Of a stretch of DNA of 64,000 bases, positions 1 through 64,000 are shown piece by piece. The translations under genes and the position numbers were made by a program. The stretch comes from Escherichia phage BEU50. Position 1 is the first letter of the stretch. The number at the start of each line of letters is the position of its first letter. Under the pieces are notes generated by a model. That model made no database searches and was not told where the DNA came from. It saw only the letters and a program-made list of their open reading frames with translations. The stretch is taken from the sequence record OM632671.1. One strand, 5' to 3'.

Positions 1-189
1 ACCGAAGAAGTTATTCGCAACCGCCACCCTGAAGTTCGTATCGATTCAGTACAAGATTCCAAGTTCTGGACAACTGAGCTTAATCTGAGCGGCCCTTATG
101 AAGCTGTTAAGAAGTTCATGGTTGAAGAATACTGCGAAGGCATGCACCCCGAAGACGCCAAGTTTTATGTCAATTTGATTAAAAAATAA
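1..189 (+). CDS. 3' end of an upstream gene (partial, hypothetical)
   Basis: Open frame from position 1 to TAA at 187-189; no recognisable motif. Confidence 0.4.
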   Translation, partial: TEEVIRNRHPEVRIDSVQDSKFWTTELNLSGPYEAVKKFMVEEYCEGMHPEDAKFYVNLIKK

Positions 190-218
190 TTTACAAACTC
201 TTGAGAGCAGAGTATAAT
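189..218 (+). promoter_or_regulatory. sigma70-type early promoter (-35 TTTACA, -10 TATAAT), copy A of a duplicated cassette
   Basis: TATAAT at 213-218; short inverted repeat GAGAGC/GCTCTC flanks the -10. Confidence 0.5.
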
Positions 219-237
219 GCTCTCGTTGGATAATAAA
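192..237 (+). repeat. 46-bp promoter-leader cassette, copy A (second copy at 26356..26401)
   Basis: 43 of 46 nt identical between copies. Confidence 0.6.
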
Positions 238-259
238 CCACCAATTGAAAGGTAATAAT

Positions 260-853
260 ATGAACACACTGAAGAAACTTGTTGAATTCATCCGCACTAA
301 ACTGGGTACTGCTATGGCTAAAAATCTGACTGTCGAAGAACAGTATAACGCAGCTGCAGATAAGTTGATTACCCAAATCAAAGAACTAAAAACGGCTTCT
401 GTTAAATCTATTAATGAAGAAAAACGTATTCGCGAACTTGTTAATGAAAAGAACAAGCAAGCCGCTTCTAAGGAACGTGAAATTCGTAAGCTCCTTGCTG
501 AAGGACAAGATGTTACTATGCATGCTAAGCTTGGTCTTCTGTATCGTCGAACTGCCGAACAACTTAATACAAAGGCTGACGGGTATGCCGCTATGCGAAT
601 TGAAATTGCTCGTAAGGTGGTTGAACTTGACGATGCTCGTCAGAACCTGGCAATCAAACTCGAATACATTCGTGAAACTCGAGCAGCCAATGCCCTTGGT
701 ATCTCTACGGCCGATGATGTAATTGAAATAGCTGCACTGACTAAGGTTGATATCGAAGACACTCTGACTCGTGTTGAAACGTTCAATGGCACTCCAGCCG
801 GCGTCGAAACCACTTCTGCTGATGTACAAGAATATATTAACTCTTTGAAATAA
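260..853 (+). CDS. hypothetical protein, predicted coiled-coil (197 aa)
   Basis: ATG 260 after GAAAGG; ORF-track start at 245 is TTG; charged heptad-like sequence. Confidence 0.55.
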
Positions 854-861
854 AATAATAC

Positions 862-883
862 GGAGGACTCCGGTCCTCCTTTT
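862..883 (+). terminator. rho-independent terminator hairpin
   Basis: GGAGGAC-tccg-GTCCTCC followed by TTTT. Confidence 0.6.
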
Positions 884-902
884 GGATAATAAAGGAGTTA
901 AC

Positions 903-1385
903 ATGCGAAACCAAAATAATGATATTGACTCAATGTTCGAAGAGTTCCGAGATAAGGTAAATCCACCTACGTCTTTAGTTGATTCATTACGATATGTTGC
1001 AACTGGACGTAAATGGTACTGGTCGTCTTCTTATGAGACCACCGAGAAAACGGCTAGCCATAGCAGAAAATCTTTATTAGCCCCAGGTATTATGATTCAT
1101 GATATCGGAGCTATTGCTAAACTAGTTGCAGACCATGATATTAGATTCACCGATTTCGTTGCTCCTACATGGTCTGTTTGTTGTTTAAACACTGAATGGG
1201 AAGCTCCAGATCGTACTCTTCTTCAGTTTGATTGGCAAACATGGCACACTGGTTCTCGTGCAATTAGTAACGGATGGCGTTGGTTCGGACGTGTATCTCG
1301 TAATACAGACCGAGTTAAAAAGATTACCAATGAAATTCGTGTCAATGCCCAAGTTTATCTGGAATTCCCTATGGAAGGTTGGTAA
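903..1385 (+). CDS. hypothetical protein (160 aa)
   Basis: ATG 903 after AAAGGAG; ORF-track start 882 is TTG. Confidence 0.5.
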   Translation: MRNQNNDIDSMFEEFRDKVNPPTSLVDSLRYVATGRKWYWSSSYETTEKTASHSRKSLLAPGIMIHDIGAIAKLVADHDIRFTDFVAPTWSVCCLNTEWEAPDRTLLQFDWQTWHTGSRAISNGWRWFGRVSRNTDRVKKITNEIRVNAQVYLEFPMEGW

Positions 1386-1876
1386 TGATTAACAAAACAT
1401 ATTGGTCTAATATAGACGATGGCGACGAAGGTATTTCGTATTATTCGGTAGATTGGACAGGATGTCCATCCTACTTAGTGAAACATATTTGCCAAGAATT
1501 TAAAATCGACCAGCCAGCAGGTATTATTGTGAACAGATACATTAATGGATATCAACCTATCGATGAAGTAATACGAACAACTCAAGCTGAGCTTGAAAAG
1601 TTTTTCAATAAGTGTCAATGGATAACAGGATGGATTATATTTGTACCGTCGGTATGGTTTTTTAGTACTAAAGTAAGTGCCTTTGCTGTACTAGATATTA
1701 TCGCTATCTTATTAGCATCTACTATCGTAAGTATTATTGGTGGTATTATTGGTGGAGGTACTATAGGCATCATTATTAATCTTGTTAAAAGTAGTTTACA
1801 AGAACATAAAGACAAGATAAAAGCCAAGAATAATGAAGTTGAACGTTTTATTACCGAATGCAGGAATTTGAGATGA
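1385..1876 (+). CDS. hypothetical membrane protein (163 aa)
   Basis: ATG overlaps upstream stop (TAATG); hydrophobic Gly/Ile-rich segment. Confidence 0.5.
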   Translation: MINKTYWSNIDDGDEGISYYSVDWTGCPSYLVKHICQEFKIDQPAGIIVNRYINGYQPIDEVIRTTQAELEKFFNKCQWITGWIIFVPSVWFFSTKVSAFAVLDIIAILLASTIVSIIGGIIGGGTIGIIINLVKSSLQEHKDKIKAKNNEVERFITECRNLR

Positions 1877-2109
1877 GTATAGCAATTTACATTAAATCAG
1901 AATCATGTGATAGTTATCTGTACACATATGATAAAGATGTGTCAGAAGAAAAAATCAAAGACGACCTTAATATGGACCTTGATATGTTCTGTCCTATTGC
2001 AGATTACAAACTTGCGGTCTCTAATAGTGAAAGTCCATCTAAAGAAACGCGCATTGAAGAATTTATGTCCGAATTAATGGCCAAATCATGGGACCGAGAT
2101 GATGAGTAA
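1873..2109 (+). CDS. hypothetical protein (78 aa)
   Basis: ATGA start/stop overlap with upstream ORF. Confidence 0.4.
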   Translation: MSIAIYIKSESCDSYLYTYDKDVSEEKIKDDLNMDLDMFCPIADYKLAVSNSESPSKETRIEEFMSELMAKSWDRDDE

Positions 2110-2557
2110 GAAAAATAAAGTGAAAGAACTATCAGCCGGTATTATTTTCCTTACCGAAGATAAAGAATTATTCATGGGGCGTGTAACTGGTTCTCGTCCT
2201 AAAGGTGCATTAGCTCATCGGTGGGATATTCCTAAAGGCCGTGTCGAACCTGGCGAATCTCCTATCGAAGCCGCTATTCGTGAATGCGAAGAAGAAACTG
2301 GGTTTACACAATATGACCCTGCCTTCCTGAAAGACCTAGGCGAACATCATTACTCAGACAATAAGAATATTCATCTGTTCCTATATACCATCCCTGTAGA
2401 GCACGAGCAATTCAGAAACAGTGTTTGTAATTCCTATCATACATTCCCAGACGGACGACAGATTCCTGAATTTGATGCATTCGCTTTAATTAAACCTTCT
2501 CAATGGGAATATGTAATGGGCAAATCATTATATAAGGTGCTCACCACCCTCCTATAA
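2099..2557 (+). CDS. nudE: Nudix hydrolase
   Basis: Nudix box GRVEPGESPIEAAIRECEEETGF; sits immediately upstream of e as in T4. Confidence 0.85.
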   Translation: MMSKKNKVKELSAGIIFLTEDKELFMGRVTGSRPKGALAHRWDIPKGRVEPGESPIEAAIRECEEETGFTQYDPAFLKDLGEHHYSDNKNIHLFLYTIPVEHEQFRNSVCNSYHTFPDGRQIPEFDAFALIKPSQWEYVMGKSLYKVLTTLL

Positions 2558-2565
2558 GTAATAAA

Positions 2566-2589
2566 TACCTCCTATAAACGTGGGAGGTA
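2566..2589 (+). promoter_or_regulatory. hairpin sequestering the e ribosome-binding site
   Basis: TACCTCC (2566-2572) pairs with GGAGGTA (2583-2589); loop TATAAACGT. Confidence 0.45.
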
Positions 2590-2591
2590 TT

Positions 2592-3080
2592 ATGAATATA
2601 TTTGAAATGCTTCGTAATGACGAAGGTCTTAGACTGACTTTATACAAAGACACCGAAGGCTTTTGGACGATTGGCATAGGCCATTTAGTAACAAAGAACC
2701 CGTCTTTAGCCGTAGCTAAAGCTGAACTTGACAGAATGATCGGACGTAAATGCAACGGTACAATTACCCTTGATGAGGCTGAAAAGCTATTTAATGAAGA
2801 CGTTGATAAAGCCGTTCGCGGAATCTTGGGTAATGCTAAACTTAAACCGGTATATGATTCTTTAGATGCGGTTCGTCGTTGTGCATTGGTCAATATGGTC
2901 TTCCAAATGGGTGTAGCAGGCGTCGCCGGTTTTACTAATTCTCTTCGTATGCTTCAACAGAAACGTTGGGATGAAGCGGCAGTAAATCTAGCCCAATCTA
3001 AATGGTATCGTCAGACACCTAATCGCGCGAAACGTGTAATCTCAACATTTAAAACAGGAACTTGGAAAGCGTATATATGA
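2592..3080 (+). CDS. e: lysozyme (endolysin)
   Basis: MNIFEMLR...GIGHL...[13 protein letters not shown] matches T4 lysozyme along its length; ORF-track start 2580 is GTG. Confidence 0.95.
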
Positions 3081-3358
3081 AAACATATAGTGAATTTTTA
3101 TCAGAATCTATTCTTAACGAAGCTACTGACACATTTGCAACTAAGCTAGGTGCAGCTTTGGTTGAAGCTGAAAGTCTATTAGCACGTATTTCTGAACTTG
3201 CTAGTAAGATAGATACTCGCAAATTTGAACGTACCAGCGATATCGCTAAGCTTGAAGCTTTGTTACGTATGTGCGATAAACCGGAAGAAATCGCTAAGAA
3301 CGGCTCGTTAATGAAACAACGTCTTGAAAAATATATTTCAGGCGCTTCAGAAAAATAG
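3077..3358 (+). CDS. internal-protein-like protein with capsid targeting sequence
   Basis: N-terminus [10 protein letters not shown] resembles T4 IP targeting sequence MKTYQEFIAE; ATG overlaps e stop (ATGA). Confidence 0.55.
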
Positions 3359-3359
3359 T

Positions 3360-3412
3360 GTTTACTTCCTCCAAGGACTTTGATACTATACATTCATCAA
3401 CTACTTGGAGGA
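3360..3412 (+). promoter_or_regulatory. early promoter inside inverted repeat (upstream of denV)
   Basis: GTTTAC 3360-3365; arms TCCTCCAAG (3367-3375) and CTTGGAGGA (3404-3412), distal arm is the SD. Confidence 0.5.
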
Positions 3413-3416
3413 AATT

Positions 3417-3830
3417 ATGACTCGTATCAATTTAACACTTGTTTCTGAACTGACTGACCAACATCTTATGGCTGAGTATCGTGAATTACCACGCGTATTT
3501 GGTGCAGTCCGTAAACATGTTCAAAACGGTAAACGTGTAAAGGATTTTAAAATCTCTCCAACATTTATCTTAGGCACAGGTCACGTAACATTCTTTTACG
3601 ACAAACTCGAATTTTTACGTTTACGTCAAATCGAGCTAATCGCTGAATGTTTGAAACGTGGTTTCAAAATCAAGGACACGACAGTCCAGGATATTTCCGA
3701 CATCCCTGCCGAATTTCGTAATAATTATGTCCCGTCCGAAGCGTCCATTGCGATAAGTCAAGCACGCTTAGATGAAAAAATTGCTCAACGTCCGACTTGG
3801 TACAAATACTATGGTAAATCAATTTACTAA
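3417..3830 (+). CDS. denV: endonuclease V, pyrimidine-dimer DNA glycosylase
   Basis: [12 protein letters not shown]...[11 protein letters not shown] matches T4 DenV; ORF-track start 3405 is TTG. Confidence 0.95.
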
Positions 3831-3836
3831 GGAAAA

Positions 3837-4097
3837 ATGAAAATGTATCAAGAATTTATCATTGAAGCAGATGCCAAAGGTCCTAAATTTAAAGTTAAAG
3901 CTTTCATTGGTGATGCGGAAGACTTTGGCTCATTAAAACGTAATGGGTATTCTTTCTTAGGTGGCGATGGTAAAGAAATCAACACCTATGCAAAACGTAG
4001 TGAAATTGCTTATGTTGTAGCAAGTCCTAAAGTAGATGTTGACGATATTGGATATGATTTTAACAACTTCGGAATTATTTCTGGCGGTAAAGCTTAA
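3837..4097 (+). CDS. internal-protein-like protein with capsid targeting sequence
   Basis: N-terminus MKMYQEFIIE. Confidence 0.6.
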   Translation: MKMYQEFIIEADAKGPKFKVKAFIGDAEDFGSLKRNGYSFLGGDGKEINTYAKRSEIAYVVASPKVDVDDIGYDFNNFGIISGGKA

Positions 4098-4100
4098 ATT

Positions 4101-4130
4101 GTTTACGCTTAAGTATTAATATGGTATAAT
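4101..4130 (+). promoter_or_regulatory. early promoter
   Basis: GTTTAC 4101-4106, TATAAT 4125-4130. Confidence 0.5.
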
Positions 4131-4160
4131 TACTCTATCAAAACAAACAAGGAAACAAAA

Positions 4161-4475
4161 ATGAAAACGTATAAAGAATTTATTGCAGAATCCGCCAACC
4201 AACGCGTTGAAGGTGGTTATATTTGGATTGAACAAGTTGAGCCACCGAGCCGCACTTCTACAGGTAAATGGAAAATTACTGTTGACGGTCCTGGTGGTAA
4301 ACGTAGGACTCTTAAAGAAATTAATGGGTACTATGAAGAAGCTCTTTCGGATGCAGGAACTTACATGATGCAAATCATGATTAAAAACCCTGAAAACCGT
4401 TTTGCAGCTAAAGTCTTCCGTCGTATTGGTAATAAACTTTATGATGCATACTCTAAAAACTTCCCTAAAGAATAA
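4161..4475 (+). CDS. internal-protein-like protein with capsid targeting sequence
   Basis: N-terminus MKTYKEFIAE. Confidence 0.65.
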   Translation: MKTYKEFIAESANQRVEGGYIWIEQVEPPSRTSTGKWKITVDGPGGKRRTLKEINGYYEEALSDAGTYMMQIMIKNPENRFAAKVFRRIGNKLYDAYSKNFPKE

Positions 4476-4500
4476 CATAAATTAAAACAATAGGAACAAA

Positions 4501-4830
4501 ATGAAAACATATCAGGAGTTTATCACTGAAGTTACATTATCTGCGGAACAGAAAGCTGCTATCGAAGAAGGTAAAAATCCCAAAGTAACATACAAAGTAA
4601 ATAGTAAAGGCGTTTTTGATGGCTTGGTTCAAGACCCTGAATTGAAAAAAGCTCTTTCTAAAACTAATGCGTACTTTGCTCCTAAATTTAACACAGCCGG
4701 TGTACTTATTGGATTGGATGTATTCAACTCTAAAGGTGTTCTATCTAATGCCTTTGGTTATGCCGCTAACAAAATTACCAAAGCCGCATGGGAATCCAAT
4801 ACCAAACAAGCTCAAAAGCCTAGAGTATAA
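4501..4830 (+). CDS. internal-protein-like protein with capsid targeting sequence
   Basis: N-terminus MKTYQEFITE. Confidence 0.65.
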   Translation: MKTYQEFITEVTLSAEQKAAIEEGKNPKVTYKVNSKGVFDGLVQDPELKKALSKTNAYFAPKFNTAGVLIGLDVFNSKGVLSNAFGYAANKITKAAWESNTKQAQKPRV

Positions 4831-5003
4831 TTCTTGCCTAATAAAGGGAAACGCAACCTCTCCTCATGAACGTCGAGTCCTCTGAGTGATGTACCTTTTC
4901 CAACCTGTAATAAGGTCGAGCGCAATGCGGTAATGGGTTTACATAGCGAGTCGAAGGACCTAACATGTGCCACGGAATGGCCCCAACCTAAAAGAGAAAC
5001 TAA

Positions 5004-5543
5004 ATGAGAACATTTTTAACTGGACCTTATCTATCCCTGATGAATGCTTTTACACACCATTCTGATGCTAGAGTAGAAGAAATTTGTAAGAACGGTTATA
5101 TCCCACCGTTTGAAGACGTACTCAAGCAGTACTGTACACTTCGTTTAGACGGCGGCAGACAATCAGGTAAATCGACCGCAGTAACTAATTTTGCTGCTAA
5201 TTGGCTGTATGACGGTGGAACAGTTATTGTTCTTTCTAATACTTCAGCTTACGCTAAAATTTCTGCAAATAACATTAAAAAGGAATTTTCTCGTTATTCT
5301 AGCGATGATATTCGATTCCGTTTATTTACTGATTCTGTTCGTAGTTTTATTGGCAATGAAGGTTCTAAATTCCGTGGATTAACGCTTTCTCGTATTCTGT
5401 ATATAATTGACGAGCCTATTAAAGCTCCTGATATGGATAAGATTTACAATGTCCACATTAAAACAGTACAGCACTGCTGCAAAAGCAAATATTGCATCGG
5501 CGGTAATGCTCGTCCTCAATTTTTTGTGATTGGAATGCAATGA
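5004..5543 (+). CDS. hypothetical protein with P-loop-like motif (179 aa)
   Basis: GGRQSGKST motif. Confidence 0.5.
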   Translation: MRTFLTGPYLSLMNAFTHHSDARVEEICKNGYIPPFEDVLKQYCTLRLDGGRQSGKSTAVTNFAANWLYDGGTVIVLSNTSAYAKISANNIKKEFSRYSSDDIRFRLFTDSVRSFIGNEGSKFRGLTLSRILYIIDEPIKAPDMDKIYNVHIKTVQHCCKSKYCIGGNARPQFFVIGMQ

Positions 5544-5848
5544 TGACCACTATTGAAGTTTTTGAGTATTGTTATAACAGCCCAGTATGCAATAAAAGGG
5601 CTCTTGTAGAAAATTATGAGATTTACCATTTTAAACCTAAACGATATCGTTTGACTAAAGGTCCGTTCGCAGGGCAGCAGGTTCTTTGTACTGCTCCTAA
5701 TGCACGGTTGATGACTAGTATTCCGCATTTCAAAATGGAATTTATTGATGGGCCATTTAAGGGATTAATCACTCAAAGTTTAATGGCGTTTAATTCCGAC
5801 CCATTTTTGATTAAAGAAAAATCTTGGATAAATTTATTTTCTAATTGA
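5540..5848 (+). CDS. hypothetical protein (102 aa)
   Basis: ATGATGA overlap with upstream stop. Confidence 0.45.
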   Translation: MMTTIEVFEYCYNSPVCNKRALVENYEIYHFKPKRYRLTKGPFAGQQVLCTAPNARLMTSIPHFKMEFIDGPFKGLITQSLMAFNSDPFLIKEKSWINLFSN

Positions 5849-5854
5849 GGTTAT

Positions 5855-6217
5855 ATGAAAGCATATCAAATTCTTGAAGGTGCACATAAAGGCACTATTT
5901 ATTTTGAAGACAGTACTCAAGCCCGGATTATTGTCTCTAAGACTTTTAAAGAAGACGCTATTGTAGACCCGGAAATTTTCTACGGTTTGCATGCTCGTGA
6001 AATTGAAATTGAACATCAACCTAAAGTTAAAATTGAAGGTGGTCAACACCTGAACGTTAACGTTCTGCGTCGTGAAACTCTGGAAGATGCAGTTAAGCAT
6101 CCGGAAAAATATCCGCAGCTGACCATCCGTGTATCCGGATATGCAGTTCGCTTTAACTCTCTGACTCCGGAACAGCAGCGCGACGTTATCGCTCGTACCT
6201 TTACTGAGAGTCTATAA
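5855..6217 (+). CDS. autonomous glycyl radical cofactor (GrcA/YfiD-like)
   Basis: C-terminal [59 protein letters not shown] with RVSGY glycyl-radical motif. Confidence 0.85.
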
Positions 6218-6441
6218 TGGCTAAATTGATTATAGAAGGGTCTGAAGATGTTTTAAAATGTTTTGCCGCCTGGTTTAGTTGCTCAGGCGAGCAATCATTC
6301 ATTGAAGCATTTAGAATGGGTGATATTACTGGAAACTATCCGACAACTGATATCACTGTACATGGATATGGTATTAATGAGCCTATCCAATTGGTCGAAT
6401 ATGACCTTGCCACCGATGAGGAAATTCCTTATGTCGATTGA
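6217..6441 (+). CDS. hypothetical protein (74 aa)
   Basis: ORF track. Confidence 0.45.
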   Translation: MAKLIIEGSEDVLKCFAAWFSCSGEQSFIEAFRMGDITGNYPTTDITVHGYGINEPIQLVEYDLATDEEIPYVD

Positions 6442-6697
6442 AGACATCAAAGGCTACAAGCCGCATACCGATGATAAAATCGGTAAAGTGAACGCTATTA
6501 AAGATGCTGAAGTCCGTCTTGGATTGATGTTTGATGCTCTGATTGAAGAAGCATATATCTTGAAAGAAAATGAAACAGAGCAACAAACCAAAGAAGATAT
6601 GGATGCAGTGCAGGCTCTTAAGTATGCTAAGCAACATCTAAAAGAAGCCAGCATGTGGGCATGTCGTGCGGTATTTCGACCTGAGGAAAAATACTAA
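6431..6697 (+). CDS. hypothetical protein (88 aa)
   Basis: Start moved to ATG 6431, which overlaps the upstream stop. Confidence 0.45.
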   Translation: MSIEDIKGYKPHTDDKIGKVNAIKDAEVRLGLMFDALIEEAYILKENETEQQTKEDMDAVQALKYAKQHLKEASMWACRAVFRPEEKY

Positions 6698-6912
6698 TGG
6701 CTTCTACTATTACTGGGTTATTGGACTTCCAAGAAAAGGTCAACAAAATTTGTAGTGAATACTTAAAGTATCTTGAAGAAGACCTTGAAGATTGTAAGGA
6801 AGAAGGCGAAGAAGACTATGCTGACCAGCGTCGCCGCCAAATCGAAGAGATGAGGCATTTCGCCAATATGGTATCTAAAGAATCTTGGGCTTTAACTCCG
6901 TTTTATCAATAA
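6697..6912 (+). CDS. hypothetical acidic protein (71 aa)
   Basis: TAATG overlap. Confidence 0.45.
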   Translation: MASTITGLLDFQEKVNKICSEYLKYLEEDLEDCKEEGEEDYADQRRRQIEEMRHFANMVSKESWALTPFYQ

Positions 6913-6916
6913 AGTA

Positions 6917-6967
6917 GTTTACTTCTCCTCTAGTTGTGTTACTATAGACCTGTCAACTAGAGGAGAA
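6917..6967 (+). promoter_or_regulatory. early promoter inside 14-bp inverted repeat (upstream of regB)
   Basis: GTTTAC 6917-6922; arms TTCTCCTCTAGTTG (6923-6936) and CAACTAGAGGAGAA (6954-6967). Confidence 0.55.
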
Positions 6968-6973
6968 ATCAAA

Positions 6974-7432
6974 ATGACTATCAATTCGGAAGTTTTTATC
7001 CGCCGTAATAAACTCCGTCGAATCTTTGAAACGGAGTTCCGCAAAATAAATGCCAGTATAAAAGACGCTGCAAAGTCTCTTGGACTACCAGGCTTTCATA
7101 TCAAGTATTCTCAACATCTCTTAGATCGTGCTATCCAGAGAGAAATAGATGAGAATTACGTTTTTGAATTATTTCGTAAAGTAAAAAATCATGTTAAAGA
7201 AGTTGCAGAATTTTTATCAATGCCGGCACGTCCAGATGTTGATGAAGATTTTGTCGAAGGTGTCGAATATCGCCCGGGCCGTTTAGAAATAACTGATGGA
7301 AATCTTTGGTTGGGACTTACAGTTTGTCGCGAAAATCCGGCATTCAAAATGAAGACTCTTCAATGCAGAATGGCTATTATTAACAGTAAACGACTACCAG
7401 GAAAAGCTTCTAAAGCAGTGATTAAAATCTAG
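6974..7432 (+). CDS. regB: RegB site-specific endoribonuclease
   Basis: MTINSEVFIRRNKLRR...YSQHLLDRAIQREIDE matches T4 RegB. Confidence 0.9.
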   Translation: MTINSEVFIRRNKLRRIFETEFRKINASIKDAAKSLGLPGFHIKYSQHLLDRAIQREIDENYVFELFRKVKNHVKEVAEFLSMPARPDVDEDFVEGVEYRPGRLEITDGNLWLGLTVCRENPAFKMKTLQCRMAIINSKRLPGKASKAVIKI

Positions 7433-7440
7433 AGGTAAAC

Positions 7441-7983
7441 ATGAGAAAAGCACTACTCGCTGGTCTATTTGCTCTTTCATTATCAGCACATAGCTCCGAG
7501 CATACTTTTAGTAATGTCCAACTCGATAACTTGAATTATGCTTATCAGTTTGGGGAACAGTTTTCTAAGGACGGAAAATTTAAAACGCATGAAAATATGC
7601 ATAAGAAAGGACTTGGATACATAATGGCCGCAATACTATGGCAGGAATCATCTGCCGGTATTAATCTTAAAGATAAGAAAGGTCACCATGCGTATGGAAT
7701 GTTCCAAAATTATCTACCAACAATGAGGGCAAGAATTAACCAGCTTGGTTATAATATGACTGATGCCCAAATTAAGAAAATGCTATCTAAGCGGTCTAAT
7801 TCAACCAGATGGGCTTATATCGAATTTTCTTATTGGTTAAATATACATAACGGGGATATAAGAAAAGCTATATCCTCATATAATGCGGGATGGAAGACAA
7901 GCGCTGGAAGTAAATATGCTTCTGAAGTCCTAGAAAAGGCTAATTACCTTAAATCAAATAAACTACTGGAAATAAAAGAATGA
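7441..7983 (+). CDS. secreted lytic-transglycosylase-like protein (SLT domain)
   Basis: Signal peptide; ILWQESS catalytic-Glu context and YNAG motif. Confidence 0.55.
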   Translation: MRKALLAGLFALSLSAHSSEHTFSNVQLDNLNYAYQFGEQFSKDGKFKTHENMHKKGLGYIMAAILWQESSAGINLKDKKGHHAYGMFQNYLPTMRARINQLGYNMTDAQIKKMLSKRSNSTRWAYIEFSYWLNIHNGDIRKAISSYNAGWKTSAGSKYASEVLEKANYLKSNKLLEIKE

Positions 7984-8327
7984 CCAAAATGTTGGCTTTA
8001 ATAGTTGGCTTGGTTTCATTTAACGCTCTTGCTAATACTACATATACTGATGTAACGGAGTATACAAACAGAACGGCGTCTGATTATTGTGGTAAAAGTC
8101 AAGAGTGTAAAGTAGATTTTTCACAAAAATTGTTATATGCGTATAAAGACGGAGAAAAAGATGGGGCGTCTAGTAGGTTCAAGGCGTCTACCTTAATTAA
8201 AAGATACTATAAAAAATGGCAAATATTAGAATGCTCTGTGGCGGAACCTAAAGATAAGGCAGCATGCAATTCTATGGTGGACCGTCTAGTTGACTCTTAT
8301 ACTAGAGGACTTGCAGCAAGTGATTAA
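7980..8327 (+). CDS. secreted hypothetical protein (115 aa)
   Basis: N-terminal signal-peptide-like segment, several Cys. Confidence 0.5.
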   Translation: MTKMLALIVGLVSFNALANTTYTDVTEYTNRTASDYCGKSQECKVDFSQKLLYAYKDGEKDGASSRFKASTLIKRYYKKWQILECSVAEPKDKAACNSMVDRLVDSYTRGLAASD

Positions 8328-8784
8328 AAACTATATCAAGGGCGATATTGTCGCCCTGTTTTCTAAAGGTAATAATATTGCTCATGGGTGTAATTGTTTT
8401 CATACAATGGGCGCCGGTGTAGCAGGCCAATTAGCAAAGGCTTATCCAAAAATTCTGGAAGCCGATAAACTTCAAACCGAATTCGGAGACAAGTCTAAAC
8501 TCGGGACTTATTCGGTTTATGAAAAATATTTTAAGACCCATAAAGCTTATTGCTTTAATCTTTATACACAGTTTGAGCCGGGACCTAATTTTGAGTACTC
8601 TGCTTTAATGAATTGTATAATAGAATTAAATGAATTCGGAAAGAATAAGATAATAAAGCCTGTAATTTATATGCCTAGAATTGGTGCAGGTATTGGTGGT
8701 GGAAACTGGGATATCATCGAAGAGATTTTAGATACGTATTCCACTAAACTAGAAATTGTGATTGTTGATTGGGAACCTAAATGA
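8320..8784 (+). CDS. macrodomain-like protein (ADP-ribose binding/hydrolase fold)
   Basis: IAHGCNCFHTMGAGVAGQL and IGAGIGGGNW resemble macrodomain motifs; no in-frame ATG before the motif, GTG 8320 proposed. Confidence 0.55.
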   Translation: MIKNYIKGDIVALFSKGNNIAHGCNCFHTMGAGVAGQLAKAYPKILEADKLQTEFGDKSKLGTYSVYEKYFKTHKAYCFNLYTQFEPGPNFEYSALMNCIIELNEFGKNKIIKPVIYMPRIGAGIGGGNWDIIEEILDTYSTKLEIVIVDWEPK

Positions 8785-8963
8785 AATTAACTAAAGAAGA
8801 GAAAGCTAAATTGTTCGAACTTATCCATGACCTATTGGATGAGCAAGCAGCCACCAATGCGTATGATGAATATGCTCCTTTAACAGATGAAGAATATCAA
8901 GCATTGATGGAATCATTTGACAGGAAAGAACAAGAACTCATTGACTACGTGAATTCACTATAA
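8781..8963 (+). CDS. hypothetical protein (60 aa)
   Basis: ATGA overlap. Confidence 0.4.
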   Translation: MKLTKEEKAKLFELIHDLLDEQAATNAYDEYAPLTDEEYQALMESFDRKEQELIDYVNSL

Positions 8964-8972
8964 GGGGCTCTT

Positions 8973-9554
8973 ATGGCTAGTTTAATTTTTACATATGCCG
9001 CTATGAACGCCGGTAAGTCTGCTTCATTACTTACTGCCGCACATAACTATAAAGAACGTGGCATGGGTGTATTAGTTCTTAAACCGGCTATTGATACTCG
9101 TGATTCAAAAGGTGAAATAGTCTCTCGTATTGGTATTCGTCAGGATGCCAATATAATTACAAAAGACATGGATATCTTTGAATTCTATAAATGGGCTGCA
9201 GCACAAAAGGATATTCACTGTGTATTTGTTGACGAAGCTCAGTTCTTAACTACTGAAAAGGTGTATCAACTTAGTCGTATTGTTGACGTATACAATGTGC
9301 CGGTAATGGCATATGGACTACGAACAGATTTTAAAGGTAATCTATTTGAAGGTTCTCAAGCATTAATGGCTATTGCCGATAAGCTTGTTGAACTTAAAGG
9401 TGTCTGTCATTGTGGTAAAAAGGCCACAATGGTAGCTAGAGTCACGGAAGACGGACTTCCAATTACAGATGGCAGTCAAATTGAAATTGGTGATACTGAT
9501 AGATATGTGTCATTATGCCGGAAGCATTGGAATGATTTGACAGGATTGTTATAA
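8973..9554 (+). CDS. tk: thymidine kinase
   Basis: NAGKSASLL P-loop, VDEAQFL, C-terminal Zn-ribbon cysteines. Confidence 0.95.
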   Translation: MASLIFTYAAMNAGKSASLLTAAHNYKERGMGVLVLKPAIDTRDSKGEIVSRIGIRQDANIITKDMDIFEFYKWAAAQKDIHCVFVDEAQFLTTEKVYQLSRIVDVYNVPVMAYGLRTDFKGNLFEGSQALMAIADKLVELKGVCHCGKKATMVARVTEDGLPITDGSQIEIGDTDRYVSLCRKHWNDLTGLL

Positions 9555-9557
9555 ATA
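9550..9557 (+). promoter_or_regulatory. late promoter core TATAAATA
   Basis: Exact TATAAATA octamer. Confidence 0.45.
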
Positions 9558-9581
9558 CTAATATCTAACCAAGAGGTATAT

Positions 9582-9794
9582 ATGCAGCAATTAAACGAAA
9601 GACAACTTCGTAATCTTACTGTAACCCAATTGGATGAAATCCGAAGAGAATTAGGACATTCTATTTCTCATTTAAACGAGGATATCCGTCAAACTGGTTC
9701 TAAAGCTGATTATACACGCAAGCGCAAGCTGGAAAAATACCTCACAGATGTTAAGGCCGTCCAAAGGCGAAAAATAAATACTGGCCAAAATTAA
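9582..9794 (+). CDS. hypothetical basic protein (70 aa)
   Basis: ATG after AAGAGG. Confidence 0.45.
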
Positions 9795-9806
9795 CAGGAG
9801 GCCTAT

Positions 9807-10109
9807 ATGGCCTTAAGAGCGATAGCTGTCATGGCGATGCTGGGGTTTTTTGCAGCAACAACTCCTATCGTTGGTACTGCATATGTTGACCCATATTTTG
9901 ATAACTTTATGGAATCAGGGATTAAAAACGTATATACTTTGTTTGAAATTCAAAATGTCGAGAATTCTGAAAAATTCTATAAGTATATGGCAAAGCATTA
10001 CAAAAATAGCCCCTGTGATGATGCATTTGAATGTCACGAACAAGGCATAAAAACTGCCAGACAATTTGCCGAGTTCATGAAAATAAAATTAGAGCCTACA
10101 TCTATCTAA
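9807..10109 (+). CDS. rI: lysis-inhibition regulator rI
   Basis: Signal-anchor N-terminus; DPxFDxFMESGI...KYM similarity to T4 RI; adjacent to tk. Confidence 0.8.
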   Translation: MALRAIAVMAMLGFFAATTPIVGTAYVDPYFDNFMESGIKNVYTLFEIQNVENSEKFYKYMAKHYKNSPCDDAFECHEQGIKTARQFAEFMKIKLEPTSI

Positions 10110-10115
10110 TTTACT

Positions 10116-10143
10116 AGCCCCTTCCGAAAGGTTGGGGCTTTTT
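10116..10143 (+). terminator. rho-independent terminator
   Basis: AGCCCC...GGGGCT hairpin followed by TTTTT. Confidence 0.6.
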
Positions 10144-10154
10144 GGCATCTATCA

Positions 10155-10205
10155 GTTTACTTCTCCTCAGGTTGTGTTATAGTAAACCTTACTTACTAGA
10201 GGAGA
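10155..10205 (+). promoter_or_regulatory. early promoter with imperfect inverted repeat
   Basis: GTTTAC 10155-10160, TATAGT 10178-10183. Confidence 0.45.
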
Positions 10206-10210
10206 ACGTT

Positions 10211-10390
10211 ATGACACGTAAAGAAAAAATTTCTAAGTTAATGTTTTTGATTGAAGAGTACGCTAATGCGGTATCTGATTGGGAAAATGCTCATGGTTGC
10301 GAAGATGGAGACATCGACATTAACAGAGCTATGAAAAAGATGGCTGATGCCCACACCGAATTGCAAATGTATGTTAACGAGATTATGTGA
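10211..10390 (+). CDS. hypothetical protein (59 aa)
   Basis: ATG 10211 after GAGGAGAA. Confidence 0.4.
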   Translation: MTRKEKISKLMFLIEEYANAVSDWENAHGCEDGDIDINRAMKKMADAHTELQMYVNEIM

Positions 10391-10397
10391 GGATATT

Positions 10398-10604
10398 ATG
10401 CTTTACGATTATACTGGAAAATCTGAAGACGGTGTACTTGAACTTTTACCTGAAAGCGCTGAAGATGATGATATGGTGGCGATGTTTTGTAAAAATGGCC
10501 CTGGGGATAAGGGATGGATTTATCTTCGTCAAGAAAATGACTTAATTGTTTTGGACCCTAAACAAGTTGAAGAACTTTATCAACATTTAAAACACAATCG
10601 GTAG
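10398..10604 (+). CDS. hypothetical acidic protein (68 aa)
   Basis: ATG 10398 after GAGGA. Confidence 0.4.
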   Translation: MLYDYTGKSEDGVLELLPESAEDDDMVAMFCKNGPGDKGWIYLRQENDLIVLDPKQVEELYQHLKHNR

Positions 10605-10642
10605 TTTACAACTTGGTAGGACTATGTTATAGTAGTCCTACC
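10604..10642 (+). promoter_or_regulatory. early promoter inside 9-bp perfect inverted repeat
   Basis: GTTTAC 10604-10609; GGTAGGACT (10615-10623) / AGTCCTACC (10634-10642). Confidence 0.5.
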
Positions 10643-10661
10643 AAAACAAATGGAGAACAAA

Positions 10662-10772
10662 ATGAAACTTTTGCTTATCGCTTATGTTGTAGTACAATAC
10701 AATTATCCGATGTTTACGTATAACATGGTAAATGGTGTAATGAATCTTATTGAAGCGAGTATGGTAAAATGA
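10662..10772 (+). CDS. small hydrophobic peptide (36 aa)
   Basis: ATG after GGAGAA; below ORF-track cutoff. Confidence 0.25.
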   Translation: MKLLLIAYVVVQYNYPMFTYNMVNGVMNLIEASMVK

Positions 10773-10869
10773 CCTGTGAAATGGATCTTATTTAATTTTT
10801 ATAGAAATCAGGTTGATGCTCGTCAGAATGATTTGGTGAATTTTGTTGAAACTTTAATTGGTGAATAAT

Positions 10870-11400
10870 ATGAAAACTGTAATTGAAACGACTGAGTTGT
10901 TTGGTGATTTATGTATCGAAAAACGTGGTTATGCGTACGTTCTGACGCAAGAAGATGATGTTGTTACTATTCTTCCTATGGAACTAGACAAGATTTTGAA
11001 ACTCAATCCACCAGGTCATGCATCTGTAATTAACATTGATGAAGACCTCCAAGTTCGTTTTTATCACGGACTTTATAGTGGGGTTAATATCGAAACCGAA
11101 GACGAATGTTTTTCTATTAATAATTGGAAAACATTTGTCACTAAGGTGAAAGAATTCATGGAATCTGAAACAGCCAAAAAGGCCAAACTTCAATGGGCTA
11201 AATGCCGTAATGCTTTTATTACAAATCAGGACCGCCCTGACTATACAACAGTCCTAGGCGTTAATCCTTCTTATGAAGATGGTGATGTCGTAGTTATTCG
11301 CCAAATTGATGACCTTCGTCAACATATCATTACATTAGACAAAGATGAAGCAGTTGCTCTTAAAGCTTATCTCGATTCTATTATCCCAACTTTGAAATAA
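10870..11400 (+). CDS. hypothetical protein (176 aa)
   Basis: ORF-track start 10858 is TTG; first ATG at 10870. Confidence 0.5.
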   Translation: MKTVIETTELFGDLCIEKRGYAYVLTQEDDVVTILPMELDKILKLNPPGHASVINIDEDLQVRFYHGLYSGVNIETEDECFSINNWKTFVTKVKEFMESETAKKAKLQWAKCRNAFITNQDRPDYTTVLGVNPSYEDGDVVVIRQIDDLRQHIITLDKDEAVALKAYLDSIIPTLK

Positions 11401-11409
11401 GGAATTATT

Positions 11410-11886
11410 ATGATTATCAATGAAAACTCTTGGCACTTTAAAATTTATGCCGCGTTCAATAGTACATGGAATCGTCCGAAAACGTTATGTGCTTATTTTT
11501 GGAAAACGTTTCTCCCGGTATTGGCTGCTTCAATTATTGGATTTGCGATTTTAGCAGCAGTCACAATCATTGGCCAGGAAATTTTAACTAAATTCTTTGT
11601 TTTTAGCAGTCTATGGACATTAGTTCTGGCTTCAATTGGTGTAGGCATTTTAATGGTAGCAGTCATGGCTTTTATTGCTACCGGGTTGGTAATTGGTCCG
11701 TCTTGGTTGTTAGACAAATATAACGACAGAAAATATTATAAAGAAATTGAGCTCATTGCACAAAACCAAGAACGAATTAAAAATGGACTTGAGCCTATTG
11801 AACGTAAGAAATCGATTATCGTTGAATTTTTAAAAGCTCGTAAAGCTAAAGTGTGTCCTACTCTTGAATACAAGCCAGGCAAATGA
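11410..11886 (+). CDS. hypothetical membrane protein (158 aa)
   Basis: Two hydrophobic helices. Confidence 0.5.
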   Translation: MIINENSWHFKIYAAFNSTWNRPKTLCAYFWKTFLPVLAASIIGFAILAAVTIIGQEILTKFFVFSSLWTLVLASIGVGILMVAVMAFIATGLVIGPSWLLDKYNDRKYYKEIELIAQNQERIKNGLEPIERKKSIIVEFLKARKAKVCPTLEYKPGK

Positions 11887-12665
11887 ATTATATCAAATGT
11901 TATGATGCAATAATTCAACGAGGAAAACTTAGAGGCAGTGATAAGTCTGAGTTGAATTATTATACTGAATCCCATCACATAATCCCTTCATGTATTGGAG
12001 GGAGTGATGACCCGAGTAATAAAGTTTTATTGACTGCCAGGGAACATTTTATCGCTCATTGGTTATTATCAAAAATTCACCCAAACTCTGAAGGATTGAT
12101 TTACGCTTACTGGGCGTTCTATAATTTAGGCGAAGATGCTTTAGGACGAAATCTTAAATTAACCTCAAGAGGCTATAAAGACGTAAGGGAAAAGTTTTCA
12201 GAAATTCACTCTAATAGAATGAAAGATATATGGGAATCACAAGAATATCGTGATAAGCGTTCAGCGACCATGAGCCTCCCTGAGATAAAGGCTAAAATGT
12301 CAGATTCTCAAATAGAGGCACAGAATAGACCTGAAGTTAAAGCAAAAATATCTACTGCTATCAAAGAGGCCTTTAAGAGAGATGATGTTAAAGAACGGCA
12401 TTCAAGAGCTGTTAAAAAGGCCCTAGATAATCCAGAAACTAAAAAGAGACAGTCTGAAGCGTCTAAAGCTAGACAACGAACTGGTAAACACTGGGAAGAT
12501 TATGATATGCTTTACGAACTTTGGATTAAATTGAATCGACCTAAGCGTGGGGCTTTCGGAACCCATATTAGTAAAATGGGTTATCCTAAATCAAATTACC
12601 AACGCTTAATATTACAGTTCATTGAAGATTATGAAAGGAAAGTGAATAATGAAAACGATTGTTAA
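11883..12665 (+). CDS. HNH homing endonuclease
   Basis: MNY N-terminus; HHIIPSCIGGSDDPSNKVLLTAREH motif; C-terminal NUMOD-like repeats. Confidence 0.8.
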   Translation: MNYIKCYDAIIQRGKLRGSDKSELNYYTESHHIIPSCIGGSDDPSNKVLLTAREHFIAHWLLSKIHPNSEGLIYAYWAFYNLGEDALGRNLKLTSRGYKDVREKFSEIHSNRMKDIWESQEYRDKRSATMSLPEIKAKMSDSQIEAQNRPEVKAKISTAIKEAFKRDDVKERHSRAVKKALDNPETKKRQSEASKARQRTGKHWEDYDMLYELWIKLNRPKRGAFGTHISKMGYPKSNYQRLILQFIEDYERKVNNENDC

Positions 12666-13635
12666 GGCTTACTTTGGTAGCCACCTTTATGGAACGTCTA
12701 CCCCTGAATCTGACGTTGATTTTAAAGAAATTTATGTCCCTCATGCTCGTGATATCTTGACCGGTAACGTTAAAGAACATATGAGCAAGAACACGAATAA
12801 CACATCTTCTAAGAACACAAAAGACGACGTGGACCATGAGTTATATAGTCTCAAATATTTCTTTAAACTAGCTGCAGATGGTGAAACTGTCGCATTAGAT
12901 ATGCTTCACACTCCACCAAGTCTAGTAGTTAAATCTGATTTGCCTGATGTATGGAAGTATATTCAAGATAACAGGTCTCGTTTCTATACCACTAACATGA
13001 AATCTTATTTAGGGTATGTCCGTAAGCAAGCTTCTAAATACGGTGTCAAGGGTTCTCGACTGGCTGTTCTTCGTCAAGCCCTTAAACGTTCTAATGAATG
13101 GGGACAATACTTTGATAATGGTGCAGTAATTCGTTTATCACATATGAAGAATGTTCTGCCTGTAGGTGAATTTGCTTCATGGGTTGAAACCGAAAACGAG
13201 AAAACAGGTAAGCAAACATTCTATAATCTGTTAGACCGTAAATTCCAAGATACGTTAACCAATAAAGAGTTCAATGCCATCCTGGTTAAACTGGAAGAGA
13301 ACTACGGTGAACGTGCTCGTAAGGCGGAAGCCAACGAAGGTATTGACTGGAAAGCATTGAGTCATGCATGCCGTGGTGGACTTCAACTATTGGAAATTTA
13401 CAAAACCGGCGACCTGGTTTACCCACTTCAGGATGCTCCATTTATTCTCGATGTTAAGCTTGGTAAACATACGTTTAAAACTGTACAAGAATTCCTAGAA
13501 GATATCGTTGACCAAGTTGAACAAGCATCAGAACAAGCCGCTAAGAACGGTATGCAACAAAAAGTAGATATGAGTTTCTGGGATGACTTCCTTGAACAAG
13601 TCTATCTCGAAAATCATAATTCTTACTATAAATAA
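12649..13635 (+). CDS. predicted nucleotidyltransferase (Pol-beta-like fold)
   Basis: YFGSHLYGTSTPESDVDF minimal NTase motif. Confidence 0.55.
   Translation: MKTIVKAYFGSHLYGTSTPESDVDFKEIYVPHARDILTGNVKEHMSKNTNNTSSKNTKDDVDHELYSLKYFFKLAADGETVALDMLHTPPSLVVKSDLPDVWKYIQDNRSRFYTTNMKSYLGYVRKQASKYGVKGSRLAVLRQALKRSNEWGQYFDNGAVIRLSHMKNVLPVGEFASWVETENEKTGKQTFYNLLDRKFQDTLTNKEFNAILVKLEENYGERARKAEANEGIDWKALSHACRGGLQLLEIYKTGDLVYPLQDAPFILDVKLGKHTFKTVQEFLEDIVDQVEQASEQAAKNGMQQKVDMSFWDDFLEQVYLENHNSYYK
13627..13634 (+). promoter_or_regulatory. late promoter core TATAAATA
   Basis: Exact TATAAATA upstream of the secreted ORF at 13667. Confidence 0.45.
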
Positions 13636-13666
13636 GTAGATAAATAACCATTAACTTGAGGTAAAT

Positions 13667-13948
13667 ATGAAAAAATTAGTAATTGGTTTATTCGCAGTAA
13701 TGATGGCATTCTCTGTTGGTGCTACCACAGGTGCTGCTGGCGGTAGTGCAGGAGCTGGTGGTAACCAGTCTTCTGGGCCTTCCAATGGTTCGGTAAATGC
13801 ATCACATTCTCAGGGTATTGAGAACATTAAATCAAGCTATATTAATAGCACGGCAGGTCAAGCAACTGAAGCATGGTCAAAGGGCCGAGTAGTTACTCGC
13901 TCCGTATTCTGTGATATGCCTAATTATGTTGCTAAGTGCGATAAGTAA
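13667..13948 (+). CDS. secreted Gly/Ala/Ser-rich protein (93 aa)
   Basis: Signal peptide followed by low-complexity Gly-rich region. Confidence 0.5.
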   Translation: MKKLVIGLFAVMMAFSVGATTGAAGGSAGAGGNQSSGPSNGSVNASHSQGIENIKSSYINSTAGQATEAWSKGRVVTRSVFCDMPNYVAKCDK

Positions 13949-13953
13949 ATGTG

Positions 13954-13973
13954 GGGACCTTCGGGTCCCTTTA
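13954..13973 (+). terminator. UUCG-tetraloop hairpin, weak terminator
   Basis: GGGACC-ttcg-GGTCCC then TTT. Confidence 0.45.
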
Positions 13974-13999
13974 GGGGGTTAAAATATTTTTAAAAAGTA

Positions 14000-14028
14000 G
14001 TGTACATGCTTTTAGGATATGTTATTAT
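14000..14028 (+). promoter_or_regulatory. early promoter
   Basis: GTGTAC 14000-14005, TATTAT 14023-14028. Confidence 0.4.
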
Positions 14029-14066
14029 AGACCTATCGAAACGAAATGAGTAAATTGGAGAATAAA

Positions 14067-15047
14067 ATGTTCAACGTTCAAATCAAAAAAGGTATCTATC
14101 GTAATAACGAAATCTCTGGTTCTTATGTTGCCACAAAGACATGGTTCCCGGCAAAGCTTAATCCTGAATGTTCCCACTTAGGTGATGGTAAAATTTTCGT
14201 TATGATTGATGGTTCTGAACGTGGAGTATGGGTCTTCAAATCAGACATCGTAATGGAAGGAGTTGAGACATCTCCAGTTTCAGTTGTTGAAAGCACTGAA
14301 GATATGAAAACTCGTATCAACAAACGCTTTAAAGTAATGAACATGATGACGAATGGCATTATCGATGGCAAAATTCGTTCACTCATTATTTCAGGTGCAG
14401 CCGGTATTGGTAAGACGTATTCTCTGGATAAAGCACTTAATAATGCTAATGATAATGGTTTCATCAAATACAAAAGCATTAATGGTAAAATCTCTGGTAT
14501 TGGCCTTTACGAACAACTTTGGCTCAACCGTGATGCATACAGCGTTCTCTTAATCGACGACGTTGATGTATTCTCAGATATGGACATCTTGAACCTTCTT
14601 AAAGCAGCATTAGATACCGGAGATAAACGCAAAGTTTGTTGGAGCACTGCGTCATCTTATCTCGATGATAAGGGTATTGATAAAGAATTTGAGTTTGAAG
14701 GTACTATCGTTTTCATTACAAACGTTGATATCGATAAAGAGTTAGAACGCGGTTCGAAACTTGCTCCGCACCTTCAAGCTTTAGTATCTCGTTCAGTGTA
14801 TTTGGACCTTGGAGTACACTCTAATGAAGAGATTATGGTTCGAGTTGAAGATGTAATATTATCTACTGACATGATGCAGAAACGTGGCCTGACGGATGCA
14901 GAAACGTATAAAGCATTGTCCTGGATGAAGGCTAACGTATCTCGTCTTCGCAATGTATCATTACGTACGGCTCTTTATGTAGCGGATTTTATTTCAACTG
15001 ATAAAGATGGTTGGGAGGAAATCTCTGAAGTAACTTTACTGAAATAA
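14067..15047 (+). CDS. P-loop NTPase of unknown function
   Basis: Walker A GAAGIGKT, Walker B LLIDDVD; ATG 14067 has the better SD. Confidence 0.55.
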   Translation: MFNVQIKKGIYRNNEISGSYVATKTWFPAKLNPECSHLGDGKIFVMIDGSERGVWVFKSDIVMEGVETSPVSVVESTEDMKTRINKRFKVMNMMTNGIIDGKIRSLIISGAAGIGKTYSLDKALNNANDNGFIKYKSINGKISGIGLYEQLWLNRDAYSVLLIDDVDVFSDMDILNLLKAALDTGDKRKVCWSTASSYLDDKGIDKEFEFEGTIVFITNVDIDKELERGSKLAPHLQALVSRSVYLDLGVHSNEEIMVRVEDVILSTDMMQKRGLTDAETYKALSWMKANVSRLRNVSLRTALYVADFISTDKDGWEEISEVTLLK

Positions 15048-15185
15048 GCTTATAGGAAGTTCTGAGGTAACAAAAGCCATAAAGATGAATAATCATATGG
15101 CTTACCTCAAAGAAGGACACCAGGAACCTACTGAGGGCATAGAAATATTTAAAAATAATGATGTACAAATCAAAGAGGATATGTT

Positions 15186-15473
15186 ATGGATTTTATGCAA
15201 AAAATTAAAGCCGCAGTCGAACTCTATGCTCATCGTATGGTTAGTTCTACAATGCAATATAGCGAGGAGGTTCGCCAGGACTCTTCCTTGAAAGGAAAAA
15301 CTAGAGCCTTAATTACCTTAGACCGTCTACAAAAGAATGCCATAGAGATGCTCCAGTACGACAAGGGTGTATATAAGAAAGAACAGGAAGAGAAACTTAA
15401 ATCTGAAAAATTACAAAAAATCCCGAAGTCTGTTTGGTTCAGTGGAAAAAATACCGAAAAAAGTTTCTTTTAG
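15186..15473 (+). CDS. hypothetical protein (95 aa)
   Basis: ATG after AGAGGA. Confidence 0.45.
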   Translation: MDFMQKIKAAVELYAHRMVSSTMQYSEEVRQDSSLKGKTRALITLDRLQKNAIEMLQYDKGVYKKEQEEKLKSEKLQKIPKSVWFSGKNTEKSFF

Positions 15474-15475
15474 TT

Positions 15476-15510
15476 GTTTACAAGGTCTATGGTTATGTTA
15501 TTATAGACCT
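15476..15510 (+). promoter_or_regulatory. early promoter inside 8-bp inverted repeat
   Basis: GTTTAC 15476-15481; AGGTCTAT / ATAGACCT; TATTAT 15499-15504. Confidence 0.5.
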
Positions 15511-15531
15511 ATCAACTACTGGAGGTAAAAC

Positions 15532-16059
15532 ATGAACGCTAAAGATATTTTCAACCTGGTAAATTATAACGACGGTAAATTTAAATCTGAAGCACAAAGC
15601 AAGTTCTTTAATGACGTTGCTTATGGTAACGAGATTACCGTGGACGGAGGTCAGATTTTCAAATCTCGCTGGAATTGGATTGTTATCATCGATTCAGTTG
15701 GAATTGTGGAAGTCTACAAAAACACTAACAAAAAACGTACATTATTCTGGTCTCGTGAAACTAACGAGCAGTACAAAAAGGATAAAGCATCTCGTTTATC
15801 CAAAGTAACCCAGGAAGATATCGAGTTTATCAAGAAAGATATCGAGATGTACGAAAATTTAATCGCTGAAGACCAGGCAGTACTCGATAAGTTTGATGAA
15901 ATTAAAGCTTCTCGTGAAATCCCTGACTTCATGAAAGAAACAGTAAACGAACGATACGCTCTCACTTCAGAACGTATTGCAAACTATACAAAACAGAAAG
16001 CAGAACGTATTAGTACTCTTCGGAAATTTGAAGAACGTTTAAAGACGGTTCACGCATAA
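15532..16059 (+). CDS. hypothetical protein (175 aa)
   Basis: ATG after GGAGGT. Confidence 0.5.
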   Translation: MNAKDIFNLVNYNDGKFKSEAQSKFFNDVAYGNEITVDGGQIFKSRWNWIVIIDSVGIVEVYKNTNKKRTLFWSRETNEQYKKDKASRLSKVTQEDIEFIKKDIEMYENLIAEDQAVLDKFDEIKASREIPDFMKETVNERYALTSERIANYTKQKAERISTLRKFEERLKTVHA

Positions 16060-16061
16060 AC

Positions 16062-16086
16062 GCTTTACCCAAGGACGGGTTATAAT
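16062..16086 (+). promoter_or_regulatory. promoter of the CCAAGGA-spacer subfamily
   Basis: GCTTTACCCAAGGACGGGTTATAAT. Confidence 0.4.
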
Positions 16087-16121
16087 GGTTTTGAGTTCCA
16101 ATTCAATCTGAGGAAATAGTT

Positions 16122-17117
16122 ATGAGCATTACATCTGATGCGGTAAAACATGAAATTAACGGTTTATGTGCTTCACAGATTAAAGTGTGGTTTAAAGACC
16201 ATAATGATCGCAGAGCACTTAATTATGAGCAAATTGCTATCCAAGTTCATCAATTACTGACTAGTAAATTTGATTTTCATATGCCGTCTGAAATCTATAC
16301 TAATCTGCCGCGAGCGCTTATTAAAGCGTGTAAAGGTTACGGAAAATCAATGGCTGATGGAATCTTCAGCGCGCTGAATAAACTTAACGTTCTGTCGATG
16401 ATTAACTCTAACAACATCCTGCGTAATCTAGGACGTACTGATTTGTTCGGTCGTGAACAGTGTAAAATGCCTTTGAAATGGATTGTTGCTCATCTTAACG
16501 AGAACCAAACACGTTTTATGGCCGTATCAGCACGCTTACAAATGGGTCTAGATCGTCAGATGAACTTTAAAACTCATCCATGTTATTCAGGTTCAACAGA
16601 CTTTTATAAATGTGAGCTTCAAAAGGTTGGTGGCAAAACTGTCTTAGTAGTTCGTGTAACGTTTGAAGGACGACGTCAAGGATATTTTAACCTAATCGGC
16701 TCTGGTCTTAAACATTGTGGATTTATCGACGAAGTTGATATCAAGCGAGACGGCACTGGATATCGTATTGGATATGTTTGTACTCTTAAAGAAGAGATTT
16801 CAGGACCAGCTCCAGGACTAAAAGATGTTAGATATAAAGATGAGCTCGTTGAAGAAATAAAAGAAGTTGAATATGATATCAACCAAGAAGATGCTCTTAA
16901 AGACCTTATTGATGAACTAAACCAAGACGTTATTCCGGTTCAGAAATTTGAATCAAAACATGCTGAGCAAATCAAATACTTTGAAGCTTTGATTAACGAA
17001 CTTAATGTAACTATTCAACAGACCGACGATGAAATCTCACGATTAGCAGGCTTAAACGGTAAAAATAAAACAGAACGAGCTAATCTTATTCAAGTAGTAA
17101 AACTTCTTAAGGAATGA
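16122..17117 (+). CDS. hypothetical protein with C-terminal coiled coil (331 aa)
   Basis: Own promoter and SD. Confidence 0.55.
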   Translation: MSITSDAVKHEINGLCASQIKVWFKDHNDRRALNYEQIAIQVHQLLTSKFDFHMPSEIYTNLPRALIKACKGYGKSMADGIFSALNKLNVLSMINSNNILRNLGRTDLFGREQCKMPLKWIVAHLNENQTRFMAVSARLQMGLDRQMNFKTHPCYSGSTDFYKCELQKVGGKTVLVVRVTFEGRRQGYFNLIGSGLKHCGFIDEVDIKRDGTGYRIGYVCTLKEEISGPAPGLKDVRYKDELVEEIKEVEYDINQEDALKDLIDELNQDVIPVQKFESKHAEQIKYFEALINELNVTIQQTDDEISRLAGLNGKNKTERANLIQVVKLLKE

Positions 17118-17146
17118 TGTACAACCAAGGATGGTTGGAGTATAAT
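17116..17146 (+). promoter_or_regulatory. early promoter, CAACCAAGGATGGTTGG subfamily
   Basis: TGTACA..CAACCA-agga-TGGTTG..TATAAT 17141-17146. Confidence 0.5.
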
Positions 17147-17172
17147 AAATTTTTCAACATGAGGAATATAAA

Positions 17173-18132
17173 ATGGCTTTTATTACACGTAGAGAACTTA
17201 TCAAAGAATTTACCTCGAACGCATATACTCCAGGACCTAATCCTATCCGTATGCCTGTAAAGACTCCTGAAGAGATTGAGGAAATCTGTTCATATTATGG
17301 GATTACTTCTCGTAAGTTTACTCAATTTGAATGCGTTACTAACACACCCGTTAAAGAGTTCATTAAAAATGGTGAGTTCAGCCGTTTATTAGCCAAACAG
17401 AAACTTCGTAATTTTTGTATTGGTGGTGAAGGACAATATTTCGCTAAGCAGTTCCGGAATAACCTTAACAATCTGATGGCCATTGCTTCTCGTATTCGTC
17501 CTCAAGCAATTAACATGAAACATTTGAAATATACTTACGATAAGTTAGAAATCATGGTTATCGGTGAGAACGAGTTCACTCTTACGTATAAACCTAAGAA
17601 TGATAACGTTGCTCGTGTATTCCACCAAGCGTTGGAAGTTTTAGGTGATAATATCCACCAGATTAAAGCAATTTATTCTCGTGAGCTTAATATTATCGAC
17701 CCTATCAAGAATAAGGGCCATATCGCTATCCAGGCTCGTGTATCTATTGGTAAAAAGGTTCCTGCGCCATGGTGGCACAAAGACTCTGAATACTATCAAA
17801 ATCTTAAAAAGGAAAATGCATTGTTTGAAGCATCGCTTACTGGGACCCCAATTGAACAGGCCGAAGTCCTAAGTGCTTATTCTACTTCGGGTAAATCAAT
17901 GTTTAAAGGTTTGCCAAATGTGTGCAAACTGTCTGCAGTAAAACTAAATGTTTCTAATGACCTTCTTCCGGCCGAAGATTACCGTTACAATCAAATCAAG
18001 GCCACTATGGACCAACTGTCTGTTGAACTTGACAAAGCACAAGCTAAGCTTCGTGATGCTCAAAGTGTTGTAACGAATCTCCAGTTGCAGTATTCTAAAC
18101 TTTTTAACGCAATGAATGCATTAAAATCATAA
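17173..18132 (+). CDS. hypothetical protein with C-terminal coiled coil (319 aa)
   Basis: Own promoter and SD. Confidence 0.55.
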   Translation: MAFITRRELIKEFTSNAYTPGPNPIRMPVKTPEEIEEICSYYGITSRKFTQFECVTNTPVKEFIKNGEFSRLLAKQKLRNFCIGGEGQYFAKQFRNNLNNLMAIASRIRPQAINMKHLKYTYDKLEIMVIGENEFTLTYKPKNDNVARVFHQALEVLGDNIHQIKAIYSRELNIIDPIKNKGHIAIQARVSIGKKVPAPWWHKDSEYYQNLKKENALFEASLTGTPIEQAEVLSAYSTSGKSMFKGLPNVCKLSAVKLNVSNDLLPAEDYRYNQIKATMDQLSVELDKAQAKLRDAQSVVTNLQLQYSKLFNAMNALKS

Positions 18133-18136
18133 AATA

Positions 18137-18166
18137 GTTTACAACCAAGGATGGTTGGAGTATAAT
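18137..18166 (+). promoter_or_regulatory. early promoter, CAACCAAGGATGGTTGG subfamily
   Basis: GTTTAC 18137-18142, TATAAT 18161-18166. Confidence 0.55.
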
Positions 18167-18194
18167 GAATCTATCTTAACGAGAGGAAAATATT

Positions 18195-19145
18195 ATGACA
18201 CGTTCACATTACATTGAATACTTTGCAGGTCTTATCGCTAACGTTCATGCCCAACGTGCTTCTGGTTCATTAGGATTTGATGTTCCACACCGAGATGTAG
18301 TAAGTGGTATTCTTCGAGATTTTGGTACATACATAGGCCAAGAAAATCATATCTGTAAAGATACTCAAAATGCGTATTCTCATTCGTTAGGGACGTTGCT
18401 TCAATGGTTCAAACGTTCTCGTTTATTATCTTCTACTGTAGCTCGCGATAACATTAAAAACTTTATGAAGCCGAGCTTTATTAAATCTGTGACATCTAAA
18501 ACCGATTTGGTTGAATTCACTATTGTTAATGATGTTAAAAAGACTCATTTGGCTGATTGGTTAACTACCATTCCTGAAACTAAATTTGCTGATAAATTTG
18601 CTTGTGAATTCAATAACCAAGTGAATATGCTTTTTAAACATTCTCGTAAATTATTCACAGGCGGCGATGATCGTACAAATAAAGTTCATGCTAAAGATTG
18701 GGTTACTGCAGTGTTCAAACCAACCGGTAATGGTACCGCATCATTATCAATTGATATTCAGGTTCCTTATTATTACTCACGTAATCTCGGCACCATGAAA
18801 GCTGAAGAAATTAAGAAGCACAATAAAACCATTCGTTCGCTGTCTTATAAACTTCGCATGATGTTAAGAATCATGGACGTGGTAGAAATGTATGATGAAA
18901 CCGAAGATAATGGTTCAATGTTATACAGTTCTCGCATTCAAATTAAGTTGAAGAACCCTAACGAGTATAAGCCTAAGCCTATTAAAGAGCCTAAAGCAGA
19001 AAAAGTTGATAACTTAAGAGAAGAACGCGAATATCTCAAATCTCGTCTGAAAGAAGTCGAAGCCCAGATTGCAGAACAAACTAAATCATTAAAAGCTCTG
19101 AATGCAAAAGCGGATGGTTTACGAAATGCCATTGAGGTTTTATAA
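18195..19145 (+). CDS. hypothetical protein with C-terminal coiled coil (316 aa)
   Basis: Own promoter and SD. Confidence 0.55.
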   Translation: MTRSHYIEYFAGLIANVHAQRASGSLGFDVPHRDVVSGILRDFGTYIGQENHICKDTQNAYSHSLGTLLQWFKRSRLLSSTVARDNIKNFMKPSFIKSVTSKTDLVEFTIVNDVKKTHLADWLTTIPETKFADKFACEFNNQVNMLFKHSRKLFTGGDDRTNKVHAKDWVTAVFKPTGNGTASLSIDIQVPYYYSRNLGTMKAEEIKKHNKTIRSLSYKLRMMLRIMDVVEMYDETEDNGSMLYSSRIQIKLKNPNEYKPKPIKEPKAEKVDNLREEREYLKSRLKEVEAQIAEQTKSLKALNAKADGLRNAIEVL

Positions 19146-19450
19146 TGAAACTACGTCTTTTAGAGGATATTGATATGAGCACTAATCATGACTTGGTTAA
19201 GTTTATTGACGATAGTTCAAAGATTGAATTTGTTCAGCGAGATAAAATCCACGGTGAAGAAGAGTTCGTTCCTCCGGCATGGAACGAAATCATGAAAATG
19301 GTTGAACGACGTGAAAATGCTGCCAAATCGGCAGCAAAACATCCATGTCCGGAATGTGGAACTATCCAAGTCCAACTGGTTAACTGGACCACTGATAACT
19401 TGAAATTGAAATGCCGTAAATGCTTCCACAAATTTGAGAGAACATTATAA
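19145..19450 (+). CDS. zinc-ribbon protein (101 aa)
   Basis: CPECG...CRKC motif. Confidence 0.5.
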   Translation: MKLRLLEDIDMSTNHDLVKFIDDSSKIEFVQRDKIHGEEEFVPPAWNEIMKMVERRENAAKSAAKHPCPECGTIQVQLVNWTTDNLKLKCRKCFHKFERTL

Positions 19451-19863
19451 TGAGATATAGCCTTCGTTGTTTTATTGCAGCTTTAGTTTTTGCCATCATT
19501 CCATTCATTTGGAACAGCCAGAATACTTACATGGAAACTAAAGTAATTCCTGTGGAGGTAGTGGAATTAATTTCAGGTCAATCTACAGGAAAATATTCTA
19601 AATTAGAATTTATTGCCGTCTATAAAGATGAGCAAGGACGAGTTTTTGACAGGCGTGTATCACCGTCGTTTTATACGCTTCTGAATAAAGGTGATACGAT
19701 AGCTATAGAAATTCGTGAGATGGATATCAAACAAACTACTAAAGATAACCTGATTTGGTTCTTTGGTACAGTGTTGATGTTCTCTATCGGTATCACAGGT
19801 TTTATTACATGTATTGTATTTGGTGTTGCATATTTAATCGATGAAAGGAAAAATAATGTTTAA
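19450..19863 (+). CDS. hypothetical membrane protein (137 aa)
   Basis: N- and C-terminal hydrophobic helices. Confidence 0.5.
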   Translation: MRYSLRCFIAALVFAIIPFIWNSQNTYMETKVIPVEVVELISGQSTGKYSKLEFIAVYKDEQGRVFDRRVSPSFYTLLNKGDTIAIEIREMDIKQTTKDNLIWFFGTVLMFSIGITGFITCIVFGVAYLIDERKNNV

Positions 19864-20119
19864 AGTGTACGGGTATGACTCTACTATTCACCGTTGTGTT
19901 TTCTGTGATAATGCGAAAAGATTGCTGACTGTTAAGAAACAGCCATTCGAATTCATTAATGTTATGCCAGAAAAAGGTGTGTTCGATGATGAGAAAATTG
20001 CTGAGCTTCTGGTTAAGCTTGGTCGTGAATCACAAGTCGGATTGACTATGCCTCAAGTGTTTGCTCCTGACGGAAGTCACATTGGTGGATTTGACCAACT
20101 GCGAGAATATTTTAAATGA
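19856..20119 (+). CDS. nrdC: glutaredoxin/thioredoxin NrdC
   Basis: MFKVYGYDS..CVFCDNAKRLL matches T4 NrdC; start moved to ATG 19856. Confidence 0.9.
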   Translation: MFKVYGYDSTIHRCVFCDNAKRLLTVKKQPFEFINVMPEKGVFDDEKIAELLVKLGRESQVGLTMPQVFAPDGSHIGGFDQLREYFK

Positions 20120-20451
20120 ACAATATTGATTTCGCCAAAGCATATAAATTTGTAGCAACTCTTCTCGGCCCTGACGCTCCTACTAAGCTTGAAGTTTTAA
20201 ATTTGATTCCGACTTCATTGGTTCGAGATGCTGAAATATGGACATGGGACGACCCAGCTGTTTGTGAAGACCTGTACATTCTGATGAATGACATGATGGT
20301 TAAAAAGCCTGAAACAATGGTTACTATTACTGTTGAAGAATATAATCGCCTACAAGCCATCGAAGAGCTTCTGTGGAATGTTGAATCTGATTTGCCGTCC
20401 GGACTAGAATCCTGGATTGATTATGAAGAGCTCGATAAGCTCCGCGGTTAA
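20116..20451 (+). CDS. hypothetical protein (111 aa)
   Basis: ATGA overlap with nrdC. Confidence 0.5.
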   Translation: MNNIDFAKAYKFVATLLGPDAPTKLEVLNLIPTSLVRDAEIWTWDDPAVCEDLYILMNDMMVKKPETMVTITVEEYNRLQAIEELLWNVESDLPSGLESWIDYEELDKLRG

Positions 20452-20579
20452 ACCGTGGTATTCGGCTCGATGGGAGACAGTCGAGCCAGACGTCGAAACA
20501 GTTTACAACGACGAAGAAACGTGTTATGATGAACCTTCAATAAATGAATTAATTAATATGGAAATGGGAAGAGATTATT

Positions 20580-20750
20580 ATGCAAGTTAAATTATTGTAC
20601 CGTTTATTAAAAAATGGCAAGCATGATTGGTATTTGCTTATTAAAACCGATCCGAATTTTTTCTCCGGACAACCATTTACAGTTCGTCCTACTAAACGTC
20701 AGCTTCGCAAAGCTAAACGTTCTCATCGTAACTTTTATAACGTTTACTAA
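20580..20750 (+). CDS. small basic protein (56 aa)
   Basis: Below ORF-track cutoff; Lys/Arg-rich. Confidence 0.3.
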   Translation: MQVKLLYRLLKNGKHDWYLLIKTDPNFFSGQPFTVRPTKRQLRKAKRSHRNFYNVY

Positions 20751-20759
20751 ATAATAAAT

Positions 20760-20787
20760 ACCCTTATCTATTTAAGGTAAGGGTTTT
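20760..20787 (+). promoter_or_regulatory. hairpin immediately 5' of the gene 49 start
   Basis: ACCCTTA...TAAGGGT stem followed by TTTT and ATG 20791. Confidence 0.4.
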
Positions 20788-20790
20788 ATC

Positions 20791-21262
20791 ATGTTATTAT
20801 CAGGCAAAATATAAAGAAGAAAAACAAAAATTTTATGATGCACAGAATGGTAAGTGTCCTATTTGCCACCGTGAATTAGACCCTGATGTTCAAGGTAACC
20901 ATCTTGACCACGACCACGAATTAAACGGGCCAAAAGCCGGTAGAGTTCGTGGATTACTCTGTAATCTGTGCAACGCAGCAGAAGGTCAAATGAAGCATAA
21001 GTTCAACCGTTCCGGTCTTAAAGGACGTGATGTTGACTACCTCGAATGGCTTGAAGCTCTTCTTGCTTATTTGAAACAAGATTATTCTTATAATAATATC
21101 CATCCTAATTTTGTTCCAGACAAAACTAAAGAGTTCTCAAGACTAGGTAAAGAGGAAATGATGGCTGAGATGCTTCAAAGAGGATTTGAATATAATGAAT
21201 CTGACACCAAAACACAGTTAATAGCTTCATTTAAGAAGCAACTTAGAAAGAGTTTAAAATGA
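20791..21262 (+). pseudogene. 49: endonuclease VII (gene 49) homologue with disrupted 5' reading frame
   Basis: ATG 20791 gives MLLSGKI then TAA at 20812; the homologous frame (YKEEKQKFYDAQNGKC...HLDHDHELNG...) runs 20807..21262 with no ATG before 20990. Confidence 0.6.
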
Positions 21263-23076
21263 CAATTGAAAAAGAAATTGAAGGATTGATTCATAAAACT
21301 AATAAAGACCTTTTAAACGAGAATGCTAATAAAGATTCTCGTGTTTTTCCAACTCAACGGGACCTTATGGCTGGTATTGTGTCTAAACACATTGCCAAAA
21401 ATATGGTCCCGTCTTTTATTATGAAAGCGCATGAAAGCGGAATTATCCATTTCCACGATATTGATTATTCCCCTGCTCTTCCATTTACTAATTGCTGTTT
21501 AGTAGATTTAAAAGGAATGCTTGAGAACGGGTTTAAGCTCGGTAATGCACAGATTGAAACTCCTAAATCAATCGGTGTTGCTACTGCAATTATGGCACAA
21601 ATTACTGCACAAGTTGCTTCACACCAGTATGGCGGAACGACTTTTGCTAATGTAGATAAAGTACTTTCTCCTTATGTTAAACGCACCTATGCAAAACATA
21701 TTGAGGATGCAGAAAAATGGCAAATCGCTGATGCGTTGAATTATGCTCAATCCAAAACAGAAAAAGATGTCTATGACGCATTCCAAGCTTATGAATATGA
21801 AGTAAACACTCTCTTTAGTTCAAACGGACAAACGCCTTTTGTAACAATTACATTTGGTACGGGAACTGACTGGACTGAACGAATGATTCAGAAAGCAATT
21901 CTGAAAAATCGTATTAAAGGTCTTGGTCGTGATGGGATAACTCCTATTTTCCCTAAGCTTGTTATGTTCATTGAAGAAGGTGTTAATCTTTATAAAGACG
22001 ATCCGAACTATGATATTAAGCAGCTTGCGTTAGAATGTGCAAGCAAAAGAATGTATCCTGACATTATTTCGGTTAAGAATAATAAAGCTATTACCGGTTC
22101 ATCTGTTCCTGTTTCTCCAATGGGTTGCCGTAGTTTCTTGAGTGTATGGAAAGATTCAACCGGTAATGAAATTCTTGATGGTCGCAATAATCTTGGTGTT
22201 GTAACATTGAATCTTCCTCGCATCGCGTTAGATTCTTATATTGGAACGCAATTTAACGAACAGAAATTTGTTGAATTATTCAATGAACGAATGGATTTAT
22301 GTTTTGAAGCTTTGATGTGTAGAATTAGTTCCTTAAAAGGAGTTAAAGCGACTGTTGCTCCTATTCTTTACCAAGAAGGTGCATTCGGGGTTCGTCTTAA
22401 ACCTGATGACGATATAATTGAGTTATTTAAAAATGGTAGAAGTTCAGTGTCCCTAGGATACATTGGTATTCACGAATTGAATATTCTTGTCGGTCGTGAT
22501 ATTGGACAAGAAATTTTAACTAAAATGAATGCTCATCTTAAACAGTGGACTGAAAGAACTGGATTTGCTTTTAGTTTATATTCGACTCCTGCTGAAAACC
22601 TTTGTTATCGCTTCTGTAAACTTGATACAGAAAAATATGGAAGTGTAAAAGATGTTACCGATAAAGGCTGGTACACTAACAGTTTCCACGTTTCAGTAGA
22701 AGAAAATATTACTCCGTTTGAAAAGATTTCTCGTGAAGCGCCATATCATTTCATTGCGACAGGTGGTCACATTTCTTATGTTGAACTTCCTGATATGAAA
22801 AATAACTTAAAGGGTCTTGAGGCCGTATGGGATTATGCTGCACAACATTTAGATTATTTTGGTGTTAATATGCCAGTAGATAAATGTTTTACATGCGGAA
22901 GTACCCATGAAATGACTCCTACTGAAAACGGATTTGTTTGTTCTATTTGTGGAGAAACTGATCCTAAAAAGATGAATACCATAAGAAGAACATGCGGCTA
23001 TCTTGGAACTCCTAGCGTTGTTCCATGGAATTTAGGTAAAATGAAAGAAATGGTAAAACGAGTAAAACATGCATAG
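21259..23076 (+). CDS. nrdD: anaerobic ribonucleoside-triphosphate reductase
   Basis: 605 aa; C-terminal Zn-ribbon cysteines and glycyl-radical motif RRTCGYLG. Confidence 0.95.
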   Translation: MTIEKEIEGLIHKTNKDLLNENANKDSRVFPTQRDLMAGIVSKHIAKNMVPSFIMKAHESGIIHFHDIDYSPALPFTNCCLVDLKGMLENGFKLGNAQIETPKSIGVATAIMAQITAQVASHQYGGTTFANVDKVLSPYVKRTYAKHIEDAEKWQIADALNYAQSKTEKDVYDAFQAYEYEVNTLFSSNGQTPFVTITFGTGTDWTERMIQKAILKNRIKGLGRDGITPIFPKLVMFIEEGVNLYKDDPNYDIKQLALECASKRMYPDIISVKNNKAITGSSVPVSPMGCRSFLSVWKDSTGNEILDGRNNLGVVTLNLPRIALDSYIGTQFNEQKFVELFNERMDLCFEALMCRISSLKGVKATVAPILYQEGAFGVRLKPDDDIIELFKNGRSSVSLGYIGIHELNILVGRDIGQEILTKMNAHLKQWTERTGFAFSLYSTPAENLCYRFCKLDTEKYGSVKDVTDKGWYTNSFHVSVEENITPFEKISREAPYHFIATGGHISYVELPDMKNNLKGLEAVWDYAAQHLDYFGVNMPVDKCFTCGSTHEMTPTENGFVCSICGETDPKKMNTIRRTCGYLGTPSVVPWNLGKMKEMVKRVKHA

Positions 23077-23088
23077 GGTTAAACACCA

Positions 23089-23721
23089 ATGAATTATGAC
23101 AGAATCTATTCAAATCTAGTTAATTCTGCTGAACACCCATCTAAGCCCCGTCAAACTAAAGCCGGGTATGAACTTCATCATATAATTCCAAGAAGCATGG
23201 GTGGTCCAGATGATTTAGACAACTTAGTATTTTTAACTTATAAGGCCCACTATACTGCTCACCATTTATTGGCTAAAATATATGGTGGAAAGATGTATGA
23301 TGCATATTGGATAATGAGTAATAGTAAGCATAGAAAAGTTACTTCTTCACAATACGCGTATGCAAAAGCTAAGAAATTTGAAAATCAGCGTGGCGCAAAA
23401 AGAAGCGATAAAACTAAGAAGCTAATGAGCATAGCTAGGTCTAAAGTAACTCTTCCTGATGATTTTGGAAAAAGGATATCTGATGGGCTAACAGGAAGAA
23501 CTTTGTCTACTAGTCATAAAGAGCATATCAAAAATAGTTCTAGAAATCGCTTTAACACCAAAACGGTTATTGGCTATTCACCAGACGGAAATACAATAGA
23601 ACTAACTGGAGCAACTGAAATAAGAAATGCAGGATTTTTTCATTCTGCTGTTTATAAATGTTGCAAAGGAATTCAATCTATTCATAAGGGATATACTTGG
23701 AAATATAAAGATGAATTATGA
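23089..23721 (+). CDS. HNH homing endonuclease
   Basis: MNYDRIY N-terminus; HHIIPRSMGGPDDLDNLVFLTYKAH motif; lies between nrdD and nrdG. Confidence 0.8.
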   Translation: MNYDRIYSNLVNSAEHPSKPRQTKAGYELHHIIPRSMGGPDDLDNLVFLTYKAHYTAHHLLAKIYGGKMYDAYWIMSNSKHRKVTSSQYAYAKAKKFENQRGAKRSDKTKKLMSIARSKVTLPDDFGKRISDGLTGRTLSTSHKEHIKNSSRNRFNTKTVIGYSPDGNTIELTGATEIRNAGFFHSAVYKCCKGIQSIHKGYTWKYKDEL

Positions 23722-24181
23722 TAGAATATACCCGTGCTGCTTTGTTAATGGTCCTGGATGCAGGGTCGTTCTCTTCGTCACTGGATGTTTGCATAAATGC
23801 GAAGGTTGTTATAATCGTAGTACTTGGAATGCTCGTAACGGACAGTTATTCACTATGAATACCGTTAAAGAACTTGCGTCCCATTTAAGCAAATCGTATA
23901 TCCAAGGCCTTACCTTAACCGGTGGTGACCCACTTTATCCACAGAACCGAGAAGAGATTTCAAATTTAGTTTCTTGGGTTAAAGCAAGATTTCCGGAGAA
24001 AGATATCTGGTTGTGGACAGGATATAAGTTTGAAGATATTAAACAGCTAGAAATGCTTAAATATGTTGATGTTATTATTGATGGGAAGTATGAGAAAAAT
24101 CTTCCGACTAAAAAGCTGTGGCGAGGATCAGATAATCAGCGACTTTGGTCAAATACCGATGGGGTGTGGAAACATGATTAA
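23711..24181 (+). CDS. nrdG: anaerobic ribonucleotide reductase activating protein (radical SAM)
   Basis: MNYDRIYPCCFVNGPGCR and CLHKCEGC (CxxxCxxC); ORF-track start 23627 is an upstream extension. Confidence 0.9.
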   Translation: MNYDRIYPCCFVNGPGCRVVLFVTGCLHKCEGCYNRSTWNARNGQLFTMNTVKELASHLSKSYIQGLTLTGGDPLYPQNREEISNLVSWVKARFPEKDIWLWTGYKFEDIKQLEMLKYVDVIIDGKYEKNLPTKKLWRGSDNQRLWSNTDGVWKHD

Positions 24182-24291
24182 ATTGAATTACATTATGGAT
24201 ACTATAAATGATATGATTTTTCGTTTTGGTCCAGAATTTTATTCGCAATATAGTTTAGTGCTTATCAATGCTTAGTTAATTAAGGGTAAAT

Positions 24292-24504
24292 ATGTATAAA
24301 TTTCGTAAAGGTTTAGCTGATTTTCTTACAACTGTAACATTCTTTTTGTTTATGGCAGTTGGAGCTATTTTTCTTATTCCTTTTACTGCTGTATTTTTCG
24401 TGATTAGTTTAATTTCTCCGGAAAAGGGTTTATCCTCCAGCGAATTCAATGAACGTTTGGACAAAATTACTAATAAACTGAATTCTGTTCTTGGCAAGGA
24501 ATAA
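24292..24504 (+). CDS. small membrane protein (70 aa)
   Basis: Two hydrophobic helices. Confidence 0.45.
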   Translation: MYKFRKGLADFLTTVTFFLFMAVGAIFLIPFTAVFFVISLISPEKGLSSSEFNERLDKITNKLNSVLGKE

Positions 24505-24506
24505 TT

Positions 24507-24815
24507 GTGGAACACAACAAGATTGAAATTTATGGCATCCCTGAAGAAGTAGGACGTTGTCCAGGATGTTATACTGTTACAAAACTTTTAAAGGAGCTCA
24601 ATGCTCCTTATACATTTTATAAAGTCCTCACTAATAATGGTAAGATTGAATATGACCGTCCTTTAATCGTATCTCTTGCTAAACGTGCAGGATTCACTTC
24701 ACTTAATATTCGTTATCCTGTCATATTTTTAAATGATAAGAAACAAAAGAATATTGCAGAGTTTAAAAAGTCCTTGATTTCATTAGGATATGACTCTGAT
24801 ATCATAGAAGATTGA
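24507..24815 (+). CDS. nrdH: glutaredoxin-like NrdH
   Basis: CPGC redox motif; GTG start; adjacent to nrdG. Confidence 0.75.
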   Translation: MEHNKIEIYGIPEEVGRCPGCYTVTKLLKELNAPYTFYKVLTNNGKIEYDRPLIVSLAKRAGFTSLNIRYPVIFLNDKKQKNIAEFKKSLISLGYDSDIIED

Positions 24816-24838
24816 CCAGGTGCCGCCTGGTCTTCTTT
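24814..24838 (+). terminator. rho-independent terminator
   Basis: GACCAGG-tgccg-CCTGGTC followed by T-rich tract. Confidence 0.55.
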
Positions 24839-24923
24839 ATCTCATTTCTAATATAATCCATTGGAATCTTCACTTCACTATCTCCTTGTGCCCCTCTCAA
24901 ATCGAAAATATTTTCATAAAACA

Positions 24924-24952
24924 GTTTACATCCTCAATAGACGTGTTAAGAT
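24924..24952 (+). promoter_or_regulatory. early promoter
   Basis: GTTTAC 24924-24929. Confidence 0.4.
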
Positions 24953-24980
24953 TAAACCATCTACTATAGAGGAAAATAAA

Positions 24981-25163
24981 ATGACAATTGAAGATAAAGA
25001 AATTAAGGTTGACCAGTACTATTCTGTCAACGGTAATGCAGTACAGATAACCAGAGTTTCAAGCCTGGATGTTTGGTACCGTTTAATCAAATATCCAGAA
25101 ATTGGCGAAATGCTTTGTGACCGTGGTATCTTCTGTTCAATTGCGAAGGAAATTAAGCCATGA
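24981..25163 (+). CDS. hypothetical protein (60 aa)
   Basis: ATG after GAGGAAAA; ORF-track start 24861 is TTG. Confidence 0.35.
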   Translation: MTIEDKEIKVDQYYSVNGNAVQITRVSSLDVWYRLIKYPEIGEMLCDRGIFCSIAKEIKP

Positions 25164-25408
25164 TTAGTTTAGATTCAAAGAAAGTTGTTCTAACCCTTAA
25201 AGTTAATGACGAGCGACCGGTATTCGTTACCATTTCCGATTTGCATGTTGAAATTGCTAATGGCGTTCGTACTTATCAAGCAAATAAAACTCAATGGGAT
25301 TATATCCCGATGTTGACGCTTACTCAGCGTTTAGAAGCAATTGGCCTTAAAGACCTTTCAGTAAGTGAAGTGAATTTTATCAAACGCATTGTATCAATCA
25401 ACCTCTGA
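25160..25408 (+). CDS. hypothetical protein (82 aa)
   Basis: ATGA overlap. Confidence 0.45.
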   Translation: MISLDSKKVVLTLKVNDERPVFVTISDLHVEIANGVRTYQANKTQWDYIPMLTLTQRLEAIGLKDLSVSEVNFIKRIVSINL

Positions 25409-25415
25409 GGTACTT

Positions 25416-25709
25416 ATGGGTAAAACATATCGTCGTAAAGATTTGAAAGTTCGCGATTACGACTATTTTGGTAAGCGTAAAGCTCCTGATGGTGTTAGCC
25501 ACAAAGACATGGTTGAAAACATTTTCCGCTCAGATAAATGGAAACGTATGAAAGGCGTTGATTCTGAAGTCAAGAATGAAATGAATCGACAACTCCGCAA
25601 AGAAGTTCGTAAGTTGAAAAAAGATGTTTACAGTAAAGAAGAGTATGATTATAATACTTCTCATACTGAAGCCAAACGTAAAGCTAACGAATGTTATCGT
25701 TACAGTTGA
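25416..25709 (+). CDS. hypothetical basic protein (97 aa)
   Basis: ATG after TGAGG; Lys/Arg-rich. Confidence 0.45.
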   Translation: MGKTYRRKDLKVRDYDYFGKRKAPDGVSHKDMVENIFRSDKWKRMKGVDSEVKNEMNRQLRKEVRKLKKDVYSKEEYDYNTSHTEAKRKANECYRYS

Positions 25710-25848
25710 GGAAATTATGAATATCAAACGCTGGCTTTTTAAGCAAGGGTTCTACACTTTAAATGCTACTCCAAAAGGCGATACAACTAAGTGGTCAGTA
25801 ACTGACTGGATTAAATTTATTGATGAAAATGGCAATTGGGAAATTTAA

Positions 25849-26049
25849 ATGAATCCTGAATCTATGTTATCTCAAAAACTTCGTGAAGAACGTGCCGAAT
25901 TCTTTGCCAATATGAAACTCAACGGTGTTGAGGATGAAGACTTCTTACGCTGGTTCTGGATTTACAAATACAAAGAATGCCAGCACGCTGTACTACTGAC
26001 TTGTGCAGTTATGTACGAAGGCTGGAAAGGCGCTAAAAAGTTCGGTTAA
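25849..26049 (+). CDS. hypothetical protein (66 aa)
   Basis: ORF track. Confidence 0.4.
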   Translation: MNPESMLSQKLREERAEFFANMKLNGVEDEDFLRWFWIYKYKECQHAVLLTCAVMYEGWKGAKKFG

Positions 26050-26058
26050 TAATGTACA

Positions 26059-26093
26059 ACGATAGGAAGACATGTTATTATCTTTCCTATCGT
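26059..26093 (+). promoter_or_regulatory. promoter-like element inside an 11-bp imperfect inverted repeat
   Basis: ACGATAGGAAGA...TCTTTCCTATCGT flanking CATGTTATTA. Confidence 0.4.
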
Positions 26094-26113
26094 CTTAAAA
26101 TGAGGAAAATATC

Positions 26114-26353
26114 GTGGCCCAAGAATTAGATTTTATCAAATTCAAAAAACACCTCGACGTTAAAATTGGGGATTCAATTGTTAGGATTGAGTATGACATT
26201 TTAACAGATGCTATTACTGTTAGTTGTGATGGAAATAGTTTCAGCTTCGATACAACCGAAAACAAGTACCCAATCTATAAAGGCATCTTTGATATGGGTG
26301 TTGATATTACTCCACGTGATACAAATTACTTACTTTTCATGCTTAAAAAATAG
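26114..26353 (+). CDS. hypothetical protein (79 aa)
   Basis: GTG start after GAGGAAAA. Confidence 0.45.
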   Translation: MAQELDFIKFKKHLDVKIGDSIVRIEYDILTDAITVSCDGNSFSFDTTENKYPIYKGIFDMGVDITPRDTNYLLFMLKK

Positions 26354-26382
26354 TATACAAACTCTTGAGAGATGAGTATAAT
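26354..26382 (+). promoter_or_regulatory. early promoter, copy B of a duplicated cassette
   Basis: GTATAC..TATAAT 26377-26382; inverted repeat GAGAGA/TCTCTC. Confidence 0.5.
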
Positions 26383-26401
26383 TCTCTCGTTGGATAATAA
26401 A
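26356..26401 (+). repeat. 46-bp promoter-leader cassette, copy B
   Basis: Near-identical to 192..237. Confidence 0.6.
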
Positions 26402-26419
26402 ATAACCGAGGAAAATAAT

Positions 26420-26752
26420 ATGTCTACTAAAATCAAAAACGTAGTTAATTCTTTCGCTTTCGATAAAGTTGTTGCTCTTCTGGAATCCGGCAATATTGTT
26501 ACTCCTCAAGTTCTTGACGCGTGGGAATTCCGTCTTTATGAAATCATGCAAAAACACGACCAGAAAATTGGACGTAATTCTATTCGTGAAATTCTAGTAC
26601 AATATATTCTTTCTGAATTTGACGTTGCTGCATTTGGTGTTGAATCTAAAGCTTATCAGAAACATGAAATCTCTGAAAAGACTATCCGTCGTATGAAAAA
26701 TCAACGTAAGAAAAAATTCGTTGACCTGAAAATTGTTAAGGCGGTAAAATGA
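26420..26752 (+). CDS. hypothetical protein (110 aa)
   Basis: ATG 26420 after GAGGAAAA; the ORF-track ATG at 26372 lies inside the -10 hexamer. Confidence 0.5.
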   Translation: MSTKIKNVVNSFAFDKVVALLESGNIVTPQVLDAWEFRLYEIMQKHDQKIGRNSIREILVQYILSEFDVAAFGVESKAYQKHEISEKTIRRMKNQRKKKFVDLKIVKAVK

Positions 26753-26976
26753 GCGTATTAACAGAAACTTTGATTAATGACCTGCGTCTAGCTGGTTACG
26801 AAGTTGGTACAAATAGCCTAGGTCTTCCTCAGATTGAAGGGCCTGGATTTATCCTAGAATATGAATTCAAACAATGGTGGTTATATGCTACGGTTGACGA
26901 TGCGTTGAATATTGATTTTGTTGACCAATTTGATTCGTTGGATGCTGCTCTTGAAGCAGCAAAGGAACTAGAATGA
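26749..26976 (+). CDS. hypothetical acidic protein (75 aa)
   Basis: ATGA overlap. Confidence 0.45.
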   Translation: MSVLTETLINDLRLAGYEVGTNSLGLPQIEGPGFILEYEFKQWWLYATVDDALNIDFVDQFDSLDAALEAAKELE

Positions 26977-27242
26977 AATTAACTCGAATCAGTATAACTG
27001 AAGAAAAGCTGGGCGAATTTTATGTTGACGAATACATGAAAGTCACGTATTTTCCATTCGTTAAAGGTGTTGGTTTTTGGGAAACTCATGTATCTCAATT
27101 AAACGAAGGCGACTATAACGAAACACATGAGAACTTTTTAGATTTTCTTTATAATGCCGGTCTTACTGAGCTTTATATCGATATCCATGAGTTCAAACGT
27201 TTAATGGAAAAAGTGTTTCAGGCTTATTGTTTGCTCCGATAG
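26973..27242 (+). CDS. hypothetical protein (89 aa)
   Basis: ATGA overlap. Confidence 0.45.
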   Translation: MKLTRISITEEKLGEFYVDEYMKVTYFPFVKGVGFWETHVSQLNEGDYNETHENFLDFLYNAGLTELYIDIHEFKRLMEKVFQAYCLLR

Positions 27243-27249
27243 TATCTCG

Positions 27250-27293
27250 TGCTTTAAGATAGGTCTCTAAATATTATGATATAATAGACCTAT
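27250..27293 (+). promoter_or_regulatory. promoter-like element with 8-bp inverted repeat upstream of gene 55
   Basis: TGCTTTAA box; ATAGGTCT / AGACCTAT arms flanking TATTAT and TATAAT. Confidence 0.4.
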
Positions 27294-27314
27294 GAATTGA
27301 GCCAAGAGGTACTT

Positions 27315-27872
27315 ATGACTGAACAAAAACCTAAAAATAACTATGTGAATAATAAAGAGCTTCTCGCTGCTATAATCGAGTGGAAAAAGGAGCTCTTAAA
27401 TAATAAAGACCCAAACAAAATTATTCGTCAGAATGATACCATCGGATTAGCAATTATGCTTATCGCCGAAGGCCTGTCCAAACGTTTCAACTTTTCAGGA
27501 TATACCCAGTCTTGGAAGCAGGAGATGATTGCAGATGGGATTGAAGCCTCTATTAAAGGTCTTCATAATTTCGACGAAACTAAGTACAATAACCCACATG
27601 CATACATAACTCGAGCTTGTTTTAATGCTTTTGTCCAACGTATCAAAAAAGAACGTAAGGAAGTTGCAAAGAAATATAGTTACTTCGTTCATAATGTCTA
27701 CGACAGTCATGACGATGATATGGTAGCGTTGGTAGATGAAACGTTTATTCAAGACATCTACGATAAAATGACGCATTATGAAGAATCCGCTTATAAAGCT
27801 CCTGGGGCTGAAAAGAAGGAAGTTGTTAGCGATTCGCCTAGTTTGGATTTTTTATATGAGGATGACAATTGA
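27315..27872 (+). CDS. 55: late-transcription sigma factor gp55
   Basis: 185 aa, [17 protein letters not shown]...[25 protein letters not shown] matches T4 gp55. Confidence 0.95.
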
Positions 27873-28071
27873 CATCTCTAACTATTTAGAAGAACCTTTT
27901 GACGAAGCAATCCCTTATTTGGTAAAACTGTTGGGTCGTGAATTTAAAATTAATTTTGACATCGACCCTTTGAACCCACATGACGTGTCATTTTCGATAA
28001 ATGGGACTCCGGTTGAGTATGAGTTCTGTATTGAAGAGGATGGGCGTTTTTATTTTAATTTAATGAGATAA
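27862..28071 (+). CDS. hypothetical protein (69 aa)
   Basis: Start chosen at ATG 27862, overlapping the gp55 end. Confidence 0.4.
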
Positions 28072-28072
28072 T

Positions 28073-28396
28073 ATGACTACCGAGATTATTGAAAATAAAG
28101 AAGCAGAAGATGCAGTAGCTAAAATGCTACAAGAAATCCAAAAGAAAAATGAAGCTGAAGCACGTAAAAAATCCGAAAAGATTCTTAAAAAGAATCGTTT
28201 TGAACTAAACCGTCTTTATGCTCATGCTCAAGAAGCAGCAATTCAAAACAACTTCGAAGCTTACGAATATGCTATTAAGAAATCTCGGGATATTCTACGA
28301 CAACCATATAATGACAAGTTAATTAAAATCCAGTGGGTTACTACTCGTCAGGCTATTGAGGACATCATTAATGGCGCTAGTTCAAACAAAGTTTAA
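28073..28396 (+). CDS. hypothetical protein (107 aa)
   Basis: ORF track. Confidence 0.5.
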   Translation: MTTEIIENKEAEDAVAKMLQEIQKKNEAEARKKSEKILKKNRFELNRLYAHAQEAAIQNNFEAYEYAIKKSRDILRQPYNDKLIKIQWVTTRQAIEDIINGASSNKV

Positions 28397-28577
28397 ACGT
28401 CTGAAGCTGAACGCAGGGTTCACCCTTAAATTGGGAGGTCCTCTTTGTGTTAAAATTTCTGAAAAGGAATATCACGACGGTTCTATTACAGAAATTTGTC
28501 CGCCTATTGTAAAGGCAGACCCAAAACAACTCGTGTGGGTCGATTCATTTCAAGTTAAGAAATGGTGGAAACGATGA
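28371..28577 (+). CDS. hypothetical protein (68 aa)
   Basis: ATG 28371 after GAGGA; ORF-track start is TTG. Confidence 0.4.
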   Translation: MALVQTKFKRLKLNAGFTLKLGGPLCVKISEKEYHDGSITEICPPIVKADPKQLVWVDSFQVKKWWKR

Positions 28578-28616
28578 GAGAAATTGATTTAGGCATTTTC
28601 TGAGAGGTGCTTATGC

Positions 28617-28790
28617 ATGACGAACGACCTGACCTCTGAAAATTTCGATAAAATCCGTAAAGGCAAAGCAGAAAGAATGAGACGTTTTAAAGAGTCTTAT
28701 GATAAAGCTAAAGCCGAAGGAACTATTACATACAAGCCCATTAGATTTAAAAGTTCAAATGAGCCTCTGTACGGTGTACTATGTGGATAG
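28617..28790 (+). CDS. small hypothetical protein (57 aa)
   Basis: ATG after GAGAGG; below ORF-track cutoff. Confidence 0.3.
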   Translation: MTNDLTSENFDKIRKGKAERMRRFKESYDKAKAEGTITYKPIRFKSSNEPLYGVLCG

Positions 28791-28814
28791 GAACTCTTCG
28801 GAGTTCCTTTTTTT
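28790..28814 (+). terminator. rho-independent terminator (UUCG tetraloop)
   Basis: GGAACTC-ttcg-GAGTTCC followed by TTTTTTT. Confidence 0.7.
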
Positions 28815-28837
28815 GCTTTATAAACGGATGATAAAAT
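28812..28837 (+). promoter_or_regulatory. MotA-box-like middle promoter upstream of gene 47
   Basis: TTTGCTTTA 28812-28820, then 11 nt, then TAAAAT. Confidence 0.45.
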
Positions 28838-28860
28838 GAATTAACTAATGAGGAAATAAT

Positions 28861-29880
28861 ATGAAAATTTTGCACTTAGGCGACTTCCATATCGGAGTCA
28901 AACAAGACGACCCATGGGTTCAAGATATTCAACGTGATGGTATTCGTCAAGCAATTGAATACTCTAAGAAACACGGGATTAAAACTTGGATTCAGTACGG
29001 TGATTGGTTCGACGTCCGTAAAGCAATAACACATCGTACAATGGAATTCAATCGTGAAATCGTTGATATGATTTCTAAAGCAGGCATTCACGTTCATGTC
29101 ACGATAGGAAACCATGACATGGCGTTTAAGAATACAATAACACCCAACACTGTTTCTGAATTGTTAACTCAATTTGAAAATTTTACTATTTACGAGCATC
29201 CAACTACTGTAGATTTTGACGGATGTCTTATTGATATCATTCCATGGATGTGTGAAGAAAATACAGGTGAAATCTTAGAGCACATCAAGACTTCTTCTGC
29301 AGCGTATTGTGTTGGGCACTGGGAACTGAACGGCTTTTATTTCTATAAAGGGATGAAGTCTCATGGGCTTGAACCTGATTTCTTAAAGACCTATAAACAA
29401 GTCTGGTCCGGCCACTTCCACACAATCTCTGAAGCTGCTAACGTCAAATATATTGGGACACCATGGACCCTTACTGCAGGTGATGAGAACGACCCACGCG
29501 GATTCTGGGTATTTGACACTGATGTTGAACGTATGGAATTTATTCCTAATGAAACAACATGGCATCGACGAATCACTTATCCGTTTAAAGGCAAAATCAA
29601 TTATTCTGATTATACTAATCTAGCCGTACGTGTTATAGTATCAGAAATTGATTCAGAGTTGACTAAGTTTGAATCTGAACTTGAAAAAGTAGTTCACTCT
29701 CTTCGTATGGTTTCTAAAGTTGATAACAGTGTTGAATCTGATGACGACCAGGAAATCGAGATTAAATCACTTCAAGATATCATTAAAGAATATATTGACG
29801 CGATTCCAGATATCTCAGACGAAGACAGAGAAGCGCTGGTCAAATATTCCAACGAACTTTATATTGAGGCAACACAATGA
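28861..29880 (+). CDS. 47: recombination nuclease subunit gp47 (Mre11-like)
   Basis: LHLGDFHIG, GNHD phosphoesterase motifs. Confidence 0.95.
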   Translation: MKILHLGDFHIGVKQDDPWVQDIQRDGIRQAIEYSKKHGIKTWIQYGDWFDVRKAITHRTMEFNREIVDMISKAGIHVHVTIGNHDMAFKNTITPNTVSELLTQFENFTIYEHPTTVDFDGCLIDIIPWMCEENTGEILEHIKTSSAAYCVGHWELNGFYFYKGMKSHGLEPDFLKTYKQVWSGHFHTISEAANVKYIGTPWTLTAGDENDPRGFWVFDTDVERMEFIPNETTWHRRITYPFKGKINYSDYTNLAVRVIVSEIDSELTKFESELEKVVHSLRMVSKVDNSVESDDDQEIEIKSLQDIIKEYIDAIPDISDEDREALVKYSNELYIEATQ

Positions 29881-30140
29881 CTTTAGATGAATTTAACAAT
29901 GCTGGACTCAGGCTTGAAGTTGAAATGGACGTTAAAGATGATGATGGATTCGAGAACACTATCAAGTATTGGATTGAGCCATTACGCGTTGAAGGCAATG
30001 AAGTTAAAGCAGTTCATGTCTGCACCGACTGGGCTGTATCCTTTAACTTCAACATTTTAGATAATGACACACCTAAATCATTGCGAGATATGGCTGTATC
30101 TTGTATTAAGGATGCATACTGTGAAGTTTTCGACATTTGA
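29877..30140 (+). CDS. hypothetical protein (87 aa)
   Basis: ATGA overlap with gene 47. Confidence 0.45.
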   Translation: MTLDEFNNAGLRLEVEMDVKDDDGFENTIKYWIEPLRVEGNEVKAVHVCTDWAVSFNFNILDNDTPKSLRDMAVSCIKDAYCEVFDI

Positions 30141-30156
30141 CATTAATGATGAATTC
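30108..30156 (+). repeat. diverged direct repeat, copy A (SD + GTGAAG start + first codons)
   Basis: AAGGA, GTGAAG and GA(C/T)ATTAATGA(T/C)GAATT in the same spacing as 30312..30358. Confidence 0.5.
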
Positions 30157-30327
30157 ATAGCAAACATTGATTATACCGAAGAAGATTCTAGATATGTTGG
30201 AATAATTTATATTACATCAAAAACAGCACAAGGCGTTGTTTGCATGGCTGAATTTGATGAATACTTTTTAGATTATGATGATATGATAGAATGGTCTAAA
30301 AGATACATTAAAAGGAATCTTTTGTGA
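30121..30327 (+). CDS. hypothetical protein (about 68 aa)
   Basis: GTG start with AAGGA SD; N-terminus duplicated at the start of the downstream HNH gene. Confidence 0.4.
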   Translation: MKFSTFDINDEFIANIDYTEEDSRYVGIIYITSKTAQGVVCMAEFDEYFLDYDDMIEWSKRYIKRNLL

Positions 30328-30358
30328 AGAATTTTAAACTTGATATTAATGACGAATT
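30312..30358 (+). repeat. diverged direct repeat, copy B, at the start of the HNH gene
   Basis: Collinear with 30108..30156. Confidence 0.5.
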
Positions 30359-31178
30359 TTTAATAAAGGAATTAGTTGAAAAATTAGTGTTGAGCGAAGA
30401 AGACGCCAAGTCTTACATTAATTTTATTTCTATGAATTCAACTGTTAAAACTCCGGGTAAAACGGAAGCACATCACGTGCTTCCTAAATCAATATTTCCT
30501 GAATATTTAAAATCTACATGGAATTTAGTTAATTTAAGTCATTTTAATCATTTCAAAGCACATTTCTTATTAGCAAAAGGTAAAAATGGAAAAATGCTAA
30601 ATGCTTTAAATAGAATGATGTCAGGAAAAACATATAAAAATTTATCTTTAGCCGAAGTTGATTTAATAGCTGCTGAATATAGTTTTATAAGACAAGATGT
30701 AAGTGACACAATATCAAAAAGGCTTCAACAATATTATTCAAATCCGCAAAATAGAAATGCTGCTAGAGAAAGGGCATTAAAATATTTTTCAGTAGCAAAA
30801 AATAGGAAAGATAACAAAGAAAGATTAAATAATTTTAAAACAAAACAAAAAATTTCAATGGCTTCAAGGGAATGGTTTAATAACGAAGAAAATAAAATTA
30901 AACACCAAAAGGCTGTTCGTGCTGCTTTATCAAAACCTGAATATAAAATAGCTATATCAAATTCAGTAGCTGCTAGTTGGAAAAATCCGGAGATTAGAAA
31001 AGCTCATATAGCATCTCGACGAAAAGGCTATCATTGGGATAATAAAGATAAATTGTATGAATTGTGGATATCATATAATCGTCCTAAACATGTGATGTTT
31101 AGGAAAATGTTAGTTAAGAATGGATATCCAATAGAGGCTTCATTACAGGCTTTAGTTAAAGAATTTTCTTCATTGTGA
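30324..31178 (+). CDS. HNH homing endonuclease inserted between genes 47 and 46
   Basis: GTG start; AHHVLPKSIFPEY...LVNLSHFNHFKAH motif; Lys-rich NUMOD-like C-terminus. Confidence 0.75.
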   Translation: MKNFKLDINDEFLIKELVEKLVLSEEDAKSYINFISMNSTVKTPGKTEAHHVLPKSIFPEYLKSTWNLVNLSHFNHFKAHFLLAKGKNGKMLNALNRMMSGKTYKNLSLAEVDLIAAEYSFIRQDVSDTISKRLQQYYSNPQNRNAARERALKYFSVAKNRKDNKERLNNFKTKQKISMASREWFNNEENKIKHQKAVRAALSKPEYKIAISNSVAASWKNPEIRKAHIASRRKGYHWDNKDKLYELWISYNRPKHVMFRKMLVKNGYPIEASLQALVKEFSSL

Positions 31179-31193
31179 ACAATTGGATACAAA

Positions 31194-32882
31194 ATGAAAT
31201 CATTTAAACTTAATAGAGTAAAATATAAAAATATAATGTCAGTTGGTCAAAATGGAGTTGACATTCAATTAGATAAAGTCCAAAAGACATTAATCACTGG
31301 TAAAAATGGCGGTGGTAAATCTACGATGTTAGAAGCCATCACTTTTGGACTTTTCGGCAAACCATTTCGTGATGTTAAGAAAGGACAAATCATTAATAGC
31401 ACGAACAAGAAAGAGCTCTTAGTTGAGCTTTGGATGGAATTCGATGATAAAAAATACTTCATTAGACGTGGCCAAAAGCCCAATATTTTCGAAATCTCCG
31501 TTGACGGTGTTCGTCTTGATGAATCTGCCAGCAGTCGTGACTTCCAAGAAGAATTTGAACGTAGCATCGGAATGTCATACGCGTCTTTTAAACAAATCGT
31601 TGTGCTTGGGACGGCAGGGTATACCCCTTTCATGGCTCTTAGCACCCCTGCTCGTAGAAAACTTGTCGAAGACCTTTTAGAAGTCGGCACACTCGCTGAA
31701 ATGGATAAAATCAATAAGTCTCAAGTTCGAGAACTTAATTCCCAGGGACAAGTTCTCGATGCCAAGAAAGATGGTGTTATCCAACAAATTAAGATTTATA
31801 ACGAGAATATCGAACGTCAAAAGAAATTATCTGGTGATAATGTAGCGCGTCTACAGAATATGTATGACGACCTAGCCAAAGAAGCTCGTTCATTAAAAGC
31901 AGAAATCGAAGAAGCTAATGAGCGACTACTTAATATCGTTCTTGATGAAGACCCTACTGAGGCATTCAACAAGATCGGACAAGAAGCATTCTTGATTAAA
32001 TCTAAAATTGACTCATATAACAAAGTTATTAAGATGTATCATGATGGTGGTACATGTCCTACTTGTGCATCACAGTTGCACCAGGGTGATCCTATTGTCT
32101 CTAAGATTACCGATAAGCTTCACGAATGTAATCACTCATTCGAGCAACTTACATGTCACAGAGATAATCTGAGTGTCCTAGTGGACGAATATAGAGCTAA
32201 TGTTAAGACTAAACAGGACCTTGCATCTGATATTCGTACCAAGAAACAAGCAATGATTGCCACTATTGATAAAGCTAAGAAAGTTAAAGCTGCAATAGAA
32301 CAAGCCTCGGCGGAATTTATCGACCATGCCGATGAGATAGCTTTGCTTCAAAAAGAACTTGATAAAATCATTAAAACAAAATCGGATATCGTTCTTGAAA
32401 AATACCATCGCGGTATTATCACAGATATGTTAAAAGATTCTGGTATTAAAGGTGCTATCATTAAAAAATATGTGCCTCTGTTCAACAAGCAGATTAACCA
32501 TTATCTTAAAATCATGGAAGCTGATTATGTGTTTTCTATTGACGAAGAATTCAATGAATCTATAAAATCACGTGGACGTGAAGAATTCAGTTATGCTTCG
32601 TTTAGTCAAGGTGAAAAGGCACGTATCGATATCGCATTGTTGTTTACATGGCGAGATATCGCTGAAAAGGTCTCTGGCGTTAGAATCAATACATTAATTA
32701 TGGACGAAGTCATGGATTCCGCGACTGATTCTGAAGGTATTAAAGCTATTTCAACAATTCTTAACTCTCTAACCGATGCAAACGTGTTTATAATTAGTCA
32801 CAGAGACCATGACCCACAAGCTTATGGACAACATCTTCAAATGAGCAAAGTTGGACGATTTACTGTAATGAAAGCCTCTTAA
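31194..32882 (+). CDS. 46: recombination ATPase gp46 (Rad50-like)
   Basis: Walker A GKNGGGKST, CPTC zinc hook, long coiled coil, C-terminal signature region. Confidence 0.95.
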   Translation: MKSFKLNRVKYKNIMSVGQNGVDIQLDKVQKTLITGKNGGGKSTMLEAITFGLFGKPFRDVKKGQIINSTNKKELLVELWMEFDDKKYFIRRGQKPNIFEISVDGVRLDESASSRDFQEEFERSIGMSYASFKQIVVLGTAGYTPFMALSTPARRKLVEDLLEVGTLAEMDKINKSQVRELNSQGQVLDAKKDGVIQQIKIYNENIERQKKLSGDNVARLQNMYDDLAKEARSLKAEIEEANERLLNIVLDEDPTEAFNKIGQEAFLIKSKIDSYNKVIKMYHDGGTCPTCASQLHQGDPIVSKITDKLHECNHSFEQLTCHRDNLSVLVDEYRANVKTKQDLASDIRTKKQAMIATIDKAKKVKAAIEQASAEFIDHADEIALLQKELDKIIKTKSDIVLEKYHRGIITDMLKDSGIKGAIIKKYVPLFNKQINHYLKIMEADYVFSIDEEFNESIKSRGREEFSYASFSQGEKARIDIALLFTWRDIAEKVSGVRINTLIMDEVMDSATDSEGIKAISTILNSLTDANVFIISHRDHDPQAYGQHLQMSKVGRFTVMKAS

Positions 32883-33595
32883 TGAGGCTTATATTTACAA
32901 TTATCGAAATGCCAACGATGCATATTAGCAGGGATCCCTATTTTATCGCAATGAGGACATTTAATTTTCTTGTCCTCTTTTTTCTTTCTGTTAGGATTTG
33001 ATTTACAGAATTTTATATGTGGCTTTAACGCCGATAACTTAGTAGTTAAGCCACAAAACGGGCAAGAATCTTCTTTCCAAATTTTCGTGGCCATGGTTTT
33101 AATTATTTTATCTTTTGTTTCTTGATCAAGTTTTACTATTTTAGGCGTTGGACCTTGTTTACAATTATCAAAATGCCAACGTCGCATGTTTCCTTCAGTT
33201 CCAGTTAAACCACAATGTGGACAGGTAATCTTTGGTTTATTTTTTGCAGACTCGGACATTTTCTTACGGGTTTCAGCAGTGAATTCTTTATTCTTTTGAA
33301 CTTCTTGATTCTTACGTCGAAGCCATCCAAATAATTTGTTTTTGCTTCTATCTGCTTTAGGAGATGATATGGTCATCATACGAGCGGCATATATTAAAGA
33401 GGCATTATCTGGATGGATTTTTACCAACAGTTGATGTGCCAAATAATGTTCTTCCGGTGTTAAGTCTACTAAGTTTAAAGCATCATCACTTCCACCTAAA
33501 CATTGTGGTATAATGTGATGACGTTCTGTATAACCATCTAAACTTCTTGATTTAGCATTGGTGATAAGCTTTTCGTATATTGAGTTATAATTCAT
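32879..33595 (-). CDS. HNH homing endonuclease (minus strand)
   Basis: MNYNSIY N-terminus; HHIIPQCLGGSDDALNLVDLTPEEH; C-terminal CPxCG zinc-finger repeats. Confidence 0.8.
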   Translation of the reverse strand: MNYNSIYEKLITNAKSRSLDGYTERHHIIPQCLGGSDDALNLVDLTPEEHYLAHQLLVKIHPDNASLIYAARMMTISSPKADRSKNKLFGWLRRKNQEVQKNKEFTAETRKKMSESAKNKPKITCPHCGLTGTEGNMRRWHFDNCKQGPTPKIVKLDQETKDKIIKTMATKIWKEDSCPFCGLTTKLSALKPHIKFCKSNPNRKKKEDKKIKCPHCDKIGIPANMHRWHFDNCKYKPH

Positions 33596-33672
33596 TTACT
33601 AAATCCTTATTTGATACAGCAACAGATAAATTGATAAACCTATTTATATTGCTTTAATCACGGAGATTTATA

Positions 33673-33864
33673 ATGGCGGAGTATTCAACCGGACAACATC
33701 TTCTCGTTGTCCCTGAAATTAAAAGATATGTTTTGACCAATACGTTTTCAGGTGAAGAACATATTGTTACTGAACAAATGCTCAAATCTGCTTTTAAAGA
33801 TGAGTATAATAAAATAATGTCTAATCGCAATTCCGCATGGACAGTTACCGACTTCTACGAATAA
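33673..33864 (+). CDS. hypothetical protein (63 aa)
   Basis: ORF track; upstream GCTTTA box. Confidence 0.45.
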   Translation: MAEYSTGQHLLVVPEIKRYVLTNTFSGEEHIVTEQMLKSAFKDEYNKIMSNRNSAWTVTDFYE

Positions 33865-33876
33865 GAGAGAAATAAT

Positions 33877-34293
33877 ATGTTTACTACTGCTAAAGGTTTC
33901 ACTGCTGCTGATCTGAAAGTTACTTCTATCCGTACTGACGCTAACCCACATAACCATAATCGTGTTCGTAAAGCATGGGTCCTGCATTGTGATGACGCAA
34001 GTGCTAAAAAACTCCAATCTTTGCCACAAGAAACTCGTTTTATGATTTATGGTTTTATTGATAACGATGTATCTGATATGTGGATTCATCTGATGCGTAA
34101 GCACTATAAAGATTCTATTGAAGCTGGCGGAAAAATCGTTCTTGATAAAGACGGTTCTGAGCGTCTGGAAGATTTCTATTGTGTTGATGCCGACGAACAA
34201 CTAATTGCAGCTGGCGAAATTGTTGCTTCTAAAATTCCAGAATATATTGAATCACTGCCTGAAGCTATTAAAAAGCAGATGGTTGCTGCATAA
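33877..34293 (+). CDS. rpbA: RNA polymerase binding protein RpbA (by position)
   Basis: 138-aa ORF immediately upstream of gene 45; assignment by synteny only. Confidence 0.5.
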   Translation: MFTTAKGFTAADLKVTSIRTDANPHNHNRVRKAWVLHCDDASAKKLQSLPQETRFMIYGFIDNDVSDMWIHLMRKHYKDSIEAGGKIVLDKDGSERLEDFYCVDADEQLIAAGEIVASKIPEYIESLPEAIKKQMVAA

Positions 34294-34335
34294 TAAATTT
34301 GTTATAAACTTTGAATTGTCTTGAAAGGAAATAAA

Positions 34336-35022
34336 ATGAAACTGTCTAAAGATACTATCGCTATTCTGAAAAACTTTGCCTCTATTAACTCCGGCATTCT
34401 GCTTAGTCAAGGTAAATTTATTATGACTCGTGCAGTTAATGGCACCACTTATGCGGAAGCAAATATCTCCGATGAAATTGATTTTGACGTAGCACTTTAT
34501 GATTTGAATAGCTTCTTAAGCATTTTGAGTCTAGTGTCTGATGATGCTGAAATTTCAATGCACACTGATGGCAATATTAAAATTGCAGACACACGTTCCA
34601 CAGTTTATTGGCCTGCCGCTGACAAGAGCACCATTGTTTTTCCTAATAAGCCAATTCAATTCCCAGTGGCTTCTGTGATTACTGAAATTAAAGCCGAAGA
34701 CCTTCAACAATTGCTTCGAGTTTCACGTGGTCTTCAGATTGATACAATTGCTATTACAAATAAAGATGGTAAAATTGTTATCAACGGCTATAATAAAGTT
34801 GAAGATTCTGGACTAACTCGTCCTAAGTATTCTTTGACTCTTACCGATTATGATGGTTCTAACAACTTTAACTTCGTAATCAATATGGCTAATATGAAAA
34901 TCCAGCCAGGTAACTATAAAGTAATGTTGTGGGGAGCTGGTGATAAAGTTGCAGCTAAGTTTGAAAGCTCTCAAGTAAGTTATGTTATTGCGATGGAAGC
35001 CGATTCTACCCACGACTTCTAA
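34336..35022 (+). CDS. 45: sliding clamp gp45
   Basis: 228 aa; MKLSKDTIAILKNFASINSGI...ALEADSTHDF close to T4 gp45. Confidence 0.95.
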   Translation: MKLSKDTIAILKNFASINSGILLSQGKFIMTRAVNGTTYAEANISDEIDFDVALYDLNSFLSILSLVSDDAEISMHTDGNIKIADTRSTVYWPAADKSTIVFPNKPIQFPVASVITEIKAEDLQQLLRVSRGLQIDTIAITNKDGKIVINGYNKVEDSGLTRPKYSLTLTDYDGSNNFNFVINMANMKIQPGNYKVMLWGAGDKVAAKFESSQVSYVIAMEADSTHDF

Positions 35023-35054
35023 GTCAAAGCTTTACGTTTATTGTGATACGTTTA

Positions 35055-35072
35055 TGGAGGAGAAATCCTCCA
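35055..35072 (+). promoter_or_regulatory. GNRA-tetraloop hairpin between genes 45 and 44
   Basis: TGGAGGA-gaaa-TCCTCCA. Confidence 0.45.
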
Positions 35073-35097
35073 GTTTAATGATAATGAGGAAAATTAC

Positions 35098-36060
35098 ATG
35101 ATTACTATCAATTCCAAAGAACACATTCTAGAACAGAAATATCGTCCTTCTTCCATTGACGAATGTATTCTGCCTGCGTATGACCATGAAACATTCAAGT
35201 CTTTAGTATCTAAAGGAAAACTTCCTCATATTATTTTGCACTCTCCTTCTCCTGGTACAGGTAAAACAACCGTAGCAAAAGCATTATGTAACGATATCAA
35301 CGCTGAAATGATGTTCGTCAACGGTTCTGATTGTAAGATTGATTTTGTGCGTGGTCCGTTAACTGCATTCGCTCGTTCAGTCTCAATGGAAGGCAAGCCG
35401 AAAGTTATCGTTATCGATGAATTTGACCGTAGTGGCCTTGCTGAATCACAACGGCACCTTCGTACATTCATGGAAGAATTCTCTAGTAACTGTTCTATTA
35501 TTATTACTGCTAACAACATCGATGGAATTATTGAACCATTACGTAGTCGTTGTCGAGTTATCGAATTCGGACGTCCAACCGAAGAAGATAAAATCTCGAT
35601 GATGAAGAAAATGATTCATCGTATGGTTGAAATCTGTAAGAACGAAAATATCGAAATCGCTGATATGAAAGTTGTTGCAGCTCTGGTTAAAAAGAACTTC
35701 CCGGACTTTCGTCGTACAATTGGACAATTAGACCAGTACTCGTCTAAAGGTGTTCTCGATGCAGGTATTCTGTCTATCGTAACTAATGACCGTGGCACAG
35801 TCTCTGATGTTATCGAAGCAATGAAGAACAAAGATATCAAACAACTTCGTGCATTAGCTCCAAAATATGCTGCAGATTATTCATGGTTCATCGATAAATT
35901 AGTTTCAGAATGTTATGACCAAGTTGCACCTGGTAAAAGTATTATTTCGCTTTACGAAATTGCAGGCGAAAATAATAAGTTTCATGGACTAGCTAGTAAT
36001 ATTGAATTACATGTTATGTATATGCTTCTTCAATTGACTTGTGAACTGACTTGGAAATAA
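35098..36060 (+). CDS. 44: clamp loader large subunit gp44
   Basis: AAA+ motifs GTGKTT, DEFD, SRC. Confidence 0.95.
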
Positions 36061-36061
36061 T

Positions 36062-36625
36062 ATGAACTTATTCGATGATGACGTCCGGCTTAACGAGCAC
36101 CAAATTGCATGGAAGTCTAATGACGCTGATGCGATTCAAAAATGTGCTGACATGTTTAAAGAAAAACCTGAGAATGAATTCTTTAAAATCATTAATGCTA
36201 TTAATGAAAAGAAATCTATGTCAATTGCTCAGGTCGACTACTCAAAATTTATGGTTGAGAACTCATTATCCCAGTTCCCGGAATGTATGCCAGCTGTTTA
36301 CATGATGAACTTAGTCGGTTCTGAATTAAGTGATGAAGCACACTTCAACTATATGATGGCGGCAATTCCGCGTGGTCGTCGATTCTCTAAATGGGCTAAA
36401 CTAGTTGAAGACACTTCAGAGTTACTAGTTATCAAACTGTTGATGAAACATTACACAATCAACATGAATGATGCTACCGAGTATAAGCGGCTCCTTGAAA
36501 AAAATAACAAGTTGCCAATAGTCCTTAAAGAACTGAAGGCCATGGTCACTGATGAGTTTCTCAAAGAAGTTACAAAAAATGTGAAAGAACAAAAACAATT
36601 TAAAAAATTAGCATTGGAATGGTAA
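36062..36625 (+). CDS. 62: clamp loader small subunit gp62
   Basis: Position and size between 44 and regA. Confidence 0.85.
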
Positions 36626-36627
36626 AA

Positions 36628-36996
36628 ATGATCGAAATTAAATTGAAGAACCCTGAAGATTTTCTGAAAGTCAAAGAGACTTTGACCCGTATGGGCATCG
36701 CTAATAACAAGGATAAAGTCCTTTATCAGTCCTGTCATATACTCCAAAAGCAAGGTAAATATTACATCGTCCACTTTAAAGAAATGTTGCGTATGGATGG
36801 ACGACAAGTTGATATCGATGGTGAAGACTACCAACGACGTGATTCGATTGCTCAGTTGCTTGAAGACTGGGGCTTGATTGTTATTGAAGACTCTGCTCGT
36901 GAAGATCTGTTTGGCCTGACTAATAACTTCCGTGTTATCTCTTTTAAACAGAAAGATGACTGGACTTTGAAAGCAAAATATACAATTGGTAATTAA
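36628..36996 (+). CDS. regA: translational repressor RegA
   Basis: 122 aa; MIEIKLKNPEDFLKVKETLTRMGIANNKDKVLYQSCHIL matches T4 RegA. Confidence 0.95.
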   Translation: MIEIKLKNPEDFLKVKETLTRMGIANNKDKVLYQSCHILQKQGKYYIVHFKEMLRMDGRQVDIDGEDYQRRDSIAQLLEDWGLIVIEDSAREDLFGLTNNFRVISFKQKDDWTLKAKYTIGN

Positions 36997-37000
36997 AGCA

Positions 37001-37020
37001 ATGGGACTTCGGTCCCATTT
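37001..37020 (+). terminator. UUCG-tetraloop hairpin, weak terminator or RNA stability element
   Basis: ATGGGAC-ttcg-GTCCCAT then TT; TATAAT follows at 37025. Confidence 0.4.
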
Positions 37021-37077
37021 GGAGTATAATAAGTTCATCAACAAACAAAAGACAATAACTCGTCTAAAGGAAATTAA

Positions 37078-39789
37078 ATGAAAGAATTTTACTTAACGGT
37101 TGAACAGATTGGTGATTCAATTTTTGAACGTTACATCGATTCTAATGGCCGTGAACGTACTCGTGAAGTAGAATATAAACCATCACTGTTTGCTCATTGT
37201 CCAGAAAGTCAGGCTACGAAATATTTCGATATCTACGGTAAACCGTGTACTCGTAAGTTGTTCGCTAATATGCGTGATGCCTCCCAATGGATTAAACGCA
37301 TGGAAGATATCGGACTTGAAGCACTTGGCATGGACGATTTCAAATTGGCGTATTTGTCTGACACTTATAACTATGAAATCAAATACGACCATACAAAAAT
37401 TCGTGTGGCTAACTTCGACATCGAAGTAACATCTCCGGATGGGTTCCCTGAGCCGTCACAAGCAAAACATCCTATTGATGCTATCACCCATTATGACTCA
37501 ATTGACGACAGGTTCTACGTATTTGATCTATTGAATTCTCCATATGGTAATGTGGAAGAATGGTCTATCGAAATTGCGGCTAAGCTTCAAGAACAAGGCG
37601 GTGATGAAGTTCCATCCGAAATTATCGACAAAATCGTTTATATGCCGTTCGATAACGAAAAAGAATTGTTGATGGAATATCTCAACTTCTGGCAACAGAA
37701 AACTCCTGTCATTTTGACTGGATGGAACGTTGAGTCATTTGATATTCCATATGTGTATAACCGAATCAAGAATATTTTTGGCGAATCTACTGCGAAACGT
37801 TTATCACCACATCGTAAAACTCGTGTTAAAGTTATCGAAAACATGTATGGTTCTCGTGAAATCATTACATTGTTCGGTATCTCTGTTCTTGATTACATTG
37901 ACCTTTACAAAAAATTCTCTTTTACCAATCAACCGTCGTATTCTCTGGATTACATTTCAGAATTTGAATTGAACGTTGGTAAACTGAAATATGACGGCCC
38001 TATTTCTAAGCTTCGTGAAAGCAATCACCAACGATATATTTCTTATAACATTATCGACGTGTATCGTGTATTGCAAATTGATGCTAAGCGTCAGTTCATC
38101 AACTTGAGCTTGGACATGGGTTATTATGCTAAGATACAGATTCAATCTGTGTTTAGCCCAATTAAAACATGGGATGCTATTATTTTTAATAGCCTTAAAG
38201 AGCAGAACAAGGTGATTCCACAAGGTCGTTCTCACCCAGTTCAACCTTACCCTGGTGCTTTTGTTAAGGAACCTATTCCAAATCGATACAAATATGTAAT
38301 GAGTTTCGACCTTACATCTCTGTATCCAAGTATTATTCGCCAAGTGAATATTAGCCCGGAAACAATAGCAGGAACGTTTAAAGTAGCTCCACTGCATGAT
38401 TATATTAACGCAATCGCTGAACGTCCTTCAGATGTGTACAGTTGCTCTCCTAACGGCATGATGTATTATAAAGACCGTGATGGTGTAGTTCCAACTGAAA
38501 TCACTAAGGTCTTTAATCAACGTAAAGAACATAAAGGTTACATGCTTGCAGCTCAACGTAATGGTGAAATAATTAAAGAGGCATTGCATAATCCTAATCT
38601 TTCTGTTGACGAACCATTAGATGTTGATTATCGTTTCGACTTCAGTGATGAGATTAAAGAAAAGATTAAAAAGTTGTCTGCTAAATCTCTTAATGAAATG
38701 TTGTTTAGAGCTCAACGTACTGAAGTTGCAGGTATGACTGCACAGATTAACCGTAAATTGCTCATCAACTCACTTTATGGTGCACTTGGCAACGTTTGGT
38801 TCCGTTATTATGATTTGCGTAATGCTACTGCAATCACAACATTTGGTCAAATGGCTTTACAGTGGATTGAACGTAAAGTTAATGAATATCTGAATGAAGT
38901 TTGTGGTACAGAAGGTGAAGCTTTCGTTCTATATGGTGATACAGACTCCATTTACGTATCTGCAGATAAAATTATTGATAAGGTTGGTGAATCTAAATTC
39001 CGTGATACCAACCATTGGGTAGACTTCTTAGATAAGTTCGCTCGTGAACGTATGGAACCTGCTATTGATAGAGGTTTCCGTGAAATGTGCGAATACATGA
39101 ACAATAAACAACACTTAATGTTCATGGACCGAGAAGCTATCGCTGGTCCTCCGCTCGGTTCTAAAGGTATTGGTGGATTTTGGACTGGTAAGAAACGTTA
39201 TGCATTAAACGTGTGGGATATGGAAGGAACCAGATACGCTGAACCTAAGCTTAAAATCATGGGTCTCGAAACACAGAAATCTTCGACTCCTAAAGCAGTA
39301 CAGAAAGCTCTTAAAGAATGTATTCGTCGTATGCTTCAAGAAGGTGAAGAATCATTACAAGAATATTTTAAAGAGTTTGAAAAAGAATTCCGTCAATTGA
39401 ATTATATTAGCATCGCGTCGGTATCTTCTGCGAATAACATTGCTAAATATGATGTAGGTGGATATCCAGGACCTAAATGCCCGTTCCATATTCGTGGAAT
39501 TCTGACGTATAACCGGGCTATCAAAGGTAATACCGATGCACCGCAAGTTGTAGAAGGTGAAAAAGTATATGTTCTGCCTTTACGTGAAGGAAACCCATTC
39601 GGTGATAAATGTATCGCATGGCCTTCTGGTACTGAAATCACAGATTTAATTAAAGACGATGTACTTCATTGGATGGACTACACTGTTCTCCTTGAGAAGA
39701 CATTTATTAAACCACTTGAAGGATTCACATCAGCAGCGAAACTCGATTACGAGAAGAAAGCATCTCTGTTCGATATGTTCGATTTTTGA
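37078..39789 (+). CDS. 43: DNA polymerase gp43 (family B)
   Basis: 903 aa; exonuclease and polymerase motifs (DIE, YGDTDS); sequence matches my recollection of RB69 gp43. Confidence 0.97.
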   Translation: MKEFYLTVEQIGDSIFERYIDSNGRERTREVEYKPSLFAHCPESQATKYFDIYGKPCTRKLFANMRDASQWIKRMEDIGLEALGMDDFKLAYLSDTYNYEIKYDHTKIRVANFDIEVTSPDGFPEPSQAKHPIDAITHYDSIDDRFYVFDLLNSPYGNVEEWSIEIAAKLQEQGGDEVPSEIIDKIVYMPFDNEKELLMEYLNFWQQKTPVILTGWNVESFDIPYVYNRIKNIFGESTAKRLSPHRKTRVKVIENMYGSREIITLFGISVLDYIDLYKKFSFTNQPSYSLDYISEFELNVGKLKYDGPISKLRESNHQRYISYNIIDVYRVLQIDAKRQFINLSLDMGYYAKIQIQSVFSPIKTWDAIIFNSLKEQNKVIPQGRSHPVQPYPGAFVKEPIPNRYKYVMSFDLTSLYPSIIRQVNISPETIAGTFKVAPLHDYINAIAERPSDVYSCSPNGMMYYKDRDGVVPTEITKVFNQRKEHKGYMLAAQRNGEIIKEALHNPNLSVDEPLDVDYRFDFSDEIKEKIKKLSAKSLNEMLFRAQRTEVAGMTAQINRKLLINSLYGALGNVWFRYYDLRNATAITTFGQMALQWIERKVNEYLNEVCGTEGEAFVLYGDTDSIYVSADKIIDKVGESKFRDTNHWVDFLDKFARERMEPAIDRGFREMCEYMNNKQHLMFMDREAIAGPPLGSKGIGGFWTGKKRYALNVWDMEGTRYAEPKLKIMGLETQKSSTPKAVQKALKECIRRMLQEGEESLQEYFKEFEKEFRQLNYISIASVSSANNIAKYDVGGYPGPKCPFHIRGILTYNRAIKGNTDAPQVVEGEKVYVLPLREGNPFGDKCIAWPSGTEITDLIKDDVLHWMDYTVLLEKTFIKPLEGFTSAAKLDYEKKASLFDMFDF

Positions 39790-39829
39790 TATAATGTCAT
39801 GGACGGTAAACTAATTAAATGAGAGAAAT

Positions 39830-40465
39830 ATGAAAACTACTCCTATTACTATCGCTATTGACGCAATCATAAAACAAGCTTCTTCTTTGGCCGCTATGGC
39901 CAAAGTAATTAGTCAAAACCCTGCTCGTTATAATGCTATTCTAGAAACTCTTCGACGCCCGGGACTTAGTAATTATGAAAGCCGAGTAATTATTACAGGT
40001 GTTGGTAAGAATGCTAATATTGCAACTAAAGCTTCTGAGACATTTGCTTCACTCGGTATCCCGAGTATGTACTTGAACACTGGGCATTATTCTCACGGTG
40101 ATGCAGGATTCATTGCGCCTAATGATGTGTTGATTCATATTAGTCGTTCTGGTAAAACTGAAGAAATGATAGGCGTGGCTAAGCATCTTAAAATGATTCG
40201 ACCGAACGTCAAACAGATTCTGTTGCATTGTAACCCAGACATTCCACAAGAAAATGAAGCCCTTTTTGATTACTCTTTCTGTACAGGCATCGCAGTAGAG
40301 GTTGATGAGAATTCTCTGGCTCCGACTATGTCCACTACATTGTTGTTAGCGCTTATCGATACGTTTGCTATCAACCTTTCGTCTGAACGTGGATTTACCT
40401 CTAATGACTTCCTTAAGTTCCACCCTGGTGGTGCACTAGGTGCCATGTTACGAGGCGAACAATGA
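39830..40465 (+). CDS. SIS-domain sugar-phosphate isomerase, KdsD/GutQ-like arabinose-5-phosphate isomerase without CBS domains
   Basis: ITGVGKNANIATKASETFASLGIPS, HGDAGFIAPNDVLIHISRSGKTEE, LAPTMSTT...FHPGGALG parallel the KdsD SIS-domain motifs. Confidence 0.75.
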   Translation: MKTTPITIAIDAIIKQASSLAAMAKVISQNPARYNAILETLRRPGLSNYESRVIITGVGKNANIATKASETFASLGIPSMYLNTGHYSHGDAGFIAPNDVLIHISRSGKTEEMIGVAKHLKMIRPNVKQILLHCNPDIPQENEALFDYSFCTGIAVEVDENSLAPTMSTTLLLALIDTFAINLSSERGFTSNDFLKFHPGGALGAMLRGEQ

Positions 40466-40605
40466 AAGCAATAACAATAGGACTTTTACTATTGATGCTT
40501 GTCATGACTATCTACTGGAGCTTAACGGCTCCAGTAATGATTCCAACACTTGTAATTGGATGGATTATGATTGGACTACAAGCAAAGTATGAATGCTTTA
40601 ACTAG
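40462..40605 (+). CDS. small membrane protein (47 aa)
   Basis: ATGA overlap with the isomerase stop; two hydrophobic segments; below ORF-track cutoff. Confidence 0.3.
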   Translation: MKAITIGLLLLMLVMTIYWSLTAPVMIPTLVIGWIMIGLQAKYECFN

Positions 40606-40646
40606 AATAGTGTACAATACTCCTACTTACCAATGAGGACCACAAC

Positions 40647-42332
40647 ATGAAAAAAGCTGTTATTCTTGGTGCTGGACTGGCAACTCGTTTATATCCAATT
40701 ACTCACCATATTCCTAAGGTGCTTGTTAACTATAAACAAGACACTATTCTGAGCAATTTGTATACAATTTATTCTGACCTAGGCGCAGATGAAATTATTG
40801 TAGTAGTTCATTCAAAATTTGCTGAAACTGTTCGAGCTTATTGTGAGCAAGAAGGGTTCAATGTGACTATTCGTACAGTTGATGAAGCGTATGGTTCTGC
40901 TTATGCTCTTGCTAAATTACACAAAGATTTAGACGGCCATAATGTAATTGTTAACTGGTGTGATATTATTCCGGATTTTGGTTCATGGTCTTGGAATGTT
41001 AACGCAATCTATGTTAAGGGTGACGAATGTCGATATAATTTCGACGGTGAAAATATCACTAACGTAGGTTCAACAGGTGGTAATGTTGTAGGAATTTATC
41101 AGTTCAAAGACTGGGAATTCTATATGGGTTCTACTGATGAGGAAATTCATGAATACTGCAAAGGACGTGATTTCGTAGAATTCCTTTACGGCAGCGCATT
41201 CAATAAATCAGAGCTTATGAATCTAATTGATTTAGGTGATATGCCTAAACTTGAAAAAGCTCATGAAGTTCGTGAACTTAATCGTAGTTTTAATGCAGTT
41301 GAAATTGGTGAAGAAACTGTAACTAAATTCGCATTAACCGAACAGGGCCGAGCTCTTCAGAAAGATGAGATTTCGTGGTATTTGAAAGTGAAATCAGATT
41401 CAGTCCCTCAGTTAGTTTCTGTTAATGAAAATAACTTTGAAATGGAACGCATTAAAGGTAAGCCGGCATTTGAATATATTAAATCCAAATCAAGTCTTGC
41501 TCGTCCACAAATTGTTGATGCAATTTTAGATGCACTGAAATTCAGCACAGACACTTATTTTGTAAGTCCTGAAACTGTTCGTCGTGATTTCACTAAAGAA
41601 TTCTATACGAAAGTTATTGATCGTTGTGAAAGCATTCAACCATTGATTGATTCATTTGGTAAAATCACACATGTGAACTACACTAAGATTGGACGTCTGA
41701 AGCCAATGCTGAAACAAGCTTTAGAACACCTTATTCGTTATCATAACCGTTCTCAGGGACAGTACTCTGTTATTCATGGTGACCCGAACTTCAGTAATAC
41801 TATGATTACTGATAACGGCGAAGTCAAATTTATCGACCCTCGTGGATATTTTGGCGAAACCAAGATTTACGGGCCAAAATTGTACGATGAAGCTAAAGTG
41901 CTTTACGCTGTTTCAGGTTATGATGAATTCAATGCTAATCCGACCTGGGGACAGTTTACTATTGATGAAACAACTTGTAATGTGACTATTAACATCAATC
42001 CATTAGTTTACAAATATGGAAAGATGAGTTCGTTTAACGAGTATCATCATTTGGCAGTGGCAATTATCTGGATTGCATTAGGTGGTTATTTCAAGAATAA
42101 TCCACTTAAAGCGGTAGCCGCATATTATAAAGGTATGGAACTTCTGACTAAGCAATTACGTAACATGGGCCGTGTACTTCAGGACGGCTCTATTAGTTAT
42201 GACGTAGCAGAACCTGTAACGGCTACTCTGATTACAAAAAATCCTGGTAAATGGGTACTAACTGATAAAGAAACTGGTGTTTCCTATCGTCCAATCGGTG
42301 GCGATATCACTCATCAATGGGAACGAATTTGA
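40647..42332 (+). CDS. bifunctional sugar-1-phosphate nucleotidyltransferase / sugar kinase
   Basis: N-terminal ILGAGLATRLYPIT NTP-transferase motif; C-terminal VIHGDPNFSNTMITDNGEVKFIDPRGYFG kinase catalytic loop. Confidence 0.7.
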   Translation: MKKAVILGAGLATRLYPITHHIPKVLVNYKQDTILSNLYTIYSDLGADEIIVVVHSKFAETVRAYCEQEGFNVTIRTVDEAYGSAYALAKLHKDLDGHNVIVNWCDIIPDFGSWSWNVNAIYVKGDECRYNFDGENITNVGSTGGNVVGIYQFKDWEFYMGSTDEEIHEYCKGRDFVEFLYGSAFNKSELMNLIDLGDMPKLEKAHEVRELNRSFNAVEIGEETVTKFALTEQGRALQKDEISWYLKVKSDSVPQLVSVNENNFEMERIKGKPAFEYIKSKSSLARPQIVDAILDALKFSTDTYFVSPETVRRDFTKEFYTKVIDRCESIQPLIDSFGKITHVNYTKIGRLKPMLKQALEHLIRYHNRSQGQYSVIHGDPNFSNTMITDNGEVKFIDPRGYFGETKIYGPKLYDEAKVLYAVSGYDEFNANPTWGQFTIDETTCNVTININPLVYKYGKMSSFNEYHHLAVAIIWIALGGYFKNNPLKAVAAYYKGMELLTKQLRNMGRVLQDGSISYDVAEPVTATLITKNPGKWVLTDKETGVSYRPIGGDITHQWERI

Positions 42333-43078
42333 TACATTATCTCTACAAAACTACTAATCTTATAAACGGTAAAGTTTATTTAGGAATGCACTCGGCTGAA
42401 GAAGCCGAGCCTTTAGATTTATATAAAGGTTCTGGTAAATTATATAAAAAGGCTGAAAGGAAATACGGTAAGGAAAATTTTCTTAAAGAAATCATTTCCT
42501 ACCATAGCTCAAGAGAAGAATTAAAAATAGCTGAAAAGGCTCTAATAACATTAGACATAGTTAAAGACCCGAATTATTACAATCTTAAAACTGGTGGCGA
42601 AGGTGGTTCTGACGGGTTATCCCAAAGGTCCAAGGATAAAATTTCTAAGGCAAATAAAGGACGTTTAGTTGGTGATAAAAACCCAAGATGGGGTAAAACT
42701 TTGTCAGCTGAATCTATAGCTAGGGGTAAAGAAAAGCACAGGAGGTATGGTAAACCTGCATTACATGGTCTAAAGATTAATGTAGATGGCAAATATTATG
42801 AATCCTGTCGGGAAGCGGCTAAAGATTTGGGTATATCTTCTGCCACGATTCAAAAGAGAGTAAAATCGCCTAAATATCTTAATTATCGATATCAGGACGA
42901 AAGCAAAAATGCTCACAAGTCTCAAAAATTTGTTAAAATAAACGAAAATTACTATGAATCTCTTAGGATAGCTGAAAAGAAAACGGGTATTCCTAGAAAG
43001 CGTATAGCTGATAATATTAAAAATTCTATTGAAGGATATTGCTATGAAACCATTACATCTTTGCGTGGACGTCGATGA
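42317..43078 (+). CDS. GIY-YIG homing endonuclease (Seg-like)
   Basis: IHYLYKTTNLINGKVYLGMH GIY-YIG motif; C-terminal NUMOD/HTH-like region; overlaps both neighbours. Confidence 0.75.
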   Translation: MGTNLIHYLYKTTNLINGKVYLGMHSAEEAEPLDLYKGSGKLYKKAERKYGKENFLKEIISYHSSREELKIAEKALITLDIVKDPNYYNLKTGGEGGSDGLSQRSKDKISKANKGRLVGDKNPRWGKTLSAESIARGKEKHRRYGKPALHGLKINVDGKYYESCREAAKDLGISSATIQKRVKSPKYLNYRYQDESKNAHKSQKFVKINENYYESLRIAEKKTGIPRKRIADNIKNSIEGYCYETITSLRGRR

Positions 43079-43418
43079 TTGTATAACAGAGTGGAATAAC
43101 AATCGTGATTACGTGAACTTCAAACCAGACGTCGAAATGGTGTCTGCCATTAATGCCCTGTATGAGGCAGGGCATACCATAACGCTTTACACTGCTCGCG
43201 GTATGAAGTCAGTAGGTCCTGGTCGTATAGCAATTGACATTCTCCCAAGTCTGATTCAGAACTTGGCAAACATTGGCTTGAAGTACCATAATTTGCTAAC
43301 ACATAAACCAGTATATGATTGGATTATCGACGACAAAGCTATGCGTCCTGACGAATTCAAAGCTCTTATGAATAAAGGCGAATTCGAAACATTTAAATCA
43401 TATAAACCGAATCTATAA
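43044..43418 (+). CDS. HAD-superfamily phosphatase
   Basis: DVDDCIT motif I, downstream T, K and IIDD motifs; ORF-track start 43029 is TTG. Confidence 0.6.
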   Translation: MKPLHLCVDVDDCITEWNNNRDYVNFKPDVEMVSAINALYEAGHTITLYTARGMKSVGPGRIAIDILPSLIQNLANIGLKYHNLLTHKPVYDWIIDDKAMRPDEFKALMNKGEFETFKSYKPNL

Positions 43419-43464
43419 TAATTTAAGTAAGACCTGCAAAAACCATCGCATCAATTAACGTGAG

Positions 43465-44637
43465 ATGCAAAAAAAAATGAATACTTTTAAAATCGGAACG
43501 AATTTTGATTTAGCTCTTCTTGATAAAATCGTAGAGCTCAATAAAACTTATCCTAATAGCTTGATAAACGAAGTATACGGCTCTACAAGAGAAATGGCTT
43601 TTGTAGCAGCCAGACCTGATTTTAGGCTTCCTGACGTTGACAAAAAGATGTTAGAAGATTACGTTAAACGTTGTAACGAATTAGGTATTTGCTTTAACTA
43701 TACACTCAACACGATAAATCCTGGTTCAAAAAGAGAACTAGTTGAGTGGAAGAAGAAAGCTATTCAGGATTATGTTCAGTATCTTTGGTCAATAGGCGTA
43801 TGGCGTATTACTATCGCTAACCCTGTTGTTATGGAAATTGTTCGTGAAGTCAATAAAGACATTGAGATTGAAGTTTCAACAATTCTACATGTCGATGCTG
43901 TAACTCAAATCAAATACTTGCATGACCAATATAATATCAAAAAGGTCTGCTGTGGAATTCATAAGAACCGTTCAGTTTCTTTCCTGAAGCGTGCAGCAGA
44001 GTTTTGCAATAAGAACAATATAATATTTGAAGTTCTTGTAAATGAGTTCTGTTCTAATGCTGGTAAAGGGTATACAACACATTGTAGCTATCGTGACTCT
44101 TGCTATATTTTCCATAGTACTGATGTTACAGCTGATGATGCTAAATCCTTAAACGGATATCCAATGCAGCACTGTATTAAAGCTCGTGATACAGACCCAT
44201 TTAACTGGTTGAGAACTCGTTTTGTTCGTCCTCAAGATTTGAAACTTTATAATGATATTGGTATCACTCAATTCAAAGTTTCAGGACGTACAGGTAGCAC
44301 AGACTACATTTTGAAAGTTCTTGAAGCATACGCTTCTGAAAAGTTTGAAGGTAATTTGTTAGAACTGTGGAAGCCTTTAGAGACTATTTTCACTCTTGAA
44401 AACGAAACTGAGTTTTCACATACGGTAAATATTGAAACCTCTTTGTTAGATGGCTTTTTAGAAAAAAGGTGGTTCAGACATCCAGATTTCGATTGTGCTA
44501 ATGAAATCTGCGGGACGACGTGTACATATTGTGAAAGATATTATAAACGTCAGTTATCTAAAAATGGGTTATCAGAAAATTCTATATCTATTATTGATAT
44601 AACTAACTCTGACGACGCTTTGAGGTACCCGGAATGA
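43465..44637 (+). CDS. hypothetical Cys-rich protein, possible Fe-S enzyme (390 aa)
   Basis: C-terminal CANEICGTTCTYC (CxxxCxxC within it) plus CSYRDSCYIF; family not assignable by eye. Confidence 0.5.
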   Translation: MQKKMNTFKIGTNFDLALLDKIVELNKTYPNSLINEVYGSTREMAFVAARPDFRLPDVDKKMLEDYVKRCNELGICFNYTLNTINPGSKRELVEWKKKAIQDYVQYLWSIGVWRITIANPVVMEIVREVNKDIEIEVSTILHVDAVTQIKYLHDQYNIKKVCCGIHKNRSVSFLKRAAEFCNKNNIIFEVLVNEFCSNAGKGYTTHCSYRDSCYIFHSTDVTADDAKSLNGYPMQHCIKARDTDPFNWLRTRFVRPQDLKLYNDIGITQFKVSGRTGSTDYILKVLEAYASEKFEGNLLELWKPLETIFTLENETEFSHTVNIETSLLDGFLEKRWFRHPDFDCANEICGTTCTYCERYYKRQLSKNGLSENSISIIDITNSDDALRYPE

Positions 44638-44873
44638 TTTCTAGAAAAACTTTTAATTATAAACTTAATGAAGAGATTTTGACTATGAAACTGAACACCA
44701 ACGAACAAATTCTTAAAAAGGCCCTTATGGGCCTGTTTGAAACCAAAGCGGCTAAAGTGATTAAAGAACCTATTCAATTGGAATACTATGCTGATGCATT
44801 TCTTCATAGTGTTCTTGGAAGTATCGATGCTGAAGCTTTACGTTATATCAACATTGCCAAGAAATTCAAATAA
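44634..44873 (+). CDS. hypothetical protein (79 aa)
   Basis: ATGA overlap. Confidence 0.45.
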   Translation: MISRKTFNYKLNEEILTMKLNTNEQILKKALMGLFETKAAKVIKEPIQLEYYADAFLHSVLGSIDAEALRYINIAKKFK

Positions 44874-44896
44874 GCTTTACGAATTGAGTATATAAT
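44873..44896 (+). promoter_or_regulatory. middle-promoter-like element upstream of the gene 42 homologue
   Basis: AGCTTTA box, 11 nt spacer, TATAAT 44891-44896. Confidence 0.35.
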
Positions 44897-44915
44897 AAAT
44901 TGTATTGAGGTAAAC

Positions 44916-45632
44916 ATGGGAAAACATAACACAATGAAATATATCAAAGCCGCAGATTTTCAAGCCGCATTTAAAGCAGTCAATCGTGAAATTTTAGAAA
45001 ACCCGGAATTCGTAACTGATTCTCGTATTGGGCGTTGTAATGAAATTGGGTCTATGACAGTAGTTGTTGACACTCCATCATCATTCAAAATGACCGACCC
45101 ACGTATTAACCGCATCTCTTATGAATATGCCGAAGACTTCTGGAAGTTTATGATTTCTGGTGGTACCAACGCAGAAGAAGCGTTTAAGGCATATCCTAAT
45201 GTCGCTAAATTTATTTCTAAACCAAAATCAGATGTTTTGCCGGCGAACTTCAACACTTTCTATGGTCCTCGCATTGCGGCCCAATTACCAGCTCTTCTAA
45301 AAGAACTTAAAGAGAAGCCTAACTCTCGAAGAGTTGTGTTCCAAATTCTAGAAAGTTCTGATCAGGCTTTGCTTGATTCAGACGAAACGCTTGAATATCC
45401 ATGTACTGACTCAGTGACTTATTATATTCGTGATGGTAAGCTTTATACCCACTGTCATATGCGTTCTCAGAACTGTGCTGTTGTTATGCAGTTGGATTTT
45501 TATCTCCAAGGAAAATTACTTCATTATATCGCTAACGAATGTGGTGTAGAAGTTGGTGATTATACTCATACCATGGTAAGTGCCCATGTGTTTGAACGTG
45601 ATTTTGATTATGTTAAAGGATTCCTTGACTAA
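44916..45632 (+). CDS. 42: thymidylate-synthase-family deoxypyrimidylate hydroxymethylase (gene 42-like, divergent)
   Basis: PNSRRVVFQI, CTDSVTYYIRDGKLYTHCHMRSQN and SAHVFERDF parallel T4 gp42/ThyA catalytic regions, with low overall similarity to T4 gp42 as I recall it. Confidence 0.65.
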   Translation: MGKHNTMKYIKAADFQAAFKAVNREILENPEFVTDSRIGRCNEIGSMTVVVDTPSSFKMTDPRINRISYEYAEDFWKFMISGGTNAEEAFKAYPNVAKFISKPKSDVLPANFNTFYGPRIAAQLPALLKELKEKPNSRRVVFQILESSDQALLDSDETLEYPCTDSVTYYIRDGKLYTHCHMRSQNCAVVMQLDFYLQGKLLHYIANECGVEVGDYTHTMVSAHVFERDFDYVKGFLD

Positions 45633-46531
45633 TGGCTATTTTCCGCGTACCTATTTTGAGTATGCGGTCTTATGAAACTGGACAGTATGCCATCCTTAAG
45701 GATGGCAACTTCCAACTTCATTTGCACCGTGCTAATCCAGGTGATGTGATTACATATCCACGTAATGCATCCGATATTAAAGAATGTGAACGTCTTTTCC
45801 CAGAATTTAAGTTTGTTCCATTATGGTATAAAGATAACGCGTATAACACTCGTAAATATTTCTGGTCTGAAAATGAATTTGTGGTTGATTCATTAATCGC
45901 TTATTATGATTGTGATTTTCTAATCACAGATATCACTGGATACGACGGCGCTTTTGATGTAGAATTCAATTTCAATATCACTGCAGACCCTAATAAACCA
46001 CGTTTTTATATTGACGAATTCTTAAAAACCGACATGTTGTCGGTTAATCGTTCAATCCAAACAACTGTGTTGAATAAACGTCAAAAGGAAGTGCTGGTTA
46101 ACGCAGGTGCAGATGGTAATAAGATTATCATAACCCAGAAAGTTATACGTCCTTCCATCATGCAGCGTCTTGTAGGTGATTTAGCTCCTATTCATCTAGA
46201 TGGTATTTTTCATCCATTTCGAATTAGTGACCCGTGCTATCGGTTTGAACAAGTGGTTGAATGTGCAATTCAATTAGGCCAACCGCTTTATATAACCGAT
46301 CCAAATAATAGCTTCGACAGAAATAAGTATCCTGAAGAAGCGCTGATTCGAATTTTTAAACCAACTAAAACTGAGTACTATCAAATTCTTAAAGGACGTC
46401 CGAAGATTCAATATTTCGAAAATCCTGAAGAAGTATTCCATCCAGGTCTTGGTGAGTTCATCTACTTTAATGCTTTAATTTCTTCACCGTATAATATACC
46501 TAAATACGAAGATGTCGTAATCGAGGAATAA
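45632..46531 (+). CDS. hypothetical protein in the beta-glucosyltransferase position (299 aa); candidate DNA sugar transferase
   Basis: No recognisable motif; placement between gene 42 and uvsX only. Confidence 0.45.
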   Translation: MAIFRVPILSMRSYETGQYAILKDGNFQLHLHRANPGDVITYPRNASDIKECERLFPEFKFVPLWYKDNAYNTRKYFWSENEFVVDSLIAYYDCDFLITDITGYDGAFDVEFNFNITADPNKPRFYIDEFLKTDMLSVNRSIQTTVLNKRQKEVLVNAGADGNKIIITQKVIRPSIMQRLVGDLAPIHLDGIFHPFRISDPCYRFEQVVECAIQLGQPLYITDPNNSFDRNKYPEEALIRIFKPTKTEYYQILKGRPKIQYFENPEEVFHPGLGEFIYFNALISSPYNIPKYEDVVIEE

Positions 46532-46532
46532 A

Positions 46533-47081
46533 ATGGCTAAAATTATTTTAGTAGATGGCCCGGATAATGCTGGTAAAACAACTTTCATTAATGACATAAT
46601 GGAAATTAGTGAAAGATATGTAAAGATTGATTTCCCTAAACGAACAGTTGATGGACGTTTCGATGTTAAGTCTCGAAATGAAGTTGGCTGTTTCGAAACG
46701 ATGTTGAATTATTTAGACCCTACTAAGATTTATCTGTTAGACCGTGGATATATTAGTAACTGGGTTTACGGACGTATTCGACAAGATGCGGACTCTGTTC
46801 TTGACGTTTATGAACAGGATTATGTTCGTCTTTGCCAAAACCATGATGTGTTCACAATTATTTTAACACGTAACGAAATGACTGAAAGTTTTGAAGACGA
46901 CCTTATTACTTTGTCTTCATTCGGTTTTAATACAGTCATTTCACATTTTGAAGAGTTTGCAATTCATAACAAAATCCAAACGTATCAATTACTTAATCAT
47001 GATGGTGCTAACAAAGTTATAGGATTTAATGCAAGCGAACGTAATGTTTTGATTACAGAAATCATCAAATGGGCTCGTTAA
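46533..47081 (+). CDS. P-loop nucleotide kinase (thymidylate-kinase-like)
   Basis: Walker A VDGPDNAGKTT and DRGY (DRY-like) motif. Confidence 0.6.
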   Translation: MAKIILVDGPDNAGKTTFINDIMEISERYVKIDFPKRTVDGRFDVKSRNEVGCFETMLNYLDPTKIYLLDRGYISNWVYGRIRQDADSVLDVYEQDYVRLCQNHDVFTIILTRNEMTESFEDDLITLSSFGFNTVISHFEEFAIHNKIQTYQLLNHDGANKVIGFNASERNVLITEIIKWAR

Positions 47082-47101
47082 GAGCCATTTAAAGTTTTAA
47101 A

Positions 47102-47126
47102 TGCTGTATAACCCTTAGTATATAAT
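47102..47126 (+). promoter_or_regulatory. middle-promoter-like element upstream of uvsX
   Basis: TGCTGTA box, 12 nt, TATAAT 47121-47126. Confidence 0.35.
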
Positions 47127-47179
47127 CATCTTATCTTTTAAACATGAGTAAAATATAATGATGCCTATGGAAAAATACA

Positions 47180-48352
47180 ATGTCTGATTTAAAATCTCGT
47201 CTGATTAAAGCTTCTACTTCTAAAATGACTGCAGACTTGACTAAGTCTAAGCTGTTTAATAATCGTGATGAAGTCCCTACTCGTATTCCGATGTTGAATA
47301 TTGCATTAGGTGGTGCACTGAATGCAGGGTTGCAATCAGGCTTAACTATTTTTGCTGCTCCTTCTAAACACTTTAAAACGTTGTTTGGGCTGACTATGGT
47401 TGCAGCGTATATGAAGAAATATAAAGATGCAATCTGTTTGTTTTATGACTCAGAATTCGGTGCTTCAGAATCTTATTTTCGTTCAATGGGTGTTGATTTA
47501 GACCGTGTAGTTCATACTCCGATTCAATCTGTCGAACAACTTAAAGTCGATATGACTAATCAGCTTGACGCTATTGAACGCGGTGATAAAGTTATTATCT
47601 TTATTGACTCGATTGGTAATACTGCATCTAAGAAAGAAACCGAAGATGCATTGAACGAGAAAGTTGTAGGTGATATGTCTCGTGCTAAGGCACTTAAATC
47701 TCTGTTCCGCATTGTGACTCCTTATCTGACTATTAAAGATATTCCATGTGTTGCAATTAACCATACAGCAATGGAAATCGGCGGATTGTATCCTAAAGAG
47801 ATTATGGGCGGTGGTACAGGTATTCTTTATTCTGCCAACACGGTATTTTTTATCTCTAAACGTCAGGTTAAAGAAGGTACAGAATTGACCGGTTATGACT
47901 TCACGTTGAAAGCAGAAAAATCTCGCACAGTTAAAGAGAAATCTACTTTCCCGATCACGGTTAATTTTGATGGCGGTATTGACCCATTCAGTGGCTTGTT
48001 AGAAATGGCAACTGAAATTGGTTTTGTAGTTAAGCCTAAAGCCGGTTGGTATGCTCGCGAATTCCTTGACGAAGAAACAGGTGAAATGATTCGTGAAGAA
48101 AAATCATGGCGTGCTAAAGCTACTGATTGTGTAGAATTCTGGGGACCTTTGTTTAAACACAAACCTTTCCGAGATGCAATTGAAACTAAATATAAACTAG
48201 GTGCTATCTCTTCTATTAAAGAAGTTGATGACGCTGTTAATGACCTTATTAATTGCAAAGCAACAACTAAAGTTCCGGTTAAAACTTCTGATGCTCCGTC
48301 TGCAGCAGATATAGAAAACGACCTTGACGAAATGGAAGATTTCGATGAATAA
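47180..48352 (+). CDS. uvsX: RecA-like recombinase UvsX
   Basis: 390 aa; RecA-fold Walker motifs; acidic C-terminus. Confidence 0.95.
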   Translation: MSDLKSRLIKASTSKMTADLTKSKLFNNRDEVPTRIPMLNIALGGALNAGLQSGLTIFAAPSKHFKTLFGLTMVAAYMKKYKDAICLFYDSEFGASESYFRSMGVDLDRVVHTPIQSVEQLKVDMTNQLDAIERGDKVIIFIDSIGNTASKKETEDALNEKVVGDMSRAKALKSLFRIVTPYLTIKDIPCVAINHTAMEIGGLYPKEIMGGGTGILYSANTVFFISKRQVKEGTELTGYDFTLKAEKSRTVKEKSTFPITVNFDGGIDPFSGLLEMATEIGFVVKPKAGWYAREFLDEETGEMIREEKSWRAKATDCVEFWGPLFKHKPFRDAIETKYKLGAISSIKEVDDAVNDLINCKATTKVPVKTSDAPSAADIENDLDEMEDFDE

Positions 48353-48686
48353 TCTCGATGATTTAAATCTAGAAATCGTTGATGAATCCCCTTCTTCGGA
48401 AGGGGAAGACATTCGCAAAGAACGAGTGTTTAATGAATCTCTTAAAATTATCCGTTCAGCAATGGAAAATGTCATTCAAGAGATTCTGATTACACTTGAA
48501 GACGGTTCCCATCATATAGTCTATATTACAAAACTAGACTGGGTTGATGGTAAAATCGTAATGGACTTTGCAGTTCTTGACCAGGACAGAAAAGCAGAAC
48601 TTGCACCACATGTTGAAAAATGTGTTACAATGCAAGTACAACAAGCTTTTAATGAACGAACCAAGAAAAAATTTAAATTCTTTTAA
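48345..48686 (+). CDS. 40: gp40 head vertex assembly chaperone (by position)
   Basis: Between uvsX and 41 as in T4; start overlaps the uvsX end. Confidence 0.55.
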   Translation: MNNLDDLNLEIVDESPSSEGEDIRKERVFNESLKIIRSAMENVIQEILITLEDGSHHIVYITKLDWVDGKIVMDFAVLDQDRKAELAPHVEKCVTMQVQQAFNERTKKKFKFF

Positions 48687-48695
48687 GGAGTTATC

Positions 48696-50138
48696 GTGGT
48701 AGAAATTATTTTGTCTCATCTAGTATACGACCAGGCTTATTTTTCTAAGGTCTGGCCTTATATGGATTCTGAGTATTTTGAGCGTGGACCGGCAAAAAAC
48801 GTCTTTAAAATTATAAAGAGCCACGTTAACGAATATAATGCAATGCCATCTATCAATGCATTAAAGGTGGCTTTAGATAACAGTTCTTTAACTGAAGCCG
48901 AATATAAAGGAACTTCAGACCTAATTGAAAAATTGGCTGATACTCCTGAAGACCACGAATGGTTGGTTAAAGAAACTGAGAAATATGTCCAGCAAAAAGC
49001 GATGTATAATGCTACATCCAAAATCATTGAGATTCAGTCTAATGCTGAACTACCTCCAGAACAACGTAACAAGAAAATGCCTGATGTAGGAGCTATTCCT
49101 GATATTATGCGTCAAGCACTTTCAATTTCGTTTGATAGTTATGTTGGACATGACTGGATGGAAGACTACGAAGCACGCTGGCTTTCTTATCTAAATAAAG
49201 CACGTAAGGTCCCGTTCAAATTAAACATTCTGAATAAAATCACTAAAGGTGGTGCTGAAACAGGTACACTAAACGTTTTAATGGCTGGTGTTAACGTTGG
49301 TAAATCTTTAGGCCTTTGTTCACTTGCTGCAGATTATCTTCAAACAGGTCATAATGTTCTTTATATTTCCATGGAAATGGCTGAAGAAGTTTGCGCTAAG
49401 CGTATAGATGCAAACATGCTTGACGTATCACTTGATGATATCGATGATGGTAACGTATCTTATGCTGAATATAAAGCCAAGATGGAAAAATGGCGTTCAA
49501 AATCCACATTAGGACGTTTAGTAGTTAAACAGTATCCTACTGGTGGAGCTAATGCTAATACATTTCGTGCATTGCTTAATGAGTTAAAACTTAAGAAGAA
49601 CTTTGTGCCATCTGTAATCATGGTTGATTACTTAGGTATTTGTGGGTCTTGTCGTATCAGAGTTTACACTGAAAATAGCTACACATTAGTTAAAGCTATC
49701 GCAGAAGAACTTCGTGCATTAGCAGTAGAATCTGAAACAGTTCTATGGACTGCAGCTCAAGTAGGACGTGCAGCATGGGATGCTTCGGATATGAACATGA
49801 GTGATATTGCAGAATCAGCAGGTTTACCAGCAACGGCAGATTTCATGTTGGCCGTAATTGAAACCGAAGAACTTGCACAAGCTGAACAACAACTTATCAA
49901 ACAAATCAAATCACGATATGGTGATAAGAATAAGTGGAATAAATTCCTGATGGGTGTACGTAAAGGCAACCAGAAATGGATTGAGATTGAGCAAGAAGGC
50001 ATGAACACACCTAACACAGTAAATGAAAACGCAGGTGCTCAGATGCGTCAGGCAGAGGTGAATCGTACGGAACGCGTAGGTAAAGCCAAAGCAACACGGG
50101 CTGACCTAGATAGCTTAGCCAATGAGTTAAAATTTTAA
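48696..50138 (+). CDS. 41: replicative DNA helicase gp41 (DnaB-like)
   Basis: GTG start after AAGGAG; MVEIILSHLVYDQAYFSKVW...GVNVGKSLGL Walker A. Confidence 0.95.
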   Translation: MVEIILSHLVYDQAYFSKVWPYMDSEYFERGPAKNVFKIIKSHVNEYNAMPSINALKVALDNSSLTEAEYKGTSDLIEKLADTPEDHEWLVKETEKYVQQKAMYNATSKIIEIQSNAELPPEQRNKKMPDVGAIPDIMRQALSISFDSYVGHDWMEDYEARWLSYLNKARKVPFKLNILNKITKGGAETGTLNVLMAGVNVGKSLGLCSLAADYLQTGHNVLYISMEMAEEVCAKRIDANMLDVSLDDIDDGNVSYAEYKAKMEKWRSKSTLGRLVVKQYPTGGANANTFRALLNELKLKKNFVPSVIMVDYLGICGSCRIRVYTENSYTLVKAIAEELRALAVESETVLWTAAQVGRAAWDASDMNMSDIAESAGLPATADFMLAVIETEELAQAEQQLIKQIKSRYGDKNKWNKFLMGVRKGNQKWIEIEQEGMNTPNTVNENAGAQMRQAEVNRTERVGKAKATRADLDSLANELKF

Positions 50139-50144
50139 TAAAAA

Positions 50145-50164
50145 GGAGACTTCGGTCTCCTTTC
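50145..50164 (+). terminator. rho-independent terminator (UUCG tetraloop)
   Basis: GGAGAC-ttcg-GTCTCC then TTTC. Confidence 0.55.
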
Positions 50165-50167
50165 GGG

Positions 50168-50197
50168 GTTTACATCTTCCTCTAGGCATGATATGAT
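50168..50197 (+). promoter_or_regulatory. early promoter
   Basis: GTTTAC 50168-50173, TATGAT 50192-50197. Confidence 0.45.
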
Positions 50198-50226
50198 GTA
50201 CTTACACCAACCAAGAGGAAAACATT

Positions 50227-50601
50227 ATGAATATGTCTCAAGCAATTTTTACTGCAATCACCGAAAACACAACTGTTGAAGTAGTTTCTCCACTGGCAAC
50301 CTACGTTATTCTTGCTCCTAAAACTATTGTATCTCGTATGGAAAACATGGGCAAACGTATCGTACAAATAGTTGGAGCCGGAAATCAAAAACTTGATTAT
50401 CTACGAACCATCAAAGCTTATGAACATTTCCAACTCGAAAAAGGTTCTCCTATCCAGGTAGAACTCGTAAATGGTGATATCGTTCGAGCAATGTTCCATC
50501 ATTTCTATGCATTGAATGACCCATCTAAAGCGGTTCGTTTAATTGCATACGATGCAAACCAAAACGAAATCAACGCAGATATATCTAAATTACGTTTTTA
50601 A
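50227..50601 (+). CDS. hypothetical protein (124 aa)
   Basis: ATG after AAGAGGAAAA. Confidence 0.5.
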   Translation: MNMSQAIFTAITENTTVEVVSPLATYVILAPKTIVSRMENMGKRIVQIVGAGNQKLDYLRTIKAYEHFQLEKGSPIQVELVNGDIVRAMFHHFYALNDPSKAVRLIAYDANQNEINADISKLRF

Positions 50602-50650
50602 GTTTACTTCTCCAGTAGTTGTGTTATTATAGATCTATCAACTACTGGAG
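50602..50650 (+). promoter_or_regulatory. early promoter inside 12-bp perfect inverted repeat
   Basis: GTTTAC 50602-50607; CTCCAGTAGTTG (50610-50621) / CAACTACTGGAG (50639-50650); TATTAT in the loop. Confidence 0.55.
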
Positions 50651-50656
50651 AACAAA

Positions 50657-50974
50657 ATGAAAACCATCGATTGTAAAGCAGAATTTAAGATTTTTTATCA
50701 CGGTTCAAGTAGTTCAGCTAACATCGAAAACATGCTTTGTCCTCCTGAGGAAACAGGAGTTCTGTCTGAAACTGGACGTAAGAAAAACTTGGATCGTGTA
50801 TTCTTTACTGAAGATATCGGTTTAGCAAAGATTTATGCAGGACGAGCAGCACGCTCTTATGGAGGTGAACCACGTCTCTACCGAGTAATTTCTCCGGTAG
50901 ATGTAGTTCAAATGAATGATACTAAAGGCGCTACAGTTTATCACGCTGAATGGGCATTTTGCGAGGAAATATGA
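50657..50974 (+). CDS. hypothetical protein (105 aa)
   Basis: ORF track. Confidence 0.5.
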   Translation: MKTIDCKAEFKIFYHGSSSSANIENMLCPPEETGVLSETGRKKNLDRVFFTEDIGLAKIYAGRAARSYGGEPRLYRVISPVDVVQMNDTKGATVYHAEWAFCEEI

Positions 50975-51159
50975 GCAAATTAACTAAAGTTACTTTTATC
51001 GGTTGGTTTAAAAGCGGTGAGATGTTCACTAAAGATATGATGTTATCAGGTGATCGCGAAGAAATCGAGTGGGTTACGGTACAACTTGCTGAAGTGAACA
51101 AAGCATTAGTTAAAGCATTTGTTAATGACGAGAAAGTTTTCGAAGCAGATTTTCGATAA
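50971..51159 (+). CDS. dmd: Dmd-like antitoxin (inhibitor of host RnlA/LsoA RNase toxins)
   Basis: VTFIGWFKSGEMFTKDMM...AEVNKALVKAFVNDEKV resembles T4 Dmd; ATGA overlap. Confidence 0.75.
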   Translation: MSKLTKVTFIGWFKSGEMFTKDMMLSGDREEIEWVTVQLAEVNKALVKAFVNDEKVFEADFR

Positions 51160-51172
51160 TTTTAAAATAACT

Positions 51173-51202
51173 GTTTACAAGCCCCACATACTGTGTTACT
51201 AT
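51173..51202 (+). promoter_or_regulatory. early promoter
   Basis: GTTTAC 51173-51178, TACTAT 51197-51202. Confidence 0.45.
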
Positions 51203-51230
51203 CTTTCTATCAACTACAGAGGAAATTGAA

Positions 51231-51599
51231 ATGAAAAAATTAATCGCTTTAGCAATGGTATTCGGATTAACCGGATGTGGTGCCCATGGCTTTATCCCTA
51301 ATAACGTTGGCCAACTGATTTACAATCCGAATGTTAAACAGTACGACCAACCTAAAGTTGAAGTGGAAGACCCGGTTACTGTAGGTAATCGAATGATTCA
51401 AGCTGATGCCCATGCTCAACGTTATCGTGACTCTGATACTGTAGCATTGTCAAAAGAACAACGCGTTAAAGAACATTGCTTACAGGCTACTGAAATCGCA
51501 TTCATTCGCTATGTTGAAACAACTGGTAAAGAGCCTACCCAGAAACAAATAGCGAATAACTACGTCCAGTGTATTGAACGTTTAAACAAATTTAATTAA
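51231..51599 (+). CDS. predicted lipoprotein (122 aa)
   Basis: Signal peptide ending LTGC lipobox. Confidence 0.5.
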   Translation: MKKLIALAMVFGLTGCGAHGFIPNNVGQLIYNPNVKQYDQPKVEVEDPVTVGNRMIQADAHAQRYRDSDTVALSKEQRVKEHCLQATEIAFIRYVETTGKEPTQKQIANNYVQCIERLNKFN

Positions 51600-51660
51600 T
51601 TGGTTTACACCAAAGTTAAAACAAGATACTATAAACATAACAAATCAAGAGGAAATTAAC

Positions 51661-51909
51661 ATGGAATTATTCGTAGCTAGTTCAGTAGCAGTTTTAATCG
51701 CAGGTATTGGTTCAATCATCATTTACATGTTGCCTTGGGTAATCGCACTTATTCGTGGCACAAAAGGCACAACAGCAATCTTCTTTGTATCTTTACTCTT
51801 TAACTGGACGATGGTTGGTTGGATTGGAACTTTAATTTGGTCTATCGTTGCCGAAAAGAAATCTGCTCAGCAGCCTCAACAAGTAATTATTATTCGCGAA
51901 AAAGAATAA
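51661..51909 (+). CDS. small membrane protein, superinfection-immunity (Imm)-like
   Basis: Two TM helices with a GW-containing loop. Confidence 0.45.
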   Translation: MELFVASSVAVLIAGIGSIIIYMLPWVIALIRGTKGTTAIFFVSLLFNWTMVGWIGTLIWSIVAEKKSAQQPQQVIIIREKE

Positions 51910-51913
51910 ACTT

Positions 51914-51948
51914 GTTTACATTATAGATGGACTATAGTATAGTAGTCC
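51914..51948 (+). promoter_or_regulatory. early promoter with inverted repeat
   Basis: GTTTAC 51914-51919; GGACTA / TAGTCC arms. Confidence 0.45.
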
Positions 51949-51972
51949 TATCAAATCAACTAAGGAGTTAAA

Positions 51973-52266
51973 ATGAAAAAGTTATCATTGGCAGCAATCT
52001 TACTTGCAGTATCATGTGCACCGGCTCCAGTTACGGCAGGTTATGATAAAGACCTCTGTGAGTGGTCAATGACTGCAAATCAAGAAGATGTTGAACAACA
52101 AATCTTCTCTGATATCATGAACATCACTAAACGAGACCGTCCTAATATGGTTAATAAAGTTGTTGAACAACTTAAGTCTGGCGGTATCATGCAGTACAAC
52201 TATGTTTTGTATTGTGACCCTAATTTCGATAACAAAGATATCGTAACCGAAATCACAGGTGAATAA
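51973..52266 (+). CDS. sp: Spackle-like periplasmic superinfection-exclusion protein
   Basis: 97 aa with signal peptide; AGYDKDLCEWSMTA...GGIMQYNYVLYCD matches T4 Sp as I recall it. Confidence 0.7.
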   Translation: MKKLSLAAILLAVSCAPAPVTAGYDKDLCEWSMTANQEDVEQQIFSDIMNITKRDRPNMVNKVVEQLKSGGIMQYNYVLYCDPNFDNKDIVTEITGE

Positions 52267-52267
52267 T

Positions 52268-52918
52268 ATGATTTATTATATGCACAAAAATGCGCCATTT
52301 AAATATGGTAAATTTCCTAATGCACAATGTTATAATATAACGCCGAATGAAAATAATAACGGATACCATCTCGGTGTAATTTTTGTAATTGTTAAAGATA
52401 ACGAAATCGTTGCCTGGGCAGATTTTAAAGGTACAACATATGACGTTAATCCTGTGCCTTTCACATATTACAATATAATGGATTTGGCATATGATTATAA
52501 TTGGTTTAATCATGACACGTTGGCTCATATTGAAGGTGTAGGATTTGACATCTCTTATTCTAGTTATTCATTATGTCCTATGAGCCGAGCTCACGGTAAA
52601 GATGCATCATATCTTTCAATTCGGAAACGTGTAAACTTCAAACGTAGTACAGAGTATGTTGGTGGACTCTTTGTTAAAGATAATAAAATAACCCGTATTA
52701 GTTATCCTCTAAGTGTAGGCCAAAAAGATGTTGATGTTGATTTGGACTTAACTGAAAATAACATTAATCGTATTGCTTCTGTATATTTTGATATCGATGA
52801 AAAAATTGTAGTGTGTGGATATGAATTACCACCTGAAGAAAAGGCTGAAGCAATTGAAGTCGAATTAGAAATTTCTGTTGATGACCAAATATTTAATGCA
52901 TTTATGAATCGAGGTTAA
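52268..52918 (+). CDS. hypothetical protein (216 aa)
   Basis: ATG after AGGTGA; ORF-track start is GTG. Confidence 0.5.
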   Translation: MIYYMHKNAPFKYGKFPNAQCYNITPNENNNGYHLGVIFVIVKDNEIVAWADFKGTTYDVNPVPFTYYNIMDLAYDYNWFNHDTLAHIEGVGFDISYSSYSLCPMSRAHGKDASYLSIRKRVNFKRSTEYVGGLFVKDNKITRISYPLSVGQKDVDVDLDLTENNINRIASVYFDIDEKIVVCGYELPPEEKAEAIEVELEISVDDQIFNAFMNRG

Positions 52919-52919
52919 A

Positions 52920-53117
52920 ATGACTACTGCAATTTGCACTGGTTCTAAAATTAGTGTTTTTACAAGTTTTGAAGATTATGAAGTTGTTTCAAAACACCAA
53001 TGCCATATTAGCGTAAAAGCTAATGACGGTGTAATTTGGAATATTCCACAGTATGAAGGCACTACATATGAAGTCACAGATATAAATGGTGACAAAGCGA
53101 TCTTTGTAATTGATTAA
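52920..53117 (+). CDS. hypothetical protein (65 aa)
   Basis: ORF track. Confidence 0.4.
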   Translation: MTTAICTGSKISVFTSFEDYEVVSKHQCHISVKANDGVIWNIPQYEGTTYEVTDINGDKAIFVID

Positions 53118-53136
53118 ATATACTCAGGAGGTACCT

Positions 53137-53604
53137 ATGGGTATTATTAACACTGCAATAGATTCTGTTTATGCATATAAGTTTATTCGACTAATGCAAA
53201 AACCTTTTACCGAATGGAAAGCATACGAAGCCAAAATCATCGATGAACGTGGAAGTGTTCTTAAACGTCCTTCTACTCCCGAAGAAAAAGCGGCGTATAC
53301 ACCTTTTCATGCTTCAGTTCGTTCAATGAAGCGAATGATGAGCACTGTTCCGGGTCTTAATGGAATGGCCTCAATGATGTCTGCCTGGAGTGCTGTAGCT
53401 TCACGCTATAACATTACGGAAGAACAACAGAAAGAAATATTTAAAGAACTCCCTTTATTTGAGGATATGGTTGCTGGTGATTCAGGCGGCAGTCCTCAAG
53501 CTATTGCATCAGGAACAACTACAGGTGCAGTCGTAAATAAAGGTCCAGACCAAATTCCTTCCAAGAAAAGAAAGCGAATTAAAGTAAATATTAATAAGTT
53601 GTGA
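53137..53604 (+). CDS. hypothetical protein (155 aa)
   Basis: ATG after CAGGAGG. Confidence 0.5.
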   Translation: MGIINTAIDSVYAYKFIRLMQKPFTEWKAYEAKIIDERGSVLKRPSTPEEKAAYTPFHASVRSMKRMMSTVPGLNGMASMMSAWSAVASRYNITEEQQKEIFKELPLFEDMVAGDSGGSPQAIASGTTTGAVVNKGPDQIPSKKRKRIKVNINKL

Positions 53605-53610
53605 TATGAT

Positions 53611-53632
53611 GGCCTTAAATTAATTTAAGGCC
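53611..53632 (+). promoter_or_regulatory. perfect 22-bp palindrome upstream of gene 61
   Basis: GGCCTTAAATTAATTTAAGGCC. Confidence 0.4.
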
Positions 53633-53645
53633 TCTGGAGAATACT

Positions 53646-54668
53646 ATGGCTGAATGGATAGATAATGAATTTGCTTATCGTGCGTTTTCTCACCTCCCTC
53701 GTTTTAGACAAATCAATAATTCAAGCACATTTAAATTAACGTTTCGTTGTCCAGTTTGTGGCGACTCTCAGACAGATGCAATGAAAGCTCGCGGTTGGTA
53801 TTATGGCGGTACTCCTGGTAATGTACATTGCTATAACTGTCAATACCACAATACAATTTCCGGATACTTAAAAGAGTATGATGAAGAGCTTTATCGCGAA
53901 TATCTAATGGAAGTTCGTAAAGAAAAAGCTAGAATGGAACCAAAGATTGAAAAGGTTCCTGAAGCTAAGCCAGAGCCAGAGAAAAAGACTATAAATTCTT
54001 TGCCGTCTTGTTCTCGTCTGGACAAGTTGCCTGAAGAGCATCCTATTGTGAAATATGTTAAGTCTCGGTGTATTCCTAAAGAATCATGGAACAGATTATG
54101 GTTCACATTAGAATGGCCCAAATTGGTCAACAAGATTCAACCTGGTACGTATAAGAAAGAGATTCCAGAACCACGTTTAGTGATTCCTATTTTTAATAAA
54201 GATGGGAAGGCCGAGTCATTCCAAGGACGTGCACTTCGTAAAGATGCTCCTCAGAAATATATCACTATTAAAGCGTTTGAGTCTGCAACAAAAATTTATG
54301 GTGTTGAACGTGTTAAGGAAGGAGACGTCTGGGTAATGGAAGGCCCTATTGATAGTTTATTCATACCCAATGCAATCGCTATTACAGGCGGCTCAATAGA
54401 TTTAGATGTGGTACCATTTAAAGAACGTCGGGTATGGGTAATGGATAATGAACCTAGGCATCCGGATACTATAGCTCGCATGAAGCGATTAGTTGATGCA
54501 GGCGAACGTGTCATGTTCTGGGATCGAGCTCCATGGAGATCAAAGGATGTGAATGATATGGTAATGAAAGAAAATGCAACACCACAAGAAATTTTAGAAT
54601 ATATGAAACAGAATATTTCAAGTGGGTTGCATGCTAAAATGAGATTATCTCGTTATTCGAAGATTTAA
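53646..54668 (+). CDS. 61: DNA primase gp61
   Basis: Zn-ribbon FRCPVCGD...HCYNCQYH; strong match to T4 gp61 throughout. Confidence 0.95.
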   Translation: MAEWIDNEFAYRAFSHLPRFRQINNSSTFKLTFRCPVCGDSQTDAMKARGWYYGGTPGNVHCYNCQYHNTISGYLKEYDEELYREYLMEVRKEKARMEPKIEKVPEAKPEPEKKTINSLPSCSRLDKLPEEHPIVKYVKSRCIPKESWNRLWFTLEWPKLVNKIQPGTYKKEIPEPRLVIPIFNKDGKAESFQGRALRKDAPQKYITIKAFESATKIYGVERVKEGDVWVMEGPIDSLFIPNAIAITGGSIDLDVVPFKERRVWVMDNEPRHPDTIARMKRLVDAGERVMFWDRAPWRSKDVNDMVMKENATPQEILEYMKQNISSGLHAKMRLSRYSKI

Positions 54669-54853
54669 ACAAGCCCTATAATAGCAAAGGCCAAATCAAC
54701 TACAGTATCCAATGGAACAGAAGGAACTATAATACCATGGGCAACTAACAATGGTGCAATCCCGAAGTTCCATGAAATAATGCCACCTACAACTATTGCA
54801 GTTTTCTTTTTATTGCCTTTAATAGCGTTGATTAACGATGGAAGTTTAAACAT
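54665..54853 (-). CDS. small membrane protein (62 aa, minus strand)
   Basis: Hydrophobic; ORF track only. Confidence 0.35.
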   Translation of the reverse strand: MFKLPSLINAIKGNKKKTAIVVGGIISWNFGIAPLLVAHGIIVPSVPLDTVVDLAFAIIGLV

Positions 54854-54941
54854 AATATCTCCTTAGTTACCTATTATTTATTACGCTTTATAAAATTAAT
54901 GTTAGAATTAACTCTCTTATACTGAATTGAAAGGAAAAATA

Positions 54942-55463
54942 ATGGCACACTTTAACGAATGTTCACAACTTATTTCTGGTGTTGATAAAGCAGAAGAAGC
55001 TTATTTTAATGCTCTGATTCACGAAGATAAAGACCCACTGCAGGTAATGCTTGATATGCAGAAATCTTTACAGGTTCGTCTGGCAAATGACAAGCCTGAA
55101 CATAACAAACATCCTGATGAATTGGCCACTGCTGGTGATGTTGTTGATTGGCTGCGTAATCAGAAAGATTATATTGATGATGAATTCCGTGAACTGCTGA
55201 CTTCACTTGGTGGTATGAGCAATGGTGAGAAAACCGCTAGCTCTGTATGGAAGCCATGGAAAGCACAACATGCTGAATATCGAAATCGTCGTATCGATGA
55301 ACTGTCTCCTGAAGACCAGCTTGAAATTAAATTCGAGATGATTGATATCCTCCACTTTGTTCTGAATATGTTCCAAGGTCTGGGTCTTTCCGCTGAAGAA
55401 ATCTTTAAACTTTACTACTTGAAAAACCAACACAACTTTGAACGTCAGGATAATGGTTACTGA
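54942..55463 (+). CDS. 56: dCTPase/dUTPase gp56 (MazG-like)
   Basis: MAHFNEC start as in T4 gp56; ORF-track start 54927 is TTG. Confidence 0.9.
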   Translation: MAHFNECSQLISGVDKAEEAYFNALIHEDKDPLQVMLDMQKSLQVRLANDKPEHNKHPDELATAGDVVDWLRNQKDYIDDEFRELLTSLGGMSNGEKTASSVWKPWKAQHAEYRNRRIDELSPEDQLEIKFEMIDILHFVLNMFQGLGLSAEEIFKLYYLKNQHNFERQDNGY

Positions 55464-55469
55464 TTAAGT

Positions 55470-55477
55470 TATAAATA
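55470..55477 (+). promoter_or_regulatory. late promoter core TATAAATA upstream of soc
   Basis: Exact octamer about 30 nt before the soc ATG. Confidence 0.55.
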
Positions 55478-55508
55478 CACCTGTAATTAAACAACAAAGG
55501 AGTTAATT

Positions 55509-55745
55509 ATGGGTGGTTACGTTAATATCAAAACCTTTACACATCCGGCTGGTGAAGGCAAAGAAGTTAAAGGTATGGAAGTTTCTGTACCGTTTGAGAT
55601 TTATTCAAACGAACATCGGATTGCAGATTCTCATTACCAAATCTTTCCATCAGAAAAGGCAGCTTATTCTGATGTCGTTTCTGATGCAGCAACTTGGAAA
55701 ACTAAGAACGCTGCAATGTTTACCCCTACACCAGTAAGTGGTTAA
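55509..55745 (+). CDS. soc: small outer capsid protein Soc
   Basis: GYVNIKTF...HYQIFPSEKAAYS resembles T4 Soc. Confidence 0.85.
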   Translation: MGGYVNIKTFTHPAGEGKEVKGMEVSVPFEIYSNEHRIADSHYQIFPSEKAAYSDVVSDAATWKTKNAAMFTPTPVSG

Positions 55746-55753
55746 ATAATTTA

Positions 55754-55781
55754 AGGAATCCTTCGGGATTCCTTTTTTTTT
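55754..55781 (+). terminator. rho-independent terminator (UUCG tetraloop)
   Basis: AGGAATCC-ttcg-GGATTCCT followed by nine T. Confidence 0.75.
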
Positions 55782-55790
55782 GTTTCTACA

Positions 55791-55820
55791 GTTTACATCC
55801 ACTAAAAACTGTGTTAAGAT
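55791..55820 (+). promoter_or_regulatory. early promoter
   Basis: GTTTAC 55791-55796. Confidence 0.4.
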
Positions 55821-55848
55821 ATTCTTACTTACTCAAGAGGAGAACAAT

Positions 55849-56076
55849 ATGTTAAATCGTTGGATTAAACCTAATAACACATTAGGTGCTTTGATTGCTC
55901 AAGAAGTTTCATTGAAATACGGTCTTGGATATTACGATGATGTAGTCGTACACTCATTCATGATGGATGGTGAAGACGTCAAATTTAATGCCGAAATCCG
56001 TTGGGATGATGGTGGTGTTCGTTTTGTTCGAGGAACAATTAATGCTTACGATACTGAAGAAGTTGTTTGCTGTTAA
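55849..56076 (+). CDS. hypothetical protein (75 aa)
   Basis: ATG after GAGGAGAA. Confidence 0.45.
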   Translation: MLNRWIKPNNTLGALIAQEVSLKYGLGYYDDVVVHSFMMDGEDVKFNAEIRWDDGGVRFVRGTINAYDTEEVVCC

Positions 56077-56089
56077 ACCAGGCGAAGGT

Positions 56090-56290
56090 ATGATGCCTAT
56101 TCCTGATACACATGAAAAGGCTTGGGAATACATTGGTGACGGCATGATAGAAGAAGTTGTTCGTCCAAAAACAAAACATGTTAATGCTTCAAGCTCTTCA
56201 AGTTATAATCATTCATACGTATCGTCTTGGCCTGGTGATTCTGGGTCAAGTTATTCTGATTGTGGTTCAAGCTCAGGGAGCTGCGAATGA
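56090..56290 (+). CDS. hypothetical Ser-rich protein (66 aa)
   Basis: ATG after GGCGAAGG. Confidence 0.4.
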   Translation: MMPIPDTHEKAWEYIGDGMIEEVVRPKTKHVNASSSSSYNHSYVSSWPGDSGSSYSDCGSSSGSCE

Positions 56291-56466
56291 ACAAGATAGT
56301 TAAATGGTTTAAAAGCTGGGACGATGGTGTCGGTCCAGAAGATTGGCTGGATGTTCTTGAAGAGAATATGGCTAAAGAATTCCAGAAACATGAAGAAAAG
56401 CTCGTCGAAGATGAAGGCGAACGTATTGTAAAACTTTATATGGGTGAACCATCGAGGAAATTATAA
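56287..56466 (+). CDS. hypothetical protein (59 aa)
   Basis: ATGA overlap. Confidence 0.35.
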   Translation: MNKIVKWFKSWDDGVGPEDWLDVLEENMAKEFQKHEEKLVEDEGERIVKLYMGEPSRKL

Positions 56467-56930
56467 TGGATGCTATGTTATTTAAAATGTATTTGCTTGA
56501 AGCCAAGTCATTTAAACATATACCAGTGGAAGATAAGACTCCACTAGAAATAGCTATTCTCATTAACAAAAGTCTAAATAATCCGCAATATATCGTAGAA
56601 GAATTCTGCAAATTGCAGATTCCTAAAGGTTACAAAATTCGTGTAGAGCGAGTTGGAGCTATTACTCATTCTAAAAATTCTCCGTTTAGTCTTGAAGAAG
56701 GCATAAAGGACTTAGGTTATGAATCTACGGAAAATGCCGTTTATGTGAATCCTGAAAAGCGTTTAGACTTGTTTGAAAAGCGAGACCATAAGTATTTTGC
56801 CAAAAAATACTTTATTACATCATTAGCAGATTTAATCCATTTGCAACGAGCTATTTGGAAATTTTTTAAGACAAAAGGTGTAGCGCTAGAAACATTCTCC
56901 GAGCAGCCTAGTTTTTATTTAGGTGAATAA
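56466..56930 (+). CDS. hypothetical protein (154 aa)
   Basis: TAATG overlap. Confidence 0.5.
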   Translation: MDAMLFKMYLLEAKSFKHIPVEDKTPLEIAILINKSLNNPQYIVEEFCKLQIPKGYKIRVERVGAITHSKNSPFSLEEGIKDLGYESTENAVYVNPEKRLDLFEKRDHKYFAKKYFITSLADLIHLQRAIWKFFKTKGVALETFSEQPSFYLGE

Positions 56931-56931
56931 T

Positions 56932-57111
56932 ATGGACCTTATGAGTATGTTTGACGAGCCTGAAGTTGAGGCTCCTAAAGTGCATCGTAGTGAACTTGTT
57001 GATGAACTAGATAGTATTATACAACGACACGGCTTTAGTTTACCTGTTGAAGCCCTGAAAGACCTTGCCTCTTATTATGACGACCCTCCGCCATGGAGTC
57101 CTTGGAAATGA
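56932..57111 (+). CDS. hypothetical acidic protein (59 aa)
   Basis: ATG just after upstream stop. Confidence 0.35.
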   Translation: MDLMSMFDEPEVEAPKVHRSELVDELDSIIQRHGFSLPVEALKDLASYYDDPPPWSPWK

Positions 57112-57272
57112 AAGAGAAATTTAAAGAGAAATTCTTACTAGAAATCAAGGAAAAAGACTTTGAGACATGGTATCGAATGGTGAAAGGGTTGACATTGCTT
57201 TTTAAAGCATCCTTATTCATGTTAGAACAACCTGGTCCTGATGGTCCTTTAGTAGGAAAGCTTAAAAAGTAG

Positions 57273-57300
57273 TTTACATTCCCTCCTCTCGTGTTATGAT
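57273..57300 (+). promoter_or_regulatory. early promoter
   Basis: GTTTAC 57273-57278, TATGAT 57295-57300. Confidence 0.45.
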
Positions 57301-57327
57301 AGGCTTATCTTTAAATGGAGGTCTATC

Positions 57328-57909
57328 ATGACATGTCAATCTGAACTTCAAGAACGTGAATACCTAACAAATCTGATTGATAGCAAATTCACCCGCCAAG
57401 AACAAAACATTCTCTGGGCTTGCACCGATTCTAAGGAAGACCCGGATTTCCACTATGAATTAGACCATCTTGTTCGTAAGCATATGACTTCTACAGTACC
57501 AGTAGAACTCTACCGTGGTGTAACTCCAGAAGAAGTAGAACGTCTTTCCCTTCTTTCTGTTGGATGCCATTGGTCTCCTGGACGAGTAACATCGTTCACA
57601 ACTGATTTCAGTACAGCTCGTCAATTCTCCGGGAGTTGGGAATATCAGACGTACACTATTCTTAGTCTCAGGAATGCTCCATTCATTTTTGATTACTACC
57701 AAAACATGATTAACATTGTACTTGCCGGAAAGAACCCTAAGCATGTTATGGAAGAAACTCGTATCGATGTCCTAGATATGATTGAATCTGAACAAGAGTA
57801 CATGGTCTCAGGCATCTCTCGATTTGAGATTGTGGAAATTGAAGACTTAGAATATGACCCTTTATCTCGATTATACAAAATCATTCATTTGAAAATGTTG
57901 AATTTTTAG
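57328..57909 (+). CDS. ADP-ribosyltransferase, ModB/ModA-like
   Basis: YRG (Arg), STS-like segment and EQEYMV (ExE-like) motifs; paralogous to next gene; between soc and dda. Confidence 0.65.
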   Translation: MTCQSELQEREYLTNLIDSKFTRQEQNILWACTDSKEDPDFHYELDHLVRKHMTSTVPVELYRGVTPEEVERLSLLSVGCHWSPGRVTSFTTDFSTARQFSGSWEYQTYTILSLRNAPFIFDYYQNMINIVLAGKNPKHVMEETRIDVLDMIESEQEYMVSGISRFEIVEIEDLEYDPLSRLYKIIHLKMLNF

Positions 57910-57938
57910 TGTACAAACTCTTCCGATGATGATATTAT
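57909..57938 (+). promoter_or_regulatory. early promoter
   Basis: GTGTAC 57909-57914, TATTAT 57933-57938. Confidence 0.45.
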
Positions 57939-57966
57939 ACCTTTATCAACCACAGGAGAAACCTAA

Positions 57967-58575
57967 ATGTTTATGCCGTATAACGAGTGTGAAATTGAAG
58001 AAATGGTTCGTCGTGCTCAAAACCCCGAATATCAAGATGTATTGCAGTACGAAATTGATAGTCAATTCAACGATAATGAACAAAGCATCCTTTGGCAGTG
58101 TATGGAAAACAAGCCAGACTGTATTCAACAGGAGTTAAGTTCAATCGTTCGTAGAAATTGGACGTCTTCTGTTCCTGAGACAATGTATCGTGGAATCTCT
58201 AAGAAAACTATGGCCACACTTGATGATAAAGGCATTGGTAGTATTATTAAATTTGACAGAGTAATGAGCTTCAGCCCAGTGTTCGGTGTAGCACGTAACT
58301 TTGCTTCGTATAATTTTTACGGAACATTTAATATGTTCTGCATCAAAGATGCACCATTTGCTTTCAACTTCCGTGAACATATGCTTAACATGATTCTGGC
58401 CGCGCCATCTTGCGAGTTCAATGGAGCTTTCCCTGAAGCGACAAGACGGTCTAATGCTAGACTTATATCTGACGAATGTGAATTTATGCTCCCTATAGGG
58501 ACTACACTGCGTGTAGATTCTATTATTCAAGATGGACGTTATACAATCTGGAATCTATCTATTGTCAGTTACTGA
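57967..58575 (+). CDS. ADP-ribosyltransferase, ModA/ModB-like
   Basis: YRGIS, SFSPVFGVA, ECEFMLP motifs; paralogue of the preceding gene. Confidence 0.65.
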   Translation: MFMPYNECEIEEMVRRAQNPEYQDVLQYEIDSQFNDNEQSILWQCMENKPDCIQQELSSIVRRNWTSSVPETMYRGISKKTMATLDDKGIGSIIKFDRVMSFSPVFGVARNFASYNFYGTFNMFCIKDAPFAFNFREHMLNMILAAPSCEFNGAFPEATRRSNARLISDECEFMLPIGTTLRVDSIIQDGRYTIWNLSIVSY

Positions 58576-58649
58576 CTGAATTGGAATAACCGGATGGAAC
58601 TCAGAACCATTATAACACATAAAAAATTAAAGCATTTTACGAAAAAAGA

Positions 58650-58678
58650 GTGTACACTACCTGAGGGCATGATATTAT
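58650..58678 (+). promoter_or_regulatory. early promoter
   Basis: GTGTAC 58650-58655, TATTAT 58673-58678. Confidence 0.45.
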
Positions 58679-58727
58679 AAGCTTATCAGCTAAATGACCT
58701 AACGTCCGTAAGACAGAGGAAAATATT

Positions 58728-59474
58728 ATGTTATCAAATAATAAAATTAACAAAATCAATCGTCGTCTTGACCACACCAGAGCTTCTGCGAAGAGACGCT
58801 CTAAGGATTTTAACTTAGACTTTAATTACCTTAAAAACATTCTTGATCAAAAGGTCTGCGCTTACTCAGGTGAATCTTTTAATAACTCTGTTGAAGGTGA
58901 GAAATTATCCTTAGAACGTTTTAATAATGATATAGGCTACATTAAAGGTAATGTTATCCCAGTTAAGAAAAAATATAACACGGCTCGTTCTGATTTAACA
59001 TTAGAAGAACTTATTGGGAAACGTGATGCCATTGCAAGACGTATCGCTAATCCTTCTGTCAGTAAAGTAGAGAAACTTAATCTTGACGAGAAGAAATGGG
59101 CCCAAATTAAAAAGGTTTATGATACTATTTTAAAAATCCGAGCAAAACGTGAAAATCGTGTTAAGCATATGGCGAACATGATGAAAAATCAACCTTTATC
59201 TAACGAATCTAAACTTAGAATTGTTGCTTTGAAAGCACGCATTAATGGCTCACATCAAGCACTAGGCCATGAACTTACTAAACTCAACGTTCTTCTTAAA
59301 GGCTCTGACTGGAAAACTAAAACTAAATTAACTGACGCTGAATCGCTTTTCGATACATATGATAAAGTTATCCAAGGTCTGCAACGTTTTGAAAAGATTG
59401 GTTTCATTGGTAAATTAAAATTGAAACGTGGCTTACCACTTAGCGCATCATTATTCCAACTGATTAAAGGTTAA
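58728..59474 (+). CDS. srd: Srd-like protein (by position)
   Basis: 248-aa basic protein between the mod genes and dda; synteny only. Confidence 0.5.
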   Translation: MLSNNKINKINRRLDHTRASAKRRSKDFNLDFNYLKNILDQKVCAYSGESFNNSVEGEKLSLERFNNDIGYIKGNVIPVKKKYNTARSDLTLEELIGKRDAIARRIANPSVSKVEKLNLDEKKWAQIKKVYDTILKIRAKRENRVKHMANMMKNQPLSNESKLRIVALKARINGSHQALGHELTKLNVLLKGSDWKTKTKLTDAESLFDTYDKVIQGLQRFEKIGFIGKLKLKRGLPLSASLFQLIKG

Positions 59475-59476
59475 TT

Positions 59477-59788
59477 ATGGTTTATGTATATGCAATAGTT
59501 TATCGAGATATGGAAGGATTTACTGTCCCGGTTCCACTTGATGAGCATCGTCCTGCAGTATTTTTTAGAAAGGATATTGCAGATAAAGTTTTCGATACTT
59601 TGAAAACACAGTATAAAACAGATTTAAAAATGGGAGTTCTAAGAATGGTCGAAACTCCGCGTAAGTTCTGGTTTAATAAGCTTGAAATGAAACACGTTAA
59701 ACTAGATGCGGAGACGCAAAGATTGTATCAACGAATCCTGGACACAGGCCGTATTGTTAGTATTCCAATTGCAGGGACTTTACGATGA
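59477..59788 (+). CDS. hypothetical protein (103 aa)
   Basis: Immediately upstream of dda. Confidence 0.5.
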   Translation: MVYVYAIVYRDMEGFTVPVPLDEHRPAVFFRKDIADKVFDTLKTQYKTDLKMGVLRMVETPRKFWFNKLEMKHVKLDAETQRLYQRILDTGRIVSIPIAGTLR

Positions 59789-61098
59789 CATTTGATGATT
59801 TGACTGAAGGTCAGAAAAACGCCTTCAACGTTGTTATGAACGCTATTAAAGAAAAGAAACATCACGTAACTATTAATGGGCCTGCTGGTACAGGTAAAAC
59901 AACCCTTACTAGATTCATCGTTGAAGCCCTTATTTCTTCTGGAGAATCAGGTATTATTTTAGCAGCCCCTACACATGCTGCTAAAAAGGTTCTAAGCAAA
60001 CTTGCTGGTCAAGAAGCATCGACTATTCATAGCATTCTTAAAATCAACCCAACTACATACGAAGAAAACGTATTGTTTGAACAGAAAAAGGTTCCCGACT
60101 TAGCCTTGTGCCGTGTACTGTTATTTGATGAAGCGTCAATGTGCGACCGTTCTCTGTTTAAAATAATGTTAGCTAGTATCCCTAAATGGTGTACAGTAAT
60201 TGGAATCGGCGACCGATGCCAGATTCGACCGGTAGACCCAGGCGAATCAACTGCGTATCTAAGTCCTTTCTTCACTCACAAAGACTTCGTGCAATGCAAC
60301 CTTACAGAAGTTAAACGTAGCAATGCACCAATTATTGATGTTGCGACTGATATTCGTAATGGCAAATGGATTTACGATAAAGTAGTTGATGGGCACGGTG
60401 TTCATGGATATACAGACCTTAAATCGTATATGATGAACTATTTTAACGTTGTTAAAACTCCTGAAGACCTTTTCGAAAATCGAATGATGGCATTCACAAA
60501 TAAGTCAGTGGACAAGTTAAATTCAATTATTCGCCGAAAACTTCTTGAAACAGAAAAACCATTTATTAAAGACGAAGTCATTGTTCTACAAGAGCCATTT
60601 ACTAAGACATATAAGCTAGATGGTAAAAATATGACCGAAATGCTTTTCAATAACGGGCAATTCGTTCGTATTCGAGATGCTGTAGAAACGTCTACATTCG
60701 TTAAAGCACGTGGTGTTTCAGGCGAATATATGATACGATACTGGAATCTTACAGTAGAAACATATGGGGATGATGAAGAATATATCCGCGAAGATATAAA
60801 GGTTATTTCTTCTGAAGAAGAGCTTTATAAATTCAATTTGTTTTTGGCTAAGACTGCAGAAACATACAAATTCTGGAATAAAGGTGGTAAAGCTCCATGG
60901 AGCGAATTCTGGGATGCTAAACGTATGTTCACTAAGGTGAAGGCACTACCTGTATCAACCTTCCATAAGGCCCAGGGTATGTCTGTTGACACGGCCTTTG
61001 TTTATACACCGTGTATCCATTATGCTGATTCAGAATTAGCTAAACAGTTATTGTATGTCGGCACGACTCGTGGTCGTTTTGACGTCCATTTTATTTGA
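59785..61098 (+). CDS. dda: Dda DNA helicase (SF1B)
   Basis: Walker A GPAGTGKTT, Walker B LLFDEASM. Confidence 0.95.
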   Translation: MTFDDLTEGQKNAFNVVMNAIKEKKHHVTINGPAGTGKTTLTRFIVEALISSGESGIILAAPTHAAKKVLSKLAGQEASTIHSILKINPTTYEENVLFEQKKVPDLALCRVLLFDEASMCDRSLFKIMLASIPKWCTVIGIGDRCQIRPVDPGESTAYLSPFFTHKDFVQCNLTEVKRSNAPIIDVATDIRNGKWIYDKVVDGHGVHGYTDLKSYMMNYFNVVKTPEDLFENRMMAFTNKSVDKLNSIIRRKLLETEKPFIKDEVIVLQEPFTKTYKLDGKNMTEMLFNNGQFVRIRDAVETSTFVKARGVSGEYMIRYWNLTVETYGDDEEYIREDIKVISSEEELYKFNLFLAKTAETYKFWNKGGKAPWSEFWDAKRMFTKVKALPVSTFHKAQGMSVDTAFVYTPCIHYADSELAKQLLYVGTTRGRFDVHFI

Positions 61099-61107
61099 GA
61101 GAAAATT

Positions 61108-61785
61108 ATGAGCACTGATGTTATTATAGATTTTGAAACATTCGGCAATACATCAAAAGCGGCTGTTATTGACCTTGCGGTTATTGCATATAATTCCGAC
61201 CCTGAAGTTGTTGAATCATTTGAAGAACTTGTTCAACGAGGTAAGCGAATTAAATTTAATTTAGCTTCTCAGAAAGGGAAGCGAGTTTTCGCTAAATCCA
61301 CTATGAAATGGTGGAAAGAACAATCGGCTGAAGCGCGTAAAAACTTGGCTCCGTCTGAAGACGATGTCACTACGCTTGAAGGCATTAAAATCTTTTTAGA
61401 CTATTGCCGAGCTAATAAAGTTGACCAATGGAAATCACAGATGTGGTGCCGTGGTATGAGCTTTGACTTCCCGATCTTGGTCGATTTGATTCGTGACCTC
61501 TATCGTGATGAAGGTGTTCTTGAACCAGATATTGATACTGATAAATTAGAACCGGTTAAATTCTGGGCTCAACGCGATATTCGTACGGCAATCGAAGCTT
61601 ACTCTTTGACACGAGGATTAAGTATGTGTCCATTACCGATGGGTACGCTAAAAGGATTCGTTGCCCATGATAGTATTCATGATTGTGCTAAAGATATTTT
61701 GATGTTAAAATATGCTCAGCGTTATGCGCTTGGCCTTGAAGATGTACCTGAGAATCCTGACCCGTTAAGTGTAAAACAGCGATAA
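61108..61785 (+). CDS. dexA: exonuclease A (DEDD family)
   Basis: IIDFETFG...AHDSIHDCAKDI matches T4 DexA. Confidence 0.85.
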   Translation: MSTDVIIDFETFGNTSKAAVIDLAVIAYNSDPEVVESFEELVQRGKRIKFNLASQKGKRVFAKSTMKWWKEQSAEARKNLAPSEDDVTTLEGIKIFLDYCRANKVDQWKSQMWCRGMSFDFPILVDLIRDLYRDEGVLEPDIDTDKLEPVKFWAQRDIRTAIEAYSLTRGLSMCPLPMGTLKGFVAHDSIHDCAKDILMLKYAQRYALGLEDVPENPDPLSVKQR

Positions 61786-61789
61786 AACA

Positions 61790-61819
61790 GTTTACAACCA
61801 AGGACGGTTGGAGTATAAT
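61790..61819 (+). promoter_or_regulatory. early promoter, CAACCAAGGA subfamily
   Basis: GTTTAC 61790-61795, TATAAT 61814-61819. Confidence 0.55.
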
Positions 61820-61850
61820 CTTTCTATCTTAACCAAACAGGAAAAACATT

Positions 61851-62345
61851 ATGAATATCAATACTACGGCTACTTACATCCTGAAAGACGAAAAACAAAT
61901 CAACTGGTACGGTGCTTCAGTGAGAGCTTATGAAAAGTTTTGTGAAATTTTAGGTGCCACTCAAGGTAATAGTTTCACTATTGTTAACTTCATCAAACAA
62001 GCTGAAGGCCCTTGGTTATTCTTAGAAATTAAAAATTCATACGGTACAATTTCTACTACCGCCCTTCCAAGCACCGACTTTGAACTGTTGATTGAAGAAG
62101 TAGAACCCGGTAAAGACATCTGTATTGATATGGATATCGCTTGTATGTACGGTACTCTGATTAAGCCTATTGAGCCTACTGATTTGTTGTGTAAAGCTGT
62201 TTCAATTCGACGTCCGTTCGCAGGTCCAGTGAGTGGATGGGTAACTGATCAATGGATTGAAGACGGTGTTGAACTTCTGAACGTTGTTCATGCAGGTGAT
62301 TTTAGTGTAGTTCCACGTAGTGCTGTGGTTAATATCCTTAATTAA
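61851..62345 (+). CDS. member of a tandem paralogous family (164 aa)
   Basis: Shares C-terminal GWVTDQWIEDG...LNVVHAGDFSVV with the next two genes. Confidence 0.55.
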   Translation: MNINTTATYILKDEKQINWYGASVRAYEKFCEILGATQGNSFTIVNFIKQAEGPWLFLEIKNSYGTISTTALPSTDFELLIEEVEPGKDICIDMDIACMYGTLIKPIEPTDLLCKAVSIRRPFAGPVSGWVTDQWIEDGVELLNVVHAGDFSVVPRSAVVNILN

Positions 62346-62346
62346 T

Positions 62347-62378
62347 GTTGTACATCCAAGGATGGATGGAGTATAGTG
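62347..62378 (+). promoter_or_regulatory. early promoter, CCAAGGATGG subfamily
   Basis: TTGTAC..CCAAGGATGGATGG..TATAGT. Confidence 0.45.
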
Positions 62379-62407
62379 AATTCAATTTAAACAAAGAGAG
62401 AAAAATT

Positions 62408-62863
62408 ATGATTACTATTGGTGAAATTAAGCGTGTATCGTCTGCATCTCGTTCTAAAGCTGCAGGTCGTCTAGTTGAAGTGGTAGGACTTCGTACTAAT
62501 GGTACTGGTCGTGTTAAAGAAGTTAAAGTTCGAATCATTCCTAGTTCTGGAAAAACTGAAACTCAGTACGCTTACGTAAGTCCTAAATTTTTGGAAACTC
62601 CTGTGAGCGCTCATTTTGCTTCTACTGAACCTAATGCACAGTTCAAATGGGCCCTTTGCAAAGGTGTTGAATTCCAGACGGATAAAGAATTTGACTTCAT
62701 CGATGAATACGGTTATCCAAGCAAAACTGATACTATGTGTGGCTTCATTAGTGACCAATGGGTTGAAGATGGTGAAAAGTTATACAATATCGTATTCTTA
62801 GGTGACTTCCGAGTTGTTAAAGAATCTGAAATCACTCGCTATGTGTCTCCTCGTAAAGCTTAA
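62408..62863 (+). CDS. member of a tandem paralogous family (151 aa)
   Basis: GFISDQWVEDGEKLYNIVFLGDFRVV; ATG 62408 after AGAGAG. Confidence 0.55.
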   Translation: MITIGEIKRVSSASRSKAAGRLVEVVGLRTNGTGRVKEVKVRIIPSSGKTETQYAYVSPKFLETPVSAHFASTEPNAQFKWALCKGVEFQTDKEFDFIDEYGYPSKTDTMCGFISDQWVEDGEKLYNIVFLGDFRVVKESEITRYVSPRKA

Positions 62864-62872
62864 GGAATTATT

Positions 62873-63292
62873 ATGAATATTGTAAATCTCTCTACAGGTG
62901 ATTATGTATATGTATCCGTTGCTTCTCGCTCTAAAGTTGCCGGGAAGTTGGTTGAAGTTCTTTCTGTGAGTGATCCGGTTTTTGGACGTAACGAAGTTAA
63001 AGTTCGTGACGCTGATGGTAACATTGGTTATGTCTCAAGCCAATTCATTGAACCAGAAGAAAAAGCGTTCAAATGGGGACTATGCAGATCAGTTTCTGTT
63101 GAAAAAGACCATGAATTCACTATTGCTGCGGCAACTGATGGAACACCGTGGAAAACTAAGCAAATCGCTGGATTTATTAGCGACCGTTGGGTAGAAGATG
63201 GTGTTAAGCTTTATAACATCGTTTTCGCTGGACAGTTCATGGTAGTTCCTGAATTCCAAATTAAAAAATATAGCCCAGCTGCTTTCGCATAA
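62873..63292 (+). CDS. member of a tandem paralogous family (139 aa)
   Basis: GFISDRWVEDGVKLYNIVFAGQFMVV. Confidence 0.55.
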   Translation: MNIVNLSTGDYVYVSVASRSKVAGKLVEVLSVSDPVFGRNEVKVRDADGNIGYVSSQFIEPEEKAFKWGLCRSVSVEKDHEFTIAAATDGTPWKTKQIAGFISDRWVEDGVKLYNIVFAGQFMVVPEFQIKKYSPAAFA

Positions 63293-63296
63293 AGTT

Positions 63297-63345
63297 GTTT
63301 ACTTCTCCTCTGGTTTTGGTATTATAACCATATCAACCAGAGGAG
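63297..63345 (+). promoter_or_regulatory. early promoter inside 11-bp perfect inverted repeat
   Basis: GTTTAC 63297-63302; CTCCTCTGGTT (63305-63315) / AACCAGAGGAG (63335-63345). Confidence 0.55.
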
Positions 63346-63351
63346 AATAAT

Positions 63352-63876
63352 ATGTTAGTTTACCGCGTAGAACGTAGTTTTTGTACTCAACGTGAATCAT
63401 TACCAGGAATTGCTATCGAAGACGGTAAAGCCGTCAGAATTTGGGAAACCTCTTGGAATAAAGAACCTCGCTCACCATACGGTTGGTCGGGCACCGACAA
63501 CTCTGAAGAAACATGGGAGTTCCTTGATAAACATGGAATAATCTCAGGTAATTTCTACCATCACGGCGACAACTATAACGTCCCTAATCGTCCTACAGTA
63601 AATGAAGACAAACTCCTTGAACAAAATATCTTAAGATACTATAGAATTGAGCACACATTTGAATTGAGTGAAGATTGGGCTCAAGGGTTCTATTTTGGAT
63701 TTGAAAGTGTTGACGCGGTTTATGCATGGTTTGATGACCAGGTGGATGTTGAACTCTTGAAAGCTAAAGGATACTACATCGCGGTCTATGAAGCACCTGA
63801 TTTCATCCTCGGAAGTTGTCAATTAATGTTCAGACGTTCATTGGCAGAACAAGTTGATTTTATTTTGCTAAAATGA
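63352..63876 (+). CDS. hypothetical protein (174 aa)
   Basis: ATG after AGGAGAA. Confidence 0.5.
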   Translation: MLVYRVERSFCTQRESLPGIAIEDGKAVRIWETSWNKEPRSPYGWSGTDNSEETWEFLDKHGIISGNFYHHGDNYNVPNRPTVNEDKLLEQNILRYYRIEHTFELSEDWAQGFYFGFESVDAVYAWFDDQVDVELLKAKGYYIAVYEAPDFILGSCQLMFRRSLAEQVDFILLK

Positions 63877-63910
63877 TGTACAACAACTATGGTCTATGAT
63901 ACTATAGACC
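63876..63910 (+). promoter_or_regulatory. early promoter with 7-bp inverted repeat
   Basis: ATGTAC; GGTCTAT / ATAGACC arms; TACTAT. Confidence 0.45.
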
Positions 63911-63933
63911 TATCAAAACAAGAGGAGAATATT

Positions 63934-64000
63934 ATGAAACGTCAAATCATTAAAAACGTAACTACTGATTCAAACATCGATGAGTTTGAAGATGTTCTGT
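63934..64000 (+). CDS. 5' end of a gene truncated by the window edge
   Basis: ATG after GAGGAGAA; open to the end of the window. Confidence 0.4.
   Translation, partial: MKRQIIKNVTTDSNIDEFEDVL

What the first reader, a model, noticed from the sequence alone, without database searches (positions are those of the whole stretch)
39830..44873. Candidate activated-pentose (NDP-arabinose) biosynthesis module between DNA polymerase and gene 42
Where T4 carries only small genes between 43 and 42, this genome has about 5 kb encoding a KdsD-like SIS arabinose-5-phosphate isomerase without CBS domains (39830..40465), a fusion of a sugar-1-phosphate nucleotidyltransferase domain with a kinase-like domain (40647..42332), a small HAD phosphatase (43044..43418) and a 390-aa Cys-rich protein (43465..44637). 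Together these would convert host ribulose-5-phosphate to arabinose-5-phosphate, free arabinose, arabinose-1-phosphate and finally an NDP-arabinose donor. E. coli does not make such a donor, so a phage with arabinosylated hmC DNA must supply it. Arabinosyl-hmC has been reported chemically for RB69, but I am not aware of the supply pathway being assigned; every enzymatic role here is inferred from motifs.
Basis: partly seen in the sequence, partly recalled or inferred. Interest (0 to 1): 0.9.

Follow-up and report, generated by a model that had tools for sequence, protein, structure and literature searches.

The report
Phage arabinosyl-hydroxycytosine DNA modification cluster
This is the already published gene cluster that RB69-type phages use to make an activated arabinose sugar and attach it to hydroxylated cytosine in their DNA; the one unexplained gene in it looks like an oxygen-independent way to make that hydroxylated cytosine.

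Summary
Window 39830-44873 carries a SIS isomerase, a 561-aa nucleotidyltransferase/kinase fusion, a small HAD phosphatase and a 390-aa Cys-rich protein.

The window is a Mosigvirus, 98% identical to RB69 over this stretch. The sugar-supply idea is right but published: Thomas 2018 proposed it, Lee 2026 analysed RB69, and Lee cites He 2026 for the biochemistry in phage HY126.

Three details are wrong or dated:
- The base is 5-hydroxycytosine, not hmC.
- The "gene 42" neighbour is a flavin- and O2-dependent 5-hydroxy-dCMP synthase.
- The route is A5P, then arabinose-1,5-bisphosphate, then arabinose-1-P, then UDP-arabinofuranose. It does not pass through free arabinose.

The 390-aa protein is not a sugar enzyme. 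It is a U32-family protein, like RlhA, TrhP and UbiU/V, which act in prephenate-dependent, O2-independent hydroxylation. In related phages it sits beside a chorismate mutase or DAHP synthase. In metagenomic phages, whose few genome-collection matches come from anaerobes, it sits next to the glycosyltransferase and kinase where RB69 has its ThyA-type hydroxylase gene. I propose it is an anaerobic cytosine hydroxylase. This is inferred, not shown, and I found no report of it in the literature I could read.

The parts
39830..40465 (+). Single-domain SIS arabinose-5-phosphate isomerase (RB69 gp55 counterpart), without CBS domains
   Evidence: Pfam SIS 1e-10. NCBIfam KpsF/GutQ 2e-32 and KdsD 7e-31, both below the full-length cut-offs because the CBS pair is absent. 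PDB 3etn 2.6e-25 and 2xhz 3.5e-19. The KdsD positions K59, H88, E111, E152 and H193 align with identical residues K60, H89, E112, E157 and H198. PHROG 5670 'arabinose 5-phosphate isomerase' 4e-116.
40462..40605 (+). 47-aa hydrophobic small ORF (RB69 ORF054c counterpart); function unknown, probably not part of the pathway
   Evidence: Overlaps the SIS stop codon. PHROG 3610, unknown function, 7e-27. Conserved next to the cluster in LC53 (annotated as transmembrane), in JS98 and in most T4-like loci.
40647..42332 (+). 561-aa bifunctional enzyme (RB69 gp52:53, analogous to HY126 AfhE). N-terminal sugar-1-P nucleotidyltransferase (about aa 1-210) and C-terminal APH/choline-kinase-like kinase (about aa 211-561)
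   Evidence: Pfam NTP_transferase 8.5e-10 at aa 3-99; kinase-like matches below threshold at aa 308-409. The sequence shows GAGLATRL...PK, HGDPNFSN and FIDPRG motifs. Homologue P0208 passes the Pfam APH cut-off. It is one ORF here, matching the resequencing of RB69. Activities were reported for HY126 AfhE, as cited by Lee 2026.
42317..43078 (+). Free-standing GIY-YIG/NUMOD homing endonuclease, an intruder and not part of the pathway
   Evidence: Pfam I-TevI_DNA-bd 3.6e-8, NUMOD1, NUMOD3 and SegE_GIY-YIG. PHROG 314 homing endonuclease 3e-43. Window 42329-43052 is absent from RB69, where 25 bp stand instead. Present in 3 of the 30 best-matching records listed.
43044..43418 (+). Small HAD-type phosphatase (RB69 gp51, analogous to HY126 AfhF); removes the 5-phosphate of arabinose-1,5-bisphosphate
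   Evidence: 118 of 121 aligned residues identical to PDB 9iqw; 1xpj 1e-10. NCBIfam EcbF/BcbF capsule-biosynthesis phosphatase 1.8e-13. The role is given in Lee 2026, citing He 2026. The first codons come from the endonuclease insertion.
43465..44637 (+). 390-aa U32-family protein (RB69 gp50); proposed O2-independent, prephenate-dependent pyrimidine C5 hydroxylase
   Evidence: Pfam Peptidase_U32 7.5e-11. AlphaFold2 pLDDT 93.5; best Foldseek match is the U32 protein 5d88 at 2.7e-7. Nine Cys are invariant in 121 sequences: C162, C196, C207, C213, C237 and the C-terminal C344, C349, C353, C356. hhalign is best to RlhA, E 1e-5. It neighbours chorismate mutase or DAHP synthase in relatives.
44634..44873 (+). 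79-aa ORF (RB69 ORF049c) overlapping the U32 stop codon; function unknown, not a chorismate mutase
   Evidence: No Pfam or PDB match. No similarity to the LC53 chorismate mutase, E 16. In some genera it stands between the U32 gene and the chorismate mutase. It is variable, and truncated forms of 47-58 aa exist.
44916..45632 (+).
   Evidence: PDB 9iqc/9ir2, E 8e-161 over all 238 residues. 98.7% identical to RB69 gp48. Catalytic Cys kept; read without the gap the aligner inserted, the block gives D169N and N177D in E. coli ThyA numbering (my reading). Lee 2026 shows O2-derived hydroxylation and a bound flavin.
45632..46531 (+). First DNA arabinosyltransferase candidate (RB69 gp46:47), a single ORF here
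   Evidence: 299-aa ORF. PHROG 3891 6e-156. Assignment from Lee 2026. Homologues stand next to the U32 gene in 24 of 36 distant loci.
46533..47081 (+). Thymidylate-kinase-like nucleotide kinase (RB69 gp45)
   Evidence: PHROG 761 thymidylate kinase 4e-45. Weak dTMP-kinase P-loop match. Lee 2026 Table 1.

Best explanation
The region is the sugar-supply half of the RB69-type 5-arabinosyl-hydroxycytosine DNA hypermodification cluster, in a Mosigvirus about 98% identical to RB69.

Proposed flow, following the literature:
1. The SIS isomerase turns host ribulose-5-P into D-arabinose-5-P.
2. The kinase half of the 561-aa fusion makes arabinofuranose-1,5-bisphosphate.
3. The small HAD phosphatase removes the 5-phosphate.
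4. The nucleotidyltransferase half makes UDP-arabinofuranose.
5. The glycosyltransferase downstream (45632-46531) is proposed to use this donor to arabinosylate 5-hydroxycytosine; Lee 2026 leaves open whether this first transfer happens on DNA or on the mononucleotide.

The 5-hydroxycytosine comes from dCMP through the ThyA homologue at 44916-45632, which uses flavin and O2. The logic copies ADP-heptose synthesis: SIS isomerase, kinase, HAD bisphosphate phosphatase, nucleotidyltransferase, with the kinase and transferase fused.

The homing endonuclease between the fusion gene and the HAD gene is a selfish insertion.

The 390-aa U32 protein is not part of sugar activation. I infer it is a second, O2-independent hydroxylase that uses prephenate as the oxygen donor and carries Fe-S clusters. 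That would let the phage make 5-hydroxycytosine when its facultatively anaerobic host grows without oxygen. This would parallel the host's own paired systems, UbiI/H/F with UbiU/V and TrhO with TrhP.

Basis of each part: steps 1-4 rest on published work on near-identical proteins, as reported at second hand by Lee 2026. The U32 role is my inference from family membership and gene neighbourhood.
For: Identity of the cluster:
- 98.1% DNA identity to RB69 and 99.1% to NRG-P0074, with the same gene order.
- The HAD protein is 118/121 identical to PDB 9iqw, and the ThyA homologue matches 9iqc at 8e-161.
- Published assignments: Thomas 2018 and Lee 2026 with He 2026.

Independent support for the four-step sugar route:
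- The SIS protein scores best against KpsF, KdsD and GutQ, and the five KdsD positions I checked align with identical residues.
- Distant homologues of the fusion protein are single polypeptides of 890-955 aa that carry HAD, SIS, nucleotidyltransferase and the kinase-like region together, so the same parts occur fused.

Support for the U32 role:
- Pfam and fold place it in the U32 family.
- Every characterised U32 protein acts in O2-independent, prephenate-dependent hydroxylation. RlhA, which makes 5-hydroxycytidine, needs Cys in the U32 motif and in a C-terminal cluster. The phage family has both sets invariant and aligns best with RlhA.
- A genuine chorismate mutase (Pfam CM_2 1.7e-11) lies between the U32 gene and the ThyA homologue in 54 phage records from many genera.
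- In 36 distant loci (35 distinct places; L006 and L007 carry the same protein), the U32 gene adjoins a chorismate mutase, a DAHP synthase or a fusion of the two in 13. It adjoins a homologue of the first glycosyltransferase in 24 and an AfhE-like gene in 17. None has a 5-hydroxy-dCMP-synthase-type ThyA within 10 kb.
- All 8 hits in the bacterial genome collection come from genomes or MAGs named for taxa that I know as anaerobes or as coming from anoxic habitats (my attribution): Romboutsia, Lachnospiraceae, Erysipelotrichales, Tannerella, Phocaeicola and others.
- Among isolated phages, the 10 host genera listed for the 221 U32-carrying records and all 60 records shown belong to Enterobacterales or Shewanella. 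The 57 Acinetobacter and 20 Rhizobium phage records with the ThyA homologue do not appear among them.
Against: Sugar route:
- No activity was measured for this window's proteins.
- I could not read He 2026 or Mahler 2025, so the step order rests on Lee 2026's account. Lee's own Table 1 still lists the older route through free arabinose.
- The kinase domain is below Pfam thresholds in this protein.

U32 role:
- No U32 protein has ever been reconstituted as a hydroxylase in vitro.
- The Cys spacing here, C-x10-C-x5-C-x23-C, departs from the usual C-x6-C-x15-C-x3/4-C.
- This window has no chorismate mutase. The best match to a phage chorismate-mutase HMM has E 0.72, so the phage would depend on host PheA and TyrA.
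- E. coli phages of the JS98 group carry the ThyA homologue without a U32 gene.
- Absence of a ThyA-type hydroxylase in the distant phages was tested only within 10 kb of the U32 gene.
- Lee 2026 labels gp50 'sugar or heterocycle reductase'.
Confidence: 0.85

Rival explanations
1. The U32 protein works on the sugar or the heterocycle as a reductase or other tailoring enzyme within the arabinosylation pathway. This is the label given in Lee 2026 Table 1. It would not be a hydroxylase.
For: Lee 2026 Table 1 names RB69 gp50 'sugar or heterocycle reductase'. The fold is a TIM-barrel-like domain that also resembles flavin and aldolase barrels such as methylenetetrahydrofolate reductase. The gene always sits among sugar-activation and glycosyltransferase genes.
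Against: No text or experiment supports the label. The published route to UDP-arabinofuranose needs no reduction. Acinetobacter phages and JS98 have the sugar-activation and glycosyltransferase genes but no U32 gene, and DLP3 and Maestro are reported to carry arabinosylated 5-hydroxycytosine. The recurring link to chorismate mutase and DAHP synthase has no place in a sugar-reduction step.
Confidence: 0.12
2. The U32 protein hydroxylates a host or phage RNA (rRNA or tRNA), or supports anaerobic ubiquinone synthesis. It would be a host-takeover or auxiliary metabolic gene unrelated to DNA modification.
For: All characterised relatives act on rRNA, tRNA or ubiquinone precursors, not on deoxynucleotides. 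No substrate evidence exists for the phage protein.
Against: In T4-like phages the gene is fixed between the sugar genes and the ThyA-type hydroxylase. In distant phages it sits between the glycosyltransferase and kinase genes, or next to dCMP deaminase, dNK, NT5C and the replicative polymerase. E. coli already encodes RlhA, TrhP and UbiU/V.
Confidence: 0.12
3. The U32 protein is a peptidase or collagenase-like protease, as most database records annotate it.
For: Public annotations read 'peptidase', 'collagenase-like protease' or 'putative protease'.
Against: These names are inherited from the family label. The cited work links every studied U32 member (RlhA, TrhP, UbiU, UbiV) to hydroxylation and none to proteolysis, although Kimura 2017 did not fully exclude an indirect peptidase role for RlhA. 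The invariant Cys clusters and the nucleotide-metabolism neighbourhoods do not suggest a protease.
Confidence: 0.04
4. The SIS, fusion and HAD genes serve host-surface chemistry, such as capsule or LPS sugar synthesis, rather than DNA modification.
For: The closest named families are capsule-related: KpsF and the EcbF/BcbF capsule-biosynthesis phosphatase. PDB 9iqw is deposited as 'capsule biosynthesis protein'.
Against: RB69 DNA carries arabinose on cytosine. The cluster is syntenic in arabinosylating phages of several genera, and UDP-arabinofuranose is the donor used by the phage DNA glycosyltransferases in vitro. The genes lie inside the DNA replication and nucleotide module.
Confidence: 0.03

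Closest known systems
RB69 gp45-gp55 cytosine arabinosylation cluster and the HY126 Afh system (Thomas 2018; Lee 2026; He 2026 as cited there)
   Same: Same genes in the same order at about 98% DNA identity. The HAD and ThyA-homologue proteins are near-identical to the crystallised proteins in 9iqw and 9iqc.
   Different: This phage has a GIY-YIG homing endonuclease inserted between the fusion gene and the HAD gene. The RB69 GenBank frameshifts that split ORF053/052 and ORF047/046 are absent here.
ADP-heptose biosynthesis (GmhA, HldE, GmhB); from my own knowledge of that pathway
   Same: Same logic and same folds: a SIS isomerase, an anomeric kinase that gives a bisphosphate, a HAD phosphatase that removes the distal phosphate, then a nucleotidyltransferase. 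The kinase and transferase are fused in one protein. Lee 2026 notes the structural match of the HAD protein to the heptose bisphosphate phosphatase.
   Different: The substrate is a pentose instead of a heptose. The SIS protein belongs to the KdsD/KpsF branch, and no GmhA-family model appears among its matches. The kinase is APH/choline-kinase-like, not ribokinase-like. The product feeds DNA glycosylation.
KdsD / GutQ / KpsF arabinose-5-phosphate isomerases, and the single-domain enzyme of Bacteroides fragilis (PDB 3etn)
   Same: SIS fold, best profile matches to these families, and the checked active-site positions aligned with identical residues.
   Different: No tandem CBS domains, as in 3etn. 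The product is diverted to a nucleotide sugar rather than to Kdo.
U32-family hydroxylation factors RlhA (ho5C2501 of 23S rRNA), TrhP (ho5U34 of tRNA) and UbiU/UbiV (anaerobic ubiquinone)
   Same: U32 domain and fold; conserved Cys in the U32 motif plus a C-terminal Cys cluster, as in RlhA; genomic link to prephenate supply. Paired with an O2-dependent flavin enzyme for the same product, like UbiI/H/F with UbiU/V and TrhO with TrhP.
   Different: Only 16-20% identical to the E. coli proteins. Different Cys spacing. A compact 360-390-aa architecture found almost only in phages. The presumed substrate is a deoxynucleotide or DNA. No activity has been shown.
T4 hydroxymethylcytosine glucosylation (gp42, alpha- and beta-glucosyltransferases)
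   Same: Same genome position and overall scheme: a ThyA-family enzyme modifies dCMP, and sugar is later added to the base by phage glycosyltransferases.
   Different: T4 uses host UDP-glucose and needs no donor pathway. Here the base is 5-hydroxycytosine with a direct ether link, and the phage makes its own donor.

Membership tests
Arabinose-5-phosphate isomerase (KdsD/GutQ/KpsF) | SIS domain with best profile match to the KpsF/GutQ/KdsD models rather than to GmhA or other SIS enzymes | tested here: met
   TIGR00393 KpsF 2e-32, KdsD 7e-31, GutQ 9e-23. No GmhA-family model appears in the list. The scores are below the full-length cut-offs because only the SIS half is present. PDB 3etn, 5uqi and 2xhz match.
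Arabinose-5-phosphate isomerase (KdsD/GutQ/KpsF) | Active-site residues of E. coli KdsD (K59, H88, E111, E152, H193; the list is from my own knowledge) | tested here: met
   They align with identical residues K60, H89, E112, E157 and H198, which are invariant across KdsD and three phage sequences.
Arabinose-5-phosphate isomerase (KdsD/GutQ/KpsF) | C-terminal tandem CBS domains | tested here: not met
   The protein ends after the SIS domain at residue 211. The single-domain enzyme 3etn shows that this feature is not required for the fold.
Arabinose-5-phosphate isomerase (KdsD/GutQ/KpsF) | Ru5P to A5P isomerase activity | not testable with these tools
   Proposed for RB69 gp55 from structure comparisons only.
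AfhE-type bifunctional A5P 1-kinase / UDP-arabinose pyrophosphorylase | One polypeptide with an N-terminal sugar-1-P nucleotidyltransferase domain | tested here: met
   Single 561-aa ORF. Pfam NTP_transferase 8.5e-10 at aa 3-99. G-x-G-x-x-R...K motif present.
AfhE-type bifunctional A5P 1-kinase / UDP-arabinose pyrophosphorylase | C-terminal protein-kinase-like (APH/choline kinase) domain with catalytic-loop and metal-binding motifs | tested here: inconclusive
   Only sub-threshold Pfam matches in this protein, E 0.002-0.009. HGDPNFSN and IDPRG motifs are present. Homologue P0208 passes the APH cut-off. Lee 2026 reports fold matches to 3ham and 6hwl.
AfhE-type bifunctional A5P 1-kinase / UDP-arabinose pyrophosphorylase | Measured kinase and pyrophosphorylase activities | not testable with these tools
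   Reported for HY126 AfhE by He 2026, as cited in Lee 2026. I could not read that paper.
AfhF-type HAD phosphatase | Near-identity to the crystallised protein, and the HAD motif I aspartates | tested here: met
   118/121 identical to 9iqw. DVDDCIT aligns with DLDGTLT of 1xpj. TIGR01689 1.8e-13.
U32 family (prephenate-dependent hydroxylation factors) | Peptidase_U32 domain and fold | tested here: met
   PF01136 7.5e-11, above the cut-off. Model pLDDT 93.5. Best PDB match is the U32 protein 5d88, E 2.7e-7, TM 0.71 on the target.
U32 family (prephenate-dependent hydroxylation factors) | Four conserved Cys in a C-x6-C-x15-C-x3/4-C arrangement that binds a 4Fe-4S cluster | tested here: inconclusive
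   Invariant C196, C207, C213 and C237 are spaced x10, x5, x23, and a second invariant set is C344-x4-C-x3-C-x2-C356. C213 aligns with UbiU/RlhA C176. The Cys aligned with C169 is C196 in MAFFT and C207 in hhalign. Metal binding was not tested.
U32 family (prephenate-dependent hydroxylation factors) | Dependence on prephenate | not testable with these tools
   Indirect support only. A chorismate mutase or DAHP synthase lies next to the gene in 54 phage records and in 13 of 36 distant loci. No chorismate mutase is present in this window.
5-hydroxy-dCMP synthase (ThyA homologue, RB69 gp48 type) | Catalytic Cys plus the D169N and N177D signature (E. coli ThyA numbering; Lee 2026) | tested here: met
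   98.7% identical to RB69 gp48 and 8e-161 to 9iqc. Cys146 is conserved. The tool's alignment gaps this block; read without that gap it gives N at position 169 and D at position 177 (my reading).

The most novel reading that the evidence does not exclude
The U32 protein (43465-44637) and its relatives are the first DNA-directed members of the U32 family. They would be prephenate-dependent, O2-independent pyrimidine C5 hydroxylases that supply 5-hydroxycytosine (or a related base) for glycosylated phage DNA. In enterobacterial phages the U32 enzyme would back up the O2-dependent ThyA-type enzyme under anoxia. In large metagenomic phages, whose few genome-collection matches come from anaerobes, it would replace that enzyme outright, often with a phage-encoded chorismate mutase or DAHP synthase to raise prephenate supply. 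I found no report of this in the searchable literature. I could not read He 2026 or Mahler 2025.
Probability: 0.55. Interest if true: 0.8.

Novelty: already known. Interest (0 to 1): 0.45.

Why it matters
The finding as written re-derives a published pathway, so it adds little. It does confirm that the cluster can be recognised from sequence alone, and it exposes widespread misannotation. In public records the fusion protein is called 'dCMP deaminase', the HAD phosphatase 'phosphoheptose isomerase' and the U32 protein 'peptidase'.

What could matter is the leftover gene. The known 5-hydroxy-dCMP synthase takes its oxygen from O2, yet these phages infect gut bacteria. A prephenate-dependent U32 hydroxylase would explain how the modification is made without oxygen. 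It would extend U32 chemistry from RNA and quinones to DNA precursors. It would point to a large unexplored set of hypermodified genomes in phages associated with anaerobes. It might also give a small soluble substrate for an enzyme family that has never been reconstituted in vitro.

Tried and rejected
- The 79-aa ORF after the U32 gene as a diverged chorismate mutase: rejected. BLASTP against the LC53 enzyme gives E 16. It has no Pfam or PDB match. In some phages it coexists with a real chorismate mutase.
- A chorismate mutase elsewhere in the window: none. The best match to a phage chorismate-mutase HMM has E 0.72.
- Promoter and terminator scans of 39500-47300: at chance level, 26 found against 27.4 expected and 4 against 3.7.
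- Sequence and profile searches of the U32 family against PDB: nothing, or a spurious BIM1 match.
- The afdb50 fold library was not available.
- The ThyA-fold gene in distant locus L030: it keeps D169 and N177 and the long C-terminus, so it looks like an ordinary thymidylate synthase and not a 5-hydroxy-dCMP synthase.
- The DAHP-synthase-like neighbour as a Kdo-8-P synthase acting on arabinose-5-P: rejected. DAHP synthase models score 2.6e-70 against 2.9e-17 for Kdo-8-P synthase, and in several loci the gene is fused to a chorismate mutase.
- He 2026 and Mahler 2025 are not held, so I could not read them.
- I did not check whole distant contigs for a ThyA-type hydroxylase, because only 10 kb on each side of the U32 gene could be fetched.

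Full report
**What is there**

Window 39830-47081 is a run of ten tightly packed + strand genes just downstream of the DNA polymerase gene. In order they are:
- a 211-aa SIS protein (39830-40465);
- a 47-aa hydrophobic ORF (40462-40605);
- a 561-aa protein (40647-42332);
- a 253-aa GIY-YIG/NUMOD homing endonuclease (42317-43078);
- a 124-aa HAD-like protein (43044-43418);
- a 390-aa Cys-rich protein (43465-44637);
- a 79-aa ORF (44634-44873);
- a 238-aa ThyA homologue (44916-45632);
- a 299-aa glycosyltransferase candidate (45632-46531);
- a 182-aa kinase-like protein (46533-47081).

Base composition shows nothing unusual. Promoter and terminator scans are at chance level.

**Whose genome this is**

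The 5.1-kb stretch matches 192 phage records. It is 99.1% identical to Escherichia phage NRG-P0074 and 98.1% identical to RB69 over 86% of its length. The missing 14% is the endonuclease: window 42329-43052 replaces 25 bp of RB69, exactly at the junction between the stop of the 561-aa gene and the start of the HAD gene. The 561-aa and 299-aa genes are single ORFs here. The RB69 GenBank record splits both, which Thomas 2018 and Lee 2026 attribute to sequencing errors.

**The sugar-supply reading is right but already published**

- Thomas 2018 (PMC6024577) found arabinose on RB69 DNA and proposed ORF055c and ORF53_52c as UDP-arabinose synthesis genes.
- Lee 2026 (PMC13326640) showed that the modified base is mono- and di-arabinosylated 5-hydroxycytosine, not hmC. 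RB69 gp48 makes 5-hydroxy-dCMP from dCMP with oxygen from O2 and a bound flavin.
- Citing He 2026 on phage HY126, Lee 2026 gives the donor route as follows. Ribulose-5-P is converted to arabinose-5-P by gp55. The kinase half of gp52:53 (AfhE) makes arabinose-1,5-bisphosphate. The HAD enzyme gp51 (AfhF) makes arabinose-1-P. The nucleotidyltransferase half makes UDP-arabinofuranose.
- UDP-arabinofuranose is the donor that worked with phage DNA glycosyltransferases in vitro.

The window's HAD protein is 118/121 identical to PDB 9iqw. Its ThyA homologue matches 9iqc at 8e-161 over its full length. I take these entries to be the He 2026 structures.

**My own checks of the sugar route**

- The SIS protein scores best against KpsF, KdsD and GutQ, and no GmhA-family model appears among its matches. 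The five KdsD positions I checked align with identical residues, and it lacks CBS domains. It resembles the single-domain enzyme 3etn.
- The fusion protein has a clear nucleotidyltransferase N-terminus. Its kinase-like C-terminus is below Pfam thresholds here, but the APH family is recorded for homologues, and P0208 passes the cut-off in my own scan.
- A further argument comes from gene fusion. Distant homologues of 890-955 aa carry HAD, SIS, nucleotidyltransferase and the kinase-like region in one polypeptide. The same set of parts therefore occurs fused, which is the pattern expected of enzymes in one pathway.
- The scheme mirrors ADP-heptose synthesis. That comparison is from my own knowledge of the pathway.

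- The route it gave runs through free arabinose, which is the older version.
- It takes the base to be hmC.
- It calls the downstream gene 42.
- It places the 390-aa protein in the sugar module.

**The 390-aa protein**

Membership in the U32 family is solid:
- Pfam Peptidase_U32 scores 7.5e-11.
- A confident AlphaFold2 model (pLDDT 93.5) has the U32 protein 5d88 as its best PDB match.

Lee 2026 only labels gp50 'sugar or heterocycle reductase' in a table. In its discussion it says that the two other known pyrimidine hydroxylation pathways use no homologue of the 5-hydroxy-dCMP synthase, and it does not link gp50 to them.

What is known about characterised U32 proteins:
- RlhA makes 5-hydroxycytidine 2501 of 23S rRNA.
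- TrhP makes ho5U34 of tRNA.
- UbiU and UbiV carry out the hydroxylations of anaerobic ubiquinone synthesis.
- All of them are linked to prephenate and Fe-S clusters and work without O2. Prephenate has been shown to be the oxygen donor for UbiU/V.
- RlhA needs two Cys in the U32 motif and Cys in a C-terminal cluster.

How the phage family compares:
- C196, C207, C213 and C237 in the core, and C344, C349, C353 and C356 at the C-terminus, are invariant in 121 sequences that go down to 46% identity.
- C213 aligns with C176 of RlhA and UbiU.
- Of the three E. coli U32 proteins compared by hhalign, the phage profile aligns best with RlhA, E 1e-5.

**Gene neighbourhood of the U32 gene**

In T4-like phages:
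- In Serratia phage LC53, the gene between the U32 gene and the ThyA homologue is a true chorismate mutase, Pfam CM_2 1.7e-11.
- tblastn finds that chorismate mutase in 54 phage records, from Klebsiella, Serratia, Yersinia, Enterobacter, Proteus, Erwinia, Edwardsiella and Shewanella phages and others. In the records I checked it lies in that same position.

In more distant relatives:
- The U32 family has many metagenomic members at 40-58% identity, on phage-like contigs of up to 466 kb.
- I analysed 36 such loci (35 distinct places, because L006 and L007 carry the same protein) with iterative searches.
- The U32 gene lies beside a chorismate mutase, a DAHP synthase or a fusion of both in 13 loci.
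- It lies beside a homologue of the first arabinosyltransferase in 24 loci, an AfhE-like gene in 17 and a SIS gene in 10.
- Only one locus has a ThyA-fold gene within 10 kb, and that one looks like an ordinary thymidylate synthase.
- Locus L041 reads: glycosyltransferase, SIS, AfhE-like, kinase, DAHP synthase::chorismate mutase, HAD-like, U32.
- Locus L032 reads: kinase, glycosyltransferase, U32, second glycosyltransferase, DNA polymerase III alpha.

In these phages the U32 gene therefore sits next to the glycosyltransferase and kinase, where RB69 has its ThyA-type hydroxylase gene.

**Host oxygen biology**

- Among isolated phages, 221 records carry the U32 gene, all at 80% identity or more. 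The 10 host genera listed and all 60 records shown belong to Enterobacterales or Shewanella.
- The ThyA homologue occurs in 373 records. These include 57 Acinetobacter and 20 Rhizobium phage records.
- The cluster of Acinetobacter phage Maestro has no U32 gene or chorismate mutase.
- A scan of one genome per bacterial species found eight relatives. All are in genomes or MAGs named for taxa that I know as anaerobes or as coming from anoxic habitats (my attribution; I did not verify oxygen status): Erysipelotrichales, Bacillota, Lachnospiraceae, Romboutsia (twice), BRC1, Tannerella and a Phocaeicola faecalis isolate.
- Several of these carry the same U32, chorismate mutase, glycosyltransferase and AfhE-like arrangement.

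**Interpretation of the U32 gene**

I infer that the U32 protein is an O2-independent, prephenate-dependent hydroxylase that yields the 5-hydroxypyrimidine needed for glycosylation. In phages of facultative anaerobes it would be paired with the O2-dependent flavin enzyme. The hosts themselves pair UbiI/H/F with UbiU/V and TrhO with TrhP in the same way.

The limits of this inference are as follows:
- No U32 enzyme has been reconstituted in vitro.
- The Cys spacing here is atypical.
- This window has no chorismate mutase, so it would depend on host PheA and TyrA.
- JS98-type coliphages lack the U32 gene.
- The distant contigs were examined only within 10 kb of the gene.
- The substrate (dCMP, another nucleotide, or DNA) is unknown.
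- Four full-text searches found no paper that connects U32 proteins with phage DNA modification. He 2026 and Mahler 2025 could not be read.

**Verdict**

As stated, the finding is not novel. The most interesting residue is the U32 gene. I put the anaerobic-hydroxylase reading at about 0.55 probability. It is directly testable with anaerobic infections, prephenate-deficient hosts and isotope labelling.

Noticed in passing
window 42317-43078 (insertion 42329-43052): A free-standing GIY-YIG/NUMOD homing endonuclease sits exactly between the stop of the 561-aa gene and the start of the HAD gene. It replaces 25 bp of RB69 and supplies the first codons of the HAD ORF. It is present in only 3 of the 30 best-matching records listed.
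   Followed up: partly
window 40462-40605: A 47-aa hydrophobic ORF overlaps the SIS stop codon. It is conserved as PHROG 3610 and is present beside the cluster in LC53, in JS98 and in most T4-like loci, even where the SIS gene is missing (JS98). Function unknown.
   Followed up: partly
window 44634-44873: A 79-aa ORF overlaps the U32 stop codon. It is much more variable than the U32 gene among Mosigviruses, and truncated forms of 47-58 aa exist. In Yersinia and Pectobacterium phages and in one unnamed T4-like contig (L028) it precedes the chorismate mutase. In LC53 its N-terminal residues appear to be fused to the chorismate mutase.
   Followed up: partly
L001 (PQ480333.1) and L002 (NC_004928.1) annotations: Public annotations are misleading. 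The nucleotidyltransferase/kinase fusion is called 'dCMP deaminase', the HAD phosphatase 'phosphoheptose isomerase', the U32 protein 'peptidase', and in LC53 the glycosyltransferase is called 'RNA polymerase binding protein'.
   Followed up: yes
proteins P0236, P0240, P0241, P0243, P0244, P0247, P0261 (homologues of window 40647-42332): Proteins of about 890-955 aa fuse HAD, SIS, nucleotidyltransferase and the kinase-like region in one chain. One comes from a eukaryotic transcriptome set. This suggests that the same pentose-activation pathway exists outside phages.
   Followed up: partly
L067 3044-7137 (Phocaeicola faecalis scaffold); L006 5135-9098; L007: A different U32 neighbourhood: GP88-family protein, then a methyltransferase (fused to a guanylate kinase in L067), then an unknown protein of about 265 aa, then U32. 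In L006 and L007 it lies next to NT5C, dNK, a radical SAM protein and a second faint U32. It might mark another hydroxyl-derived base modification, for example a methoxy group. That is speculation.
   Followed up: no
L012 (phage JS98) 5476-10589: JS98 carries the fusion, HAD, kinase, ThyA-homologue and glycosyltransferase genes, but no SIS gene and no U32 gene. It presumably relies on host KdsD/GutQ for arabinose-5-P. It has Imm at the position just after the polymerase gene.
   Followed up: partly
L004 7447-9086; L005 9145-9891: On very large metagenomic phage contigs with DNA polymerase III alpha, the U32 gene directly follows a dCMP deaminase (L004) or precedes a stand-alone DAHP synthase (L005). 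Uracil-DNA-glycosylase-like and thymidylate-kinase-like genes lie nearby.
   Followed up: partly

Follow-up and report, generated by a model that had tools for sequence, protein, structure and literature searches.

Results

Genes and features at the junction

The window, a stretch of 64,000 nucleotides from Escherichia phage BEU50 (OM632671.1), is an RB69-like Mosigvirus. We found an intact ORF of 253 codons, with its stop codon at 43076-43078, between two complete and separate ORFs that encode a sugar-1-phosphate nucleotidyltransferase/kinase and a HAD-type phosphatase (Table 1). The upstream gene product of 561 residues matched the Pfam NTP_transferase model (8.5e-10) and showed weak kinase matches with a kinase-like C-terminus; its identification as the RB69 gp52:53 homolog also draws on PMC6024577 and PMC13326640. 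The role of the phosphatase was assigned by analogy in PMC13326640, which describes the cluster that holds the endonuclease gene as a DNA-hypermodification (anti-restriction) cluster for cytosine arabinosylation. GenBank entries for NRG-P0074, JM17 and a20 begin the phosphatase at the ATG found here at 43044. Two minus-strand ORFs (42577-42792 and 42770-43102) were taken as shadows of the plus-strand gene.

Table 1. Positions of genes, protein domains and sequence features around the endonuclease ORF in the window.
Feature	Coordinates	Strand	Evidence
Bifunctional sugar-1-phosphate nucleotidyltransferase/kinase (RB69 gp52:53 homolog)	40647..42332	+	Pfam, PHROG 4098
Seg-like GIY-YIG homing endonuclease ORF	42317..43078	+	253 aa, ATG, longest-ORF version; ORF list
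Alternative TTG start codon, homology-supported	42329..42331	+	Aligned to homologs' starts
GIY-YIG catalytic domain, aa 1-97	42317..42607	+	Y8/Y10 (HYLYK), Y21-x-G23 (VYLG), E73, N89
NUMOD3-type linker / minor-groove binding segment, aa 102-135	42620..42721	+	Pfam NUMOD3 20.4 bits, exactly cut-off (20.4)
I-TevI-type helix-turn-helix DNA-binding module (predicted), aa 152-192	42770..42892	+	PF20987, NUMOD1, 1i3j
Second conserved C-terminal two-helix module, aa 205-237	42929..43027	+	Model helices 212-223, 227-235
Endonuclease-linked tract	42329..43070	+	742 bp in place of 42 bp; 4 carriers vs 9 non-carriers aligned
Shine-Dalgarno-like GAAGGA for phosphatase, inside endonuclease coding sequence	43031..43036	+	Read directly in sequence
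HAD-type phosphatase gene (RB69 gp51 homolog), 375 bp	43044..43418	+	TIGR01689 1.8e-13; PHROG 1238; RB69/Ac42 alignment
Diverged patch, TCTTTGCGTGGAC vs TCTTTGTTTTGAT in endonuclease-free phages	43057..43070	+	5' of HAD motif I codons

The original prediction placed the ORF with a 16-nt overlap upstream and a 35-nt overlap downstream. The ORF list and the sequence agree with this placement, and the upstream value depends on the choice of start codon. If ATG 42317 is used, the ORF overlaps the upstream gene, whose TGA lies at 42330-42332, by 16 nt; this ATG falls within the conserved 3' coding portion of that gene, and endonuclease-free phages have it too. In homologs outside the window's own clade, every start codon aligned with the in-frame TTG at 42329, as in Ac42p079 (TTG), L040 (GTG), L041 and L042 (both ATG) and P0006/P0007, and a start at this TTG would leave a 4-nt TTGA start/stop overlap with the upstream gene. 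Neither a strong ribosome-binding site nor a dedicated promoter was found for the endonuclease gene: a scan for a sigma-70-like promoter gave no more sites than shuffled sequence, and no T4 late-promoter TATAAATA was present in 39700-44800. The fold of the start region was unexceptional with respect to a regulatory hairpin (z -1.4). The GC content of 34% and GC3 of 25% were close to the neighbours' values, so base composition is uninformative on a foreign origin.

No group I intron or other Rfam family came near threshold in 41800-43600, where the only match at E <= 1 was to an unrelated lncRNA model with 16 bits against a cut-off of 70; the endonuclease gene is thus free-standing. Because of this Rfam result, and because the two neighbours are contiguous in endonuclease-free phages with a direct stop/start junction (TAATG), an intron-encoded endonuclease was ruled out.

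At the 3' end, the 35 nt from the phosphatase ATG to the end of the endonuclease gene are also read in another frame, where they encode the beginning of the phosphatase (start codon and first 11 codons). We observed a 3' overlap of 26-35 nt in homologs that are 57-74% identical (L039, L040, L041, L062 and L063), and in every overlap-type homolog the phosphatase ATG is immediately preceded by (G/A)AAGGAT(A/G)TTG(C/T)T, with a ribosome-binding site of GAAGGA in L039, L041, L062 and L063/L064 and AAAGGA in L040. The 3' overlap is therefore a stable arrangement: the phosphatase takes its ribosome-binding site and start codon from the 3' end of the endonuclease gene, so that simple deletion of the latter would harm phosphatase expression. 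The tight overlap had been read as a sign of recent insertion; this reading is not supported, since the 3' overlap is stable among these homologs and the 5' overlap hangs on a pre-existing ATG. Overlaps of a similar kind are present in T4 at segF/56, segC/5.1 and mobD/nrdC.11.

Domain organization and predicted fold of the protein

BLASTP against T4, PHROG 314 (3e-43) and TIGR01453 (63 bits, cut-off 56) backed the assignment of the product as a Seg-like GIY-YIG homing endonuclease. BLASTP matched T4 SegB (45% over 124 aa, E 7e-28), SegE (5e-23) and SegA (2e-22), with weaker matches to SegF (E 4.5e-6) and SegG (0.08). No Pfam GIY-YIG model reached its threshold for this protein (SegE_GIY-YIG scored 18.6 bits, cut-off 25), so the GIY-YIG assignment rests on the three former searches instead.

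The AF2 model revealed the predicted core fold of the GIY-YIG superfamily, a three-stranded antiparallel sheet with flanking helices (beta-beta-alpha-beta-alpha), and its best fold matches were to I-TevI. Both the GIY and YIG motifs (HY-L-Y10-K and V-Y21-L-G23) are present, and Y10, Y21 and G23 align with the same residues in T4 SegA-E. These three residues together with E73 and N89 were invariant across 59 homologs, and E73 and N89 were also invariant within the subfamily; to judge from their place in the fold and the order of the motifs rather than from residue-level superposition, E73 and N89 would be equivalent to E75 and N90 of I-TevI. In the region of I-TevI R27 the subfamily contains no invariant Arg and has H25-S26 ... 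Y36-x-G38-S39-G40-K41, and the N-domain could not be aligned with I-TevI by sequence. Single-sequence and profile searches of the PDB left the I-TevI catalytic domain unmatched and found only the I-TevI DNA-binding domain, and when the subfamily was compared with full-length I-TevI by hhalign, only the C-terminus could be aligned. The HS...Y.GSG pattern of the catalytic domain is the same in T4 SegA-E, which have been published as active enzymes (PMC2330249).

The remainder of the protein has an I-TevI-type modular layout, with a NUMOD3/minor-groove helix followed by a C-terminal helix-turn-helix. In the NUMOD3-type segment, LSxxxKxKISKANKGR..G.KNP was invariant in the subfamily alignment. The helix-turn-helix module exceeded the Pfam cut-offs for PF20987 (33.6 bits, cut-off 27) and NUMOD1 (24.6, 22.8), had PDB 1i3j as its profile match (E 2e-4) and top Foldseek match, and was 34% identical over 59 aa to T4 I-TevI residues 185-242 (BLASTP E 5e-5). 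An I-TevI-like linker zinc finger is absent, as the protein has two cysteines only (C164 and C242), neither of which is invariant in the subfamily; the protein is thus I-TevI-like in layout and is not a full structural equivalent of the I-TevI DNA-binding region. The second two-helix module (pLDDT about 78) is conserved across the subfamily and is possibly another DNA-binding unit. BLASTP detected no internal repeat of the helix-turn-helix (aa 150-195 against 203-252).

Carrier and endonuclease-free alleles in Mosigvirus

A tblastn search revealed exactly three records at 99% or more, the next best being 51%. These records (NRG-P0074, JM17 and a20) encode a protein 100% identical to that of the window and represent 3 of about 154 Mosigvirus records (~2%), counted as records with at least 95% identity to the query. 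The remaining ~150 of the 154, RB69 included, were without the gene, and in these the query was covered to 85% in two pieces. Endonuclease-free alleles are thus the large majority at the Mosigvirus junction, contrary to the conserved occupation of the site that would have told against the original prediction.

Upon alignment of the four carriers with nine non-carriers, all fixed differences between the two groups fell within the endonuclease-linked tract and none outside it. The 42 bp that this tract replaces read C TAATG CAC CAT GTA GAA AAC ATG CTT AAT CTT TGT TTT GAT in the free allele. In the carriers, the phosphatase gene opens with ~27 nt of donor type that encode MKPLHLCVD, in contrast to MHHVENMLNLCFD in the free allele. 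This donor-type N-terminus (MKPLHLCVD, TTTGCGTGGAC) is common to carrier alleles of other lineages and Ac42, and the free-allele N-terminus, MH[HR]VENML..CFD, is common to Mosigvirus and another genus (L044-L046). Within the diverged patch, fixed differences were present at 43064, 43065, 43067 and 43070, and RB69 has TTTGTTTTGAT where carriers have TTTGCGTGGAC. The patch also differs within two allele pairs of other lineages (L062/L050 and L040/L052); judged from sequence, it may be what determines target recognition or immunity.

The four Mosigvirus copies showed 0-5 nt differences in 742 bp. All seven SNPs among the carriers were synonymous and at third codon positions, for which the probability is about (1/3)^7 = 5e-4; the endonuclease ORF is under purifying selection. 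Carrier diversity was lowest at the gene (9/kb), with 15-18/kb within about 1.5 kb and 37-49/kb farther out. At 2-4 kb from the gene the carrier genomes were up to 3% different from one another, and in the distal flanks they formed no clade. As T4-like phages recombine heavily, the mosaic flanks and the diversity trough could stem from one insertion followed by ordinary recombination; since this accounts for the mosaic flanks equally well, we did not take them to prove that homing had been repeated. The near-identity of the four copies, the sharp insert boundaries and the donor-type start of the phosphatase gene make the presence of the gene in Mosigvirus look like a recent horizontal acquisition, as the original prediction had supposed.

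We considered whether the ORF is intact by chance, with a dead nuclease, and is kept because its deletion would remove the phosphatase start. Such a remnant would agree with the I-TevI catalytic Arg that is unmatched by sequence and with the sub-threshold Pfam GIY-YIG models, and the L063/L064 copy, which has lost 21 residues of the invariant NUMOD3 segment, indicates that decay does happen at the phosphatase 5' site. However, the window ORF is full-length and retains every subfamily-invariant residue, its SNPs are all synonymous, its catalytic-domain pattern is that of the experimentally active T4 SegA-E (PMC2330249), and its distribution suggests very recent spread. We therefore consider an inactive remnant highly improbable.

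The subfamily in other lineages

To the extent that genomic context was informative, which was the case for a protein-cluster search and contig look-ups (an IMG/VR scan with the protein alone gave N-domain relatives at no more than 41%), the nine lineages of the subfamily (50-100% identity) all had the gene directly 5' of the phosphatase gene. These lineages span two subfamilies of Straboviridae and include Acinetobacter phage Ac42. Three independent carrier/non-carrier allele pairs were found: in addition to Mosigvirus, the L062(+)/L050(-) pair revealed a clean 718-nt insertion between flanks that were 99.6% and 98.3% identical, and the flanks of the L040(+)/L052(-) pair were 92-94% identical. 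In other genera, the opposite side of the phosphatase gene is occupied by a further GIY-YIG gene, unrelated to the first. The cluster, which had been proposed as a target of homing endonucleases, is thus a recurrent one, with nine lineages at the junction, three allele pairs and the second GIY-YIG gene beyond the phosphatase.

The pairwise identities of the endonucleases and phosphatases were coarsely congruent (rho 0.50) with three shared clades, so long vertical association contributes alongside transfer. The gene might be an ancestral resident of the junction that was inherited vertically and lost in nearly all Mosigviruses, with the carriers as relics in which no homing takes place now. 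The occupation of one site in nine lineages and two subfamilies of Straboviridae, the identical three clades given by both proteins and the overlap architecture kept among homologs 57-74% identical all speak for this history. In contrast, the free junction with its longer N-terminus (MH[HR]VENML) occurs in both Mosigvirus and a second genus and is therefore not a recent deletion product. The four copies are 0-5 nt apart in 742 bp, while the genomes diverge by up to 3% at 2-4 kb from the gene and form no clade there; carrier and non-carrier alleles exist in two other lineages with flanks 92-99.6% identical; and the endonucleases of L060 and Ac42 are 82% identical, although their phosphatases are only 61% identical. 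Residence without homing is thus an unlikely account of the carriers.

Comparison with known homing endonucleases

To place the protein among known systems, we compared it with the T4 Seg proteins, I-TevI and the Ac42 homolog. SegB, SegE and SegA have the N-terminal catalytic domain with the HS...Y.GSG...YGxxNF...E...YN.K.GG pattern in common with it, and the T4 Seg genes are likewise free-standing between genes and missing from close relatives. A NUMOD3 linker is also described for SegB (PMC2330249), and SegA lies in the equivalent variable region, gene 43 to uvsX (PMC6024577). The BLASTP similarity to the T4 Seg proteins ends after about residue 120, and the window protein differs in having a longer C-terminus with the I-TevI-type helix-turn-helix and the conserved two-helix module. 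The sites differ as well, as those of T4 are at tRNA genes, hoc.1-uvsW etc., whereas the gene here lies at the arabinosylation-cluster phosphatase and presumably has a different target. Additionally, unlike in the SegB group, the last 35 nt are shared with the downstream gene, whose start they provide.

I-TevI, the td intron endonuclease of T4, has a catalytic domain, linker and helix-turn-helix in the same modular order, and the helix-turn-helix is 34% identical. A further parallel would be the targeting of DNA that codes for a conserved active-site motif, as in thymidylate synthase. Edgell and colleagues are said to have found in 2004 that I-TevI targets the DNA encoding such a motif of that enzyme. 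I-TevI differs in being intron-encoded, whereas the window gene is without an intron; it contains a zinc-finger cysteine cluster, none of which is evident in the window protein; and the catalytic domains could not be aligned by sequence methods.

The proposed spread of the gene resembles that of T4 SegF and SegG, in which the free allele is cleaved in a neighbouring conserved gene and repaired from the carrier with co-conversion of the flanks (PMC2993671, PMC2330249), and an overlap with the preceding gene, 56, exists for segF as well. In contrast, sequence similarity to SegF and SegG is weak, and the fixed co-converted tract in the window extends only ~27 nt into the downstream gene.

Ac42p079 of Acinetobacter phage Ac42, annotated as a 'putative GIY-YIG family homing endonuclease', is a subfamily member with 51% identity over the full length and, like the ORFs of NRG-P0074, JM17 and a20, lies immediately 5' of the orthologous phosphatase gene. 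In Ac42, however, the endonuclease stop is followed directly by the phosphatase ATG with no overlap, and three small ORFs lie between the endonuclease gene and the nucleotidyltransferase/kinase gene. No mention of Ac42p079 or of the NRG-P0074, JM17 and a20 endonuclease ORFs was found in the literature searched.

Discussion

We conclude that the ORF is very probably a free-standing homing endonuclease gene of a small single-site subfamily and that it is functional or was so until very recently. The site of this subfamily is very probably the 5' boundary of the gene for the HAD phosphatase, the RB69 gp51 homolog, in the cytosine-arabinosylation cluster of T4-like phages. The element is real and its mobility is supported, yet it is an ordinary one.

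Upon co-infection with an endonuclease-free relative, the enzyme would bind the free allele and cut it at, or close to, the junction of the nucleotidyltransferase/kinase stop and the phosphatase start, where the likely target would include the stretch directly upstream of the HAD motif I codons. The break would then be repaired by the phage recombination machinery with the carrier genome as template, and this repair would bring in the 742-bp cassette with a short donor stretch of phosphatase 5' sequence. The carrier allele would presumably be protected by the replacement of the target stretch. Such homing draws indirect support from the sharp limits of the cassette, the donor-type flank and the cluster of differences beside the insertion. 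Within the clade of the window, the cassette is built into the operon, with its start coupled to the upstream stop either through TTGA or, with the ATG, through the 16-nt overlap.

The protein might also be kept for a benefit to the phage, by excluding the markers of co-infecting competitors, by segmental amplification or exchange of the anti-defence arabinosylation cluster, or as a DNA-binding regulator or translational-coupling element for the phosphatase. Its nearest T4 homolog by sequence is SegB, and SegB of T4/T6 drives the amplification of anti-defence genes (PMC13096335). The location inside a DNA-hypermodification (anti-restriction) cluster (PMC13326640), the embedding of the phosphatase ribosome-binding site and start in the endonuclease 3' end, and the purifying selection are consistent with such a role. 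However, 98% of Mosigviruses are without the gene, which is therefore not needed for the pathway; the alignment was single-copy and colinear, with no tandem amplification of the region in the window or the three carrier records; and an actively homing element would equally show purifying selection. Any co-opted role would come on top of homing and not instead of it, and we regard a co-opted function as the explanation of the gene as improbable.

Returning to the homing endonuclease of a single site, a broader reading would join these observations. One site-specific lineage would track the 5' edge of the arabinosyl-cytosine HAD phosphatase gene across genera and subfamilies, from Mosigvirus to Acinetobacter Twarogvirinae, by recognising the DNA that encodes the catalytic DxD; its cutting would drive exchange or SegB-like amplification of anti-defence cassettes, and the captured phosphatase translation start would make it hard to lose in one clade. 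We offer this combination only as a tentative and rather doubtful proposal. If true, the 375-bp phosphatase gene, with a second unrelated endonuclease at its other end, would be a natural recombination hotspot that shapes the spread of anti-restriction DNA modification.

RB69 has been described as a T4 relative devoid of homing endonuclease genes (PMC2993671); this element shows that the RB69 group is now undergoing invasion, at a frequency of ~2%, inside the very cluster responsible for the protective modification of its DNA. The presence of one subfamily at one site in distant phages bears on the movement of such elements across genera, which was raised as an old open point (PMC2993671). The general picture of homing endonuclease action is unchanged, as this is a new instance of a known phage type of selfish mobile gene. 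Through the carrier/non-carrier allele pairs, a natural system is at hand in which homing, the length of co-conversion tracts and immunity of the target could be measured in arabinosylated DNA. The ORF also accounts for the local difference between otherwise near-identical therapeutic-candidate phages, in which caution is warranted with respect to the embedded phosphatase start.

Endonuclease gene within the arabinosylation cluster

The DNA polymerase gene of the window and the genes after it showed 98-99% nucleotide identity with RB69 and other Mosigvirus genomes. The downstream genes (see table) are the published RB69 cytosine-arabinosylation cluster (gp55, gp52:53, gp51 and gp48), in which the proposed roles are those of a kinase and nucleotidyltransferase acting on arabinose phosphate for gp52:53 and of a phosphatase acting on the bisphosphate intermediate for gp51 (PMC6024577, PMC13326640). 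This cluster literature makes no mention of the ORF at 42317-43078. Petrov et al. listed RB69 without homing endonuclease genes and saw no convincing evidence at that time that homing elements cross phage genera (PMC2993671).

Gene order from the DNA polymerase through the arabinosylation cluster of the window
Feature	Coordinates	Remarks
DNA polymerase	37078-39789	
SIS-domain arabinose-5-phosphate isomerase	39830-40465	downstream of polymerase
Nucleotidyltransferase/kinase	40647-42332	561 aa; downstream of polymerase
Seg-like endonuclease ORF	42317-43078 (+)	intact, 253 aa
HAD phosphatase	43044-43418	124 aa; downstream of polymerase
U32-family protein		downstream of polymerase, after HAD phosphatase
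Thymidylate-synthase-like enzyme		downstream of polymerase, after U32-family protein
Putative glycosyltransferase		downstream of polymerase

Comparison with proteins from the T4 RefSeq record revealed that the N-terminal ~120 residues were 45% identical to SegB (E 7e-28) and also matched SegE (5e-23) and SegA (2e-22). An AlphaFold model from 59 homologs had pLDDT values of 91-98 over residues 1-97, and Y10, Y21, G23, E73 and N89 were invariant in the 59-sequence alignment. Residues 102-192 matched NUMOD3, NUMOD1 and the I-TevI DNA-binding domain in Pfam; the solved I-TevI domain 1i3j gave a profile E of 2e-4 and was the best Foldseek match, and T4 I-TevI itself was 34% identical over 59 aa of this region, which was followed by an additional conserved two-helix module (residues 205-237). 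The Pfam GIY-YIG models stayed sub-threshold on the window sequence, and no counterpart of I-TevI Arg27 was evident in the window protein; the HS...Y.GSG pattern is common to this protein and the T4 Seg enzymes, which are active (PMC2330249). The SegB identity, the invariant residues and the I-TevI-type region bear out the Seg-like GIY-YIG identity in the original prediction. Since the neighbouring genes are contiguous in other phages and an Rfam search at the locus found no match, the ORF is not intron-encoded.

Some minor features of the cluster were also observed. The segment at 40592-40625 (AATGCTTTA) fits the T4 MotA-box pattern, with TACAAT ~13 nt later, just 5' of the nucleotidyltransferase/kinase ATG (40647); it is a possible middle promoter, which would also transcribe the endonuclease gene. 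No late-promoter TATAAATA was found in 39700-44800. A perfect 7-bp inverted repeat (CTCGGCT GAAGA AGCCGAG, 42391-42409) within codons 26-31 of the endonuclease ORF was flagged by a terminator scan, but a convincing T-tract was absent and the folding of its 136-nt surroundings was unexceptional (z -1.4). The A-run opening the longest U32-family ORF (43465-43476) differs in length among Mosigviruses (alignment columns 43469-43472); in most GenBank records the gene begins at an ATG 12 nt further on (43477), although the G53 annotation uses the longer start, and the first four codons of this 390-aa ORF are probably not coding. The nucleotidyltransferase/kinase gene is annotated as two pieces in the RB69 record (ORF053c and ORF052c; L001 2349-4035, AY303349) owing to a known one-base error in the sequence (PMC6024577). 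It is labelled 'dCMP deaminase' in phage NRG-P0074 (L002 2348-5119), and the HAD phosphatase is named 'phosphoheptose isomerase' in several public records; all three are annotation problems.

Distribution and origin of the cassette in Mosigvirus

A 4.9-kb query across the locus matched 154 phage records at at least 95% identity. Coverage was 100% in three (NRG-P0074, a20 and JM17), which carried the only 100% identical proteins by tblastn (next best, 51%) and were annotated with the same ORF coordinates; the other records, RB69 included, matched 85% of the query in two pieces. The two neighbouring genes meet as TAATG in RB69. The presence/absence comparison named in the original prediction thus revealed the ORF in 3/154 records and endonuclease-free alleles in the rest.

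When the four carriers (the window and these three phages) were aligned with nine endonuclease-free Mosigviruses, all fixed differences fell within 42329-43070 and none outside; therefore, the cassette takes the place of 42 bp in the free allele, including the first phosphatase codons (MHHVENMLNLCFDVDDC to MKPLHLCVDVDDC). The free-allele N-terminus of the phosphatase, MH[HR]VENML..CFD, is common to Mosigvirus and a second genus (L044-L046). The carrier-allele N-terminus, MKPL..C(V/I/L)D, also occurs in carrier alleles of other lineages and in one of their endonuclease-free relatives (L050), and Acinetobacter phage Ac42 shares TTTGCGTGGAC with the window where RB69 reads TTTGTTTTGAT. From this sharing pattern, the Mosigvirus carrier allele is derived, with a short piece of donor phosphatase brought in.

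Across 742 bp, 7 positions varied among the four Mosigvirus copies; each was a third codon position, and the encoded proteins were identical. The density of segregating sites among the carriers was 9/kb in the gene itself, rose to 15-18/kb in the ~1.5 kb next to it and reached 37-49/kb beyond. In the distal flanks, carrier-carrier distances were no smaller than carrier-non-carrier distances, and even in the proximal flanks the distance from the window to some non-carriers (G53 on the left, RB69 on the right) was as small as that to the other carriers. These patterns are consistent with a cassette that originated once and recently in Mosigvirus and then moved into different backgrounds, although ordinary recombination could have produced the same diversity and flanks. 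On sequence grounds, the ORF is a real, intact and selectively maintained Seg-like homing endonuclease gene, and the allele comparison indicates recent, horizontal acquisition within the RB69 group.

At the endonuclease-free Mosigvirus junctions (e.g., L001 4035-4045, L006, L007 and L011), phosphatase codons 2-3 vary non-synonymously among otherwise near-identical phages. The annotated starts read ATG CAC CAT/CGT/TGT, CAT CGT or CCC CGT, and the 42 bp replaced by the cassette contain 5 segregating sites. The real start in these phages may be an internal ATG six codons on (M-L-N-L-C-F-D).

Junction overlaps and the site in other lineages

Both predicted overlaps were confirmed: 16 nt at the 5' side (counted from the ORF ATG at 42317; upstream stop 42330-42332) and 35 nt at the 3' side (phosphatase ATG 43044, preceded by GAAGGA seven bases before; ORF stop 43076-43078). 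The upstream gene ends in conserved codons (..H Q W E R I stop); the ATG at 42317 lies in this stretch and also occurs in phages lacking the ORF. Homologs outside the window clade all begin with a codon (TTG, GTG or ATG) that aligns to the in-frame TTG at 42329, a candidate start that would give a TTGA start/stop overlap. Five further lineages share the 3' overlap, its length being 35 nt for L040 and L041, 32 nt for L039 and L062, and 26 nt for L063/L064. Their phosphatase ATG always falls in the G-Y/C-C-Y-E codons of the endonuclease, which terminates either at the HAD motif codons or immediately 5' of them with a TGA or TAA that is out of frame; in L040, L041 and the window, this stop is formed by GAT GAT/AAT. 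The overlap was absent from the Ac42-type members (Ac42, L042 and L060), and it thus represents a long-standing, stable architecture of one branch; the view that tight overlap marks a recent insertion was not borne out. Similar overlaps exist in T4 (segF/56, segC/5.1 and mobD/nrdC.11).

A search of 5.8 billion proteins revealed only eight clusters of full-length relatives (53-100% identity), beyond which matches fell sharply to N-domain-only proteins. In every genomic context examined (seven of the eight clusters and Ac42), the endonuclease gene lay directly 5' of the orthologous phosphatase in the same cluster; Ac42 and L060 had extra small ORFs between the nucleotidyltransferase/kinase and endonuclease genes, never between endonuclease and phosphatase. 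The constant partner of the subfamily is the phosphatase 5' end, and these contexts indicate that the subfamily is dedicated to one arabinosylation-cluster junction.

Two further carrier/non-carrier pairs were found. L062 and L050 had flanks 99.6% and 98.3% identical and a clean 718-nt insertion right before the phosphatase ATG; L040 and L052 had a flank identity of 92-94%. Pairwise identities of endonucleases and phosphatases revealed the same three clades with a rho of 0.50, and between L060 and Ac42 the endonucleases were 82% identical, whereas the phosphatases were 61% identical. Because the clades are shared but the identities are not proportional, the element seems both long associated with the site and mobile among lineages. 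The predicted mobility is upheld by the sporadic carriage, the sharp cassette edges, these two pairs and the same site across lineages.

In L052, the non-carrier of the pair with L040, the phosphatase frame (3473-3520) has only a TTG start, with no ATG, and reads ..LYIDNT in place of the DIDNT seen elsewhere. The codon for the nucleophile Asp is absent beside a T-run, and the alternatives are a pseudogene, a sequencing error and an endonuclease-site scar.

Candidate target and immunity

In all three allele pairs, differences beside the insertion concentrated within the 10-27 nt that follow the phosphatase ATG. L062 and L050 differed at 6 of the first 27 nt versus 1.7% across the remaining 1.8 kb, and Mosigvirus carriers and non-carriers at 4 of 7 nt, followed by 3 kb without a fixed difference. 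The codon preceding the nucleophile Asp was TTT in 0/8 intact-endonuclease alleles and 8/10 endonuclease-free alleles (hypergeometric probability ~0.001, calculated by hand without phylogenetic correction), an association that the Acinetobacter-type clade lacked. Among carrier alleles, TTT was present only in L063/L064, whose phosphatase keeps the endonuclease-free-type TTTGTTTTGAT and whose endonuclease lacks 21 residues spanning the invariant LSxxxKxKISKANKGR (NUMOD3) segment; this may be a decaying copy. These observations hint that the enzyme recognises a stretch just 5' of the DxD codons, where carrier alleles would be immune; equally, the difference patch may be a hitch-hiking donor tract. 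The L063/L064 member (257-952 and 175-870) is 69% identical to the window ORF by tblastn, with the left junction ATGGGAACGAATTTGAT as in the window.

The SegB recognition site spans 27 bp and includes a conserved tRNA motif, and the enzyme tolerates glycosylated cytosines (PMC2330249). SegB was recently found to promote amplification of anti-defence loci (PMC13096335); by analogy, and speculatively, the window endonuclease, inside an anti-restriction cluster, might have a similar extra role.

Other endonuclease genes in the region

A second, unrelated GIY-YIG gene was observed directly 3' of the phosphatase, before the U32 gene, in Serratia phage LC53 (L055 2623-3261) and in L044, L046 and L047 (about 3863-4490), which represent Winklervirus and three IMG/VR contigs. 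Its identity to the window ORF is 31%, and its nearest T4 relative is SegC. L044 and L045 form a carrier/non-carrier pair for this gene (flanks 89% and 97% identical). The 375-bp phosphatase gene thus has a different endonuclease insertion site at either end.

The gene 43-uvsX interval gathers endonuclease genes in several T4-like lineages, T4 itself having segA in the equivalent region. Two metagenomic T4-like contigs have split DNA polymerase genes: L041 (1-2260) has a GIY-YIG ORF (400-1098) between two DNA_pol_B fragments, and L042 (1-2283) has a NUMOD3-containing ORF on the opposite strand beside a 390-aa polymerase fragment. At the far end of the Ac42 cluster, an HNH-family homing endonuclease gene (Ac42p074, L005 7291-7824) adjoins uvsX.
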